Positions 1-64,000 of a stretch of DNA of 64,000 nucleotides are shown here, piece after piece. Within the stretch, counting starts at the first letter, position 1, and each line of letters starts with the position of its first letter. Position numbers and translations under genes: made by a program. The DNA lies in assembly GCA_040285745.1 (NCBI GenBank), contig JAUFOR010000002.1:496001-560000 (forward strand), read 5' to 3'. Origin of the DNA: Barthelona sp. PCE (Eukaryota). The notes under the pieces are model-generated. The model ran no database searches, was not told the origin of the DNA, and saw only the letters and a program-made list of their open reading frames with translations.

Positions 1-2
1 TT

Positions 3-515
3 TTGTTTTTGGTCGACGCAAGTGAGGAATGTGGTTATAAGTTATCCGAGCAGCTCGATTTATTTGATTCCCTTCATTCAATTTTTGCTAACAAACCAAG
101 CTACATGCTCTTTACGAAAACTGATCTTTTAAAGTATGACGATATAAGTGAAGAAGGCAAGAAGCGTATTGAAGAATCGCTTGCAAAGGTTCCCACTTGT
201 CAGAAGTTGGAGTATTGTAGTTTTGAAACAGAAACAGTTGATGCTGTGAAGGAAGTTGTTTGCACCAGTTTGTTAAAGACTGCTTATCAAAAATCACCAA
301 AAATTTACAGCGCAGTTCCGGAGGAAACTATCGAATCCAGGAAACCTGTTGAACCAATCAGTACATTGCAAAAACAACAAGAAGCTACACCGTTGACAGC
401 TGAAACTACTGCTAAGAAGAGTGAAATACGTATATCTACAGTTAGCGCTGAACAAAAACCTAAAAAAAGAATTGTTAAGAGAGTAGTGCGAAGAGGCAGA
501 AAGAAAAAGCAATAA
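3..515 (+). CDS. NOG1: NOG1/GTPBP4-like nucleolar GTPase, 3' part (5' end outside window)
   Basis: FLVDASEECGYKLSEQLDLFDSLHSIFANKP matches the NOG1 D(L/A)SExCGY...Q..LF..I..LFANKP segment. G4 reads TKTD. Basic C-terminus (RRGRKKKQ). Confidence 0.75.
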   Translation: MFLVDASEECGYKLSEQLDLFDSLHSIFANKPSYMLFTKTDLLKYDDISEEGKKRIEESLAKVPTCQKLEYCSFETETVDAVKEVVCTSLLKTAYQKSPKIYSAVPEETIESRKPVEPISTLQKQQEATPLTAETTAKKSEIRISTVSAEQKPKKRIVKRVVRRGRKKKQ

Positions 516-527
516 ATCACTGTTTAC

Positions 528-2033
528 CTATGATTTGCGACGACGAGTGCTCGGTGGACGTCTCTTTTTCTTTGAATTCTTTGCACTAACTGTTTTTGGC
601 ACAGGTGTATCACTTTTACGTGCTTCAGCGGCTTGTTTCTCCAACCTTTTAATATTTGTTGTATCAATATTGCAACCAAACGTGCTATGGAACAAAGGCA
701 ACGGGTCAACTGATATGGGGTCGTGCCCATGAAGTGAAGCGAATACTTCTGGCTGAACATCTTCTCCGTCGCACACAAGATCGAATGAACCAACTTGTCT
801 TAACGCTGGGTCGTGTCGCAGTGGATGTCTCCTTGTCTTAAGCATGGACGGGAGATACAAGCGTCGTTCCATATCGACTACACTAAGCATGTCATGCAAT
901 AAGCGCATTTTCATTTCTTTATCTGATTGTGTTTCAGCACTCAGTGAAGGCGACGCATTGACTTCAATGAGCCAGGGGTTCATATCACCGTCAATAAGAA
1001 TATCGTAACCATATAACTCAAAACAATGTGGATCGTGGATAACAGAGTTTTGTACTGATTTTAGTGACAAAAGAACAAGTTGCTGCATTTGAGCGAATAA
1101 AATGTCAGTCTCTTCGATGCTATGTTTTGCATTTAAATATCTTCTTAATGAATCAAGTCCCCATTTCGCACCAATACTTTCATCGTAATTTGATGATCCT
1201 TTTTGAAGTGATACATTCGTTAAATGAACATACGCGTTGTCAATGTCGTCCATAGAGTATGGTGTGAAACTGAAACGAGCAAAACCTTCACGATATATAT
1301 ATACAACAAGTGGCCGATAAGAAACAACAAGAACATACAACCTCAAATCAAATTTTTTGCCGCCTACAAGATAGGGGTGGTCAAGGTACATCTGTACAAC
1401 ATAGTTCTCAACACGATGCTCTTCTGTACTTTGACTTTTCCACTGCTCAATGTCTCTAAGTTTCTCAAATAAAAATATACCTTTACCCTGTGCCCTGCCA
1501 ATGGGTTTCATGATCCACACACCCCCTGGCGTCCGCTTAAATTCCTCAACAAACAAAGAGTAATCAGCAGGCAAAACATATGTGGAAGGAAAGAATGTGG
1601 GCATTACAATACCGTTCTTTCGCAATGTACGTCTGTATTTCTTCAGATTCTTTGCGAGTAAATCCTTACGAGTAAGTTCAAAGCTACGCTTGAAATGATT
1701 CAGTTTACGATATCCAATAAGTGGTGTAGATTCGTAATTCTCTCGCATCCACTCGATATTGGCCCATATGATATCCCAGTCATCCTCTTCAACCTCAACA
1801 AATCCACGTTCTTTAAATGTGTTCAGAATTAGTGATCGAATGCAGGTTTTGAATTTGATTCTCTCAGAAGGAACTGGTGTGCTTCCACTGCTTGAATTGT
1901 TTGTCGACCCGCTGTACCTTCGTCGAGTGCTACTGATACGTGTATCGCGAGTACTGGAAGAAGAATTCATGCGGTTCCTTGATGGATCAGATTTTGGTCG
2001 CGCCCTTGACCCCTTTCGCCCGACTGATGACAT
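528..2033 (-). CDS. TTLL9: Tubulin polyglutamylase, TTLL9-like
   Basis: TTL motifs ELTRKDLLAKNLKKY, WIMKPIGRAQGKGIFLF, KKFDLRLYVLV, HLTNVSLQK, FELYGYDILID, WLIEVNASPSL. Confidence 0.9.
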   Translation of the reverse strand: MSSVGRKGSRARPKSDPSRNRMNSSSSTRDTRISSTRRRYSGSTNNSSSGSTPVPSERIKFKTCIRSLILNTFKERGFVEVEEDDWDIIWANIEWMRENYESTPLIGYRKLNHFKRSFELTRKDLLAKNLKKYRRTLRKNGIVMPTFFPSTYVLPADYSLFVEEFKRTPGGVWIMKPIGRAQGKGIFLFEKLRDIEQWKSQSTEEHRVENYVVQMYLDHPYLVGGKKFDLRLYVLVVSYRPLVVYIYREGFARFSFTPYSMDDIDNAYVHLTNVSLQKGSSNYDESIGAKWGLDSLRRYLNAKHSIEETDILFAQMQQLVLLSLKSVQNSVIHDPHCFELYGYDILIDGDMNPWLIEVNASPSLSAETQSDKEMKMRLLHDMLSVVDMERRLYLPSMLKTRRHPLRHDPALRQVGSFDLVCDGEDVQPEVFASLHGHDPISVDPLPLFHSTFGCNIDTTNIKRLEKQAAEARKSDTPVPKTVSAKNSKKKRRPPSTRRRKS

Positions 2034-2160
2034 CTGATGCTTGAAAAAGTATATAAAGGGAAAACAAGTCAGTTTTGTTAACTAGCACCATTTGTTGGTT
2101 TCTAAGTTTTTCTTTGGATAAAAGTTTGCAAACTGAAAAGTAAACGCCTTGTGAAACATA

Positions 2161-2258
2161 CAGAAATACTTTTATGAAAAGTTGATGCAGATAAAAAATT
2201 TTCCATAAGTTCAAATATTATTGTGGGACTTTACTGGTTGAAAATGTGCAAATATCCC
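2161..2258 (-). other. Conserved two-hairpin non-coding element, copy A
   Basis: Shares CAGAAATACT, GCAGA-AAAA-TTT, TTTACT-GGTTG and TGTGCAAATATC (+ strand) with 3393-3500. Stems pair fully only on the minus strand via G-U pairs. Confidence 0.6.
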
Positions 2259-2297
2259 TATGTTATCATACATTAAAATGATTTGTTACATAACTAT

Positions 2298-3293
2298 TTA
2301 TTGGTGAAGATCGTTGAAGGCGGGCCACAATTCCTCAACAATAGCCTTGTTCATAGCAGTACGGATGTTGGAGAGCTCCTCCTCAGTCCAAGTCTCCATA
2401 TCACGACGAAGGAAAGTGGTATAATCCTCACGATTATCGAAACGACCAACAGGTAGGTAGAATTCTTGACCGTGGCTCTTTACCACAACTGTGTGAGGCT
2501 TATCGCTCTTCTCGAGCATATACTCAATATCATCTTGACCATAATCGTTGTACATAACAAACTCTGGAACACCATGGTTAAGAATGGAACCTGGGTTGTT
2601 GGGATCAGCACGGGCACGGTTCTTGGCACGGGACTGCTCAGGAGTAACCCAGATGTAAAGTACACCAGCATTCTGAAGAATTTCAGGAGCAAGACGACCG
2701 AAAGAGTACTCATAACCAAAGTGGTTAGTGAGGGGAAGATCCATATCGACGGGACCACCACGGGCGAATTCGATGACAACGGTTTTACCTTCAAGAGTAT
2801 CAGGAATGTTGCTAAGAAGATCATCATAAGCTTGCTTGGCTTCTTCCTCAACCTTCTCAACAAGGTGAGCTTTAATCTTGTCTGACAGACCAATGAAGAA
2901 AGGCTCCATACCGACACGAACACGGGCGGCATCGAATCTAGCCATAAGCCAGTTAGTGTAACAAGACTGAGTTTCAGCAGGCTTGCACTCAGGGCGAGTG
3001 AGGTTGGCGTAATCTTCGTTAAGAAGTTCGACAAGGAAACCCCAAATTCTGGAATCGTTAGCACTTTTGTCAGCACTCTCGAAGAAGAGGCGGTCTTCTT
3101 CAATTTCCTCCAAAGCATCATCGATGACACGGGAAAGGTGAACATAAGGGTAATCATCCAACTGAACGGTGGTTCCAAAGTGGAAAAAATCACGACAAAC
3201 TTCTTCTTCGCGAGTATCGAGATAACGACGAGCTTCAGACTTACCAGATGCAGGAAGTGCGCATAAAATGATTGTGGGAATGACCTTTGACAT
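2298..3293 (-). CDS. Uncharacterised P-loop NTPase/kinase-like protein
   Basis: 331-aa ORF. N-terminal hydrophobic strand plus Walker A-like LCALPASGKSE. Walker B-like VVIEFARGG. Strongly biased codon use. Confidence 0.75.
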   Translation of the reverse strand: MSKVIPTIILCALPASGKSEARRYLDTREEEVCRDFFHFGTTVQLDDYPYVHLSRVIDDALEEIEEDRLFFESADKSANDSRIWGFLVELLNEDYANLTRPECKPAETQSCYTNWLMARFDAARVRVGMEPFFIGLSDKIKAHLVEKVEEEAKQAYDDLLSNIPDTLEGKTVVIEFARGGPVDMDLPLTNHFGYEYSFGRLAPEILQNAGVLYIWVTPEQSRAKNRARADPNNPGSILNHGVPEFVMYNDYGQDDIEYMLEKSDKPHTVVVKSHGQEFYLPVGRFDNREDYTTFLRRDMETWTEEELSNIRTAMNKAIVEELWPAFNDLHQ

Positions 3294-3392
3294 TGAAAGA
3301 TGGATTAAATGATAGTTATAGGATGATGTTATTTTATTTACAGTATTTGATTCGATTGACGAAATTTAAACGTGTTTAAAAGTGCAGTTATC

Positions 3393-3500
3393 CAGAAATA
3401 CTAAGGTTTAAATAAAGCAGAGAAAATTTTTCTTGAATAATACTCATAGCGATTTTACATAGAAGCTATATGTTTACTATGGTTGTATTGTGCAAATATC
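3393..3500 (-). other. Conserved two-hairpin non-coding element, copy B
   Basis: Same ordered blocks as 2161-2258, with an extra small hairpin (ATAGC/GCTAT) in the linker. Confidence 0.6.
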
Positions 3501-3519
3501 TCAGTAAGTGGGGTGAAAA

Positions 3520-6500
3520 TTACAAGTACATATTGTGCGTAGTGTTTCTGCGAGAGAAATCACTGTTCCACTGGCGCAGTTCTTCCAAAAGTTGCGAATT
3601 CTGAGTTACAGACGCCACTATGCTTTTTTTAGCGATCATAAAGTGTTCAACGGTAACTTCAACCATGTTCTCAGCTTCATCGTCATCTTCCGCCACTCTT
3701 AACCCCTTATTCTTTTGACTCTCAATCATATGCAACGACTGTTCCCACTGATGTTCACCTGAGAAATGTTGTACTTCTTCTTTAATGCGTTGTTTAACAG
3801 GAATAATCAATGCCTCATTTGTTAATGAAGCAAGATCACTTCCAGAATACCCTTCAGTCTTTTTTGCAATCTCATCAAATGGAAAGTTATCTGTAACCTT
3901 GTCTTTGAGCAATACTTTCAAAATAAGTTCACGTTCACGTTCATTAGGTAAATCAATTAAAACCCTGTACGGCATGCGTCGAAGAACCGCCTCATCCAAG
4001 TCCATCGGTCGATTAGTAGTTCCTAATACAAGTACTGAACCTTTGTTGGTGTTCAGACCATCCCAATGTTGCATAAATTCGTTCTTGAGCTTCCTGGCCG
4101 AAGCACCTTCGGTTGAAGCTGAAGAATTGCGTTTGCGTAATATTGCATCCATCTCATCAACAAAAATGATTGAAGGAGCCATTTTCCTTGCAACAGTGAA
4201 TAAAGCGCGAACCATTTTCTCAGTATCTCCATGCCACTTCGATGTAACATATGAAGGAGTCACATTGATAAACGTTACTCCACAAGTTTTTGCAAGTGCC
4301 TTTGCTAGCAAAGTTTTACCAGTGCCAGGTGGACCATAAAACAACACACCTGATGTTGGTTCAATGTTTTTAAACCACTGAGGATGGTAAAATGGCATGA
4401 TGATGTGTGTAAGAAGGTAGTCCTTCACGGAGTCAAGTGCACCAATTTTTCGGAAGTCAGTTTTGATGTCTTCGCTTTTCACAATACATTGACCTATTTC
4501 CTCCTCGTATTCGTTCATAAAGATGGAAGATGTTTCCCTTTCCAAGACTTCAGATTCGGAATGACGTTTGAAAACATTGAAAAAAACATTTTCCAAATTC
4601 ACTTCCTTTTCCTGCAAGTTTTGAATCAGGATGAAGCTAAGCAACTGCTTTATATCATGTAATTGTAACACATGAGTCTCTAAATAGGAATATATTGAAT
4701 CAACAGCGAGAATATCGCTGATAAGATTGAATGGTACTTCTTTATCGCTCTTAAGTAATGAGTTTAACACATACCTCATCATACGATCATTTTGTTTGAT
4801 ATTTTTGCGATAAAAACTCTTACGTAATGATAGCATCCATTTTTTGAAGTTAACAGTATCAGTTTCATCAGGACCTGAAACAACAATCTCTTGTAAAAAA
4901 ATATTTTTTAATGATCGATGTTTGGAGGCAAATAACTGGTTATTATGTCGATCACTTACATTTTTGGCTGTATTCTTCATTAAAGGCAATAAATCTGCCA
5001 AATATGTTCCCTTTATAGGAGTTCTTTGAAGATGTACACCACCTTTAACGCCACCTTTAGTGGGAAAAGCTGAAGTTATATCGTTTTGAATGCTAGTTTG
5101 TGCAGTTTTAAACAAAGTACAGAACCAAATCACGTTATAATCACTATAGTCAGATTTGAACTTGCGAAACATTGATCTATACATCTTCTTAATAAAGAAC
5201 CGATCACCATTTGCAAAAAAAACAATTTTCTTCTTATCTTTTTTCTTATTATTCTTTTCAATAAACCACCCTATCTTTTGTAACTCCTTTCTGAAACTCT
5301 CATCACCCTTTGCAGAACTGTCTAATAATAGAATGTGAATTGGAAGAAAAACATATTGTGCTTTAGCAGCATTGAAGAGTTCCACTAATGCAATATGAGG
5401 ATTGTCCTCAAACAACCCACGCACAACACCTATATACTCATTCCAACGCACAAATGTACCAACTTCAATGAAAGGGTGTGGAAATGGTAACTTCTCCTCA
5501 ACACAAATTACTTCATTGCGCTTGATCCACGGTCGTCCAACGTCAGCTCCATCACTGCCCAATTTTCTTAAAACTTTAGTAATTCGCGAATACAACTCTG
5601 TAGTATTCAGTAAGCTGAAATTATTCTCAAATATTCGAGGAACACGGAAACCATCTCCAAACATAACATAACTTTCATTTGTGTTTGATCTTAATAAGTT
5701 TTGGGAGATAAGGTACTCAACTCCTGATGAAAATGAAGGTTTCTTTTCAATTCTTTCAATTGCAAACTTATTTTTCTCAATGATAATCAGTTCAGCATCG
5801 TGACTCTTAGCAAAACTCTTTGTCAGACTCAAACAGTAATCAGAGGCAGTATGATCAGCAATATAAAGTGCACTGTTAGGCACATTATCCATCATATCAT
5901 GCAGAGCAGAATTTTCACTAACTTGGAAATTGGATGAAACGCAAGATAATGCCATTTGGATTACAGGTAACACATATAAATCAGATTTTTCAAGTGTTTT
6001 GATCCCTTCACTTTCATAATCTTTAATTGAGTAAGAATCAACTTTTGACTCATCAAAATCGTTGAATGCGTCTAGGTCTACATTAAAAACACTTAAAAAC
6101 TCACAAACATGCATTTTTGAAAGTACTTCATGATTAATATCAGTAAAATACCTTTGTTTTTCCTCATTAAATGGAAAATACCATGCGAACTTTGAATATC
6201 CCTCAAACGCTAAAGAGTCTCCAAGGTACAATTCCACATTTCTTCCTTCTAACATTTTTATATCAATGAGTTGACCATTGACGCGGATATTACGTGCATT
6301 TCTAATGGATTTGGCTGATTTTGAAAGAGAAATAGAAAGAATGGTGCCATCCAGCGAAGGTAGAACTGTGTAATTGCATAAATCGCTACAAAACTTTTCG
6401 AAAAAGTCGGAAAGTAATGAATTTGAGTTACTAAAATGCGTGCTGCAGATTGTAATCAAAGTTTGATCCACTTCAAATGCTTTATATCCAACAAATATCA

Positions 6501-6666
6501 CACCTTCAAAAAGAAAATCTACAAAAGCTCCAAATATTTTAATTCTACTAGCTTCTGCATTAGAATTAGTTCTCTGCAACTTGAGTTCGGGCTCTGAAGA
6601 AATAGGAGTAGTTGATTTGTCAAGTGTGTGCTTATGACCCATAAATGATTCATATTCAAACTGCAT
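3520..6666 (-). CDS. AAA+ ATPase, MSP1/ATAD1-spastin clade, long form
   Basis: GVLFYGPPGTGKTLLAKALA, SKWHGDTEK, IIFVDEMD, KNEFMQHWDGL, TTNRPMDLDEAVLRR. C-terminal ELRQWN. Confidence 0.9.
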   Translation of the reverse strand: MQFEYESFMGHKHTLDKSTTPISSEPELKLQRTNSNAEASRIKIFGAFVDFLFEGVIFVGYKAFEVDQTLITICSTHFSNSNSLLSDFFEKFCSDLCNYTVLPSLDGTILSISLSKSAKSIRNARNIRVNGQLIDIKMLEGRNVELYLGDSLAFEGYSKFAWYFPFNEEKQRYFTDINHEVLSKMHVCEFLSVFNVDLDAFNDFDESKVDSYSIKDYESEGIKTLEKSDLYVLPVIQMALSCVSSNFQVSENSALHDMMDNVPNSALYIADHTASDYCLSLTKSFAKSHDAELIIIEKNKFAIERIEKKPSFSSGVEYLISQNLLRSNTNESYVMFGDGFRVPRIFENNFSLLNTTELYSRITKVLRKLGSDGADVGRPWIKRNEVICVEEKLPFPHPFIEVGTFVRWNEYIGVVRGLFEDNPHIALVELFNAAKAQYVFLPIHILLLDSSAKGDESFRKELQKIGWFIEKNNKKKDKKKIVFFANGDRFFIKKMYRSMFRKFKSDYSDYNVIWFCTLFKTAQTSIQNDITSAFPTKGGVKGGVHLQRTPIKGTYLADLLPLMKNTAKNVSDRHNNQLFASKHRSLKNIFLQEIVVSGPDETDTVNFKKWMLSLRKSFYRKNIKQNDRMMRYVLNSLLKSDKEVPFNLISDILAVDSIYSYLETHVLQLHDIKQLLSFILIQNLQEKEVNLENVFFNVFKRHSESEVLERETSSIFMNEYEEEIGQCIVKSEDIKTDFRKIGALDSVKDYLLTHIIMPFYHPQWFKNIEPTSGVLFYGPPGTGKTLLAKALAKTCGVTFINVTPSYVTSKWHGDTEKMVRALFTVARKMAPSIIFVDEMDAILRKRNSSASTEGASARKLKNEFMQHWDGLNTNKGSVLVLGTTNRPMDLDEAVLRRMPYRVLIDLPNERERELILKVLLKDKVTDNFPFDEIAKKTEGYSGSDLASLTNEALIIPVKQRIKEEVQHFSGEHQWEQSLHMIESQKNKGLRVAEDDDEAENMVEVTVEHFMIAKKSIVASVTQNSQLLEELRQWNSDFSRRNTTHNMYL

Positions 6667-6784
6667 TGCCCAAAAAATATCGCTCAGTCAATCAAATTGA
6701 AGAAATATAACCCGTTAGAAGCCAAAATTAAGTCAAATTCTGAATTGGAGAAGGTGTTTTTTCTTTATACACTTTTTTATCAGA

Positions 6785-7588
6785 ATGGGCCTTCGAGCCG
6801 TTGTATTTTTCGGACTGCTGAATGTTGCGCTGTGTGATGACCGTGTTGAATTTAATTCATTTGCATCATGGTCACTAGCTGGGTTAATTTTTGCATGTAT
6901 TCTTGTTTGGAGATCTAATTATTTACGATATATCCACTTTTTGAACAATTACATACCCCTTCCCTCATCAAATTACCTTGTTTGTTTATTTTTTGTTGCT
7001 TTTGCTTTTGAGAATATTGTTATTGTAGTTTTTCATATGGGTGTACCAGACGATCACAATCTGCTGTCAATGACATATGTAATTGCTTTTCATTCTCAAG
7101 GTTGTTTTATTTTGATATGGTTTACACGAATAGCTGTTGCTAAAACAATGTTTGATGAAAATAATGAACTGTTATTAATTGTTTATAACGTATTTTCACC
7201 TCTTAAATCCTATTTAATAACGTTTTATTGGTCTTTATATGGGATTTCTATTGTTTCAGCTGTTGTTCAAATGACTCAATTTAATAATAATATTCTTGTT
7301 AATGTTGTATTGATATTTATTCGATTTTTAATCTTTATCACATCTTGTTTCTTCTTAAAAAAGCCTAAGGCAATCATTTTAAGTGTATTGTTTGCCTTTT
7401 CTTCATGGCCTATTGCAATTATTTATGAATATTTTTCACATACCACGTTATATATGATATTAAAGTTCATAGTTGCGTATGTGATGTATACATATGCAAA
7501 GGATGTGTACAAAGAATATGTTGATGATATACATTCACGAACAGTTGATATCGATAGAAGTATTAATGCTCCATTAACTTTTGCATAA
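6785..7588 (+). CDS. Multi-pass membrane protein with signal peptide, unknown function
   Basis: 267-aa ORF, N-terminal hydrophobic signal and about 7 hydrophobic segments. Confidence 0.65.
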   Translation: MGLRAVVFFGLLNVALCDDRVEFNSFASWSLAGLIFACILVWRSNYLRYIHFLNNYIPLPSSNYLVCLFFVAFAFENIVIVVFHMGVPDDHNLLSMTYVIAFHSQGCFILIWFTRIAVAKTMFDENNELLLIVYNVFSPLKSYLITFYWSLYGISIVSAVVQMTQFNNNILVNVVLIFIRFLIFITSCFFLKKPKAIILSVLFAFSSWPIAIIYEYFSHTTLYMILKFIVAYVMYTYAKDVYKEYVDDIHSRTVDIDRSINAPLTFA

Positions 7589-8068
7589 AAATTCTTCTGA
7601 CGTTAACACATTAATTTCATTCTTTTTGAATAGTGCCGTGGATACACCACTTCCTGGAATGAGTTTTCCATTAAAATTCCCACTGTACGTTAAATGTACA
7701 CCACAACTTGGACTTTTTTCCATAAGTATCACAGTCCCAATCTGATTTTCTTTAAGAATCTCTAATGCACGGAGAGCACCTGCTCTGAACTGCCTAGAAA
7801 CATCTATATTTTGACTATTCATGACTCTTACATCTGAATTATCCTCCCAAAATTGTGATGCAGTTCCATCACATATTTCTGATGGAATCCGCGGAGTGGG
7901 GAGCCCTCCTAATACCTCTGGACAAATAAAAATTGGTTCAATATTGGTATTTTCAAAAAATTCAATCAAGTCTAAATTTTCTTTAGAATCTCCATCATAT
8001 CGACATTTAGCCCCAAGTAAACAAGCAGAACAACCCACTTTTGAATCGGAAAAGTCTTCAATATCCAT
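7574..8068 (-). CDS. DUF523 / 2-thiouracil desulfurase (TudS)-like protein
   Basis: SACLLGAKCRYDG, ICPEVLGGLPTPR, ILMEKSPSCG, YSGNFNGKLIPGSGV. ATG at 8068. Confidence 0.9.
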   Translation of the reverse strand: MDIEDFSDSKVGCSACLLGAKCRYDGDSKENLDLIEFFENTNIEPIFICPEVLGGLPTPRIPSEICDGTASQFWEDNSDVRVMNSQNIDVSRQFRAGALRALEILKENQIGTVILMEKSPSCGVHLTYSGNFNGKLIPGSGVSTALFKKNEINVLTSEEFLCKS

Positions 8069-8121
8069 ATTCAAGTTGAAAAGGTGAATAAAATTGGAAG
8101 TGGTCTTCTATTTACTGCCTG

Positions 8122-11100
8122 TTAAATCATGCTCATATTTGAACGGTATATGGACGGCTTGCGGGGCGTGTTACGAGTACTGGGACCTGGTGAAGGTTCA
8201 TGAAAACTTGGCATGCTCAACTTAAGGAAATCAAACTCATTCATTTCTTTTCTTTTCTTCCTCTGGTTTTGCTGCTGCGCAATCATCTCTGTGGGGAGGG
8301 CGAGGGACTGTCTTCTTCTTAACTGTTCTGGTTTGGGTGCAACTGAAAGACCTTGACTGAGTGTGTTTCGATTATAGATGGTCCCAGATGTATCGCTATC
8401 AAAAAATTTCTTATGTATCTTTGGTAAGGATTCTGATTCCTTCCTATATTTCATGACAAGACTATCGGTCTTTTTTCGAAGACGAGCAGCAGACTTAACT
8501 GTTTTTAACATTCGTTTTGCAATAGCACCTGTTATTTGCTTCGGTTTTTTCTCTCTTTGAATAATTTTTTGTTCAAAATCCATTTCTTGCATTTCATTTG
8601 GATACTCTATGGTTTGTCCACTTTCAAAGTCATAAAAAGATCTTTTATCTCTTCTAATATCAGAGCTACTCCTCTCACTTTCAAACATATCTGATAGCGT
8701 CTCATGTTTAATCGTACCATCATTAAGTTCTTGCTCTAATTTCTCATAAATGTGGGGAAACTTTTGTTGTGTTCTCAAAGAAATTAGTCTACGGTTGTTA
8801 GACTCTGCTACTGAACTCTCAACATCAACATCAATAGTATTTTTAGTGTTTTGTCTCAGTAAAACATCAATATCAACATCATCTTCAGTGGGTCTTCTTT
8901 TAATGGTTTTCTCGTATTCAATTTCTTGCTTCATGAATTTTTTAAGACGCTGATTGGCAAGTGCAGCATGTCTTGCAATCTCTAACTGCCGCTTGATCTC
9001 CTCCAACACTCTATCTTTCAAAAATCCTGTCGAAACATGTTCTAGTGCTGCTAATAATGCCTGTTGATCGTATAAATCGAGGGGTTTGTTTAAAATCGGG
9101 TCTCTCCTCAACGAATCATCATGTTTAGAGTCAGAAAAAAGAAGTTCATCAAGATCAAAGTCATGTTGAATTTGTTCCTCTTTATGTGATCTGGTCAGTT
9201 CACGCATGATCTTATCCGACTGCCTCTGTGCGTTACGGTAATGTACAACTAATGGATCAAGTCTTGGCAACATGTGGAAATTACCAAAATTTTCAGCATT
9301 CTTAATATAATTGAGAGTGTTCTTGTGATGTCTATACACCTTCTTATGTGTCTCTTCTAGCTTGTCCTTGATTCTTCTCTCTAACTGGTGGACTTTAAGA
9401 CCAACATGTTCGCTGCCAACAGCTGGAACAGAGTTATTAGCATCACCGGGCAGAATTATGGGGATTGTGTCAAACGCCCTTTCATATTTTTCCTTCCTCT
9501 CCATTGCTTCCTCTCGTTCTTTGAATTTCTCCAACAATCCAACCGAATTTTTACCTTTTATCTTTTTACGCAGTTTCTTTGCTGTTTCCAGTAATACTTT
9601 GCGCTCCTTTCGCCAAATCTCTCTCACCAAAGCCGCACTTTCATGAGACGAACATATTTTTGAGAATTGCTCGAAAGTAAGATTGTCAAATGCTGTTCCC
9701 TCATCCATAATAGCATCGTGGAACTGCGAGGAAACGCTGGATATTTTTGAAGAATTGGATCTACTGGTCTTCATGTCAGAAACTTCATCAATAGTAGAAA
9801 ATTCACTCATATTTTCAGCAAACATCTCATAGGTGTTCAAATCTCGAACAATATTACTTGCTCTTCGTTCTGCCCAATCAACACTCTCTCTTCTCGATGA
9901 CCAGAAGCTTGTCTGTTGTGATGTTGGTGTATCTAGAGATATGGGTCCTACTGGTACATTCTTTGGTGACATTAATGTATGTGAATTAGAAATACTGATA
10001 GTAGAATACTTCCGCTTTGCATCTAATATTCTGGCCTTATCATTTGAAATAGAAGGTTTCCATTTTGCAGAAGCAAGTGCTCTTTGTACTCTAAAATTTT
10101 TCTGTCGATCTTCAGCTCTGTTTAACGATTCTACTTCTTCAAATATACTCTTTGGTTTGGGTTTCTTGAAGAACTTAAGAGATCTTACTGTTTGTAGTGA
10201 TTTATGTTCGTTGAGGATTTCATCATTGAGTGAATTAAAATCAATGTCTTCCTCAACCTCTTCACATCCAATAGCACCAACAATTTCACCATTGCTGCGT
10301 AGAATTCCTGGCAGTTTGCCTTCTCTTATGAATCTACGTAGACGATCAATTGCTGAACGTTGAAAATCTTTAAAGTTTTTTTTTAGTTTTTCCTCTGTAT
10401 ATCCAAAAACTTCTTCCTGAAACCTACTCCTTGTGCCCTTTTTGGATGGTTTGATTGTATGGTTGAGATAATTTTTGATTTGTGTTGAATAGTTAAATGG
10501 AAGATTGAATTCTGTGTGAGGTTTGTTTTCTAACGGATTAAACCGGATTTTGGTCAAACTAGACAGTTTTCCTTCCATGTTATGCAGCTCAAGGCCCTTT
10601 TCGATGTCATTGTAGCTTATTGGTGAATCGTTTAACCATAATAAATTTTTAAAAGGACCAGATTCTCGTTCTCCAAGAGGTTCTAAGTTATAAATGATTT
10701 TAGTTGAAGTCATTGAATGATGGTATTTCGGTAAATCATTTGAAGGCTTAGAATCTAAGACAGAAATATCAAATTTTGAATTATTTTCCCCAAGCATTAC
10801 AAAAAACATATATTGAATACATAAAATACGTTGATTAGCTTCAGGAAATGGATTGTTGTCGAAATTGATAGATATTAGGTTTGGATGCTTGCTTAACTTT
10901 AATATATCATCAAAACGCTCAATAAAATTGTAAGAAACATTTATATGCTGCAAATTTGGCATTTCTTCAAGAATATTATGAAATGGGAGTGTTCTCATTT
11001 CGTTATAGGACAGATCTATTGATAGCAAAGAATCTGCTTTAAAAAACGTAAATAATTCAACTGGAAAAACTTTTAATGACAGGTTATTAATGAAGAGAGC

Positions 11101-11247
11101 TGGAATATGTTGCAAAATATCGACTGGATATGTCTTAAGCAGCTCCTTTAACCAACTTGGTGCATCTAAATCCTCAATTTCATCGAAAAAAGATTGCAAT
11201 GTTTGATCTTGCTTGTTATTTGGTATTATTAAATCATTCATTTGCAT
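8122..11247 (-). CDS. Leucine-rich-repeat plus coiled-coil protein
   Basis: N-terminal LRRs (LLSIDLSYNEM, LQHINVSYNFI, LISINFDNNPF) followed by long charged helical regions. Confidence 0.75.
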   Translation of the reverse strand: MQMNDLIIPNNKQDQTLQSFFDEIEDLDAPSWLKELLKTYPVDILQHIPALFINNLSLKVFPVELFTFFKADSLLSIDLSYNEMRTLPFHNILEEMPNLQHINVSYNFIERFDDILKLSKHPNLISINFDNNPFPEANQRILCIQYMFFVMLGENNSKFDISVLDSKPSNDLPKYHHSMTSTKIIYNLEPLGERESGPFKNLLWLNDSPISYNDIEKGLELHNMEGKLSSLTKIRFNPLENKPHTEFNLPFNYSTQIKNYLNHTIKPSKKGTRSRFQEEVFGYTEEKLKKNFKDFQRSAIDRLRRFIREGKLPGILRSNGEIVGAIGCEEVEEDIDFNSLNDEILNEHKSLQTVRSLKFFKKPKPKSIFEEVESLNRAEDRQKNFRVQRALASAKWKPSISNDKARILDAKRKYSTISISNSHTLMSPKNVPVGPISLDTPTSQQTSFWSSRRESVDWAERRASNIVRDLNTYEMFAENMSEFSTIDEVSDMKTSRSNSSKISSVSSQFHDAIMDEGTAFDNLTFEQFSKICSSHESAALVREIWRKERKVLLETAKKLRKKIKGKNSVGLLEKFKEREEAMERKEKYERAFDTIPIILPGDANNSVPAVGSEHVGLKVHQLERRIKDKLEETHKKVYRHHKNTLNYIKNAENFGNFHMLPRLDPLVVHYRNAQRQSDKIMRELTRSHKEEQIQHDFDLDELLFSDSKHDDSLRRDPILNKPLDLYDQQALLAALEHVSTGFLKDRVLEEIKRQLEIARHAALANQRLKKFMKQEIEYEKTIKRRPTEDDVDIDVLLRQNTKNTIDVDVESSVAESNNRRLISLRTQQKFPHIYEKLEQELNDGTIKHETLSDMFESERSSSDIRRDKRSFYDFESGQTIEYPNEMQEMDFEQKIIQREKKPKQITGAIAKRMLKTVKSAARLRKKTDSLVMKYRKESESLPKIHKKFFDSDTSGTIYNRNTLSQGLSVAPKPEQLRRRQSLALPTEMIAQQQNQRKKRKEMNEFDFLKLSMPSFHEPSPGPSTRNTPRKPSIYRSNMSMI

Positions 11248-11331
11248 TTTCGTAAGGCCCTACATGTGTTTTAAAGAATTAAATTTCAAAGAAAGGGTGA
11301 AAAAAAATATATCATATGCCAAACATTTACT

Positions 11332-12291
11332 CTAATGATGTTTATCAGATGCCAACATGCGAGACTTTGTGAAACTTAATCTTAAAAATCCATAAATAAT
11401 GCTTAACCCAGCTGCTGATGGTATTAATGCAAAATTAAAACCACTTACCTTAATTAAATTAACTGCCATACCAAGTACTACTGCAGAAATGTTGAAAAAC
11501 ACAAATAAATCATGATAATCAATCAAAAACACAATCATAATCATTATTATTAAGAAAATAACACATACACGAATCATAATTCCAAGATTATATTGAAACA
11601 TTCCATTTCCAAACGCTCCAGGAGAATCTGATAAGAAAATTCCGAGGAATCCATCTAAAACGACAACAGCAGAACCAACAATTACATTTGAAAATCTTAA
11701 AATAGATCTTGCCTCTTTATCGTTCTTTGTACCAGCCAAAAACAGGATGATGTATAAAAAAATCAAACCATTTACGACACCTATAAATAGAGTATCAATT
11801 TCTTGAATAAATGAAAATCCACTACCTAATTTGTAAGATAAAAATGCTATTGGTAAGACAAATATTACATCAATTAAAGCAAAACGAATTTTAAGCAAAG
11901 GTGCCAAAATCATTGCGAAAATTGGAGCAATTGAGTAACATAAGAATGGATTTGCACGGATTGGTGATTTTATCGCTTTTTGTAGCAGTGAAATATGTGT
12001 ATAACATAAGAATGAAAAACAAAAGAAGAAAACTCTTTTTGAAGACTTTAACAACTTTAGTTTTTTCCTTGTCTGTCTGAAATTCCCAATGTCTAGTAGT
12101 AGCAAAGGTAATGAAAACAATAGAAATATTGCAGATGCCCTAATACCTTGGAAATAGGATTCGCTTAAATTCTTAATTAATGAATAGCCCATCACCAGCA
12201 TAACTACTGGTGCTATAGCTGCTATAACATGTTTTTCAATTGTCATTATTTGGAAAAGAGTTGAAATACTCAAAACAAAAATTACACACAT
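11332..12291 (-). CDS. Multi-pass membrane protein, possibly EamA/DMT-type transporter (start may be 12246)
   Basis: About 10 hydrophobic helices. SIAPIFAMILAPLLKIR resembles the DMT P-I-F...L motif. Confidence 0.55.
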   Translation of the reverse strand: MCVIFVLSISTLFQIMTIEKHVIAAIAPVVMLVMGYSLIKNLSESYFQGIRASAIFLLFSLPLLLLDIGNFRQTRKKLKLLKSSKRVFFFCFSFLCYTHISLLQKAIKSPIRANPFLCYSIAPIFAMILAPLLKIRFALIDVIFVLPIAFLSYKLGSGFSFIQEIDTLFIGVVNGLIFLYIILFLAGTKNDKEARSILRFSNVIVGSAVVVLDGFLGIFLSDSPGAFGNGMFQYNLGIMIRVCVIFLIIMIMIVFLIDYHDLFVFFNISAVVLGMAVNLIKVSGFNFALIPSAAGLSIIYGFLRLSFTKSRMLASDKHH

Positions 12292-12301
12292 TTACACAAA
12301 A

Positions 12302-13129
12302 TTATAAAGCAAATATTGCACTCCTGCTTATCTTAGGAGTTCCCAGATAACCTAAATCTTTTGTTTTCATTTTCCTAATATGATTATAACCAAAGTTAAC
12401 AGGAACAGGTGGTTTAACAGATATATGTCTAGATTGGTTCATATTAGTATTTGTAGAGCTACCATGCCTTGAATAAGTACTACTATAGCTATTTCTTGCA
12501 GACTGGGGAACACTTAAATTGAATGTATTTGGATCATCCATATCAAAAAAAGTATTTGATTCAACAGTAATTTTCCTTCCATTCATTCTTATAGTATTCT
12601 TATCATTATCTTTCTGTTCTTGATGAAAAAATGCAAAAAATAATCCAATAATAATAAAAAAGAAAACTAAAACAAATATTAATGCAGGAATATAATCTAG
12701 ATATAAATTAACTTGACCGTAAGATATTCTGGCAAATGTGGGAATGCATCTATTGTCAAGCAGTCTTTCATCCCCGTCACAATCATTGCTTATTGATGAA
12801 CGAATAAAATCAACCGTGATGCGAACCGTTTCCAGTGATTCGACATCTATGGTACGATTCCCTGCGATAATGAATCGAGTTGGTATATCAGAAGCACACA
12901 CTGTGCCAAATTTAACCGAACAGTCTTTAGGAAGATGAGATTCTATGTTTAACTCAAAGAAACAGTGTTCACAATGTAATTTAAATACGCATGATGATTT
13001 GCCCGATGGTAATGTTGTAATGTAATGTAATTGTTGTTCTGTAAAGAGAAAATTTGTGTTGTTAGCAAAAACCGTGCAGAAAAGTAACGCAACACACAAT
13101 ATGTTTAGTGTTATGTTGTTAGCCCTCAT
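12302..13129 (-). CDS. Type I membrane protein, Cys-containing ectodomain, unknown function
   Basis: Signal peptide, Cys-rich extracellular part, one TM (ALIFVLVFFFIIIGLFFAFF), Ser/Asn-rich tail. Confidence 0.65.
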   Translation of the reverse strand: MRANNITLNILCVALLFCTVFANNTNFLFTEQQLHYITTLPSGKSSCVFKLHCEHCFFELNIESHLPKDCSVKFGTVCASDIPTRFIIAGNRTIDVESLETVRITVDFIRSSISNDCDGDERLLDNRCIPTFARISYGQVNLYLDYIPALIFVLVFFFIIIGLFFAFFHQEQKDNDKNTIRMNGRKITVESNTFFDMDDPNTFNLSVPQSARNSYSSTYSRHGSSTNTNMNQSRHISVKPPVPVNFGYNHIRKMKTKDLGYLGTPKISRSAIFAL

Positions 13130-13334
13130 GAACAGCCTTGGGGAAAAACAACAAGCCTTGAAAAGGAAAATGAATTGATTTACACATTCTATTTAAAGAA
13201 TCTAAGTCATGTTCAGTGATACATTATTTTCATGAGTACCACTTCGTCCGATGTAGCAAGGTAACCATATTTACTGAATTATATTTGAAAAAAGAGCGCA
13301 GGAAGAAATAAATTTGAAAATTTAAATCAGATGT

Positions 13335-14285
13335 TTATTTTTTCCATGAATCCATAACATGCTCTAAAACTGCCATTAGGCGTCCATCTACAAGAGCAGA
13401 ATGTTTCTCAAACGCTAAGGGATGGAAAAACACCACACCCGTTTCGTTTCTGATGGGTAAAGAAGGATCATATACAATACTATCACCAACAATATCACAT
13501 ACATGTCCTCCGGCAGCCCTAACAATCGCTTCTGGAGCACAAGAATCCCATCTTTTTGATCCTGTTCCACAGTCTACATAAATTCCTCCTGCATTTAAAG
13601 CAAATACTGCTTTTGATCCCATTCCACCTGCTCTAAACACCTGCTTTATATCCATTGTGCTATTTATAATATTTAACATAGATCCGTACATGTCCATCTC
13701 AGATATTGTATTATAAGGCGCCCATTGTGTATATATAACTGTGTTTGGGTTTGGCATAGATGAAGATTGTAGACCAAAGACTTGCTTAGTCTCAACAATA
13801 CCAATAACACTGTGTCCATTTGGTTCGCTAAAGGGAAAATGAACTACTCCTGCTACACATTGTTTAGTACTCTTTAATGTAAACCCAATCAATGTTGTTA
13901 CATTCTTTCGGTAATCTGAGGTGGAATCGTCAACAGTTGCCACAAAATCGCGTGTACCATCAAGTGGATCAATGTATGCAATAATGTCATCAATATCGTA
14001 CAAAGGACAGTCTTTAAAAGGATGTGATGCTGGTGGTTTTGAATAGGCCAGTGCGTACTCATCATGAGGCTCCTCATCTTCTTCACCTACAATACTTAAA
14101 TTTGGAAAATATTTGTTGAATGTACTGACAATCATCCGTTCCACTGTTTTGTCAGCTCTTGTGACAGGACCTGCGATGCCCTTCGAAATCACGTTGATAT
14201 CGTCTTCTGTGCTTATTTGAACAATGATTTGCCCCGCTTCTTTGGCGCACTGTGCTGACAAGTACAGCAAATCTTGAAAATTCAT
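13335..14285 (-). CDS. BPNT1: 3'(2'),5'-bisphosphate nucleotidase (inositol monophosphatase family)
   Basis: PVTRAD, SIVGEE, YIDPLDGTRDF, VTTLIG, KRWDSCAPEAIVRAAGGHVCD. Confidence 0.85.
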   Translation of the reverse strand: MNFQDLLYLSAQCAKEAGQIIVQISTEDDINVISKGIAGPVTRADKTVERMIVSTFNKYFPNLSIVGEEDEEPHDEYALAYSKPPASHPFKDCPLYDIDDIIAYIDPLDGTRDFVATVDDSTSDYRKNVTTLIGFTLKSTKQCVAGVVHFPFSEPNGHSVIGIVETKQVFGLQSSSMPNPNTVIYTQWAPYNTISEMDMYGSMLNIINSTMDIKQVFRAGGMGSKAVFALNAGGIYVDCGTGSKRWDSCAPEAIVRAAGGHVCDIVGDSIVYDPSLPIRNETGVVFFHPLAFEKHSALVDGRLMAVLEHVMDSWKK

Positions 14286-14379
14286 GTTTTAAATAACTTT
14301 AACCCAAAAGGATATGAAAAGAAGGATAATAAAAATGAAAACATGTTTTAACATTTCTTACCTTATCATTTCCTTTGTT

Positions 14380-15423
14380 ATGATCCACGAACAACAGTTG
14401 GGCCGATTTAGGGAGGTCACAGGCGAGAACGATATCAATGTGGCAACGATGTATCTTGAGTATGTCCAATGGAATCTTAACGATGCATTAAATCTTTATT
14501 TGACATCTCCTGACTTTTTTGAGCAGCGAGAAAACCGGGATGACCAGATTAGAGTTGAAGATGTTGAAGAATTGTCGGAAAGTATGGCTGACGATTTATT
14601 ATCATATCTTAATGTTCATGAAGAACCCTTTAAGGAACCTCCCCTACCACCAGACGACTTCACCAGATATTTTTATAAAAAATATCGTTGCTTGCATCCT
14701 CCATTTTTACCACCGATGTATTTGACAGATGCAGTAGCTCATAGTAGAAGAGAACAGAAATTTCTCTTACTGTATATCCACTCAGAGGATAACAGTGGAA
14801 CAGAAAATATGGTTAAACATGTTTTGAGTCATCCAACGTTCATTGATTTCGTGACTACAAATTTTTGTTTTTGGTGTATGAAAGTTAATGACTCACAATC
14901 AGCATTTATTGCCAATGTATATGGATATTTTGCTTATCCGTCTTTGATGATGATCGATCCTAGTGTTTTGAAACCTCTAGAAGTGTTATTTGATGAAGCT
15001 ATTCGTGATGCAACAACTGTAGTAAGTAATCTTGGTGCTGCTCTGCTTAATTATCGCCGATTGCTTAACGGAAGAGATGATATTTATGTAGATAACACAG
15101 AGGGAAAAGAAGAAGGTATTAATGTTAATGTAACTCCTCCTATTTCTTTTGATCACATATCTTCGATTGAGCCAGAGAACAGAGAACCAAGTCCTGGGCA
15201 TTCGATTAGTGTTGTTCTACAAACTAAGACTGGTACCGTTGTTGAAGAAAGTTGTTTAACCACCACAGAATGTCAACGGTTATATGAAAATGCAAAACTT
15301 TTATTGGGTGGTGAAGAACCACAAAAATTGTATATGGTTTTTCCATATATACAATTGCCTAATGATAATACACAATTAAAAGACTTGGGTATTAACCAAA
15401 GAAGTTTAATTATCGTTAAATAG
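14380..15423 (+). CDS. UBA-UAS-UBX protein (FAF1/FAF2-like p97 adaptor)
   Basis: UBA-like FREVTG...YLEYVQWNLNDALNLY, UAS KFLLLYIHS, UBX-like LYMVFPY...LKDLGI. Likely ATG at 14380. Confidence 0.8.
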   Translation: MIHEQQLGRFREVTGENDINVATMYLEYVQWNLNDALNLYLTSPDFFEQRENRDDQIRVEDVEELSESMADDLLSYLNVHEEPFKEPPLPPDDFTRYFYKKYRCLHPPFLPPMYLTDAVAHSRREQKFLLLYIHSEDNSGTENMVKHVLSHPTFIDFVTTNFCFWCMKVNDSQSAFIANVYGYFAYPSLMMIDPSVLKPLEVLFDEAIRDATTVVSNLGAALLNYRRLLNGRDDIYVDNTEGKEEGINVNVTPPISFDHISSIEPENREPSPGHSISVVLQTKTGTVVEESCLTTTECQRLYENAKLLLGGEEPQKLYMVFPYIQLPNDNTQLKDLGINQRSLIIVK

Positions 15424-15424
15424 A

Positions 15425-18400
15425 TTATATATCAACAGCAGTAATTGTGAAAGCTTCATCAAATGATTTTCCAATAATGCGAACACGTACAGATTTTCTC
15501 TTGTGATTTTCAAATCTATTGAAAGCACAAAATACACTCAATTGACAAACTCCATTGGCATCAATAGTTTCTCGTGTAGGAGTAATTGAAATTACATCAC
15601 TCTCACCTACAATGGCTTGAAACGATTGTGGTACATTTGTAGTATTCTCTACACTAATGAGTGAAACGGGGTGGTCAGGTCGCAGAATAATCTCGCGATC
15701 TTTATCAAGTCCATGGATCTTTATGGCACTAGAACTACCATAGTATGCACAAGTGATGGGGATAGTATCTCCAGAATCAGAATGCAAGAATAAAACATCC
15801 CATAGCATGATATTTCCACTTGAAACCTTTGGAATTGACGTTAACTTAATTGGAACATCAATATAGCTTTCAGGAGCAATAACAACATCTGTAGTAGGGA
15901 ATTCATAACGGTTAGAACGTGGAAAGTGTAATTTCCTGGTTTTTGATGTGCGGTTGATAATGCAACAGTGTACAATTCGACATTTGTTTGAAAAGAGAAC
16001 CAAAGGATCTACTTCAAAACCGTTTGTTGTTATCTTATTTAACTCAGGGAAAGGACTAGTCTCTGTAACAAGTGTAGGCTTTAACATCATTTTAACATAT
16101 GCATCACTCTTTTGTTTTCCACTTGTAAACAATACCCTCTTGTTATGTTTACCAATAACATTGGTAACAGGGTAATTGAAGTATGCAAGACATGAGTCCT
16201 TTGCCGAAAGTTCATTGGGACAATCCACCAACATATCTGAAGTGTGACGAATTGCTGCTGTACCGGATCCTATGTTTTCAAGCACAATGGAACCATACAC
16301 TGTTGTGCTCACTGTTGTAGTGTCGTCTCTGAACTGTGGAACAGCCAACTGCAATGGTATAACCTTTGTTCTGACAACTAAGCGACCACGCTTCATTATA
16401 GGTGAACTCTTCACACGAGAGCGTTTAGAACTACGACGAATAGGTGAGAGTACCTTCTTCTTGAATGGATTACCGAATGATCGGGAATAAGGTGAAGTAT
16501 TGGGGGTTGATGCAACCTTAATCTTTTCATGGATACCAGCAGCGCTTACAATATATCTGTTTCTTGGTGATTCAGTGGATGATTTCACAATTACAACAGG
16601 GATACGGGAAAACTCACCACCTGCACGAATTTCAATATTAGTTAAGAGTACAATGAAAGATTTAACAAGACGGATGTGCATATTGCTACCGAATGCATGC
16701 GAAGTCTTACCACTGCTAATGAATTCAGAGAAGGTACTATTCAGAGCAGCGTGCAAGATACGGACACAGAAGCGGGAAGATGAAGATGATCTGAGTGTGA
16801 ATTTTGAGGGTTTAAACTCAAAAACTGTGGGGCAATTCGGAGGACAACGGAATATTATTGGCATTGATCTTCTAAGATTATTATTGATAGAAATACGCTG
16901 TTCCTGTGTTGTGTCACTCCAAATTATTCTACTTACACCTAATGTAAATGATTTTGAAGGGTTTTTGAATTTAGATTCACGCAAAAACTTTCGAACAACA
17001 CGACTATGTACTATATCATCCATAGTATTCTTTACCATTTCAACACGGGGTGTAACAAGTTCTTCCACTCGAAGTTCCTCAAATGAATCCTCCTGTTGGG
17101 AAGAAACAAGATCTCTGATATCAAGTTTAAAGGAAGGGCTTTCTTCAACATTTTCTTCTTCTAATTTCTCCATTTCTTTTTCCTTTTTGCGAATTTCTCG
17201 TTGTTTGCGAAGATTATTGAGACGTTGAACCAATTTAGCTTGACGAGCTGTGTTATCGGCCAACTTGGGCTTAACTTTGTGTTTTGTTAACTCTTCAGAT
17301 ACTTGATCCTCCTCAACAAATTCTTCTTCCTCACTTGATGACTCTGTTGAAAGATCTTGAATCGAGACAACACTCAATGAATCCGTAGATTCAGCAATTG
17401 ATTCAGTCTCACTTTCTGAAAAATCTTCAAATTCAGCATGATCTTCATCATGTTCAGTAAAGGGAACATAATCGAAAACATGCATTTGAGTATGTTCTGT
17501 AACCCACTTACGCACATAAAAAAAGTCAAGTTGACGTAAACTATCACGCATAAAGCGAGGACTGGTACCTTCACCAATAATCACATGTTCGAGTGACTTT
17601 TCAACCTCCGATATAGAACCTTCCTTCTGAGCAATGAACAACAGATCGCCAAGTACAGACTCACATGAAGATACAGAGTTCTGTTCGTTGACTTGTAGTA
17701 GTTCTCCAATAGGAACAACAGAATTTGCCGGAACTGGAATCATTTCCTGATTGACAATGACAGTAGCATCACGGTTTCCAACGTTATGAGCTGACATTTC
17801 ATCAGTAACATAGACAGATCCGTTCAAAAAAACTTCTTCACCTGATCCGTCAATGAATTGTACATGTGAAACACCACCAATTCCAAGAACAGGAAGCATC
17901 AATGTACGATATCCCTCACAAGTTACAGACAGCATAGAACGATATCTAGCAACTTGTGCTGGGCAGAAAGTGATTGTAATCTTGTGCGCCTGACCTGGAT
18001 CAAAATTTAAAACAGTGGGGTCAACAGTAAAATCATCAAAACATGAGAAATGAACGTTTGTAATTGGAGTATCCAATTTGTTCTTAAATTTGAATGTGAT
18101 TGCTTTATCTTTCCCAAGCGCAACAACTCCACAATCAACAATACGCACTGAACATACAAGCGGTAACTTGTGAAGCTTCTTCTTGGGAATAACAACTTGA
18201 TGACTACGATCTCCATACTTGATGATTTGTGTGGTATCTTTGTCACTCTGTTCTACCGGGTACTTGATCTCATCATCAAGCAAAATTTCATCATTATCAA
18301 TAGTAATGGATAAAGGAATTGGACAATTATTAGTGACTACAATAGCATCATCTACATACTTTGCAGAAATAGAAGGCATACCAATCTCAATCTCAATCGG

Positions 18401-20680
18401 AATAAGCTGTACAATGTTTGCCACGGGTGCTATTCTACCCCCCAAAGAAAACGCTGATTCCAATGTGGAGTGAATTCCACCAGCTACAACAATACGTCCA
18501 CTAAAAATTGCTTTTTCACTAGGTTGTTGGATAGTGTGAGGGAAACATAATACTACAGAGGATGCATTTTCTTTGCGTAAAACTGCGTGAATTACGTCAT
18601 TGCGACCAATATTACGTGGTTCAATAATTTCTTCATCTACAAAGAGAGCAAACTCAGCAGAACAATTCTCAATTTTATCAATTTCAAAAAAGACTGTCAC
18701 TGAGACTTCTTCATTATCGACATCGATATCAACGCCAAAAGAAGGTGTGTCATCATAGCTGTTCAGCAACATAACCTTCTTGACTCGATCACATTCTGTT
18801 GTAAATGATGGAATAACACCATTACCAATCACTGAAATACGTTGTTTAGAAATTGTGTCAACAAGCACACATCGACAGTCCTCTTCATTACTTGAAACAG
18901 GAGAAAATCTAATGTTAATTGATTCAGTTGCTTGAGGTTGAACAATAATATCATGACGTTCCAAAGCAAAAGAGCGTTTTCTATCTTCTTCGATTACAAA
19001 ACAAAGATGAGCACGTTTAGAATGAGGATTAGTAAGACTGAAACTCAATTCACCTTGTTGTCCAACTACAACTTGCTTAACAAGCACAGCCTTGGGTAAA
19101 TTGATTTTTGCAGTCTCTTCTTTTTGAAGTGGTTCATCATCGAGTGTGAATGGATCTGTATTCAGGTGATACTTCTGTTGTGTGATGTTAAACTGTGCTT
19201 TTGATTTAGGTAAGTCACGTACACTGTCAACAATAGAATCTCTGGATTCAATACCGTTGCCTTTAACAGAATATCTTAACCTCTGTAAACCCACTGCAGT
19301 GCGTACTGAAACAATCAATGTAACATTGTAAGCTTGTATTTCTTCAGGAGAAAATTTGACAGGAATTTCTACAAGTTCTCTACCTTGAACTAATAAAACA
19401 TCATTACCAATAGAGAACGAACGTTTCATCTTCATATCACCTTCAAAACTCAAACCAATGGCAACTGATGTATCTTGGGGGTTTTCAAGAGGTAAAATAA
19501 GGCAAGCTGTTTCACCAATATGAACTTTTCCAAATGAAATAAGACTGGCTAGTTGCATATTCATTTCAGGAAGAGGTTCTGGTTTAGAAACTGGTTCTTC
19601 CTCAATTGGTGTTTTAATAGTGGGTTCTGGCATAATTTCTTCAACCAATTCGGGGGTGGGTGTTTTGATTTCATCAAGAGAATCTAAGTTAATAATTTGT
19701 TCAGGATCATGGGTCTTGATGGGTTCTGGTGTCTGTTCTCTAATGGGTTCCGGAGTTGGGGTTTTAACGGACTCCGTAGTTGCTTCCTCAATTGGTTCAG
19801 TTACTATTTCCACAATTGGTTCAGGTGTTGGCTCTTGTATAATTTCATTCACAGTTTCAACAATAGGCTCAGGAGTAGGTTCTTTAGGTTGCTCTTCAGC
19901 ATCTAAATCGATCAAGTCAGGTGTGGGTGTATTGATTAGTTCGGGAACAGTTTCTTTATCTACTTCAACAGTGAGTTCTTCAAGAAGATCCAAATCTTGC
20001 AGTTCAGTGTTGATAATGTCCATGATTTCATCATCTTTTTCAAGTGTTAGAACAGGCTTCTCATTATCTTGTGTGTGAGTGGGTGCATCGTTACGTGGCT
20101 CCTCTGACTGTTCGATTTCAACCTTTGTAGGTTTATGGGTGGGACATTCAATGTATATATCGGCCTCACCGAGTACCTTGCCAGATTCAGTCGCAGCTAC
20201 AACTACACAGCTTTCGTTTTCCTCTAAAGTTGCGAAATCAACAACAACAGAAACACGAGCAGAACCAAATGGTTCAATAGATACCTCGGGGGTGACGTAA
20301 AGATGATCAGATGTGCTATGTAAATACAAACGCAGAGTTGAATCATAAGTTGAGGTTAAAGTCAATGAACGTTCAGAAACTGTGGTGTCAAGTATAACCG
20401 CCATCGGAATCAAAGACAGTTCTCCACCCTCAGGATCATTATGTTCCTCATTGAGCCATTTTGATTGCAAACGAGATAGATGTTCATCCACCAGCGTAGT
20501 ATCCGTAATAAAATCATCCTCCATCTGTTTTTCGTCAGTGCGACCCTCATTTGATGTTACAAAATACCCTTGATCGTATTCAATGCTGAGATCCCTCACA
20601 GGACTGGATTCAGATTTGAGAATATCTAATGCAGCATCCACAGTGTCTTTTCTTTCAGGCGAACGAGGTTCAGCTGACAT
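15425..20680 (-). CDS. Large ASH/PapD-like repeat protein, Cep192/SPD-2-like
   Basis: Repeated Ig-like units (SFGKVHIG..LPLEN..IPVKFSP; VDCGVVALG..FKFKN..ITITFCP), an acidic PTPEP-repeat region and a coiled coil. Confidence 0.6.
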   Translation of the reverse strand: MSAEPRSPERKDTVDAALDILKSESSPVRDLSIEYDQGYFVTSNEGRTDEKQMEDDFITDTTLVDEHLSRLQSKWLNEEHNDPEGGELSLIPMAVILDTTVSERSLTLTSTYDSTLRLYLHSTSDHLYVTPEVSIEPFGSARVSVVVDFATLEENESCVVVAATESGKVLGEADIYIECPTHKPTKVEIEQSEEPRNDAPTHTQDNEKPVLTLEKDDEIMDIINTELQDLDLLEELTVEVDKETVPELINTPTPDLIDLDAEEQPKEPTPEPIVETVNEIIQEPTPEPIVEIVTEPIEEATTESVKTPTPEPIREQTPEPIKTHDPEQIINLDSLDEIKTPTPELVEEIMPEPTIKTPIEEEPVSKPEPLPEMNMQLASLISFGKVHIGETACLILPLENPQDTSVAIGLSFEGDMKMKRSFSIGNDVLLVQGRELVEIPVKFSPEEIQAYNVTLIVSVRTAVGLQRLRYSVKGNGIESRDSIVDSVRDLPKSKAQFNITQQKYHLNTDPFTLDDEPLQKEETAKINLPKAVLVKQVVVGQQGELSFSLTNPHSKRAHLCFVIEEDRKRSFALERHDIIVQPQATESINIRFSPVSSNEEDCRCVLVDTISKQRISVIGNGVIPSFTTECDRVKKVMLLNSYDDTPSFGVDIDVDNEEVSVTVFFEIDKIENCSAEFALFVDEEIIEPRNIGRNDVIHAVLRKENASSVVLCFPHTIQQPSEKAIFSGRIVVAGGIHSTLESAFSLGGRIAPVANIVQLIPIEIEIGMPSISAKYVDDAIVVTNNCPIPLSITIDNDEILLDDEIKYPVEQSDKDTTQIIKYGDRSHQVVIPKKKLHKLPLVCSVRIVDCGVVALGKDKAITFKFKNKLDTPITNVHFSCFDDFTVDPTVLNFDPGQAHKITITFCPAQVARYRSMLSVTCEGYRTLMLPVLGIGGVSHVQFIDGSGEEVFLNGSVYVTDEMSAHNVGNRDATVIVNQEMIPVPANSVVPIGELLQVNEQNSVSSCESVLGDLLFIAQKEGSISEVEKSLEHVIIGEGTSPRFMRDSLRQLDFFYVRKWVTEHTQMHVFDYVPFTEHDEDHAEFEDFSESETESIAESTDSLSVVSIQDLSTESSSEEEEFVEEDQVSEELTKHKVKPKLADNTARQAKLVQRLNNLRKQREIRKKEKEMEKLEEENVEESPSFKLDIRDLVSSQQEDSFEELRVEELVTPRVEMVKNTMDDIVHSRVVRKFLRESKFKNPSKSFTLGVSRIIWSDTTQEQRISINNNLRRSMPIIFRCPPNCPTVFEFKPSKFTLRSSSSSRFCVRILHAALNSTFSEFISSGKTSHAFGSNMHIRLVKSFIVLLTNIEIRAGGEFSRIPVVIVKSSTESPRNRYIVSAAGIHEKIKVASTPNTSPYSRSFGNPFKKKVLSPIRRSSKRSRVKSSPIMKRGRLVVRTKVIPLQLAVPQFRDDTTTVSTTVYGSIVLENIGSGTAAIRHTSDMLVDCPNELSAKDSCLAYFNYPVTNVIGKHNKRVLFTSGKQKSDAYVKMMLKPTLVTETSPFPELNKITTNGFEVDPLVLFSNKCRIVHCCIINRTSKTRKLHFPRSNRYEFPTTDVVIAPESYIDVPIKLTSIPKVSSGNIMLWDVLFLHSDSGDTIPITCAYYGSSSAIKIHGLDKDREIILRPDHPVSLISVENTTNVPQSFQAIVGESDVISITPTRETIDANGVCQLSVFCAFNRFENHKRKSVRVRIIGKSFDEAFTITAVDI

Positions 20681-20765
20681 CTAAAAGAATAGAAACGTTA
20701 TAAAGGTGAAATAGATTTTTACACCCATCTCTTTGAATTTTTTAGTTCATTTATTGCTCATTTGA

Positions 20766-21851
20766 ATGCAGGGGGTGTCTACAAAGTGTAAATCCATTGT
20801 TTTAATGGTTTCTATTGTGCTAGCATTGGTTTTTTTTTTCCCATGGAACTCAATTCTTGATCACTTTAATCCATACCCTTCAGTTAACACAGTCCCACTA
20901 AATAACAGAACAATTGACAGTAGATTTGGTAAAAACCAATATTCTAGAAGTATGGTGAATAGAATGACTGAACACGTTGATTTTCTGGTAAATTTAAGTC
21001 AAAATGACACTGAGATTGTAGAATGTTCCAAGAAGTTCGCGTATGTGACTCTTATAACAGCAGATCGATATATTTTACCTCTTAAAGTATTAAAATATAG
21101 TATCGACAGAACAAATTCCACGGGTGAATATGTGGTTATGACATTTGAGGATTCGCTTTCAGAAGAAGGTGCATCTTCACTAAGGGAAGCTGGATTTATT
21201 ATTAAAATAGTAGAAATGATTCAAGGTCCGCAAAATTTACTCTCAAGTAATAGATTTGATGTAGTTTGGTCCAATCTACAGGCGTTTACTCTGGAGGAGT
21301 ACGATCGTATCCTTCAGCTTGATGTTGATATGATAGTAACAAAAAGTTTAAATGATTCTTGTATTCTCAATGGTATTTGGCAAGAAAGGGATACATTTAA
21401 AGATTTTGAAAGAGGTAATGGAGGTTTATGGTCATTTGAACCGGATAGACATTTCTTAAAAGCAATGTTGAAACAAATCAATGATTTTGCAACTTATCCT
21501 TCGCATTATAATTTGCTTTGGAAGCTGCAAAATTATCAAATGTTCGGATTGGAAACTACAGTGAATTTTTATGGTTATCATTATGGAATCGGTCAATGGC
21601 ATATGGTGAATGATATTTATTCAACAGGTATAATTCCGCAGCATATTCACGCAATACATTACTTTTCTGGATTATTAGAATCATCAAAACCATGGCAAAC
21701 ATTACCTGAAACTAAATTAGAACTTGAAGAAATGTTTGAAACAGTGAAACAACAAGAAGGTATGCAATCAATAGATAATATATGGATAAAGATTGCAGCC
21801 GAGTATTATTCCAAACATCCTTCACATTGGGATATACATTACCCTTCATAG
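20766..21851 (+). CDS. Glycosyltransferase family 8-like type II membrane protein
   Basis: N-terminal TM, FAYVTLIT, EYDRILQLDVDMIV (DxD), HYF...KPW. Confidence 0.8.
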   Translation: MQGVSTKCKSIVLMVSIVLALVFFFPWNSILDHFNPYPSVNTVPLNNRTIDSRFGKNQYSRSMVNRMTEHVDFLVNLSQNDTEIVECSKKFAYVTLITADRYILPLKVLKYSIDRTNSTGEYVVMTFEDSLSEEGASSLREAGFIIKIVEMIQGPQNLLSSNRFDVVWSNLQAFTLEEYDRILQLDVDMIVTKSLNDSCILNGIWQERDTFKDFERGNGGLWSFEPDRHFLKAMLKQINDFATYPSHYNLLWKLQNYQMFGLETTVNFYGYHYGIGQWHMVNDIYSTGIIPQHIHAIHYFSGLLESSKPWQTLPETKLELEEMFETVKQQEGMQSIDNIWIKIAAEYYSKHPSHWDIHYPS

Positions 21852-22990
21852 TTTGCTGAATCAATGATAAGATTGCACATTCTGGATAAAGGCGTGTTTT
21901 TTGGAATGGAATTTTGCAAAGTAAGTGCATGATCTGTTAGGAGAAATGATAAGTATCCTTCACCAGGCTGATCATCCAGTATCCAGTGGAATAAAGATTC
22001 AATAGTTGAATAATTTTTTTCTGTTAAACAATTATCAATCAGTGTTTTTATCATATTACTCAATGCAATACTTCTGCTACCTGATGCCAGATCATTCAAA
22101 AGTGGTCTTATTTTAGGAAATACCATTTTAAAGATTGTCTTGTTTGTCATGTCATTTTGCACAAGTCCAAACCCTGTTGGCAACAAATATTCCATCGTAT
22201 CGCTGTAGTAATCAAGATTGACAGTTCTAAGCAGAACATTTTGCGCAAGGACTGAAAAGTTCAAAAAGAAAAATTCGCGTTCATCACCCATACCAAATGC
22301 ACAGTTCTCTGCAGCGGAGTTAAATACCTCCCTCAGATCGCCCATCCCGTCTGTTCTTAGAAGAGGAATTAAAAGAGTGCAGAAAACTTCAAAAAAAGTT
22401 GTATGCCTGTTCAAAAAAGCAACTTCCATTGCATACATTATTACATCACTGCGGAACCAAGAAAACATCCCATCACCCTGTTCCAAGCTCAATTGAACTT
22501 TTAAAGCAAGTAACGTGAGTATGCACAACTGGGCACGATGACTCTCTGGTACTTTGGCAATTGACTCGTTCTCAATAATGTCAAACACATTCTTCGTTAC
22601 AGTTATTATGTAGTCCTTGATCATAGGGGCGCATAATTCGCTGTAGCTGTTTGCTGTTGATAGCAAAGCAAACAGAAATAGCTGAATACAATGACTTGGA
22701 GGTTGTGGAGAAGCAAAAAAGAGCGTTATAGTATCCTCAAACATACCATAATCCGTAGATATGAGATCTTCAACAGAGACACCATAAACAAGTACCCTTT
22801 GAATACTTTCTGTTATGGAAAAACATAAATGTGGAAATTTGTTTAATAAAGCATCAAAATCATCAGGATCTCCTCCCTTGTTGAGAAGTTTATCAATAAA
22901 CTGTACACTTTCTTTGCGCATAAAACTGTTAACAACCGATAATTCTAATTCTAAAAGAGAATTATCATCTTCTAACTCAAAATCTGACAT
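21839..22990 (-). CDS. Hypothetical helical protein
   Basis: 383-aa ORF, Leu-rich helical composition, no recognised motif. Confidence 0.6.
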   Translation of the reverse strand: MSDFELEDDNSLLELELSVVNSFMRKESVQFIDKLLNKGGDPDDFDALLNKFPHLCFSITESIQRVLVYGVSVEDLISTDYGMFEDTITLFFASPQPPSHCIQLFLFALLSTANSYSELCAPMIKDYIITVTKNVFDIIENESIAKVPESHRAQLCILTLLALKVQLSLEQGDGMFSWFRSDVIMYAMEVAFLNRHTTFFEVFCTLLIPLLRTDGMGDLREVFNSAAENCAFGMGDEREFFFLNFSVLAQNVLLRTVNLDYYSDTMEYLLPTGFGLVQNDMTNKTIFKMVFPKIRPLLNDLASGSRSIALSNMIKTLIDNCLTEKNYSTIESLFHWILDDQPGEGYLSFLLTDHALTLQNSIPKNTPLSRMCNLIIDSANYEG

Positions 22991-23092
22991 ATTTAAAGTA
23001 TAAGCTATAATTAGAGCAACTGAAGCCCAAAAAAGAAGTGAAAGGAAGAATAAATTGAATTGCGATTTTTATTTGCATAATGAATAGATACG

Positions 23093-24162
23093 CTAGCTAT
23101 TCAACCAATCCTCTAATTTCTGAGCACCACTTGAAACACCTTGAGTAACAGTTTTCTTTGCGCCTTTGAAAAACTTACCAACCGCAGAAAAAACTGGTTG
23201 TGCACGAGTCATAATAGATTCACTATTATTATTGTAAGCTTCAGAGTTTGAATAACGTCTTGAATTGGTAAGAGCACCAGTATTAGTTTCTAAAACGTTC
23301 CCTGACAAAGCGGGTGAAACTGACCTTGACCTATTATTCATTGGTGGAGCAGAGTGTGATGATCGATTGGATGAAGAAGACTTTGTAGGAACACCCAATG
23401 TATTTGTTGAACGGGCTCCAACTTTACGCGAATTTAAACCTTTTCTTCTTCTACGTTGCGTTGATCTTTGAGGTTGAGGGTGAATTATGGAGCTCTTTGG
23501 AGCACCGGTGTTACTTTCTTCATTAAGAAAGTCCTCAAGCTCTGTTTTGGATTCAGTACTAATCAGTTCAACTATAGGTTCTTCGGGAGCTTCACCATCA
23601 TTTAAAAATGCTTCCACAACACTTTCTAAGTGATCTCTATACACTTGCGCTGCTCTACAAACATATTTGGATCTTGTATCATAACCTTGAATACCGTACG
23701 CTGGCAATCCATTTTTTTCAAAAAATTCTTGAGCCTTTTTGTTGCCACCTTTACGCATAATTATGACATTCTTTGGTGGGTGATCATCCAAATCAATAGA
23801 TCTAAAAGTTAGAAAAGCATAAAAAAAAATGTGGCAATGAATGTATGGACTTTCCAACAGATTACAACAATAATAGCTATTAAGGGATCCCAGCATCGCA
23901 TAAGACATGTTTTTTGGATCATCAATAACAAAAAAGCGTGTAGACTGTTTGAAGTCTATATTCGTTACACTACCAATAATGTACCATACTGTACAAATGA
24001 CTTGGCAGCTCCCAGCCCTCGATGTCTTCCGGCGCATTTGATACACACAAAGACTCCAAAGGTCAAACTGACCCATCCCGTTGTGCTAGCATTGCAATCA
24101 AAACATCTCCTGTTATGTGGGATTCTCTGCAGCTGCATCAATGCAGTTTTTGTGTCACTCAT
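23093..24162 (-). CDS. ArfGAP (Gcs1/Glo3, ArfGAP1/2/3-type). Exons 24162-23990 and 23801-23093.
   Basis: Exon 1 CFDC...WVSLTFGVFVCIKCAGRHRGLG. Splicing gives KSFVQ-SIDLD, then MRKGGNKKAQEFF...KY..RAAQVYR. Confidence 0.9.
23802..23989 (-). other. Spliceosomal intron, 188 nt (ArfGAP)
   Basis: GTATGG...TTCTAACTTTTAG. Removal joins two ORF frames into a continuous ArfGAP domain. Confidence 0.9.
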
Positions 24163-24343
24163 AGTGTTCGTGAGGTTTGTAATGAATGAAAAGGGTTGAA
24201 TGAGTGTAACGATTGTAAAAGCGAGGTTATATGTTTTTGGATTTGCGGTGTGATGCTGTATATGTACGTCCATGAACTGTAAGATGTGTAATACTGCGAA
24301 TATACTGCTTTATCATTTATTCGCCATTTCATTGCCATTTTAA

Positions 24344-24652
24344 ATGGTTAAGTTTACAGTTCCCGATGAATTTCTTCACAGATTAAAGAATGAACGATTA
24401 CCGGTTTACGTTTGTTTAAAATGGGGCCAGAAGTACATTGGTTTTTTGAATTCATTTGATTCAAGGATTAACATTGAATTGGGGGAAGTTTATGAGTTTA
24501 ATGAAACATCAGAAGACTCAGCAACTTTCGAAGACGATCAGAAACTGGAAAAACTAATAATACGGTGCAACAATATTCTGACTATCTCTGACATTAACAG
24601 TATTAATCCTGAGAAGAATGATTTGATTAGACAGTGGCGTGCCTGCCAATAA
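24344..24652 (+). CDS. SNRPF: Small nuclear ribonucleoprotein F (Sm fold)
   Basis: P..FL..L...PVYVCLKWGQKYIGFL.SFD..IN and LIIRCNNILTI match SmF Sm1/Sm2 motifs. Confidence 0.8.
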   Translation: MVKFTVPDEFLHRLKNERLPVYVCLKWGQKYIGFLNSFDSRINIELGEVYEFNETSEDSATFEDDQKLEKLIIRCNNILTISDINSINPEKNDLIRQWRACQ

Positions 24653-24996
24653 CATCAGTTGTCAGTTTAGAAGATACAACAAAGATGTCATAAATCGCAT
24701 TTACAACTACACATCAACTTTAGATTCACAATTTACATATCAACAGTCCCATAATAGCACGTAGCTTTCAGGCTTCATACAATTAATGAAAAATAAAAGA
24801 GTTGAATTGTTTTTTGTAAAACAGGTACGATATCTTTCAGTTTAAAACTGAAAATAATAAGTAAATATCATGAAATAAATGAAGTTTATCATGAAAAACA
24901 TAAAAAATATCTACAAAATAAAGTGTACCAAAAGTTCAAAGTTGTATTTGTTTCATTCCCTTTATCACGTTTTATTTGTTTTCTTAAACTCGTCAT

Positions 24997-25446
24997 ATGT
25001 TCATTACCGTGTTCCTGGGCCTCATTCAAATCATAGCTTCAGCTGCGGTATTTTTCGGACCATTGGTCATCCTCATAAGCCTTTATGATTGGAGCAGTGG
25101 TTCCATCTCAAATATGTCAATACTAAGGAGGAAAAAACAAGCTACAAAGATCGAACTATATTGCATTTATGCTTCGCTCATTCTTTCAATACTTAGCTGT
25201 TCTCTATTAGCTATTTTCTTCTCATTATGCATAGTATCATACCATTACATTACACATAAGCGCATGAGACATGTCTTCAATGGTTTAGATATTGGAACAA
25301 ATCATCAAAAACTTACTCAATACTACATTTACACACTCCTAATCAATTTGATTTACTTTATAATTACAGTTTTAATCACAATTCGCAGAATTACAACTGC
25401 GATATCCTTGCGTAACATGAAACAATACATGAACATAAGAATTTAA
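24997..25446 (+). CDS. Small membrane protein, unknown function
   Basis: 149-aa ATG-initiated ORF with three hydrophobic segments. Confidence 0.55.
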   Translation: MFITVFLGLIQIIASAAVFFGPLVILISLYDWSSGSISNMSILRRKKQATKIELYCIYASLILSILSCSLLAIFFSLCIVSYHYITHKRMRHVFNGLDIGTNHQKLTQYYIYTLLINLIYFIITVLITIRRITTAISLRNMKQYMNIRI

Positions 25447-25451
25447 TCTTT

Positions 25452-26864
25452 CTAAACAGAGGGTGTGTAAATAAGATCGTCACTGTTTGAAACAGGTCTG
25501 GCAGGAATATAACTTGTATTCGAATCAATATTCATTCTACCCATTGTTGGAACAGAAGTTGTAGCTGACCCTGATCCACCAGGAATGTAAGGTGCAGTGG
25601 AAAAGTCTACTTCTATTGGTTGATCATCTTGAACATCTAAATACAGGTGCAAATTAAAACCTTTCATCATTTTGATCAAGAAAATTGCAATCGAAACAAT
25701 AACTGTTGCAATAATGGAAACAGCTACATTATGCATATTTCTTGATAGAGAATCTGTAATAAACATAGAAAGGCCTCCGAAAGTGTATGTCCAAAGCAGC
25801 ATTTTACCATAAGCACGAGCCTTAGCAGCACCACCATCAGCTGTACGACCAATTAATGTTGTAATTGTTGCATGACACAAAGCATATCCTAGTTTGTTAC
25901 CAAATGAAGCAATGAAGTATACAAATGTATTATTGTTAAAAACAAAGAAACATGTAACAGCCATTACAATACAACCAGCCATAGAAATCTTAAAAAGACC
26001 ATGCTTATTAACAACACGTTCCACCAAAATCCATTGAAGGATGAATGATCCAGTCACACTGATCAAATATGACACAGCATAAAATGTATCACTGTAATTT
26101 TGATGTAAATGTTCAACAACTGAAATGTTAACCATTCTTTTAGAAGCTCTAATAAGACAGATTGCAACAAACAATAAACGACGCAATTTTTTCATTTCTT
26201 TTTTAAACTGACCAGTCATTTCATTGAGATTCTCAACAGCTTGTTCATTACTGGGATCTAAACCGTATTTAATATTTGATTCTGTTTGTTGTTTAACGTA
26301 TTTTTTAGCAATATTAAGCGATGAAAATATCATAATCAATCCACCAATAAGAGCAGTAATGATTGTCAGAGTAAAAAAACTACATAATGCGCTACTTATT
26401 GCTAATAAACCTTGATAGTAAGCCATGTTCTGTGCTTCTACAGCATCTTTTTGATTTGAGTAGAGTGAAAGCATCGTATAAGCCAATACCCAAGGTCCAG
26501 CTGAAAGTACATCACTAACAAAACCTGTAACAATGTGAACAATAGCACGGGTTGAACCGCTTAAGAAAATACTTAAGAAAAAGTGCGTTGCAAACAACAT
26601 ACACATTAGAACAATTGAGGTTAGCAACATGCGATGACGACCACCTCTACTTATTATCTGCCCTGTAAAATAACTTGATAGACCTAGAACCAAAACACTG
26701 ATAAAGCTGAAATTTATGTAATCATATCCAATATGACTAGAATCGTTAATAATGAATAAAACTCGACGTGAATATACTAGATAAACAGCTCCACTAAAGA
26801 AGAACATTAGCTTGAGGATCTCCTTGATCTCCTTAGTCATTTGCGTTCGTGCCCCGTTTTCCAT
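25452..26864 (-). CDS. Major facilitator superfamily-like transporter
   Basis: About 12 TM segments. G.IISRGGRH and VVNKHGLFK resemble MFS motif A in both halves. Confidence 0.7.
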   Translation of the reverse strand: MENGARTQMTKEIKEILKLMFFFSGAVYLVYSRRVLFIINDSSHIGYDYINFSFISVLVLGLSSYFTGQIISRGGRHRMLLTSIVLMCMLFATHFFLSIFLSGSTRAIVHIVTGFVSDVLSAGPWVLAYTMLSLYSNQKDAVEAQNMAYYQGLLAISSALCSFFTLTIITALIGGLIMIFSSLNIAKKYVKQQTESNIKYGLDPSNEQAVENLNEMTGQFKKEMKKLRRLLFVAICLIRASKRMVNISVVEHLHQNYSDTFYAVSYLISVTGSFILQWILVERVVNKHGLFKISMAGCIVMAVTCFFVFNNNTFVYFIASFGNKLGYALCHATITTLIGRTADGGAAKARAYGKMLLWTYTFGGLSMFITDSLSRNMHNVAVSIIATVIVSIAIFLIKMMKGFNLHLYLDVQDDQPIEVDFSTAPYIPGGSGSATTSVPTMGRMNIDSNTSYIPARPVSNSDDLIYTPSV

Positions 26865-26926
26865 AGGTTAAAAAGAGGTGTAAAAAAATATTACACCTTT
26901 TCCCATATATATTGCATAAAAAACAC

Positions 26927-28972
26927 ATGCCAAGAGCTTTAAATAATTCATACTCTATGTTTGGTGCACCGGGGCTGTTTGTTGAAAAAGCTTTTAACTC
27001 AAGTCTCATCATTGTGGAGAAGGAGAATGTTGATCCTTACCCATCACCTAATTTCGTCAGAAAAATCAAGCGGAAGGCTCCCAATGATTGTTTTAAAAGA
27101 GTTATGTGTGATAATTCTTTGTATTACACATTTATAGGAAGAAGCATTGAATTTATGTCAATCACAGATGACGGATGGGAGATCGAAAAGACAATACACG
27201 TCAATCTTCAACAACTCAGCGACATTATGCAACTGGAAATTGATGTATGGGAATTTTACACACTAATCTGTGTCTCTCCCACTGTATTTCTTATGTGCTA
27301 TCACCACCGTTTCAATGACTTTAAGATATCCCTCATAGACATCGAAAGCTTGGAAGTGTACGCATTCAAAGAATTCAATTACAAAATTTTTAGACAGTGT
27401 TACAGCACATCTTGTTCAGGAATGTTATTGCTTGAGAACAGAAGTCATAATGAATATTTCATGCTCACATTCAAACAAGGAGATTTTTCTATTACTGATG
27501 GACCAAGCTTGGAAGAGAATTGTATATCACTGCACAATTATTTCCCCTCTTCTTTTGATGGAATCATATCAGTTGTTCCATTCATTAACATTGATTACTG
27601 CTGCATGGTATTATCTCATGATGGCTTGACAACTGGTATGCTCTTAATTGGTCAAGGTGAAGTTATTGATATAGCTAATATTTTTGATTGTGTTGTTGGA
27701 CAAAAGCAGGCATATGACATAACTGCACAAATACATTGCTTCACCGATCAACGTATTCATTTTGTGTTACATAGAGCCAACAACTCGGTTCACATTGTCA
27801 AAGACAGAAATGAATGTAATTATTTTGAAGTCAATCATCATACAACATTAAACAATTACACTTTGTGCAAGACAACAACAAATGTCGTGTTATCTGAGTT
27901 TGATTTTGTTGAAAAAGACTGGGTGGAGATAATTTCTTATAAGACGAAGAAAATGCCACTTGTATTTCAAATGAACAGTCGTTCTGTCATCACAACCATT
28001 GATGTTGGTACTTTTAAGCGGTTCACCAATGAAAAGCTCTTGATGTTTAGCAAAAAATGTGCAATGTGTTTGGACTTCAAAAACAATGTTACTCACATCA
28101 TTCCAAATCAAGCCTTAAGCGATTCGTCCGAGCCAACTCAAATCTACCACTGTTTTGTTGATGATGATCATATTTTGAGCTGGAATGGGAAGAATGGTTT
28201 CAACAGCACTTGTCTCACTGATTTTTCAACAGAGATTATTGATGTTGAAGATAATCCATCAAGCTTCTTTCCATCCGACACGCCTAATTCGAGCAAATGT
28301 TTGTTTGTAGAAGAAGAAAATTTGATGGGTAGCACTGTATTAATTAATTACAAATTGGACGCAGTACTATCTGATGCAGAGTCACCTAATTTAATATCTT
28401 TCAATCAATTCTTCCTGGCGTCTTATGTCAATGATGCTGTTGTGGTTCAGCACAAACATGGTATTATATTTAAGTGTCTGAAAACAGAAACCATTGTATC
28501 GAGTGATTTTTACTGTGATGGAGTACGTTTTGTTGTTGTGAACCCTTACAATACGAGTATTTTTGTTATTATAACTTTGACAGAGATATTTCTTTTTGAG
28601 GTAGATTTTAACAATAATTCTATCATTAAAGCTAGTGAAACGGATTTCAATTATGATGGAAAGCATTTTATGGCCAGTTGGATATCACCAACTAAAATAT
28701 TATTACTTAACCATGGAAAGGTAAAAACTTTTGATATTACTACTTGTCAATTGAGTATTCTTGAATTAGAAGATGTTAAAAATCCTGAAACTTACACATT
28801 CTTTAACAACTCCGACTCTACAATGACTGCATTTAAGCATATTGAAGATGAGAACGTTTTGGAACGAATCGATATTGATTGTGATGGGCAGAGCTTCGAT
28901 ATTATTTCTCGTAAAACCATTCCATTAATTGATTTACTGTGTAGTTCTACGGTCAACATAAAGGGAAAATAA
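26927..28972 (+). CDS. Hypothetical beta-rich protein
   Basis: About 680-aa ORF, no recognised motif. First ATG at 26927. Confidence 0.6.
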   Translation: MPRALNNSYSMFGAPGLFVEKAFNSSLIIVEKENVDPYPSPNFVRKIKRKAPNDCFKRVMCDNSLYYTFIGRSIEFMSITDDGWEIEKTIHVNLQQLSDIMQLEIDVWEFYTLICVSPTVFLMCYHHRFNDFKISLIDIESLEVYAFKEFNYKIFRQCYSTSCSGMLLLENRSHNEYFMLTFKQGDFSITDGPSLEENCISLHNYFPSSFDGIISVVPFINIDYCCMVLSHDGLTTGMLLIGQGEVIDIANIFDCVVGQKQAYDITAQIHCFTDQRIHFVLHRANNSVHIVKDRNECNYFEVNHHTTLNNYTLCKTTTNVVLSEFDFVEKDWVEIISYKTKKMPLVFQMNSRSVITTIDVGTFKRFTNEKLLMFSKKCAMCLDFKNNVTHIIPNQALSDSSEPTQIYHCFVDDDHILSWNGKNGFNSTCLTDFSTEIIDVEDNPSSFFPSDTPNSSKCLFVEEENLMGSTVLINYKLDAVLSDAESPNLISFNQFFLASYVNDAVVVQHKHGIIFKCLKTETIVSSDFYCDGVRFVVVNPYNTSIFVIITLTEIFLFEVDFNNNSIIKASETDFNYDGKHFMASWISPTKILLLNHGKVKTFDITTCQLSILELEDVKNPETYTFFNNSDSTMTAFKHIEDENVLERIDIDCDGQSFDIISRKTIPLIDLLCSSTVNIKGK

Positions 28973-29037
28973 TTTTGAAGGGAAATCTTGGGTAATGCGA
29001 AGTTTTTTTTTGTTTTCATTTTTTTCTGCTTTAATCA

Positions 29038-30834
29038 ATGGGGACTCCACAACAGGACTTGCCTCCGGCACCACGGAGGCGTTTGGGCACGAAAAGGGGC
29101 TCCATTTGTGATAATACCCTTATTTTTCGGAATATCAACTCTTCAACATTGGAAGGTGTAATTCAATTTTGTATGCATATATATGTACACGAGGACGTGC
29201 CTGACGCCGGATTCTTTAACCAATCGATTGATCTTATCGATTTGTTATTGGCAGCCAGTTATTTCGAAATTTCAGATCTGGTGCTCTACGTTTCAAAGAT
29301 GATTTCAACACATTTAATACTGGATGAATCCGTTCTACGCCGTCTACCGACAGATCTTGCTGAAGAGATTATCGTAGCAGCAGATCCTATCAGTCTTTTC
29401 GACCGGACCTGTCTAACCAGTGATCACTATCGTATTCTGTGTTACAAGCACTTCAACATCATGTTATCCAGTCCAGAGAACAATATTGACGACAGTAACT
29501 CACCTCAGTTATTCCCAGATAGCCCCATCCCATCTGTTCAGAAATACATTGTCAAACACACCACTCCTCGCTCGATTGAGATGGATCGCAGTTTGAGCGT
29601 GTCACCGTGGGTATCGGAGACACCACAGCTTCTGACACCAAAAAAGAACATTAACATGAGTGTTGATCAGCTGAAATCTCTCCATGCTGATGCGTCTTTT
29701 AATTATAAGACTCTGTTCTTCTCTCTAACGTTGGAATATGCCATATCATCGCTCTCCGCAGTGCCAACAAATGATGAACTGTCCAAAATTAGGGAGCTCA
29801 TGCTTGTTGTTTCACCTTTAATCACAAAGCTAACTGTTGTACATGAGAGTGCTGATGTTGTAAGCTCAATCACGACAGTTGCGCTTGAGATTTTAAGCGA
29901 GCTTGTATGGCTTGATATCAGTAAGAATAGATTAACAAAAAACTCGATCTCTCCCATCATTGATGCACTTATCAACTCCAACATTTACAGACTCAATGTA
30001 GGTAATAATAGATTGGCAGTAGACGGTGCCAGAGAGCTTGCAAGGTTCATCACATCAAGTAGCCACTTGTCAGTGTTACATGCTGAACATAACTGTTTGG
30101 GACCCGAAGGTGTTCGGGTGTTATCTTTTGCAATCAGTAAGTCAACGTCCATCCGCAAGGTCAGTATAGGTTATAACCAGGCACGTCCCAGTGGTGCACA
30201 TGCTCTTTATCGCTCTCTTTACGACCATCACACTTTGGAGGTTTTGGACATTGGAACAAACTATTTTGGTGATGTTGGAGCAGGCTACATTGCTAAACTC
30301 ATTGAATCAAACACCAGCTTACGGTATATTCGTGTCTGGGACAGTTCTATGAGCGAAAATGGTGGCCATCATTTAGTTCGAGCTCTGGAGAAGAACTACG
30401 ATCTCATTGATCTTGGTCTTGGCCAGTCTTCGCTATCTCAGGCTGACAGTGAGCACCTTCAGCTTTTGTTGCGCCGCAACCGTGATGCTTCTCTCAAAGG
30501 CACACTAACTTTTGATGAATATAGTGAACGTCGGTCACGTGAGGTAAGGCAGCTTTACGGTGCAGACTCTGTGTTTAGCGATATCTGGTACATTATTGAT
30601 GAGAAGTGGTTGAGCAAATGGCGCTCTTTCGTTGCACCAAATTCAACCAAACCACCACCAGGTCCAATCACGAATTCTCGGCTCGTGAATTACAATGGAG
30701 AAATTCGACCTGGTCTGAAAAAACTCTCAGATTATCGTGGTTTATGCCCACAAGTTTACTATTTATTTGTTGAAATTTATGGTATCGATGGACCAACTAT
30801 TGTGAGAACCAATATAGACATATATCAAGAATAA
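29038..30834 (+). CDS. BTB/Skp1-like + RNI-like LRR + DUSP domain protein
   Basis: NINSSTLEGVIQFC...LIDLLLAASYFEI (BTB/Skp1). LRRs LDISKNRL, LNVGNNRL, LDIGTNYFGDVGA. WYIIDEKWLSKWRSFV...PPGPITNSRL...DY...YG (DUSP). Confidence 0.8.
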   Translation: MGTPQQDLPPAPRRRLGTKRGSICDNTLIFRNINSSTLEGVIQFCMHIYVHEDVPDAGFFNQSIDLIDLLLAASYFEISDLVLYVSKMISTHLILDESVLRRLPTDLAEEIIVAADPISLFDRTCLTSDHYRILCYKHFNIMLSSPENNIDDSNSPQLFPDSPIPSVQKYIVKHTTPRSIEMDRSLSVSPWVSETPQLLTPKKNINMSVDQLKSLHADASFNYKTLFFSLTLEYAISSLSAVPTNDELSKIRELMLVVSPLITKLTVVHESADVVSSITTVALEILSELVWLDISKNRLTKNSISPIIDALINSNIYRLNVGNNRLAVDGARELARFITSSSHLSVLHAEHNCLGPEGVRVLSFAISKSTSIRKVSIGYNQARPSGAHALYRSLYDHHTLEVLDIGTNYFGDVGAGYIAKLIESNTSLRYIRVWDSSMSENGGHHLVRALEKNYDLIDLGLGQSSLSQADSEHLQLLLRRNRDASLKGTLTFDEYSERRSREVRQLYGADSVFSDIWYIIDEKWLSKWRSFVAPNSTKPPPGPITNSRLVNYNGEIRPGLKKLSDYRGLCPQVYYLFVEIYGIDGPTIVRTNIDIYQE

Positions 30835-30840
30835 AATTTT

Positions 30841-31725
30841 TCAAAAATTTCCAAGATCAAACGATGAAAATGGATCAACAAACGTTTGTCTTCTCAAATG
30901 ATCTTCCTCACTATCAACTAGATATGTTGTCTGCACTGTTGTCCGTCGTTCTTCCCGTGTATACTGATGCGATGTTTCAATCTGATTGAGAGGATCCGAT
31001 CTAGTATAAAATCCATGCAACAAACCGTACATATCATGCATTTGTTTTATATGAAGAACATGCAGAAACAGTAAGCTACTATATAACTCCTCACACTTCA
31101 ATCTGAGTTGATTAGCGTCATTAAAAGGTATCTGCGTAAAATCAACCTCACGTTCCTGTCTTGCGCTTAATTCGAGTTCCAAAACTAATAAATTTGTGAT
31201 ACACTTTCCAAGATACGGCTCTTCGAGTAAGCCTGTGTGCATCATGATCTCAGTGATGACTCCCTGTCGGTTTATGAAAAGATTCTTCAACTCAAGTAAG
31301 GTAGTATACCTTAACCAAGGTAGAATATAGTGTCTTTTCATCTTTAGAATTTGTTTCGTCGATAGCTTTGAGTTTTCGACAAATAATGTATTACATTCTG
31401 TTCGGTATTCATCAAAATTATCGTCATAGTAAGCAAAAAAACTGATTATATCATACCCTATCATCTCAAGGAAGACCGAGCTACTTAAGGCAAGACGTTT
31501 TCCCTGCAGATCTGTTGCATGACTTCCTCTGATAATAAAAAGTAAAACTAGAATAAGGAAATGAAAAATTGGTGTAAACGCCAAACTCAACAGTAAAAGA
31601 TGAATTTCATCAACATATGTTGTATCAAAAATCAGTGTAAGGAAATAAGCCCCAAGAAAACCAGAAAGAAGGAAGATAATAGGAAGAAACACATTCAAAA
31701 GGGTTGTCCTTCGTTTATAATTCAT
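30841..31725 (-). CDS. Hypothetical protein with two N-terminal TM helices
   Basis: 294-aa ORF, two hydrophobic segments at the N-terminus. Confidence 0.6.
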   Translation of the reverse strand: MNYKRRTTLLNVFLPIIFLLSGFLGAYFLTLIFDTTYVDEIHLLLLSLAFTPIFHFLILVLLFIIRGSHATDLQGKRLALSSSVFLEMIGYDIISFFAYYDDNFDEYRTECNTLFVENSKLSTKQILKMKRHYILPWLRYTTLLELKNLFINRQGVITEIMMHTGLLEEPYLGKCITNLLVLELELSARQEREVDFTQIPFNDANQLRLKCEELYSSLLFLHVLHIKQMHDMYGLLHGFYTRSDPLNQIETSHQYTREERRTTVQTTYLVDSEEDHLRRQTFVDPFSSFDLGNF

Positions 31726-31955
31726 AATATTAATCTGTGAATAGAAAATACGCCCTATTTATGCAAAAAAATATTCCGAAATGGCAAGAAAAACCTACAG
31801 CAAAATGAAAACTTAACCGTAGAATTACCATATTTCCTTTTAATTTGTGGCACATTAAGGTATTTAAAGGAAAGTGCTGTAGTTAGAAAACTCCTAAAAC
31901 ATTTTTCACATGTTTTACATTTTCTCATCCTTTTCTTCATTTGGGGCATCAGTTT

Positions 31956-34631
31956 ATGCAGGAAGTAACCGATTGGTCCGAGTACCAGCTGTATGCACAC
32001 TTAATGTATCTATATAACCTCACATTTAGTCAATTGAAAAAATTCCCTCCCATTCCCCCGAAACCAGAGCCAGTACTGATCACATGGGACCCTCTGGTGG
32101 AGTCAGATAAACCAAAGACAGAGGAACCCACATCAAGCACACCAAAGGTAAGAAAGTTTGATCCTTTAGCTGCCATGCGTAATAGTGCAAGAGCTGAAGC
32201 AACAAAACAGTTCTACTTTCGGTCTGATTTACACTTTGAACTACCATCCCCTGAAAGTTTCGAGATAGGATCACAAGACGAACGAAGCAGTTATTTCATG
32301 ATGAGACTTGATGAACTTGATCTTTCCTCAGTTTCTAATGAAGAAGTCCTTGATCTCAAATCCCTCCACAACCGTGTACAGAACTATTGGAGTGGGGACC
32401 GTAAGATATTTGCTCTCAAACTTGTTATTCATTCTATCAAGAACTTTGGAGCTGCAGGAACAGAAAACATCGAGATCTTACCTCGTGTTTTCTCATATAT
32501 CGTTCGTTCATTAGATGAATTTGCAAAATTAGTGAGAGAACGTTTAATTCAAACAGCTAATAAGCATCTATCACCATCAAAACTTCCTGATTTGTTTTCA
32601 GTCACAGATATACCCCCTATCGTTCAAGAAATGGCAAAGAATTGGGTGAACAAGGTTAATACTATCAGAGAATTGGCACCCAGAGTTACACTTGAAGCAG
32701 CCTTATTGCCTTTATATCAGTTCACATCAGCTTTCGAAGATCCTATTGCTTTATTCACAAGATTACTCAAACAATGCCGAGGATTTGCAAACGTTGCCAT
32801 TGCTGTATACATGAGAATGTTCATTGTTCATGTAGGTATTGAGTCATTACAATCAGACTTGTTGAGTGAACATATCTTTGAAACGTTAAGGGACTCGCTT
32901 AGACAGTTGATTCGTGCAAAACAAGAGAATTCAATGCTTGTTTCTGAGGAATTCATTCATATTTACGATCATCCCTTCAAGTTGTTTGGTTTCGCACTGA
33001 AAAAGAACCAAAGGATCACGTCATTGCTCCCATTCTTCAAGCAACTACCGAGTAGCTATTTCGTGTCATTCATTTCGCAAATGCCAAGTGCAACTCTTGC
33101 AAAAATTTCAAAACCATGCTTGGATCTTATTTTAACCCTGGACCACTCTGTTGAACATCCCCTTTCGGCTGTACTTTACGAATTTTCTGGGCGTATTTCC
33201 AAAGCTGAGCTTGACGAACAGTCTGTTTCTTATATTGCAGAGACCCTCGTCTCAAAGTCACGCGAGTTTGAGGATCCCAATCAGATCATGGAGAGTTGCG
33301 CTGGCACAGTTGAGTTCTTGGTTGGCCATAATATCACTGCGAATGTCAAGCTTCTTTGTAAGACGATTGCTATTAACTTTTCGGATTCAAAGGATCGTTC
33401 TGAATTATTCAACGTAAAGAAGATGCTGTATGATGTTATTTCTGCTTCGAAGGATGTAACATTCTTGCTTTCACTTGATCCCTTTGTGGCTTTATTGAGC
33501 TTCCTTCCGACGGATTGGACTAGTGAACTCAGCATGTTATTATTGGAAAAACTTGACACTACACCTATTGAAGATCTCAAACATCGTGATAACCCAATTG
33601 TTATTCATTCCATTCTCAATTTTTCACGTATGATTGCAAAAACAACAGATTTTCTTAGTAACAAGGACAAAATGGTTTTAATTGAAGAACGTCTTTCCAA
33701 TGTGTTGTTAATTCCAGTGTTTAATAATATCAATGCGCAGTTGAACTTTTTGAGTGATTGTCGTCGAGAATTCCTTTCATTTGACTCAATTCAAGTAACA
33801 ATCCTCACACACCTTTTAGCAGTTATGGGTTCTATCAAGAGTACTGGAAAACGTCCTGTAAGTAAGGATGCTAACTTCCTTAAGGGTTGTCTAGCCTTCG
33901 TTGCGATATCAAGTCCCTCAGTAGCTAACTATCATGAACGATGCAAAATTCTTTCCTCAGCTTGTCACATTGCCTTATTACATGGTCTTGTATCACATGC
34001 TGAGGAATGTTGGGATCTTTTATTAAAGAATATCAAAGCTATGCCAGCTTACACACATGGCATTCAAGGTAAACAATCCACCTTATCACAGTTTAAAAAT
34101 ATTGTGAAGATGGCCTTAAGTCTTGTTCCCGTGCTACCTGTTGATGATATCAGTGAACCTCTTAAGCGTTATAGAGACCTTCTTGATTTTGTGACTGGTT
34201 CTGAGGCTCTTATTCAGGAGAAGTCTACGTTGAACTACACTGAAACTTCAACCTATGACATTGAAGTACGCATTGTTTTAGTTGATTTCTTAGGCGCTCT
34301 ATCAGGCTTAATACAGGATGACAGAGTCATGTACGAAGCAACTGAATGTAATGGAGCTATTTACGGTTCTTTAGACAAATATGTTAGCATGGTTGAACAA
34401 ACATTCAGAAGAGTTGTAGGTCGTGTACTAACTAAGCGTACATATTTAGGACCACTCACTGGTCAAGATGGCATGCTCATTGCTTTGCTGTTGGAGAAAG
34501 TTATGGCTTATTGCGAATTAGATGATGCTGCGCTGGATGTTTGTGGTAAATTTGTGGATATGGTTAATAGAACGGAACCAAGTGCGAGATCTAAACGAAT
34601 AGTCGCTGCATATCATTCCCTGATTCAATAA
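31956..34631 (+). CDS. VPS35L: VPS35-like retriever subunit (C16orf62); probable intron 31991-32029
   Basis: DPL motifs, W..DRKIFALKLVI, LDEFAKLVRERL, AKNWVNKVNTIRELAPRVTLEAALL, KGCLAFVAISSPSV. Confidence 0.8.
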   Translation: MQEVTDWSEYQLYAHLMYLYNLTFSQLKKFPPIPPKPEPVLITWDPLVESDKPKTEEPTSSTPKVRKFDPLAAMRNSARAEATKQFYFRSDLHFELPSPESFEIGSQDERSSYFMMRLDELDLSSVSNEEVLDLKSLHNRVQNYWSGDRKIFALKLVIHSIKNFGAAGTENIEILPRVFSYIVRSLDEFAKLVRERLIQTANKHLSPSKLPDLFSVTDIPPIVQEMAKNWVNKVNTIRELAPRVTLEAALLPLYQFTSAFEDPIALFTRLLKQCRGFANVAIAVYMRMFIVHVGIESLQSDLLSEHIFETLRDSLRQLIRAKQENSMLVSEEFIHIYDHPFKLFGFALKKNQRITSLLPFFKQLPSSYFVSFISQMPSATLAKISKPCLDLILTLDHSVEHPLSAVLYEFSGRISKAELDEQSVSYIAETLVSKSREFEDPNQIMESCAGTVEFLVGHNITANVKLLCKTIAINFSDSKDRSELFNVKKMLYDVISASKDVTFLLSLDPFVALLSFLPTDWTSELSMLLLEKLDTTPIEDLKHRDNPIVIHSILNFSRMIAKTTDFLSNKDKMVLIEERLSNVLLIPVFNNINAQLNFLSDCRREFLSFDSIQVTILTHLLAVMGSIKSTGKRPVSKDANFLKGCLAFVAISSPSVANYHERCKILSSACHIALLHGLVSHAEECWDLLLKNIKAMPAYTHGIQGKQSTLSQFKNIVKMALSLVPVLPVDDISEPLKRYRDLLDFVTGSEALIQEKSTLNYTETSTYDIEVRIVLVDFLGALSGLIQDDRVMYEATECNGAIYGSLDKYVSMVEQTFRRVVGRVLTKRTYLGPLTGQDGMLIALLLEKVMAYCELDDAALDVCGKFVDMVNRTEPSARSKRIVAAYHSLIQ
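31991..32029 (+). other. Probable in-frame spliceosomal intron, 39 nt (VPS35L)
   Basis: GTATGC...CCTCACATTTAG, same donor and fixed branch-to-AG spacing as the other three introns, 35 nt after ATG. Confidence 0.7.
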
Positions 34632-34704
34632 ATAGTAATATATATATAAATTATTAGAAACTAAAATGATCTTTTATTACTACTATAAACACAATGAATA
34701 ACTA

Positions 34705-37131
34705 TCATAACTGAGTATCAATATCTCTTGTAACCGTTAAGAAAACATCTTCCAATGTTGATGGTGACATATTCCAATAACGAATATAATCTTTAAGAGG
34801 ACCTTCTTCAACGCAATCACGAACCAACCCAAACAATACTGCAAGTTGCTTATGAGTGATATCAACACGCCAAACAAACACAGAGTTAGCTCTGTCCACC
34901 AGAAAACTGGAAAAATCAGCAAGAATGGGATTAAGATGATGCATGATCACACTTTCATCAACATCATCCTTAACAGCTATTTCTAATTTCATTCCCTTAT
35001 TATACTTCTTCTTCAAATCACTGATTTGACCAACAGCTCTGACATTACCGTCAGCAAGGATGACACATTTATCAGCCAACAGTTCAATATCGCTTAAACA
35101 ATGGGAACTGATTACGATAGCGCAACGACGCGATTGAAGACGTACAATCTCTCTAATTTTATCCTTAAGATCGATGGATATTGAACTTAAGGGTTCATCA
35201 AGCAACAATACATCAGGGCCTGAAACAAGACTGATAGCAAGCATTAAACAACGTTGCAAACCACCAGAAAGTGCAGAAGCAAGCTTATAACGTTCGTTCA
35301 ATAATGAACATACTCGAAGAGCTGCCTCTACGAAACTTGCACGTGATGCTCCATCAACACTCTTCAAAATAGCAAACATATAAAGAGTTTCTTCAACAGT
35401 TAAATCTTCATAGTTTGCGTTATCCTGCGGAAGTAATCCAACACGTGTTCTAAAGAATGCTTCGTTTTGTTGAGTAATTTCAACATCCTTAAAGAAAACC
35501 TTACCACGTGTTCTTGGGTGAAGATTCAAAACAGAATTGATGAGTGTAGTTTTACCAGCACCTGAAGGTCCAACTAAAGCAACAACACCATCTACTACAA
35601 AAGAAACATCATCAACAGCCACTTTAGGATCTGCATCATAAGGATTAAAAACTTTCCTAATATGTGACACCCGGAATTTGGCATTAGAGTTTGTTTCAGC
35701 TTCATGTACTTCTTTGATAATATCAGGGTTGGCCTGTGCTTCTAACTCTGAACGTGTAACAACTAAAGGTGTCAATAAAGAAGAATTGATACTCTTTGTA
35801 CTTCTCTTCCAAACACTTACAGGATTCCATTTTTCTGCAAAATCTCTCCACCCATTGGTTAAGAAAAGATGTACAAGACCCCAACAAATGCCGGCATCAA
35901 TTATACAACCTGCAATTGGATACCAGAAGTTGCCTTGAAGCAAAAACTTCCATCCCATTGTGTTGCTCTCAAAAGCACTGTTGTAAACACCATGAGTGAA
36001 TACATGAATGATATTGTACGACGGTAACCAAAATAGCTTAAATTTGTAATGTAAACCATACCAAATTTTGGAAATGCCACCCTGTTGAACATAATTAGCA
36101 ACGAATGAAGGAACGCCAAAACCATACATAATAGCAAACACAACAGAACCTTTTTTAAACATAACTCCAACTAAAACAGACAATGCAGATAAGCAAATAG
36201 AAGAAGCCAAAATTGAAATAATCCAAAAAACAACATTAATATTAAAAGGACGAATTTTAGAATAGTATGCATACAAAACAAATAGTGTATACACAATAAA
36301 TTGCACGATTGTGAAAACAATAACATTAGCAACAAAATAGGAACCACTCTTTAAGCCACTCAAACGCAATAACTCCAGCATTTTCGTCTTATAATCATTG
36401 CGAATAGTAAACGTATTCTGAACAAAAAGCATATGCAAACCGTAACTCAGTATTGATATGTACAAGAATAACATAGTACTGTTCATAATTTCATATGAAT
36501 CACGAGCAAATAACTGACCATCAAGAATATTTTTTAACTTAATGTCTTGAACACGTTCAAACACCCCTTTCATAATAGCTTTAACCATTTTCACAGGCGA
36601 TTCTTTAAAGTATGAACCGTAAAATTGGTAAGGCGATTTCATAACGATTAAATCCACTTTTTCATCATTGGCTTCAGAAATGGCAACAAACCCTCTAGAA
36701 GTATCATCAAAGTCATGAACAGTAAGATTCGTGGCCATTTCATCAAATGGAATCTTGGTCCAAAGTCCATGATTCAAATATTTGGTGTAATTACCAAACT
36801 CATATTCCAAACCATCTTTGTATGTATAAAAACCTTTCCTAGGTGTTGAACCAGGGTATGAATCAATAGTAGCATTCGAGAAATCTCTCATACTAAGATG
36901 AGGATCTTGTCCTGAAAGAGTAAGCATCAACATGAAATATAAAATGGGAAGAGCCAAGAAACAACACACTGCACATTTGTGACGCTTCAGCTGTTTGGTG
37001 TTCTTATATGCAATGCTCAAAATTTGAGCACGATCAACGATTTTTTTTTTGTAATTGAACTTCTTTGCAATTTTTGCGCTAGAAAGAGGGATATCCTCCA
37101 CGTTCTGCGATTCTATGTATTGATAACTCAT
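34705..37131 (-). CDS. ABCA-family half transporter (TMD + NBD)
   Basis: AVDDVSF, GPSGAGKTT, LSGGLQR, LLLDEP, SSH, TLEDVFL. Likely ATG at 37131. Confidence 0.88.
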   Translation of the reverse strand: MSYQYIESQNVEDIPLSSAKIAKKFNYKKKIVDRAQILSIAYKNTKQLKRHKCAVCCFLALPILYFMLMLTLSGQDPHLSMRDFSNATIDSYPGSTPRKGFYTYKDGLEYEFGNYTKYLNHGLWTKIPFDEMATNLTVHDFDDTSRGFVAISEANDEKVDLIVMKSPYQFYGSYFKESPVKMVKAIMKGVFERVQDIKLKNILDGQLFARDSYEIMNSTMLFLYISILSYGLHMLFVQNTFTIRNDYKTKMLELLRLSGLKSGSYFVANVIVFTIVQFIVYTLFVLYAYYSKIRPFNINVVFWIISILASSICLSALSVLVGVMFKKGSVVFAIMYGFGVPSFVANYVQQGGISKIWYGLHYKFKLFWLPSYNIIHVFTHGVYNSAFESNTMGWKFLLQGNFWYPIAGCIIDAGICWGLVHLFLTNGWRDFAEKWNPVSVWKRSTKSINSSLLTPLVVTRSELEAQANPDIIKEVHEAETNSNAKFRVSHIRKVFNPYDADPKVAVDDVSFVVDGVVALVGPSGAGKTTLINSVLNLHPRTRGKVFFKDVEITQQNEAFFRTRVGLLPQDNANYEDLTVEETLYMFAILKSVDGASRASFVEAALRVCSLLNERYKLASALSGGLQRCLMLAISLVSGPDVLLLDEPLSSISIDLKDKIREIVRLQSRRCAIVISSHCLSDIELLADKCVILADGNVRAVGQISDLKKKYNKGMKLEIAVKDDVDESVIMHHLNPILADFSSFLVDRANSVFVWRVDITHKQLAVLFGLVRDCVEEGPLKDYIRYWNMSPSTLEDVFLTVTRDIDTQL

Positions 37132-37211
37132 GAAAAGAGTACGAATAGCAAAAACAAGACACATCACAATTGCTACTCTATTCCTCAACTATATCATTCT
37201 TTTTGCTTCAT

Positions 37212-39275
37212 ATGTCTTTATTTGAAGAGTTAGGGCTTGGGAACGCACTTGCATCAGCTTTTTCACATCCAAAAACAATCCAAGAAGAAGTTATCCCCGC
37301 AATCTTATCTTATCGCGATATTTCGTATCATTCAAGCACAGGTTCTGGCAAAACTGCTGCTTTCACATTGCCTATTTCACAGTTAGTCGCTGAAACTGTG
37401 GAAATGGCAAGTAGTTTTGTTGTAGAAGAATCCGGCTCTTATCCCCATTCAGATTTCTTTGAATCTGAAATTCTGCAGTTATGTGGGGGTGCTTCATGGA
37501 CGGGTGTACGTGCTAAACATGGATTCTACATGAATTCATCTTTAAAAGGCGAAGTTTCTTTCTCTGTCAATATTGTTGAAATGGATGAGGGTAGTATTCT
37601 AAGAGTTGGTTTCAGCGGTATATGTGACGAGCTAAATTTAAAAAGATATGGGTTTGGAGGAACGGGAATGAGTGTAATTGATTTTAATTTTGTGAAATTC
37701 GGTTGCACTTTTGGTGAAGGTGATGTAGTATCAGCTACACTTGACCTTGCAAGTAGGTTACTTGTTTTTGCTGTCAATGGTCGTGAATTTGATGCTATCG
37801 AAGTGAAAAATTATCAGTGCTTATATCCTCACATTTCGCACAAGGGATGCGCAACAGTAACTGCCAATGTAACTGTAGATGCCAATATTGTGCATGACGC
37901 TGGCTTATACGGTGCAATTGATGGTCTTCAGCATATTACAAACAGCAACCGACGACCTACTTGTTTAACAGTTTTACCTACAAAAGAACTCGCTTCACAG
38001 GTTGCAAACGTGTATCGCCAACACGCTGAGCTTGCATCTGATCAGCTAACCGTTACTGACACTGCTTCCAGGAACCGTAATCCTTTCTGTGACATTCTTG
38101 TCGGTACCCTCGGTTCTCTTTTAAGTTTAGATAAGAACGTGTACACTGATGTCAAACATGTTGTTATTGATGAAGCTGACTCGTTTGTTGATGATATCGA
38201 TGGATTAAAACGTTTGTTGAATATGTTAAATTTTGCACATACTATACAATATATTTTGTGTTCAGCCACTCTTTTTGGGAACGAGCATCTGGATGCGCTG
38301 AAGAATCAATTACTAACCACCCCAGTTGAAATTGTTCTTGAAGGAGACGACGATGTTCCTCCTCTTGAAGTATTCATGGTTCGTGTACCTCCTGGCGAGC
38401 AAAATGGTGAATGGAACCAGTGCGTTCTTGAAGATAAAACAATTAATATGGAGAAAAGTACAGATGGGATATACTCCATTGCTAGGCGAAAGAATGAGTT
38501 AACAAACGAGCTCGTCACATCTCAGAGTTCAATTTATGAAAAGTATCGCATGACTGTGGAGCTTGTTAATAGATTAAAGTTTAACTCGGCAATTATTTTT
38601 GTTCGGACACGTTTGGATGCCATGAATCTTTCCAAGCTATTCAAATTAGCAAGTGGAAGCGATTTTTTTACCTTTGAGCATGAAGTTCTACAAGGCGGAA
38701 AAAGAACTAATGAGAGGAGAGATGCTTTGAACAAGTTTCGCAATGGTGAGACAAGGATTCTTATTGCTACCGATGTTGCTGCACGTGGCCTTGATGTTTC
38801 CAACGTTGAAGTTGTCTTTTCACTAACAATGCCTGATAAAATGTTGCAATTCATTCACCGAATGGGAAGAACTGGTCGTAATGGTTGTTGTGGCATCGTT
38901 ATTTCTTTAATAAGTGAAGTACCACTCCGAGTTTGGTATCATACTTGCAAGAACAAGGGATATGATGGTAAATGTGAGAGAATTCATGATGTTAGCAACA
39001 AAGGTTGTTGTATTTGGTACGATGAGATTAAAAAAGTTGAAGAAATTAGTGCAAAATTGAAGCAGTTGGATATTAAAACAGTTTCGTCTGATCAATTAAG
39101 GGAAAAAATTGAAGAAATCAACTCAAAAATGCGTACTGTATATGGGTTTGAAAAGACTGAAGTTGTTGAAGAAGATGTAGTTGATCCTTCTCACCGTATA
39201 GCCAGGGAAGTTCTCCAGAAGAAATACCTGAATGCTCAAAATTTATTCTTCCAACTACAACAACTCACTTCATAA
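37212..39275 (+). CDS. DDX1: DEAD-box helicase DDX1 (SPRY insertion)
   Basis: TGSGKTAAF, SPRY insert (WTGVRA..LRVGFS..YGFGGTG..FGEGDVV), DEAD, SAT, ATDVAARGLD, HRMGRTGR, VWYHTC...GCCIWYDE. Confidence 0.92.
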   Translation: MSLFEELGLGNALASAFSHPKTIQEEVIPAILSYRDISYHSSTGSGKTAAFTLPISQLVAETVEMASSFVVEESGSYPHSDFFESEILQLCGGASWTGVRAKHGFYMNSSLKGEVSFSVNIVEMDEGSILRVGFSGICDELNLKRYGFGGTGMSVIDFNFVKFGCTFGEGDVVSATLDLASRLLVFAVNGREFDAIEVKNYQCLYPHISHKGCATVTANVTVDANIVHDAGLYGAIDGLQHITNSNRRPTCLTVLPTKELASQVANVYRQHAELASDQLTVTDTASRNRNPFCDILVGTLGSLLSLDKNVYTDVKHVVIDEADSFVDDIDGLKRLLNMLNFAHTIQYILCSATLFGNEHLDALKNQLLTTPVEIVLEGDDDVPPLEVFMVRVPPGEQNGEWNQCVLEDKTINMEKSTDGIYSIARRKNELTNELVTSQSSIYEKYRMTVELVNRLKFNSAIIFVRTRLDAMNLSKLFKLASGSDFFTFEHEVLQGGKRTNERRDALNKFRNGETRILIATDVAARGLDVSNVEVVFSLTMPDKMLQFIHRMGRTGRNGCCGIVISLISEVPLRVWYHTCKNKGYDGKCERIHDVSNKGCCIWYDEIKKVEEISAKLKQLDIKTVSSDQLREKIEEINSKMRTVYGFEKTEVVEEDVVDPSHRIAREVLQKKYLNAQNLFFQLQQLTS

Positions 39276-39422
39276 TTTAATATCGCTAAAATTACATTAG
39301 TGTGTGGTGTATCGGGAACCTTAAGGTGTATTTTTTAATTTAAAAGCTTGTAAATAAGATAGTTTGATTGTTTTTGCGATTATTTCCCTTTTCATTCATT
39401 CGGTCTTTTATTGGGTATATCC

Positions 39423-41630
39423 ATGTTTGAAGTATACAGCAATAAACGCCTTATTATTGTTGCGCGCTTTTGCGAAGAAGAGGGGAAGTACCAAATTTTT
39501 AAAGTGATTAAGAAGTCGATTAAGGACTATGATCCCAATTTAGGCATGAAAGATCTTTTGTTTCAGAATGATATGGTGTACGATCGTGAACAGTTCGATA
39601 GATTGCTGAGTCAAGCAAGAAGACTGAAGCTTATTGGAACTTTCTCTGTTTTACTGGGTCTAATCAGGTTTTCCCAGGGATATTATTTGATGTTTGCACA
39701 ACAAAAAATGCTGGGGCTTGTATGTGAAAATGAATATTATTCATTGAATGATTTTACTTTCATCCAATGTTTCTCCGATTCTACCACAAGTGATGAGGCC
39801 AAGTACAAGAACCTCTGTCTTTACGCTTTACAAACACAAAACTTTTATTACTCTAATTATGATTTAACATCGAATGTTTTAGACCAGTATCAATTTCCTG
39901 AACGTGTATACACTGATTTATTTTGCTGGAATCATATACAGATTGTTAATGCTCTACAGGTGTTAGATATGAATTGGATCACACCCATGATTAATGGTAG
40001 TGTTGAACATAGAAGATTCTTTCTTTACGGAAAGTACTGTGAATTAATACTTATTTCAAGAAGAACTCGAGAGTATGCCGGAACAAGATACCTAAAACGT
40101 GGTATAAATAGCAGGGGTTACGTTGCAAACGAGGTTGAAACGGAGCAAATCGTATATTGCCCCAATGACAAACTCGTAAGCAGTTATGTACAGATAAGAG
40201 GCAGTATTCCTCTGTTTTGGGGACATAGAGAAACAAAGATCAACCCCAAACCACCAGCAATAGTTCGACTTCAGGATTGGCCACTTACATCTATGAGATT
40301 ACATTTTTCTCAACTATTACATCGATATGGTGAACCACTTTTGTTATTAGATCTTGTCAAGAGTAAGAAGCATACAGGATCAATTGGTGGTGTTGGAGAG
40401 CCGAAGATTTCGAGTGAAGGTCTTTTAGGTGGTCTATATGCATTAGGAGTATCCAATATTAATATGTGGATTGAGGAAGAACATAAAATTCAAATGATGC
40501 GCTTTGATTATTCTACTGCAAAGCACGCTGGTGTGGATTGTCGACGAGTAACGACTGAAATTAGTGAAATGGCTATTAAAAAGACAGGATTTACCATTGT
40601 TAACATTGAAACATCAAAAATTGTTGAGAAACAAAAAGGAATACTTCGAACGAATTGCATAGATTGCCTTGATAGAACTATGGCAGCACAGTTGGCCTCA
40701 GCTGTTGTTGTATTGAAACGTCAGTTTGAAGTTATTGGTGTTCCTTGGTTCAAAGACACAGCTCTCACTCAAATTATTGGTCATATGTATGTTGATAACG
40801 GTGACCACATTGCTTTGCAGTATGGAGGTTCACTTGTGCACGATAAGGAGGGAGCAGGACAAACGAAACGCAGTAAGCTTTTAACCAGCATAACACGATT
40901 TTATTCGAATACATTTACAGATCAACCTAAGCAAGATGGAATCAACATAATCCTTGGGAAATTCAAACCTTGGGAACATGGAGATAATGTTTTATGGAAT
41001 TTTGACAACGATTTGATGCTTCATAATGATCCAGTGTATCAACTACCATTCTTAGATATGTCTGACAACAGCTGGCTGTATCAACCAATTTTAAAGAGTA
41101 TGCCTCATTATCAAAGTGTTGTTCCAGACTCTTTCATTGTGCTTAAGCAAGAAATTACAAAAAAGAAGAGTGATAAAGTCTTAAAAAAGAAATATGTAGA
41201 TTTTTCTGACATGGATCCACTTGTGTCCAGCTTGTTTATTATGAACCCACCTCAAGCTGACAGTGATGATGAGGAAATGGAAACAGAAGAAGAATCCATT
41301 ATGAAATCAAAGATTAGTGAGTTAGAACTTGTTATAACAGATTCAAAATATGTTGAAAAATCGGTAATACAAGAGAGTCAGAGTTATCATGATGAATATT
41401 TCAAGTACGTAACAAAATTAAATAATGTTATTTCTGAAACAAATGAGTCAAAACTGGAAAAATTGGAAAATTTTCAGCATTATTTACAAATTGATTACGA
41501 AGACTTGTGTAATAATGGAATGATGTTCAAAAATCAACAACCAATTGCAAAGAAATCAAAAATGAATGATTTCCATCAAGAAATTCTTTACGTTCAATCA
41601 CGATATTTGAAGAGAAAAAAGAACAAATGA
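39423..41630 (+). CDS. FIG4: SAC-domain PI(3,5)P2 5-phosphatase
   Basis: AGTRYLKRG...VANEVETEQI, SSYVQIRGSIPLFW, RTNCIDCLDRT (CX5R), GDHIALQYGGS, RFYSNTFTD..KQ..IN..LG. Confidence 0.9.
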   Translation: MFEVYSNKRLIIVARFCEEEGKYQIFKVIKKSIKDYDPNLGMKDLLFQNDMVYDREQFDRLLSQARRLKLIGTFSVLLGLIRFSQGYYLMFAQQKMLGLVCENEYYSLNDFTFIQCFSDSTTSDEAKYKNLCLYALQTQNFYYSNYDLTSNVLDQYQFPERVYTDLFCWNHIQIVNALQVLDMNWITPMINGSVEHRRFFLYGKYCELILISRRTREYAGTRYLKRGINSRGYVANEVETEQIVYCPNDKLVSSYVQIRGSIPLFWGHRETKINPKPPAIVRLQDWPLTSMRLHFSQLLHRYGEPLLLLDLVKSKKHTGSIGGVGEPKISSEGLLGGLYALGVSNINMWIEEEHKIQMMRFDYSTAKHAGVDCRRVTTEISEMAIKKTGFTIVNIETSKIVEKQKGILRTNCIDCLDRTMAAQLASAVVVLKRQFEVIGVPWFKDTALTQIIGHMYVDNGDHIALQYGGSLVHDKEGAGQTKRSKLLTSITRFYSNTFTDQPKQDGINIILGKFKPWEHGDNVLWNFDNDLMLHNDPVYQLPFLDMSDNSWLYQPILKSMPHYQSVVPDSFIVLKQEITKKKSDKVLKKKYVDFSDMDPLVSSLFIMNPPQADSDDEEMETEEESIMKSKISELELVITDSKYVEKSVIQESQSYHDEYFKYVTKLNNVISETNESKLEKLENFQHYLQIDYEDLCNNGMMFKNQQPIAKKSKMNDFHQEILYVQSRYLKRKKNK

Positions 41631-41634
41631 TGGA

Positions 41635-42290
41635 TTAACAACCACAACCACCATCAACATTAATATTTGATCCTCCAGTAATATCAAAACCATCATCATC
41701 AACATCATCATCCATGGGATTAGCAATTCGTTGTTTGAGAATAGACTCTGCTAAACTGGTGAAAGCAAGGTCTACATTCTCTGCAGTCTTAGCTGAAGTT
41801 TCCAAAAACATCATTTGATGTTGTTTAGCAAAGGCTTCGGCCTCTTCTGAAGGAACACAATATTCACTTTCTAAATCAATCTTATTACCAACAAGGAGCA
41901 GTAAAACATCATCAGCAGCGTGTTTCTTAATCTCATTCAACCAAAACTTAACATTTTCAAAAGTTTCACGATTTGATGTATCATAGATGACAACAATACC
42001 ATTAGAACCGTTATAATATGATGTAGAAATCGATCTGTAACGGTCCTGGCCTGCGGTATCCCAAATTTGTAAACATATAACAAGATTTTCCAATTCGATC
42101 ATTCTAATCTTGAAATCGACACCAATAGTACAAACAAAGCGTTCTGTGAAGATGTTGTCACTGAATCTATTGAGCAAACATGATTTACCTGAAAGTGAGC
42201 AAATGACCCATAAAAAACATATTTTTAAAACATACCAACAGCAGAATCACCTACCAACATGAGCTTAAATAAATAGTCGTGGTCACTCAT
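41635..42290 (-). CDS. Rab1-like small GTPase. Exons 42290-42236 and 42188-41635.
   Basis: Spliced N-terminus MSDHDYLFKLMLVGDSAVGKSCLL, TIGVDFK, WDTAGQ, GNKID, ETSAK, C-terminal CGC. Confidence 0.92.
42189..42235 (-). other. Spliceosomal intron, 47 nt (Rab)
   Basis: GTATGT...GCTCACTTTCAG. Removal restores the P-loop GDSAVGKS. Confidence 0.92.
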
Positions 42291-42392
42291 TAAAAAAAAT
42301 ACTTAGAAAAGGGAGAAAGAAAAGTAGCAAGTTCTTAGTAACTCGATTTCACCCCATTTCACCTTTTTGTTTGAGATTGTTGTTATACACCA

Positions 42393-43472
42393 ATGGAAGA
42401 CCAATCCAACACAATTTTTACAGTACTTAAGCACCCTTTCGATGAAGAAAAGCAATTTTCTTGTAGTATTCCTTTAAATGCAGAAACAAATACACTGTTT
42501 GAGGTTATATGCACCTACGATGAGGGCCTTTCAGATAAGAATCTTCGATTTCTAGTTAATGATATTCTACTTGTTACTTCAATTGAAGAACATTGTGAGA
42601 AATTTGATATTTCAACTGAAGAAACACTGACAATTGTCGCATTCGAGCCGGAGCTCATTCCTGAAAACCACACAAAAATTTCTCAACCAGATTGGATTTC
42701 ACGAATTAAGTCAAATGATGAATTTTTAATGGTTGGTTGCTTTGATGGCACTTTCAATGTCTATGACACAGACCTAAATGAAGTTTTTTCACACACATTT
42801 GAATCGAGGATAGTTGATTTTGTTTTAATTGACATTGACCTTTATGTTTTATTAGAAGAAGGTTATTTTGTTAAATATGACACAGACAGGCACAAGGAAC
42901 GCACTAGATTGTCTTTAAGTATCTTACCTACAAGCATTGCAGTTTGTGAAAAGCTTATACTCATTGGTGATGAAAGCGGTAATATTTCTTTTATTTCTAC
43001 CAGCTCAGGCAACGTTCTCGTTGTCAGGAACGTTTCTTCAAGCCCTATTGTTCGTATTTTCATTCATAATGAAGAATTTTATGCTGTATCTGATGCACTC
43101 ACACGTTTTTCATTACAAGACAGTGTTCGGTTATCATCATTGGCTCTTAAAACATCTACCCACGCGGACATCAACACAAAAGACTCTTTATTCGCTGTCA
43201 GTACATGTGACGGACGTGTATGTGTTGTCACTCATGGTGAGCGTAAGATGGTTAGCAGATCAGTACATTCTGGATTCCCTGTCGCTACCTTCACAAACCA
43301 AGGTGTTGTTACATGTGATTATGATGGAGTTCTTCGAGTTTTCTCAGAAAAGGCTATTGTACCGTTATCAGAAGCAAATATTGCTCATGGAAAGGTGTTT
43401 GACATTACAACATTCAATGGATCAATTGCTCTTGGTGGTGAAGATAGAACCCTGCATGTGCTTCACAAGTAA
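42393..43472 (+). CDS. WDR12: Ribosome biogenesis WD40 protein Ytm1/WDR12-like
   Basis: NLE domain (FLVNDILL.TS......ISTEETLTI), PDWISRI, WD repeats ending GGEDRTL. Confidence 0.72.
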   Translation: MEDQSNTIFTVLKHPFDEEKQFSCSIPLNAETNTLFEVICTYDEGLSDKNLRFLVNDILLVTSIEEHCEKFDISTEETLTIVAFEPELIPENHTKISQPDWISRIKSNDEFLMVGCFDGTFNVYDTDLNEVFSHTFESRIVDFVLIDIDLYVLLEEGYFVKYDTDRHKERTRLSLSILPTSIAVCEKLILIGDESGNISFISTSSGNVLVVRNVSSSPIVRIFIHNEEFYAVSDALTRFSLQDSVRLSSLALKTSTHADINTKDSLFAVSTCDGRVCVVTHGERKMVSRSVHSGFPVATFTNQGVVTCDYDGVLRVFSEKAIVPLSEANIAHGKVFDITTFNGSIALGGEDRTLHVLHK

Positions 43473-43534
43473 ATTTGTTTTTGCGTTTTTCTTTCTTTTT
43501 CGCATTTTTATTTTAAAAATTGTGCCATTAGTGC

Positions 43535-46117
43535 ATGTCTCAATTCCCAGAATTCATAATTTTGTCAGAATTCTGTCAAAAAGACGGGGCACAACCAATT
43601 TTTCTTTTCCCTCAGCACATAGAGCAAGAACTTCATCGTCACAATGTGCCTACGATTGTCCCGACCGTCGTATCTCGAGTAATGTCAATCGAAACGAAGA
43701 ACCAATCTGATTTAGTTTCAAGTGATTCTCAGTTATTGGTAGATTTCGATAATCAGGAGATCTCTTGTTTCGTTCACCACTTTTCTCTTTCAGACATTGA
43801 AGCACGTGGTTATACACGTACATGTGCCCTGATATATGTTTCAAGTGATTTACAGAAGTGTCTTTTATGTAAGGATGAGTTGTCGTACAGCTTCCAGTGC
43901 ATATCTGATGCCCTGAAAGCATCCAATTCTATTCAATTCATGTATGACTTGACATTTCGCTTACACAGTATGAGGCACACCCAAACTCGTGTTTCCGACA
44001 AGTTAGAGCGCTTGAGGCGGGGCGAAGACATATCAGATGATGTGGAAAACGTAATGCCGCAAAGAAAACCAGCTGCACCACCAAAAAAATCATCATTCAG
44101 TTTTACTGTCCGTATAGATCCTCTGAAGAAGCTTGATATGCTGGAAAGTGAGCTAGATGCAAGTATGGAATTGCTTTATCGCCTTCTTGAAGTCCATCTG
44201 AAGAGACTAGCATCAGTATATGTCTCTAACCCTCTCAATGTATTTGGAGAATATGAGACTCGCAGTGGCTATTATCATAGCGGCATCATACCGGATCCAA
44301 AACATCTTTTAGGACTGTGGACAGAGCATAACATTGACTATAAGGCTCTTTTTACGTTACCTTCCAATTCTATGCGTGATGTTTTAAGAAATAGTGTGCC
44401 TAAGACCGATACAGTACACACACTAAGCATTTTTGATGATGATATCACGTTGGTTGATACAGATGGGTCACTTGATAGTGATTATGACAAGCATACACTT
44501 GATCACGTAGTTTCTCCAATTGGTGGTTTGCTTGGCAGTAGAGCACCAGAACCGGGTCGCTTACTGGAGTTCACAATGGAAATGGATCCAACTGGGTTTT
44601 CGTTGGAGAATGAGGAAAAAATTCATTCCATCTTTGGACAGTTTACGATTGAAAGATTCGTACCGTTTTATTTGGACACTATTACCAAAAACAATAGTGA
44701 AAAACTTGAAACTATTGACAAAATCACACAACTCACATTTGACGTTGTGCAAACTGTACTTTATAGATTGCTTAATGTTGTATCTCGCCCTCTTGATGTG
44801 AATTTCTTTGAGAGAGTGGAGGGTATAGATAATCTCTCCAATAGTACAGTTGAGTGGTATGGTGTTGTTGCAGAATACAAGCAAAAACGCACAAGACATC
44901 ACTTTAATTTCACAGAAAATATCACTTTGGAGAATGCAGAACTGCAAAAACCATGGAGTCATTCTGTTACTAAAGAGGACAAATGTTTTTTGATTTTTGC
45001 GCGTTTTGTGGCTTTGCATGTTCCAGATATTATAGTTCGTAACAGAGATATTGAGGTTTTACCAACAGACAGATTACGTTCTCCAAGTGACTTATCTACG
45101 TTATCGCTGATATCTTCCAGCAGTAATTTTTCTTTGCCAACTAAACACTTCATATCATCCCCATTACAAAGGACTAGATCTGATCTCCATGTTGATAAGA
45201 AATCAACGTGGTATAATCAGGAGTTTACATATTACTCATTTACTGAGTTATTTTCAGATACTCCTACTTATAGTGTAATGGACTATTTAAATGTTTCAGA
45301 ATCAAATACTGGACGTTCAATGCCTGCTTTTGATGAAGATGAAAGTTGTTCAATGAATCTGACAATGCATGAAGAACTGATTACGGATATTTTTGCTCCA
45401 GATTTGTGTCTTGAAGCATACAAAGCTTCTATCCCCAGCTTAATTGAGTTGTTCGATAGACTTGGTGCAGAAAACTTCATATCTGCCATTTATACAATTC
45501 TTTGCGGTGAAATATTGGTAATTATTGAGCAAGATATTTCAATTTTGCGCAGTTTTGTAACCGCTTTAAGCTTTTTCATCCCAACAAGTAACTACATTGA
45601 TCTCAACACACGTATTATACTTGGTCACAACGCTTTTGGTCTTAAAGATAAAGATCTAGCAAATATTAGTCTTATTGGATTACAATCTAGCACCAACTGT
45701 GGATTTTTAGGTGATGTTTACATGCTAGATTTTCATGAAAATTCTTTTAAGTTGAAAAATTATACTAGTGGCATACTGTTAGATTTGTTATCATTTTTTG
45801 AGATTTCATTCCGTTCTACAGCAAAAGATTTATTGGTTAGTCTTATTCAAAAGGTTTTGTTTGAATTGAGTAATAAGACATGTACATTATTGGGTCGAAA
45901 TTTCGATCGTAATAAGAATGTTAGAGCTGTAATTGAAGAAGACATTAATGAAACATTTTTGTCTTCTAATGATTTAGAAATTGTCAAGTATCTGAGTTGT
46001 ATTATGACTTATCCTCGTCTGAAAAACTTCAAAACTGTTTTAGAATATGGGATATCATCTCCAATTGTTTTGAAGCTTGATCTGGATGATATAGATGAAG
46101 AAGCGAGTGAAACATAG
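43535..46117 (+). CDS. SMCR8: Longin/DENN protein, SMCR8-like (folliculin family)
   Basis: ILSEFCQKDGAQP, RVMSI, FVHHFSLSDIEARGYTRTCALIYVSSD, AIYTILCGEILVI. Closer to SMCR8 than FLCN motifs. Confidence 0.68.
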   Translation: MSQFPEFIILSEFCQKDGAQPIFLFPQHIEQELHRHNVPTIVPTVVSRVMSIETKNQSDLVSSDSQLLVDFDNQEISCFVHHFSLSDIEARGYTRTCALIYVSSDLQKCLLCKDELSYSFQCISDALKASNSIQFMYDLTFRLHSMRHTQTRVSDKLERLRRGEDISDDVENVMPQRKPAAPPKKSSFSFTVRIDPLKKLDMLESELDASMELLYRLLEVHLKRLASVYVSNPLNVFGEYETRSGYYHSGIIPDPKHLLGLWTEHNIDYKALFTLPSNSMRDVLRNSVPKTDTVHTLSIFDDDITLVDTDGSLDSDYDKHTLDHVVSPIGGLLGSRAPEPGRLLEFTMEMDPTGFSLENEEKIHSIFGQFTIERFVPFYLDTITKNNSEKLETIDKITQLTFDVVQTVLYRLLNVVSRPLDVNFFERVEGIDNLSNSTVEWYGVVAEYKQKRTRHHFNFTENITLENAELQKPWSHSVTKEDKCFLIFARFVALHVPDIIVRNRDIEVLPTDRLRSPSDLSTLSLISSSSNFSLPTKHFISSPLQRTRSDLHVDKKSTWYNQEFTYYSFTELFSDTPTYSVMDYLNVSESNTGRSMPAFDEDESCSMNLTMHEELITDIFAPDLCLEAYKASIPSLIELFDRLGAENFISAIYTILCGEILVIIEQDISILRSFVTALSFFIPTSNYIDLNTRIILGHNAFGLKDKDLANISLIGLQSSTNCGFLGDVYMLDFHENSFKLKNYTSGILLDLLSFFEISFRSTAKDLLVSLIQKVLFELSNKTCTLLGRNFDRNKNVRAVIEEDINETFLSSNDLEIVKYLSCIMTYPRLKNFKTVLEYGISSPIVLKLDLDDIDEEASET

Positions 46118-46404
46118 CATGATTTTTCTTTTATGTGATGCTTTTTTATGAAGAAAACTGTTTTAGCTCAAATTTTAGGTTTTTTAATTTTAATTGTTTT
46201 ACTATGTATCAATGTTTGACTCAGAATTTCCTTTTTCTGAGTTTGATTCATTTTTGCTTGATAGATAAATTGGTTCAGATAATAAACTGCTTGTTAAGTT
46301 AAGTAATTCGTTTTGCAAATCATACCCATCTCACAAATATTTAACCTGATACTGAGGTTAAAATTCCATATAGAAGCACTGATTTCTATAATTTTTTTGC
46401 GATT

Positions 46405-47967
46405 ATGAAAGAAGTAAGGTCTTTTTTATTTTTGCTCATCTTATTTTGCAGTTCTGTGTGCAGATCGTATTATTATGTACCGCCACCAATCAAGAAACCG
46501 ACATTTGCATGTGATGGATTTCCTGAAATGATACATAAGCGTCAGTTATCTTTAAATGAAGTTAAAAACGCACTTAAAGATATTAAAACGGTTAAATGCA
46601 ACACGACACACACATTTTTCATCCCTTTACCACCATCTGCATTTGTAGAAAACCACTTGTTATTCGATGAAGTCACTGCATTTGTAAGACATCACCATGG
46701 AGTTGATGAAAGTGCTTGTGAAGTGTCATTGAATCGCATAACACGAGGATATGATGTATCTTGTTACTTTTTGGCTCATGGAAAATACGATCTCAGCATT
46801 TTTATATTGCACTCATTTTGTTTTACTTATCCGGTTTTGGAAGGACGTTGTTCAAAAATTAACAATGCTGGATTTATCAAATGCTCGCATAGTGTTCAAG
46901 AAAGGTATAAATCTTGGTATAATGAACTTCGAAGTCAAAGCAAATCAGTTTCGTATACGCATATTTTAAGCATTGAAGAAACTAAAAATTGTTTGAGTGC
47001 AAACAAGGTGAAAACCAGCAGAACATGTACTTTTGACGACCTTACGTTTGATACATCGGTTTATACATCATTATTAAGTACACCTATGGAAGGATTAGAG
47101 AAGAAGCAGATAGAAGAGTATAATCGAGTCAAACCTGGTGGATGTCGAGCAGTTTTCCCGTTTCAGTATCCACAGAACCGCATTCAGTTGTACAATAGGG
47201 AAAAGAAATGCATTGTGGAACGATATTTACACAACAAAAACATAGCGTATCTATCTCCATCACATGGTAGACAGTTACAGAGTCTTTCTTTTCAAAGATA
47301 TAATCTTGACAATATGCTAGATTACAATGGTAATTCAATTACATCACAGAAATTGACTTATTGTCCAATGGACAAAACAAAAATGAATAACAAGGAATTT
47401 AAAAGAAATAATCAAAATTTCAAGCATGTATGGCTTAACCCAACAACAGTGGAGCCAACATCATATAATAGATTTCATGATTATGATCTGGTAGTCTTCA
47501 CGACTGGTCATTGGGAGATGATGGTTCGAACTCTCCCTTCTGAAGTATTTGGGCATATTCAAAAGGTGTTACATAATGCTATGAGCAAATCAGATCCACC
47601 TATGTTAATATTAGGTGATCCTGTCACTCTAAAAGATCGTAGTCCCAATCATAATCAATATTATGTAACGAAAACTTTGCAAAGAAGCTTTTTAGATCTT
47701 AGAACTACGTGTTTCAAATGCGTCGCGTATTCAAATTATGAAGGATTAGTTAGGAACTTTCATTTTGCGAACAAGGCTGATGACTATCACACTGGATTTG
47801 AGATAATTTTGCCTGTAATGGATTTATTTTCAAAATATTTTGATATTTTACTGAACCAAAGTACCACAAACGATTTATTTGCTCAATTTTCCCATGAATC
47901 ACATATATCTAAAGGAAAATCTGATCAAAATCTTGGTAGTGAACTTTTTACCATGTTGAAGCTTTAA
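46405..47967 (+). CDS. Secreted NXPE/PC-esterase-like (SGNH-type) protein
   Basis: Signal peptide, Ig-like segment, IAYLSPSHGRQL (GDS-like site), DLVVFTTGHW, DDYH (DxxH). Confidence 0.5.
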   Translation: MKEVRSFLFLLILFCSSVCRSYYYVPPPIKKPTFACDGFPEMIHKRQLSLNEVKNALKDIKTVKCNTTHTFFIPLPPSAFVENHLLFDEVTAFVRHHHGVDESACEVSLNRITRGYDVSCYFLAHGKYDLSIFILHSFCFTYPVLEGRCSKINNAGFIKCSHSVQERYKSWYNELRSQSKSVSYTHILSIEETKNCLSANKVKTSRTCTFDDLTFDTSVYTSLLSTPMEGLEKKQIEEYNRVKPGGCRAVFPFQYPQNRIQLYNREKKCIVERYLHNKNIAYLSPSHGRQLQSLSFQRYNLDNMLDYNGNSITSQKLTYCPMDKTKMNNKEFKRNNQNFKHVWLNPTTVEPTSYNRFHDYDLVVFTTGHWEMMVRTLPSEVFGHIQKVLHNAMSKSDPPMLILGDPVTLKDRSPNHNQYYVTKTLQRSFLDLRTTCFKCVAYSNYEGLVRNFHFANKADDYHTGFEIILPVMDLFSKYFDILLNQSTTNDLFAQFSHESHISKGKSDQNLGSELFTMLKL

Positions 47968-47996
47968 ATATCATCAGATATAATTTGTGTAAATTG

Positions 47997-50426
47997 CTAG
48001 ATTTTATTAAAAAATTCCAAATGTGAAAAGAATTCTTCAACCTTCAGGTTATCTTCATCATCATCAATTTCTACTTTTGGTTCTTCTTTGGTGATATGCT
48101 GGTTCAGAGCAGATACATAAGTACTCAAACTAAGACTCAAAACAGGTTGAATTGCTTGCAATCGTTTCAATAACAAATTATATGCATCACAATTCGGCAA
48201 TAACATTAAAAGTGCTGACAGCGCCTTTAAAAGTATATGAGAAGATACCTGATAACTGTTCAGCAAACTTACACGCACATGAGCAAAAGCAGGACTTTCA
48301 AACAATCTGATGAACTGATCTAAACGTAATAATGTTTGTGCATCCATTCTTCTACGTGACAAATAATTAACGATTTCATGACCCAATTCGTAAAAACCTG
48401 TAAATATTGCAAAAGAAAACATCCAAACGAGATCCATACTCCAAAAAATCAACAATGTATGTTGTAGTTCAACAGATGTGTTTGCGAGTTTGAAATGATC
48501 TTTGCTTGATAAAAGCTCGTCGGTAATTTCAGGAAAGCACAAAGGAAACCTGTATAGATCATTATTCCCCAACGAACTTGGTAAAGGACTTGGATCTCTC
48601 TTGATAGGAAAGACGCGGAAATCACTGATCGTAGAACGTTGATGTCTATTGAAAGAAACACTGCGTAATTCATCTGTCAACTCAACTAAACTATCACTGG
48701 TATATAAAATTAAGCTAAGCTCACTAACAAATGATCTGACAAACGATAACTCAAAAAATGAGTGTTTTGTAACACAATCATCGTAAAGAAGAACAGAAAC
48801 GATATTAAATAACACACGCGCAGTAAAATCATTGCTCAAACACTCTATAACCCTGCGCATATACAAGTGAAGCTCCTCTAACTGACTAAGTTCTTCTAAA
48901 ACAAGCATAACACTGAATATTCCAATCGTATCACTCAATGAATACAATGTAAAGAATATTGAACTGCAAATTTGTGCGACAATAGGTGAAAATCTAATGA
49001 AATTGCTAACCAGTTGTGGTAGGAATAAATGTGTTATTGATAACACTTCAGTTGAAAAAACCTTTGTTAGGACATGAATCCAAAGTAACAAGGAAGATTG
49101 GGTCTTTTCTGGATGATGTTCTAAACCTTGGACAAGAAACATGATTGTTTCATTAATTTCAAAGTGGATAACCCATTCTTTCAACTTCTCATTGGACAAT
49201 GACTGTGAATATGAATAAAACTCTTCACATAAATCCTCCAATACATTCAACGTTCTATTAAGCGTATCAAGCTTGATCTCGCTTCGTTGTGTAACACCAA
49301 CAAGTTCAACAACATAAACAACGAGCTCCTTTGCCAATACGTGGTGCATCAATGGTCGGTTTTTAAAAGAAAATAAGACAGGTATCCAATCCAAAAAAAC
49401 TGTTATGACGTCATCAGATTCGTGATTCAGTAGATTAACACATAGAGGTAAAAGAGGTTCCAAATTAATACGCGAATTGACGCTGACATCATCAAGAAAC
49501 ATGTATAACAGTTGTTTTGTGTGAGAGCTAAGATTCTTCTTATTATCAAGAACTAGAAACAGTTGTGGGATAAATAGGTGCAAGAAAGCACAGAAATCAA
49601 CAACCCCGTGTTCACCAACCAGTTCTTTTAACACAGGATCCTGCAAAGAAACCGGATGATCAACATCTTCCTTTGAATAATCATTATTAGCAGTTGACGA
49701 ATGAGCAAAAAATCTATTAAAGAACGTGATCCATTGCAAAAGCAACTCCAAAATTTGCACATCACGTGTAGAAAAACGCGTTTTAAGTACACGAACAAAC
49801 TCTAAAAACACATCTTCGAAACTAGGTAGATCATTAGTTAACAACTCTTTGTTATTCAATGATATATCACCAGCGATGAGCTTTTCGGCAATATGTGGGG
49901 ATACGATACCTTGTGCGAATGAAAACAAATTGGTAATAAGATCACGAAGCAACTTATCCAAATAACGTGCCCCGTTTTGAACAGCAACGTCAGGGTCTAT
50001 CACAAGGATCAGAAGGCCCTCAAATAGATCATTAAAGAAGCAAAGAGAGTACAGATCTCCAGAATTAACGATATTATAAACAGATTCTGCTGCAAAGTAA
50101 CGTACTCTACTATCCTGATCTCTAAACAGCTGGACACATGGTGAAACGAGTCTAATAAGGTAATCAGTGATAAAATCTTCACCTAAACCAATGGCAATAC
50201 TGCCAATTCCCATTACACCACCTTTCTTTGAATTCAGAGAATTTGACATACAAAAGTCCACGGTAAGTGTCTCTATAAGTGAATCTATGATACCAAAACG
50301 TTCTTTCTCAACTAATTGTTGAACTAAAGCTGCCAGTTCATTAGCGGCTGCTTTTCTTCTCTCATATGCCCTATCTGCAAGCGCTTTTGCAAGCGTTATC
50401 GACAAAATCTCAGGATTTGATGACAT
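47997..50426 (-). CDS. VAC14: VAC14 scaffold of the PIKfyve/Fab1 complex
   Basis: LADRAYERRKAAA, KKGGVMG, DQDSRVRYFAAESVYNI, VQNGARYLDKLLRD, LDQFIRLFESPAFAHVR, LLMLLPN. Confidence 0.92.
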   Translation of the reverse strand: MSSNPEILSITLAKALADRAYERRKAAANELAALVQQLVEKERFGIIDSLIETLTVDFCMSNSLNSKKGGVMGIGSIAIGLGEDFITDYLIRLVSPCVQLFRDQDSRVRYFAAESVYNIVNSGDLYSLCFFNDLFEGLLILVIDPDVAVQNGARYLDKLLRDLITNLFSFAQGIVSPHIAEKLIAGDISLNNKELLTNDLPSFEDVFLEFVRVLKTRFSTRDVQILELLLQWITFFNRFFAHSSTANNDYSKEDVDHPVSLQDPVLKELVGEHGVVDFCAFLHLFIPQLFLVLDNKKNLSSHTKQLLYMFLDDVSVNSRINLEPLLPLCVNLLNHESDDVITVFLDWIPVLFSFKNRPLMHHVLAKELVVYVVELVGVTQRSEIKLDTLNRTLNVLEDLCEEFYSYSQSLSNEKLKEWVIHFEINETIMFLVQGLEHHPEKTQSSLLLWIHVLTKVFSTEVLSITHLFLPQLVSNFIRFSPIVAQICSSIFFTLYSLSDTIGIFSVMLVLEELSQLEELHLYMRRVIECLSNDFTARVLFNIVSVLLYDDCVTKHSFFELSFVRSFVSELSLILYTSDSLVELTDELRSVSFNRHQRSTISDFRVFPIKRDPSPLPSSLGNNDLYRFPLCFPEITDELLSSKDHFKLANTSVELQHTLLIFWSMDLVWMFSFAIFTGFYELGHEIVNYLSRRRMDAQTLLRLDQFIRLFESPAFAHVRVSLLNSYQVSSHILLKALSALLMLLPNCDAYNLLLKRLQAIQPVLSLSLSTYVSALNQHITKEEPKVEIDDDEDNLKVEEFFSHLEFFNKI

Positions 50427-50473
50427 GTCGTAAACGGAAAGAGGAGCAATTCCAAAAACGATAATTCTAACTT

Positions 50474-52942
50474 TTATTTTCTTAATTTAATCGTCATAGT
50501 AGTGATGGGAGTGTCCACGTTAATGAGAACACTCTTCTTTGTTGTATCACAAACAATATTTGAAGAAATAACTCCATCAATCTCAAATTCTTTAATACAG
50601 GGATAATCCATAATGAGAATATGACTCAATACCTTTTCCTCTAAAATAACACCTTCTTGTTGGATTTCAATTGCATCACCATCAAGCAAAATGGTGAAAT
50701 AAGCTGCTCCATCATCAAGTGTTTCGTAAGCGTAACTACTTCCATCATCAACGAAAACTGATCCTTCGGCGTTTCCTAAGGCATTTGGCGCAACTAATAG
50801 TGAAAGTGAGTAATTATTCTCAATCATCTTTGTTACAGATCTGCGCTTTTCTGTTGTGAATGGAATGATAGTTCCACCTCTCTGGAAGACGGGAATTGTT
50901 CCAAGAGGAGCGTGCGCAACAACCTTCTTTGTCTTTTTCAAATCAAATGCTAGTCTGGAATTTTGTAAATCATACCAACGACCTGCTGGAAGAGTAACAT
51001 CCCTCTGTGAGGATCCACTGTGTAAAATGGGTGCGACAAGTACTTTGTCACCAACCAGATACTGATCTTCTACATCATCACTAAAGTTGTCCAATACAAA
51101 CATGGGGTTCATTGGTGGAAAGTGGTGTCTCTCCGATTCATAGAAGACGGTATACCAGAAAGGCATGAACTTATATCTCTGCAATACTTGTTTCTTAACC
51201 AACTCGAGAACTTCATCACCGAATGACCATGGTTCTCTACGTTTCGTGTCTAAATGAGCGTGACCGCGGAAGAACGGCTGCCAGCTACCCAATTCCATCC
51301 AACGAGCAAACAGTTCACCATCTGGATTACCGAAGAAACCACCAACATCCGCACCTGACATGTACTGTGAAGCAGTCTGTAAACTCAACAACATTGGAAT
51401 GGAAAATGCCAGGTGATCCCAATCAGCGGTGTTATCACCTGTCCACACAGCGACACCTTGAGCACTTGTACCACCATAGAAACTACGAGTAAGAACAAAA
51501 GGTCGCTCATCAGGGTTGAGTCTCTTAAGACCATCTATTGTAGCCATTGTGTGATAGAACCCCATGACATTGTGTAGTTCCTTATGCTGACGCCCATTAA
51601 TATGCTTAGCATCCCTGGGATGACTGACTTCAGGACCATTGAATACTGAATTCTCATTCATGTCATTCCAAATACTCTTAATACCGTATTCTTTGCTATA
51701 TTCAATGACCAGATCAGCCCAAATATCACGTACTGAACGTTCAACAAAATCTGGCCATCTTGAAGCACCTGGCCAACAATGACCCTTGAATGGTTGATCT
51801 TGGTTGTCACGAATCCAAGCATTAGCTTCGTCGAATGCCTTGAATACGTGGTATCCCTTATCATCCTTAATATGAGGGTCTGCAATGATAACAACTTCTC
51901 TTCCTAAATCATTGATATCACTCACTAGTTTTTGAGGATCAGGGAATTTGTTCAGATCCCAAGTAAAATAGCGCTTATCGTTTGTATGCTCGATATCAAG
52001 CCAAAGGAAATCGAAAGGTAAACCGTATTTCTCAAATTGACCAACAACAAAACGGGAATCTGCGTCATCCTTGTAGTTCCACCGACATTGATGATAACCA
52101 AGAACGTTCATACGTGGCATCTTTGGTGTACCCACTACAGTGTGATGTTGCTCCTGAACTTTTTTATACGAAGGACCAATGTAGCCAAACAAATCAACCA
52201 CACCTGCTTCACTGTAAAAATAAATATCTTTATCACTGACATCTAAGAACATCTCTGAAGGGTTGTTGTAGAAGAAGCCTCGGATTTTACCGTTCTCACG
52301 TGACATAACAAATGGAATAGCACCATATAATGGGAAAACACTGCGTACATCATATTCAAAGACATCAAGGTTGAAGAGACGGTAAGGGTCATCGTTGACA
52401 GTCTTACGCAACTTGTATGAGTCTGCATGTTCAGGGAAACCATAAAAACCTTGTTCGTTATCAAACAAAATGTTTAATGCAGTTGAATCCCCTCCATCAA
52501 GTAGATCGTTCCCATTTATAACATATCCGTCGGCAATGATGGTGAAAGGATCGTACGTAACACGGAAAACAGATCCTTCTGCAGTAATACGTGTTTCAAC
52601 ATCATCAACATTTGTCATGATGAAAACATCACTGTCCAACTCCTGTACAACATCATTAAAAACAAGAGAGTCTTCGTTTTGACAAAGAAAACGATATATA
52701 CCACCTTTATAGAAAGACAAACTGCAATCCAGTTTCTTATCTTCGTTTGCAACCTCGAAATGGTATGTAGGCCCTTTAAAATAAGCAGAATCGGACATTA
52801 AACGATAGTGTGTTGATGCTCGAATTCTTCTTGTGTGACAATGGTTCAAATCCTTACAAAACTTAAACTCATGAGGCTTAAATGCATTAGTTAATGCCCA
52901 AAAAAGGCAAAAAACTAAAAATAATCTTGATAAAGCAGACAT
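50474..52942 (-). CDS. GANAB: ER glucosidase II alpha subunit (GH31)
   Basis: Signal peptide, PYRLFNLDVFEY, LGYHQCRWNY, WLDIEH, IWNDMNE, WTGDN, GADVGGFFGNP, FFRGHAHLDTKRREPW. Confidence 0.93.
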   Translation of the reverse strand: MSALSRLFLVFCLFWALTNAFKPHEFKFCKDLNHCHTRRIRASTHYRLMSDSAYFKGPTYHFEVANEDKKLDCSLSFYKGGIYRFLCQNEDSLVFNDVVQELDSDVFIMTNVDDVETRITAEGSVFRVTYDPFTIIADGYVINGNDLLDGGDSTALNILFDNEQGFYGFPEHADSYKLRKTVNDDPYRLFNLDVFEYDVRSVFPLYGAIPFVMSRENGKIRGFFYNNPSEMFLDVSDKDIYFYSEAGVVDLFGYIGPSYKKVQEQHHTVVGTPKMPRMNVLGYHQCRWNYKDDADSRFVVGQFEKYGLPFDFLWLDIEHTNDKRYFTWDLNKFPDPQKLVSDINDLGREVVIIADPHIKDDKGYHVFKAFDEANAWIRDNQDQPFKGHCWPGASRWPDFVERSVRDIWADLVIEYSKEYGIKSIWNDMNENSVFNGPEVSHPRDAKHINGRQHKELHNVMGFYHTMATIDGLKRLNPDERPFVLTRSFYGGTSAQGVAVWTGDNTADWDHLAFSIPMLLSLQTASQYMSGADVGGFFGNPDGELFARWMELGSWQPFFRGHAHLDTKRREPWSFGDEVLELVKKQVLQRYKFMPFWYTVFYESERHHFPPMNPMFVLDNFSDDVEDQYLVGDKVLVAPILHSGSSQRDVTLPAGRWYDLQNSRLAFDLKKTKKVVAHAPLGTIPVFQRGGTIIPFTTEKRRSVTKMIENNYSLSLLVAPNALGNAEGSVFVDDGSSYAYETLDDGAAYFTILLDGDAIEIQQEGVILEEKVLSHILIMDYPCIKEFEIDGVISSNIVCDTTKKSVLINVDTPITTMTIKLRK

Positions 52943-52953
52943 TTTCGTTTACA

Positions 52954-55900
52954 CTAAAGCATTTTAATCAAACACGAAACAAGGGTACTATTAGCTTGCA
53001 GGTGTACTTTCTTCACATATTGCACACATGTGTCAATTACACTGTTAAGCATATTTTCATCCAAATCAGAGTAATCAAAGTTGTCAGGCAATAATGTGTT
53101 AAGTTCATTCAATACATCTAAAATTTCATCGTCATCCTGGATACACGCTTGATTTAGATGCCTCTCAGTCAAAACAAATAACTCAGAAGCACGATGACTG
53201 CGATAATATAGACATGCCTCGTTATTCAAAAATTCCAACTCAATTCTAGCCTGAATAATACTCTTAAGGTTGAAACTACCATAGTTTTTCAGACAATTAT
53301 AGTATGATTGGAAGATAACTTCAAAAATATTTGTTAGTATTTCTTTCTCAAAACTTGCATCATGTAGAGGAACTGATGAAAACTTACTTAATGATGACTG
53401 AATGATCAAAATCTTCAATAAAAGACGATGAAGAAATGGTCTTGGCCCCTTAAAATACTGATCCAAAGCATCATCGCTCAAAAATTTAAAACTAAAACCG
53501 AAAGTTGATGAATAAATGTTTTGTTCAATAAACCGAGAAAATGTGCTTAAAACCGTACGTTGGTATGACTTACTGAATAAATCAATCAAATAATTTCCAT
53601 AAAAACTATTCCTTTCATATTCAGTAAATAAAACTGATTCTTCCTCGTAATAACTTAGATTTTCAAAGAAAAAGCCAAAAAGCTGTTCATCTTCTAGACA
53701 ATTAGTAAAATAAAATCTCAAAGTTGTCAAATTATGCAATAAAAACTCCTCCTTTTCTTCGTATGATAAAACTGAATCAACTAATGCCAAAAGCCTTTTG
53801 GGAGCGTTCTTACCTTCTGTTAATGTTATGATACGATCAGGTGTTCGTACAACACCATACAAAATATCCAAAGGAGCTCTAAGAAGCTTAACAATCTCCT
53901 TTGTAATCAGCGAAGAAAGCGTAAAATCATCACCACTTGAGTTCTCTGAACCGTACAGAGGAACGGTGATGATACTAATCGAATGAATGATCTTAAATAA
54001 AATGAGAAGGAAAGAAAAGAAGAAGTACATACATGATGGAAGGTTCAACTCCAAAAACATAGCTTTAGAAGGCAATTTTCGTGCTTGTACAGCCTCTTGA
54101 TAGTGTCTATATAACTCATCAAACACTAATTCATGATCCTTGAGCTGCAGAAGAAAAACGTTTATGAGCTCGTTTTCATGCATCACGCTGATTGTTTTGT
54201 CATGAACACTAAAAGATTGAGTAAATGCAGACATGTTAACATCTGAAAATGAAATCTTACCGTCATCGTGTTGAGGAAATAGCATCTTTTCATCCAACAA
54301 CAGTGTACACAACTCGTTGAAACCACTCATGAATACTGACTTACTATAATCACTGAAAATTCCATTCAAACGTTTGATAAAGCGAGTAGTGCTTGAATTC
54401 GAAGAAATATGACCAGGTAATAATGCCAAGACCTTAATAACTTCACTCAAATCTTCTGTATACTCTTGATGATGATCCTGACGAAATAATGTTTCGATTA
54501 CAACACTGAGCTCTTCCATCAGTGAAGAAACTTTAGAGCTTCCACTCAAATCACTATGGTATGAACTTGCACCACCTTCAGACAACTGTCTACTGGAATA
54601 AACTGAACTGGGGTACAATGATCCACCAAAAGAACGACTTTCATTAACACTAATTTCTTCCTCCTTGTTACTTAATATAGGTAATAAACGGACCAATTCA
54701 TAATAAACTATTGAGAACTGACGTTTTAACATTTCATTATCAGAAATTGTAACCAAATCTTTAAACATAGAAAGTAAACGTTCATAAACAATGTCTTCCA
54801 ACAATGGGATATTCTCTCTGGAATAACCAAACTCAACCAAAATTTCACACAGTTCAATATACTTATGTTCGCCGCATAACCTATGACCAAGACGCATGCT
54901 GTTGATACTGTTAATAATAGATTCAACTGTCTTTTCTTTTAGTTTCAATGGAACTTGCGTGATTGAGCGCAAGAAAAGGTAATTACGCTCAACTATAACT
55001 TCATCAATCTTCATCAACAACTTATAATAATTGAGACACTCAGTATAATCCTCTTGTACTAACTTGTTCTTCCACTTATTTTCTAAAGGGAGCAATAGTG
55101 ACAGTTTCTTGAACAAATTTTGGAGTTTCTTTAGATTCTGAAGCTTGAAAAAGCGCTCTAACATAATGGAATACGTTCCTTTGAGTTCGTTTTGAAAAGA
55201 GTTGGATGTATCATTCAATATAGACAGTAATTTTGTTGCATTCCTATCCTCATCACTAACCGTATGCTTTGCTGAAGTGGGAAGCATCGGCTTTGACAAA
55301 ATTTTTAACTTTGGAGTTGTCACAGTTGTGGTTGTTGAGATAGTCGGGGTTGTTGAGATAGTCGGGGTTGTTGATAAAACAGTTGAAGACATACTTGACA
55401 TTGGTTTTCTAGACCTGTTTCTCAATCTTGTACGTGAATTACGTTTGGAAATGGATGAAGGAAGCGCACCAAACAAACCAAAACCTTCGTCAGATTCAGA
55501 TTTTTCAAGAGAAGCATCTTCCTGAACAGGTGAATGTTCTTCAATTTTTGGTTCTTCTTCTGTAGCCATAGTACTAATATTTTCACCAAATAATGATGAA
55601 GAAAATGCTTGTGAAACATGTTTAGAATCACGTTGTCTATTCTTACGAATTATTGCACTTACATCAAATGTAGAACCCTTATTTTTCTGTGATTTCTTCT
55701 TCTTTCTGGACTTCATGGTCTCATAAATCTCTGTAACACATTCATGAGCTTGAATAAATGAAGAAAAATTCTTTTCAACTAATCTTTTAAAAACTGTAGA
55801 TTTTTGACTCATTTCTGTAGATATCATGTCAAGACCTTTTTCTAGCTTCGCCAATCTACTGTTCTTATGCACGAATGCAAGAAAAAAATCAGGATTAAAG

Positions 55901-56223
55901 TGGCTGTCCCTAATATCAAAAAAATTGATCATGTTAATATGTGTTGCTTCTAATTTTAAATTGTCCTTTTGCTTCCCCAGTGCAGTTATAGCCTTGTTCA
56001 AGTTCTTTGAATACACATTGGTGCTAAAAACATGTAAAGGATCTTCTTCAAGCATTACCGATTGATTCTCGGTTTTCTCGTTCATTGTGTTCGAAAGATG
56101 GAATGCAGACACATCACTGACGAAATCGTATTCTTCATAATCGTTAAATGTGTCGAAAGTGCACTCTTCAACGTTAAGGCGATCCATGTCCTCCTCTTCA
56201 AAACCAGTATTCAGCTGAAACAT
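52954..56223 (-). CDS. SEC5: Exocyst subunit Sec5/EXOC2-like
   Basis: FNPDFFLAFVH......LEKGL......KRLVEKNFSSFI. C-terminal QARIELEFL. Confidence 0.7.
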   Translation of the reverse strand: MFQLNTGFEEEDMDRLNVEECTFDTFNDYEEYDFVSDVSAFHLSNTMNEKTENQSVMLEEDPLHVFSTNVYSKNLNKAITALGKQKDNLKLEATHINMINFFDIRDSHFNPDFFLAFVHKNSRLAKLEKGLDMISTEMSQKSTVFKRLVEKNFSSFIQAHECVTEIYETMKSRKKKKSQKNKGSTFDVSAIIRKNRQRDSKHVSQAFSSSLFGENISTMATEEEPKIEEHSPVQEDASLEKSESDEGFGLFGALPSSISKRNSRTRLRNRSRKPMSSMSSTVLSTTPTISTTPTISTTTTVTTPKLKILSKPMLPTSAKHTVSDEDRNATKLLSILNDTSNSFQNELKGTYSIMLERFFKLQNLKKLQNLFKKLSLLLPLENKWKNKLVQEDYTECLNYYKLLMKIDEVIVERNYLFLRSITQVPLKLKEKTVESIINSINSMRLGHRLCGEHKYIELCEILVEFGYSRENIPLLEDIVYERLLSMFKDLVTISDNEMLKRQFSIVYYELVRLLPILSNKEEEISVNESRSFGGSLYPSSVYSSRQLSEGGASSYHSDLSGSSKVSSLMEELSVVIETLFRQDHHQEYTEDLSEVIKVLALLPGHISSNSSTTRFIKRLNGIFSDYSKSVFMSGFNELCTLLLDEKMLFPQHDDGKISFSDVNMSAFTQSFSVHDKTISVMHENELINVFLLQLKDHELVFDELYRHYQEAVQARKLPSKAMFLELNLPSCMYFFFSFLLILFKIIHSISIITVPLYGSENSSGDDFTLSSLITKEIVKLLRAPLDILYGVVRTPDRIITLTEGKNAPKRLLALVDSVLSYEEKEEFLLHNLTTLRFYFTNCLEDEQLFGFFFENLSYYEEESVLFTEYERNSFYGNYLIDLFSKSYQRTVLSTFSRFIEQNIYSSTFGFSFKFLSDDALDQYFKGPRPFLHRLLLKILIIQSSLSKFSSVPLHDASFEKEILTNIFEVIFQSYYNCLKNYGSFNLKSIIQARIELEFLNNEACLYYRSHRASELFVLTERHLNQACIQDDDEILDVLNELNTLLPDNFDYSDLDENMLNSVIDTCVQYVKKVHLQANSTLVSCLIKML
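55330..55374 (+). repeat. 18-bp tandem repeat, 2.5 copies, inside Sec5
   Basis: GGTTGTTGAGATAGTCGG x2 plus GGTTGTTGA. Encodes STTPTI repeats. Confidence 0.9.
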
Positions 56224-56294
56224 TCAGTCACGCTGTATTTACCAAGAAAGTTTGAAAGAAGAAGATATTTAAAGGAATAACAGCTATCAAAAAT

Positions 56295-57557
56295 CTAGCT
56301 AACTTTATTTATTGATAAACCTCGGAACCATCTGTGTTTCAGAGCCTCCATGGCATGGGGCCGATGCATAGCTACAGGATCAATAAGCAATCTTATAAAC
56401 TCTATTGTTAGAGGTATCTCCTCAAGTGGTATCATAGAAGCATTTGCCCCCCACTCTTCGAGAGGGAAAGACCCACACTCACGTGATATATTACGTAAAA
56501 ATGGTTCAAAAACAGGTTGTTTCTTTAAAACTCTTGTCTTCCCTACAATACAACAATATTCAGCAAAAGAATCTCTCTCAAAAACCCTGGGCACACCAAG
56601 CAAGAAAGATAATAAGACAATTCCCACAGCAAAAATATCTGCTTTAAAAACATCATATACAAAACCAAGGTATTGTTCAGGTGGTCTAAAACCAACAGTT
56701 CCGCAGTGTACTGCGTTGTCGAACCGTTTATCCAAAGAGCTTAATCCAAAATCACACAAACAACTATCACTAAGATTATCAGGGTGAAACAAAAAATTGC
56801 TAGGCTTAACATCCCGATGAGAAACTTTTAGCTCGTGGAGCTGACTCAATGCAATCAATAAATTCCGCATATAAGAACGAATTAAGTGGTAACGTTCAGG
56901 TTCTGGCAGCGTTCTTAAAAATCTTAATAGATGATTGAAATGTACATGATTATGATAACTTAGTAGAATACTGATATTTGCACCGCTGGAATCACTTAAT
57001 GCTGAATAAAAATCTATACAATGTCGCAAACGATGTTTCAATTGATTCTTTTTAAGAAATTTTAACACTACAACCTCATTCAACACACGATCCGTTGAAA
57101 ATATCGTGTGTAGTCTTTTCACAGCCACAACATTACCTTTATAACTTCCCTTATATACAGTACCAAACGTACCTTTAGAAATTGGCTCCAAACTCTGTAA
57201 TTCATATGGGAGTTCGGGATAATCAATGTTTTTTGTCTCCTTGACGAAGAGTTTCGACTCAAAATACGCACATGTTACACTATCTGTAAAGCTATCTCTT
57301 TGTACCACATCATTAAGCACCAACTTCCTTCCAACGTTGACCAACGGGCTGGATTCGGGTCTGATCGTTGCATTAGGTGGTGAAAATGCGGTAAGCAATG
57401 GATCTTCAGGTGATGTGAAATCCGAAATGTCAAATGGAGTGCGTGATACACCTCCGTCGTCGCTGCCAATGGCCTTAAACATCGGAATCGGGCTTAAATG
57501 TTGCAAAATACCCTTTATTTCTGATGTTCGCTGCAGCTTCTTAGGAAATGGTGTCAT
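56295..57557 (-). CDS. CDC7: Ser/Thr kinase, CDC7-like
   Basis: KGTFGTVY, VAVK, YMRNLLIAL, HRDVKPSNFLF, DFGLS, GTVGFRPPE, GIVLLSFLLG. Confidence 0.65.
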   Translation of the reverse strand: MTPFPKKLQRTSEIKGILQHLSPIPMFKAIGSDDGGVSRTPFDISDFTSPEDPLLTAFSPPNATIRPESSPLVNVGRKLVLNDVVQRDSFTDSVTCAYFESKLFVKETKNIDYPELPYELQSLEPISKGTFGTVYKGSYKGNVVAVKRLHTIFSTDRVLNEVVVLKFLKKNQLKHRLRHCIDFYSALSDSSGANISILLSYHNHVHFNHLLRFLRTLPEPERYHLIRSYMRNLLIALSQLHELKVSHRDVKPSNFLFHPDNLSDSCLCDFGLSSLDKRFDNAVHCGTVGFRPPEQYLGFVYDVFKADIFAVGIVLLSFLLGVPRVFERDSFAEYCCIVGKTRVLKKQPVFEPFLRNISRECGSFPLEEWGANASMIPLEEIPLTIEFIRLLIDPVAMHRPHAMEALKHRWFRGLSINKVS

Positions 57558-57704
57558 ATACTGTTATTGAAGCCCCAACTAATGCCCTGCCCTTACTTTA
57601 TGTAGGATGTGTTGTAATTTTATCAATAAAGGGTTATAATGATAACAAGTATTCATTTCACATTTTTCCTCTTTTCACCTGACAAATCGCTCAAAATACG
57701 AATC

Positions 57705-58712
57705 ATGCCGAGAATTGTTGGCGAACAAAACGAAAGAGATCACAACAAAACTATTTCTGTTGACCAATTCAGGTTAAATCACACATCAATGGTTGATTTT
57801 CTGGATACACAGCATATCTTCTACATTGAAATAACTAAAAACGAGGAAAGTTATGAACAAAGGAATGTTCTAAAAATTTGTCGTATTGCTGACAAGGCTG
57901 TTGTTGACACATTTGATTTACCTTTGGATTTGAATCTACAAGAACACAATTATCTCATCCACAGAGATGTTGGGTCACGAGTTGCTCTTCTCATACTGGA
58001 TAATGGGTTTTACAATCTTAAACTTGATTCAAATTGGAGGATCTTGAGCTCTGAATTCATCATGAGAGACTTTGAATACACTTGCGCAACTGTTGACGAT
58101 GGTAAAATCTACTATTTGGAAGAATCAGAAGTAGATGATGATGATGTTCACTATCAGATTTTTGTAGAAGGTCTACGTGGTGAACATCATAGAAGGCTGC
58201 TGGAGTGGACCTGCACTGTAGTGGAGGATATCTATGTAGAGAGAGACATTCTCTTTCTGTTTGATATCGCTAGATTACTCATTGTAGATGTGAAAACTTC
58301 TGAACAAGTTTATGTTGAAATGAATCACATTAATCCTTATCCTGATACGATTGAGAGTCTTTATAACCCAACTTTAGAATGTTATGTTGTTTTTTTCAGG
58401 GGTAATGAAAATTACAAGTGCTTGATTTTACAAAAAGACTTAACATATCAGATTTTTGAGACTGGAATTGAGGTATCTGATGAGGAAAGTTTTAATCTGA
58501 TTACCCATAACATGTTTATAGTAGATGGGAAAGTTAGAGTGATTAAAAATTTTGATTTTTCATCAAAATCTGTTTTATTCGCATGCATTGATATTCCAAA
58601 CGAATGTGAAGATTTCATTGCTATAAAGGAGAACATGATTGCTTGTGCGCATTATGATGATGATGATATTTATGATGAATATTCCTTTGTAACAACCCTT
58701 TATTACGAGTAG
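57705..58712 (+). CDS. Hypothetical acidic beta-rich protein
   Basis: Long ORF. Likely ATG at 57705, downstream of a TTTCACCT motif. Confidence 0.6.
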   Translation: MPRIVGEQNERDHNKTISVDQFRLNHTSMVDFLDTQHIFYIEITKNEESYEQRNVLKICRIADKAVVDTFDLPLDLNLQEHNYLIHRDVGSRVALLILDNGFYNLKLDSNWRILSSEFIMRDFEYTCATVDDGKIYYLEESEVDDDDVHYQIFVEGLRGEHHRRLLEWTCTVVEDIYVERDILFLFDIARLLIVDVKTSEQVYVEMNHINPYPDTIESLYNPTLECYVVFFRGNENYKCLILQKDLTYQIFETGIEVSDEESFNLITHNMFIVDGKVRVIKNFDFSSKSVLFACIDIPNECEDFIAIKENMIACAHYDDDDIYDEYSFVTTLYYE

Positions 58713-58732
58713 GTTCATCAATTCTTTTTGCC

Positions 58733-58931
58733 TTTACCTGTTGGATTTATTGACGTCATGGATCGATCACTTGCGAAAGATCACCATCTCTCGTGTTGTG
58801 TTCCGTCCAGGAATTGGCTCAACACCTTTTTTTTTGACAGGAACAGGTGAGATAAAGAATATCGTGCCGGTGGAACACTACTCACATTCAAAAAGTATGT
58901 TTTGTTCCACTCAGTTGCTTTACCACCACAA
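58733..58931 (+). ncRNA. Candidate structured non-coding RNA, family unassigned
   Basis: Stems TTTACCTGTT/AACAGGTGAG, GTGTTG/CAACAC, TTCC/GGAA, a GCGA-capped hairpin and GGTGGAACA/TGTTCCACT in a spacer with no convincing ORF. Confidence 0.45.
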
Positions 58932-59037
58932 GATGAAGTATGAATCCTTACGCGTACATGCCAGAGAAAAATAAATCAAAATCGATAAGTGCTATTTATT
59001 TATACTGAGTATGCTCAGGATGTTCAGGACACTCACA

Positions 59038-59392
59038 TTATGACAGTAACATGTTGTTCAAAGGGATGCTCACCAATTTTAAAGCATATCCAACAGTTCC
59101 CAGCAATACGACTCCGATTCCTGCTGATCTGGCTATTTTGGAGTATTCTAGGTGTCAGTAAACTATAATTAATACGGAAAATAATGAAACAGCAAAAAGA
59201 TATTCTTTCTTCATCTTAAAACATCATTGTGTACATTTCCATCGTAATAAACAACATACCTTTGTTATCGGGCTTTGTGCAACGACGGACAAGCATGGTA
59301 CATCTTTTGACGTACTTCTTGACAGCATTGTCATTACGAGCCTTTCCCTTGCTGGAGGCCTCTTCTTTGGGAGATTCTGCACGCTTGGACAT
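59038..59392 (-). CDS. SEC61G: Protein translocon subunit Sec61 gamma. Exons 59392-59260 and 59147-59038.
   Basis: Spliced product ...LVRRCTKPDNKEYSKIARSAGIGVVLLGTVGYALKLVSIPLNNMLLS* matches SecE/Sec61-gamma. Confidence 0.92.
59148..59259 (-). other. Spliceosomal intron, 112 nt (Sec61 gamma)
   Basis: GTATGT...TACTGACACCTAG. Removal restores KPDNKEY. Confidence 0.92.
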
Positions 59393-59705
59393 CTTTAGCA
59401 AACAATAGAAAAGGTTAGAAAAGTGAATTGAGCTAATCCTATTTGCAATATGCTAAATTCTTTATAATATCAGTCAAAAGGCTTTTGTATGACATGATTA
59501 TAGAAACTTAATGCATTTAATTTCTATAAAAATATATTCAAATTAGCCTGCTCAAAAATCAATTCCGCTTCAAACAGTATTCTGTATTTCCCTAAAATTT
59601 AACCCTCAAAAATGTTTTTCAATGTTTTTTGACTTAGGATCTCACACTAGATAGTTCTTACTCTTAAACAACTAAAACTCTGAATATTTCTTTTGTTTTA
59701 CATTC

Positions 59706-59716
59706 TTTCACCTTTA
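59706..59716 (+). promoter_or_regulatory. Putative core promoter motif TTTCACCTTT (representative copy)
   Basis: The same motif recurs shortly upstream of several ATGs in the correct orientation. Confidence 0.55.
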
Positions 59717-59721
59717 TATTA

Positions 59722-60198
59722 ATGGTTGTTTTAAGTGTTTGCTTAAAGGGCGAGTTTGAAAACATTGATTCTGTCAGTGTTAATTCACAAATATGCTGCA
59801 ACACTCGCTGTCAGTGTGGTGCTGTCAGACAGAACGTTTGGATTAATGCAAATGAAGAAGTAGATGTGCCTAATAGCCGTGGAAAGGCTAATATAGTAAT
59901 CAAATGCACCGCATGTGAGAGACGATCAACTATTTCCAATTTAACATTCATCAAGGGCATGTACAAGTCTTCTGAGGGTCACGTGCATATCATTGCAACA
60001 GCAGAGTGTCGTTCATGCACCATTGATTCTTTTAGTTTGGATGATACTCCTTTTTCATTTCACTTTGAGGAAAGGGAGATTGAAATGGACAATGATGATG
60101 GTTGTTTCTTTGGTTTTGATGACGTCACGGGTAATCCCACATCAGTTACTGAAACATCTGTTGTTATTGAGACATTCCGCGAACGAAATTTATTGTAA
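59722..60198 (+). CDS. CZIB: CXXC-motif zinc-binding protein (DUF866, C1orf123)
   Basis: LKGEFENI, CQCG, EEVDVPNSRGKANIVIKCTACER, AECR. Confidence 0.85.
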   Translation: MVVLSVCLKGEFENIDSVSVNSQICCNTRCQCGAVRQNVWINANEEVDVPNSRGKANIVIKCTACERRSTISNLTFIKGMYKSSEGHVHIIATAECRSCTIDSFSLDDTPFSFHFEEREIEMDNDDGCFFGFDDVTGNPTSVTETSVVIETFRERNLL

Positions 60199-60335
60199 TA
60201 CTTATTGATACTTAAACTGAATTTTGAAGAACAGTCAATAGCTTATTTTTCCAGTGGGAAAATAAACGAGGATTAAGTTCATTCATGAGAAACTTGAAAA
60301 TAAAGAACATGAAAAATAAAGATTTCTTTTACATT

Positions 60336-63300
60336 TTAGTTGTAAGCCCAGCCACCCAGATGCACCAGTCCAGAATGATCCAAGAACGGTTTTTCTATGA
60401 CTGCATCTACAATAACAATTCTCTGCAACTTAGGAAGGAAACGTTTGATTGGCAAGATTGTAGGTACCTCGACGACCTGCAAATTATGCTTTTCAAGCTC
60501 TCCTGTTGGGCAATATCTCATTTGCATTAATGGAAGATAACAAATACCAACCATTGATGGAGTAATGCGTAGCTGTTCATAACTATCCATTTCGCTTTCA
60601 CCCTTGATGAACTTCTCATCAATCTTGCAATTAAGGATAGGGTATTGATCGAAAGAACACAAAACAGAACTGAGCTGATTGGACTCTACAAGACGAATAA
60701 TGTCTGGTCTTAAGTTGTGCTTCATGACAATAACAAGATCAAAATCGTAGTCAACAATTGCCATTCTTGGAGTCACTAGCTGAAGAATGAAACCTGACAA
60801 TAATGGATTGGCACGAGCAAAGAATTCATGATCCATAATAAGGCGATTGATATCAATATCAACTGATGCATTATCGATCTTATCAACCAAATTCCTAATG
60901 TCCAACATCTGCGCACGGAAATCGGGGATGAAAATGTGCAATGGATAATTGTTGGCCTGTGCCTTGGGGTATTGTGCAAAATATGTTGCGTTCAATGCTT
61001 CTGAAGTTGGGTTCAATAACGCAAGAATATCTCCTGGAAGACGGTCATTCAGGAACAGAAGCATGAGGTTGTAAACATCACGACTACAAGGTGGTTTAAC
61101 ACCATGAAGACTGTCAAGTATGCTGTTACATCCACTGGTCAGCTCATCACGAATGATACGAAGCACCGAAATGTGTGTCAGCAAGAACTGACCAATTGGT
61201 CCTCCTTCCAACTTACGCTTAGTTGAGATTGAAATGGAGAGTTTCTCAACTAGGGACTGTGAAACAAATGTGACTACATTCTGAAGTCGATCACTTAACT
61301 TAGGTTCACTCTGCAACACGTGTACGGAAGGTGTTTTGAGCAACAAGTCCATCATATTGAGATGATATAACGCTTCATTAACAACAAGATCACTACTTGT
61401 ACCAAAATCTTGCATCAATCGAGCAAACAAGACCATAAGAGGGCCACGCAACCACCCAATGATCTGAGGTGGGGGAACTGCTGTGAGGGGACACTTCATT
61501 GAGAACTCAGGGTAAACAGGAAGTATTTCATCAGCTAGAAGTTTAATTACTTTTGCACATATCTGTGGCAAATGTTGATGACCAAACGTATTCTCCAATA
61601 ACTCAGTGTAAGTATCTGCGGTTAGATCCTGGTGATTTCGTGGAGAACACATTTCGTATATGAGTTTCTGAGTACCACCACCAATACGTGGAATAACATT
61701 CATAAGCGACAGCGCTTCGATACAGATAATCATAAGACCTGGTACAGATTGCGGGAAGATTTGAGTCACGGGCAGATCAAAGTGTGGAGCGTGCATAGTG
61801 AAACCCCACAAAATACCAGACATCCACAAACGCATTGCTTCGTACGGCGATGTGAGAATATCAGTTGACATTAGATGGGGATCATTAGCAATGTAGCACT
61901 TCTTCAACACACCATGTGACATCTCCTCGAACTGATGAACATCACATATGATAAACACCTTATTGTTGTCAAGACGTTCAAGAACATTGAGAACACGTGG
62001 AGCATCTAGTTGACAAGAAGCAATACCGAATAGTGGTGTCTCATTCAAGAACTCATCAGTGACTTCATCAACAGAAATAAGAGGAGCATCACGAAGGAAA
62101 ACGTTTGTGTAACGAGAAGAAACGCAAACAGCTTTGTAAAAACCAAAATCTATGGATCCATCTAATTGGAAACGGGAACATGGGTTCTCTCCAAGACAAA
62201 GATGTAAGTTATGAGCATACAGGAATGCTCGTGCAGCAAAGAATGCTAAATCAGGCTTAATTGAAACAATAAGAAGAACACAGACGAAAAGAGGTAGATC
62301 CTTCAACTCATCCGGCATTTCAGCCAGATCAATCCACTCAGCATTGAGCCAGTGGTCAATAAGGCCATCTTCGATTGCATCAAACACTGATGAATCAACC
62401 ATATCCTTTAGATAAGTGGTCATCATATCAAAACCATCAGGAGCTTGAAGCAGACTGTGGAAAAGATCAAGCTCCTCTTCTGCGATAAGGTATAAGTTGG
62501 TACAGAACTTGAGAGCAAATACCATGCGCTGATGAATTGAAGGAATACGTGTAAACATATTTTCTATAAATGTATTAAGCATTGAAACACGAATAGTTGA
62601 ATCAAGAACCACCTTCCCTTCAGGCATCTCTTTGAAAGCATCCAAAATGATCTTATAAACGCCCTTAAGGTTTGGTATAAGATAGAACATCTTAGAACGG
62701 TTCATAACATGAACTAAAGCCTTCAAACCACTACCTACAATATGTGCATAATACTTGTATCTGCGAATTACACGGTTCTTAACAGCCAACAGATACGCCT
62801 TTGCAAATGCTTGACTATCACGACAATCACTCAGTTTCTTGCACTTCTCGGAGAAAACTGAAAGCGTCTTCTCAAGCATTTCCACGTTAAGCTGGCGTGA
62901 TGCACTTACAACATACTGTAATGCCTCACGCTCCAGACGTGTCTCTTCACGAGCCGCATTAAAGATAACTGCAAACAGATTTTGAGCAATACCATACAAA
63001 TCAGGATCATGATGAGAACATAGATCAAAACAGACAACCTCAATCAGACTATCGAGCTCACAGTCCATGTTAATGAATGGGAAATCCGACAAACCACTGC
63101 TTAAAAACGATGTATGAGTCAATGGTTGAACGCATTGAATGATAACCTTGCAGTCTGCAACGAAATCAAAACGATTGTCACCAACCATCAGTCTATATGT
63201 CCTGTTCTTAATGACATGCAGTATATCCAGAATAATTGGTGCCAGTGATATGAGAAGATCAATATCTTTGATGACAGTAACCTTATGTTTGCAAACTGAG

Positions 63301-64000
63301 TTTATGAGTGCATCTCGCTGTTCGTTAACAGAAGAATACTTATACAATCCAATGTAATTCACATCAGTAAACAATGAATTAATTAGTTTCTCTGAGAAAT
63401 CAAAGGGATCAAAGATTGAAATCACACGTTCACCATAAAACGTTGAAATGAATGGAGAGAACTCCTCTAATTGAAGCAATAATGGCGACAAAAAAGGTGT
63501 CTCAGTAAAGAAACGGTTAAATAATTCAGCTACTCTTTTTGGTTCTGCTATTTGCTTCATATCCAACTTTTCTGTATTTCGAGTAGTTGAAACCATAGGT
63601 ACTGAAGTAATACTACGCTCAGTGGGTAAGGAACGTTGAGTTTTGCTACCACGACTAGTTGCAATATTGTCTCTTATACCCTCACCATCAAATAACTGAT
63701 CCATCTCCTCTGCAAGATCTATCGACTCCATAACTTCAACTGAATCATCGAATTGGATGCCACCAAGCTTTGTAGTATGCACATGTGTGTAAACTTCTGT
63801 GATAACTTCAAGAGAAAGGGGATACTGAACTTCATTGGGTTGAGGAACAAAAGCATCAAGAATATATTCGCGTATAACTTCGATGTTTAGCTGGAGTGCA
63901 TGCTTGAATGCCTTGTCGGAGTGAATAGCTGCTGAGTCAGATGCGACAATAAGCTGTTTTGACACCAAATCATTAAGACATGAGTGGAATAACTCAACAG
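60336..64000 (-). CDS. Divergent dynein heavy chain-like protein, C-terminal part (frame open to window edge)
   Basis: LAPIILDIL...LMVGDNRFDF...FPFINMDCELDSLIEVV....HHDPDL...LEREAL resembles the DHC AAA5/buttress region. No stop up to 63998. Confidence 0.55.
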   Translation of the reverse strand, partial: VELFHSCLNDLVSKQLIVASDSAAIHSDKAFKHALQLNIEVIREYILDAFVPQPNEVQYPLSLEVITEVYTHVHTTKLGGIQFDDSVEVMESIDLAEEMDQLFDGEGIRDNIATSRGSKTQRSLPTERSITSVPMVSTTRNTEKLDMKQIAEPKRVAELFNRFFTETPFLSPLLLQLEEFSPFISTFYGERVISIFDPFDFSEKLINSLFTDVNYIGLYKYSSVNEQRDALINSVCKHKVTVIKDIDLLISLAPIILDILHVIKNRTYRLMVGDNRFDFVADCKVIIQCVQPLTHTSFLSSGLSDFPFINMDCELDSLIEVVCFDLCSHHDPDLYGIAQNLFAVIFNAAREETRLEREALQYVVSASRQLNVEMLEKTLSVFSEKCKKLSDCRDSQAFAKAYLLAVKNRVIRRYKYYAHIVGSGLKALVHVMNRSKMFYLIPNLKGVYKIILDAFKEMPEGKVVLDSTIRVSMLNTFIENMFTRIPSIHQRMVFALKFCTNLYLIAEEELDLFHSLLQAPDGFDMMTTYLKDMVDSSVFDAIEDGLIDHWLNAEWIDLAEMPDELKDLPLFVCVLLIVSIKPDLAFFAARAFLYAHNLHLCLGENPCSRFQLDGSIDFGFYKAVCVSSRYTNVFLRDAPLISVDEVTDEFLNETPLFGIASCQLDAPRVLNVLERLDNNKVFIICDVHQFEEMSHGVLKKCYIANDPHLMSTDILTSPYEAMRLWMSGILWGFTMHAPHFDLPVTQIFPQSVPGLMIICIEALSLMNVIPRIGGGTQKLIYEMCSPRNHQDLTADTYTELLENTFGHQHLPQICAKVIKLLADEILPVYPEFSMKCPLTAVPPPQIIGWLRGPLMVLFARLMQDFGTSSDLVVNEALYHLNMMDLLLKTPSVHVLQSEPKLSDRLQNVVTFVSQSLVEKLSISISTKRKLEGGPIGQFLLTHISVLRIIRDELTSGCNSILDSLHGVKPPCSRDVYNLMLLFLNDRLPGDILALLNPTSEALNATYFAQYPKAQANNYPLHIFIPDFRAQMLDIRNLVDKIDNASVDIDINRLIMDHEFFARANPLLSGFILQLVTPRMAIVDYDFDLVIVMKHNLRPDIIRLVESNQLSSVLCSFDQYPILNCKIDEKFIKGESEMDSYEQLRITPSMVGICYLPLMQMRYCPTGELEKHNLQVVEVPTILPIKRFLPKLQRIVIVDAVIEKPFLDHSGLVHLGGWAYN

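Follow-up and report, generated by a model that had tools for sequence, protein, structure and literature searches.

In Giardia, poly(A) signals are AGUGAA-like (AGUGAA/GUGAAC), several of them with UAAA, and lie near the stop codon (PMC3610916). Giardia non-coding RNAs share a 3'-end processing motif of 12 nt, [T/A/C]C[C/A]TT[T/C][A/T/C][C/T/A]T[C/T/A]AA, in which position 2 (C) and the closing AA are among the conserved positions (PMC3510501). H/ACA snoRNAs follow a hairpin-hinge-hairpin plan, with an H box (ANANNA) in the hinge, pseudouridylation pockets and, directly after hairpin 2, an ACA 3 nt from the 3' end. Box C/D snoRNAs carry a C box (RUGAUGA) towards the 5' end and a D box (CUGA) towards the 3' end. 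Direct repeats around a gene are known from insertions and segmental duplications, for example from long target duplications or from the integration of a cassette by a single crossover.

The locus described here, in which two intergenic spacers of Barthelona sp. PCE (copies A and B) share short sequence blocks on either side of a small gene, has something in common with each of these systems. It resembles the Giardia poly(A) signals in that a very compact genome has a G-U-A/G-A-A hexamer soon past its stop codons, with enrichment in the sense direction; it differs in that the organism is not Giardia and the commonest form is GTAAA(T/C). A motif of this Giardia type accounts for just ~6 nt of the sequence shared by A and B. 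As in insertions and segmental duplications, repeats in the same orientation bracket a single-gene unit, but here they have decayed to two anchors, and their support is marginal. The initial annotation had seen in the two spacers a pair of structured non-coding elements flanking an orphan gene. In our analysis neither part of that picture holds, and a decayed direct repeat, for which we claim somewhat less than even confidence, appears to be the best explanation.

The locus and its gene setting

All copy counts and scans given below refer to one 64-kb stretch of the Barthelona sp. PCE genome (the window). This is very compact, intron-poor eukaryotic DNA, in which 36 ORF-genes were called at a length of at least 90 aa, separated by gaps of mostly 1-100 nt. 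Pfam matches in the window include NOG1, a tubulin-tyrosine-ligase (TTL) family protein, an AAA ATPase and a HYDIN/CFAP65-like protein, among others. The AAA, P-loop and TTL genes all lie on the minus strand, so that spacer B (3294-3519, 226 nt) runs from the AAA stop codon to the P-loop ATG; spacer A (2034-2297, 264 nt) runs from the P-loop stop codon to the TTL ATG. Same-strand neighbours elsewhere in the window are spaced by 10-85 nt. The features of the locus, in order of coordinates, are the following.

528-2033, minus strand: tubulin-tyrosine-ligase family gene (TTL), downstream of copy A (Pfam TTL, E 2.9e-80)
2049-2064, minus strand: promoter-like TTTTCCCTTTATATAC, of the CCTTT/CTTTATA class, 15-30 nt ahead of the TTL ATG and not part of the repeat
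2111-2160, minus strand: flank outside the element as first drawn, weakly similar to 3343-3392, with CGTTTA..TTTC in common
2161-2170, minus strand: block 1 of copy A (gene-strand sequence AGTATTTCTG); the TTL ATG follows 127 nt downstream
2171-2229, no strand assigned: middle of copy A, with the originally proposed block 2 and "hairpin 2"; no detectable similarity to the middle of copy B
2230-2240, minus strand: block 3 of copy A (CAACCAGTAAA on the gene strand), carrying AGTAAA at 2235-2230
2245-2256, minus strand: block 4 of copy A (gene-strand sequence GATATTTGCACA), in what is probably the 3' UTR, 42 nt past the P-loop stop codon
2298-3293, minus strand: P-loop kinase-like gene, 331 aa, between copies A and B
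3393-3402, minus strand: block 1 of copy B; the P-loop ATG follows 99 nt downstream
3403-3472, no strand assigned: middle of copy B
3473-3485, minus strand: block 3 of copy B (CAACCATAGTAAA on the gene strand), carrying AGTAAA at 3478-3473
3489-3500, minus strand: block 4 of copy B, the exact 12-mer, 19 nt past the AAA stop codon
3510-3519, minus strand: TTTTCACCCC, directly past the AAA stop codon; it is similar to the promoter-like motif that precedes gene 42393
3520-6666, minus strand: AAA ATPase gene, upstream of copy B (Pfam AAA, E 5.5e-37)

Sequence shared by the two spacers

Four blocks had been reported as shared by the two spacers, and they were placed correctly: they are exact, colinear and in the same orientation in both. 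Within the window, the 12-mer TGTGCAAATATC (block 4) is present exactly twice, at 2245 and at 3489, and so is the 10-mer CAGAAATACT (block 1), at 2161 and 3393; the final G of block 1 in copy A opens a GTATGT. Block 3, in the form TTTACT-N0-3-GGTTG, occurs twice, at 2230 and 3473, where 0.16 occurrences are expected and none of 100 shuffles reached two or more. On the gene strand, copy A starts 39 nt past the P-loop stop codon and copy B 19 nt past the AAA stop codon. Plain MAFFT aligns the spacers with the blocks out of place; block-anchored alignments were used instead.

The similarity between A and B is limited to the 10-mer and one block of 27/29 nt, in which the 12-mer match extends to 24 identities over 29 alignment columns. 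The middles of the two copies (2171-2229 against 3403-3472; 59-70 nt) are at chance level, their score being equalled or exceeded by 2012 of 3000 shuffles and by 1105-1137 of 3000 natural pieces, block 2 being part of this stretch. An nhmmer profile built from both copies found no third copy in the 64-kb window, the next match (E 1.8) lying in a coding region, and neither anchor is found in the remaining 19 spacers of at least 60 nt. A metagenome scan with the block 4-3 pattern returned five loci, three of them of identical sequence; the flanks were unrelated in all, and these loci were therefore counted as chance matches.

Comparison with the chance background

How far the resemblance exceeds chance depends on the background against which it is measured. 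When only the two spacers are shuffled, two colinear exact matches of at least 10 nt appear in 34 of 20,000 trials, and composition-aware local alignments of A against B are equalled by 4, 5 and 0 of 1000 shuffles (z 3.1-4.8); unweighted exact-match chains are unremarkable against shuffles (94/2000 at k=6, 376/2000 at k=7). For a natural background, all 21 spacers of at least 60 nt were compared pairwise (420 comparisons). A versus B is the only comparison of these 420 with two long colinear matches (at least 10 nt), and it ranks first when chains are weighted by information (54.2 bits, the following ones reaching 47.7, 46.9 and 46.0) and second by gapped score, its 63.0 standing between the 68.0 and 62.8 of unrelated spacer pairs.

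The result is weaker when the shuffling is extended to all 21 spacers: 120 of 400 trials then yield at least one pair with two colinear matches of 10 nt or longer, and in 30 of 400 the summed length is at least 22, as observed. In blastn searches within the window the A-B pieces have E values of 0.48-2.3, and equal or better matches are found in unrelated coding DNA.

Some evidence for real kinship comes from DNA that had played no part in defining the element. The 50-nt flank 2111-2160, compared with 3343-3392, has a global score that is reached in 101 of 3000 shuffles and in 122-136 of 3000 trials with natural pieces (p ~0.03-0.045); its local score is not significant. A and B are moreover neighbouring spacers in direct orientation, and by hand count there are 11 such neighbour pairs. 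Taken together, above-chance support for the similarity of A and B is marginal, and we put a non-chance origin of the resemblance at a little over one half.

Probable 3'-end and promoter-like signals

The flanks of all 36 ORF-genes were lined up in a search for general signals. Within 83 nt past the stop codon, [ATG]GTAAA is present for 14 of the 36 ORFs in the sense direction and for 4 of 36 in the antisense direction. GTAAA alone occurs in 12 of 36 downstream flanks, where 2.8 are expected (p 1.1e-5), often directly at the stop codon, and the commonest hexamer form in the window is GTAAA(T/C). The AGTAAA of block 3 is the first poly(A)-signal-like hexamer past both stop codons, at +62 for the P-loop gene and at +41 for the AAA gene. 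Judging from the enrichment in the 36 ORFs, it is the likely poly(A) signal. Blocks 1 and 4 match no general signal detected in the aligned gene flanks. The earlier suggestion of a 3'-UTR element is in this way partly supported, with a poly(A)-like AGTAAA in block 3 and block 4 just upstream in the probable 3' UTR.

Upstream of the ATGs, motifs of the CCTTT / CACCTTT / CTTTATA class are enriched, CCTTT being found in 14 of 36 flanks against 2.6 expected. One such motif, TTTTCCCTTTATATAC, precedes TTL. The promoter-like TTTTCACCCC past the AAA stop codon precedes copy B only.

The spacers were also inspected for introns and for hidden coding sequence. Real introns in the window have the form GTATGT...CT(C/G)AC-N4-AG. 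At the GTATGT on the minus strand at 2161-2156, which abuts block 1 of copy A, an intron was considered and rejected, there being no CT(C/G)AC-N4-AG at a usable distance; a possible 29-nt intron at copy A yields merely a 31-aa frame, and the site is absent from copy B. Nothing credible emerged from the stop-to-stop frames of either spacer, and the short frames that cross "hairpin 2" differ in register between the copies.

RNA folding and comparison with known non-coding RNAs

The paralogous small ncRNA that had been the first option in the initial annotation is not supported by the folding of the two copies. On the minus strand, copy A has a minimum free energy (MFE) of -14.6 kcal/mol (z -1.71; 7 of 200 shuffles as stable) and contains the two hairpins that had been drawn for it. 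Copy B, with an MFE of -9.9 kcal/mol (z +0.29; 110 of 200 shuffles as stable), has a different architecture; the two hairpins imposed on it give -4.1 against -9.9 kcal/mol, at a cost of 5.8. The statement that both copies fold alike is not confirmed. Both plus strands have a positive fold z. RNAalifold on the MAFFT alignments gave 0 pairs for the minus strand and -2.15 kcal/mol for the plus strand, with no common fold. With the block-anchored alignment, the sole consensus is a weak pairing of the terminal blocks (-1.4 kcal/mol), which as isolated duplexes form 7 bp in both copies (-4.4 and -5.4 kcal/mol).

The folding values of the spacers are also ordinary for their surroundings: in 100-nt sliding windows, spacers A and B range from z -1.69 to +2.12, where all 118 spacer windows have a mean of -0.12 and a standard deviation of 1.22. 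Strongly negative z values were seen elsewhere, at 58813-58912 and 46168-46267; with dinucleotide shuffles on 141-nt stretches these two came to only -1.4 and -0.5.

Searches for known families gave no assignment for either copy. Rfam 15 has 0 matches at gathering thresholds in the window, and at E up to 10 within 1950-3650 it returned two noise matches outside the element, of 15.6 and 14.7 bits, where the thresholds are 80 and 75. No tRNA was found in the window. Copy A can be drawn in the manner of an H/ACA snoRNA, as hairpin, ACAATA and hairpin, but copy B does not share the hairpin-hinge-hairpin plan. The ACAATA that had been called H-box-like does lie in the hinge of copy A, right after hairpin 1, and is absent from the hinge of copy B, which has no ANANNA from hairpin 1 to position 86 of the scanned stretch. 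The ACA closest to block 1 is 9 nt past it in A and 18 nt past it in B, and unlike an H/ACA snoRNA the element has no pseudouridylation pockets. As for box C/D, there is no RTGATGA on either strand of either spacer; a single relaxed TGATG is found on the plus strand of copy A only, with a CTGA upstream of it.

The Giardia processing motif offers another partial likeness. The plus-strand TTTACT of both copies resembles the core of TCCTTTACTCAA, but both copies fail the motif at the C of position 2 and at the final AA, the sequences being GACTTTACTGGT in A and ATGTTTACTATG in B.

The P-loop kinase-like gene

The gene between the two copies had been regarded as an orphan. Its protein has in fact 2,896 homologues at E <=0.001, from 4,079 candidates, with 47-56% identity in the best 120 of the 2,896. 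Among the matches listed, the named sources are Myxococcota and Polyangia MAGs, Paratrimastix pyriformis and three "Eukaryota sp." isolates; the label of one of these isolates, TZLM1-RC, reportedly occurs in a paper on Skoliomonas. The protein has no sequence match in Pfam, NCBIfam or PDB. Its AlphaFold model has a mean pLDDT of 93.8, and the closest PDB matches of this model are thymidylate, dephospho-CoA and deoxycytidine kinases, all of them weak (E from 3e-4, TM 0.23-0.32).

Among the 36 ORFs, the P-loop ORF has the highest GC (0.46), the highest GC3 (0.425) and the lowest A3 (0.12). For this reason, as far as codon usage can tell, the gene looks like a native, well-expressed resident and not like a recent arrival.

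Discussion

With no evidence that the two spacers encode a folded RNA, what they share is probably either a faded local duplication or chance. Of these we tentatively prefer a decayed direct repeat of an mRNA 3'-end region around a compact gene cassette. Both spacers would be ordinary intergenic DNA. Each copy would begin in the region of 3' end formation of the upstream gene, with block 4 in the 3' UTR and block 3 carrying the first AGTAAA, and would end ~60-70 nt further along in the 10-mer of block 1, ahead of the promoter of the next gene. The anchors may then be remnants of one spacer segment of ~125-150 nt (2133-2258 and 3352-3502), which would have become a direct repeat once the P-loop cassette came between AAA and TTL. 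The cassette would consist of 58 nt upstream, the coding sequence and 39 nt downstream, and the DNA between the anchors would have decayed since. The element would accordingly work as DNA and as mRNA-end signals rather than as a folded RNA.

A decayed duplication draws support from exact, colinear anchors that are found only in these two spacers, beat the shuffles of the pair and come out on top by weighted chain. The spacers are neighbouring and direct, their extra flank is weakly similar (101/3000), and the unique 1,093 nt that separate the repeats (2259-3351: the P-loop gene, 58 nt ahead of it and 39 nt behind) make up one complete minimal gene unit, of ordinary size for this DNA. The 3'-end part of this explanation draws on the sense-direction enrichment of [ATG]GTAAA past stop codons (14 against 4 of 36 ORFs), on its first place after the stop codon in both copies and on the likeness to the Giardia signals. 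Against it, the all-spacer null is weak (30/400, 120/400), unrelated pairs match the gapped score and the blastn pieces have E values of 0.48-2.3. With no residual similarity in the middle, a duplication would moreover have to be old, which leaves selection or luck to account for the exact 10- and 12-mers. The duplicated module that had been put forward as the source of a promoter for an acquired gene is half supported: direct repeats round a complete small gene cassette fit a duplication; the 58 nt of the P-loop gene next to its promoter are not part of the repeat, the gene is no orphan and in codon usage it resembles a native gene.

Chance is nearly as likely as the decayed duplication. Two long AT-rich spacers (264 and 226 nt) would simply have happened on a common 10-mer and 12-mer, and the 12-mer match would look longer than it really is because a generic poly(A)-like GTAAA adjoins it. 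The frequency with which shuffles of all spacers produce such pairs (120/400, and 30/400 for a summed length of at least 22) speaks for this, as do the natural but unrelated pairs that score 68.0 and 62.8 against 63.0, the blastn E values of 0.48-2.3 with better matches in unrelated coding DNA, the dissimilar middle and the absence of a third copy from the window; besides, the A-B pair had been chosen post hoc from the whole window. It is harder to credit to chance that the best of 420 comparisons is also a neighbouring pair in the same orientation with its blocks at corresponding positions after the stop codons, that the 12-mer grows to 24 identities in 29 columns and that an independent flank is weakly similar (p ~0.03-0.045). 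The blocky pattern, with exact anchors and a randomised middle, could also reflect a selected bipartite cis-element, in which blocks 4 and 3 would form a 3'-UTR/poly(A) module and block 1 a downstream terminator or insulator, or else an upstream activating site of the promoter that follows. The positions relative to the stop codons agree between the copies, and the ORF they flank has the strongest codon bias in the window; yet there are two instances only, the 19 other spacers of at least 60 nt hold no anchor, and general enrichment is established for the GTAAA part alone. We consider a cis-element unlikely.

Readings that see a discrete unit in the repeat fare less well still. To a paralogous small structured ncRNA on the minus strand, H/ACA-like, we give little credence. 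Copy A does form the two hairpins (z -1.71), the conserved terminal blocks pair over 7 bp in both copies and the promoter-like TTTTCACCCC lies ahead of copy B; this is set against a copy B whose z is +0.29, whose MFE structure differs and in which the proposed fold is 5.8 kcal/mol worse, the lack of a shared fold in RNAalifold, ordinary sliding-window z values, no Rfam match in the element, no H box in the hinge of copy B, an inconsistent ACA spacing and absent C/D boxes. The poly(A)-like signal, too, falls within "hairpin 1". A similarly slim probability attaches, as a whole, to the idea that the exact terminal blocks are selected for mutual pairing (7-8 bp, with G-U, and restricted to the minus strand), by which they would close off a variable loop ~100 nt long; they would then belong to a lineage-specific RNA or to a 3'-UTR/terminator structure flanking a highly expressed gene, and more copies would be expected in the genome. 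A small, non-autonomous, MITE-like mobile element present in two old copies would suit a unit of ~100-150 nt with imperfectly inverted ends (6 of 8 bases as DNA), but there are no target-site duplications (the flanks, ACATA/TATGT in A and GTTATC/AGTAAG in B, are not direct repeats), the interiors are unrelated and no further copy is found in 64 kb. We regard a mobile element as very improbable.

As it stands, the finding consists of two spacers with a common, probable mRNA-end signal and two short anchors, and in itself it matters little. It corrects the first reading of the locus, in that the P-loop gene is no orphan and the spacers have no common RNA fold. Its by-products may be of use in annotation, namely the GTAAA-type poly(A)-like signal, the promoter-like motif of the CACCTTT/CCTTTATA type and the introns of the form GTATGT...CT(C/G)AC-N4-AG. 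Should the decayed direct repeat be a genuine insertion scar, it would document, on a small scale, the movement of a gene cassette in a very compact protist genome.

The P-loop gene family

The P-loop gene (2298-3293, minus strand) belongs to a widespread uncharacterised family, with 2,896 homologues (E ≤0.001) from Myxococcota MAGs and several metamonad-type eukaryotes. Its product had no sequence match in Pfam, NCBIfam or PDB; the AF2 model is confident, and its fold match, to nucleoside/nucleotide-kinase-like proteins, is weak. Codon bias suggests that the gene is highly expressed.

Small and split genes in the window

Three small ORFs, with long spacers (gaps between called ORF-genes) around them, are real genes:

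24344-24652, plus strand: LSM domain (E 4e-13)
24997-25446, plus strand: Cornichon, matched weakly and under the cut-off (E 3e-4)
59722-60198, plus strand: CXXC zinc-binding protein (E 1.4e-17)

The 1009-nt "spacer" 58713-59721 probably holds a further small gene, with two exons (59038-59392, minus strand):

59392-59260, minus strand: exon 1
59259-59148, minus strand: intron, 112 nt (GTATGT...CTGAC-N4-AG)
59147-59038, minus strand: exon 2

Exon 2 gave a weak SecE/Sec61-gamma match in Pfam (E 0.16, below cut-off); the product of the candidate gene may resemble Sec61-gamma.

An unannotated first exon and intron were read upstream of an ORF with a partial Pfam Ras match, which covers only positions 41-161 of the 162-position profile:

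41638-42290, minus strand: Ras-family GTPase gene, including the unannotated first exon and intron
ATG at 42290, minus strand: mini-exon upstream of the ORF
42235-42189, minus strand: intron, 47 nt (GTATGT...CTCAC-N4-AG)

Once the mini-exon and intron are added, the P-loop of this GTPase is regained.

Convergent gene pairs at 7574-7588, 21839-21851, 15424 and 41631-41634 overlap by 13-15 nt or are separated by gaps of 1-6 nt, and their 3' ends must therefore fall within the neighbouring gene.

Candidate transcription signals

Several motifs enriched at gene flanks across the window are candidate transcription signals of the Barthelona genome. Upstream of the ATG, CCTTT was found in 14 of the 36 ORF-genes of at least 90 aa (2.6 expected), with CACCTTT and CTTTATA as further candidates; GTAAA(T) follows the stop codon in 12/36, against 2.8 expected. 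The sequence TTTCACCCCA lies at 3510-3519 (minus strand), immediately 3' of the stop codon of the AAA ATPase gene upstream of the P-loop gene, and occurs a second time in a promoter-like stretch upstream of gene 42393 (42340-42360 region). The copy after the AAA stop codon could be an additional start site, giving the P-loop gene a long 5' UTR.
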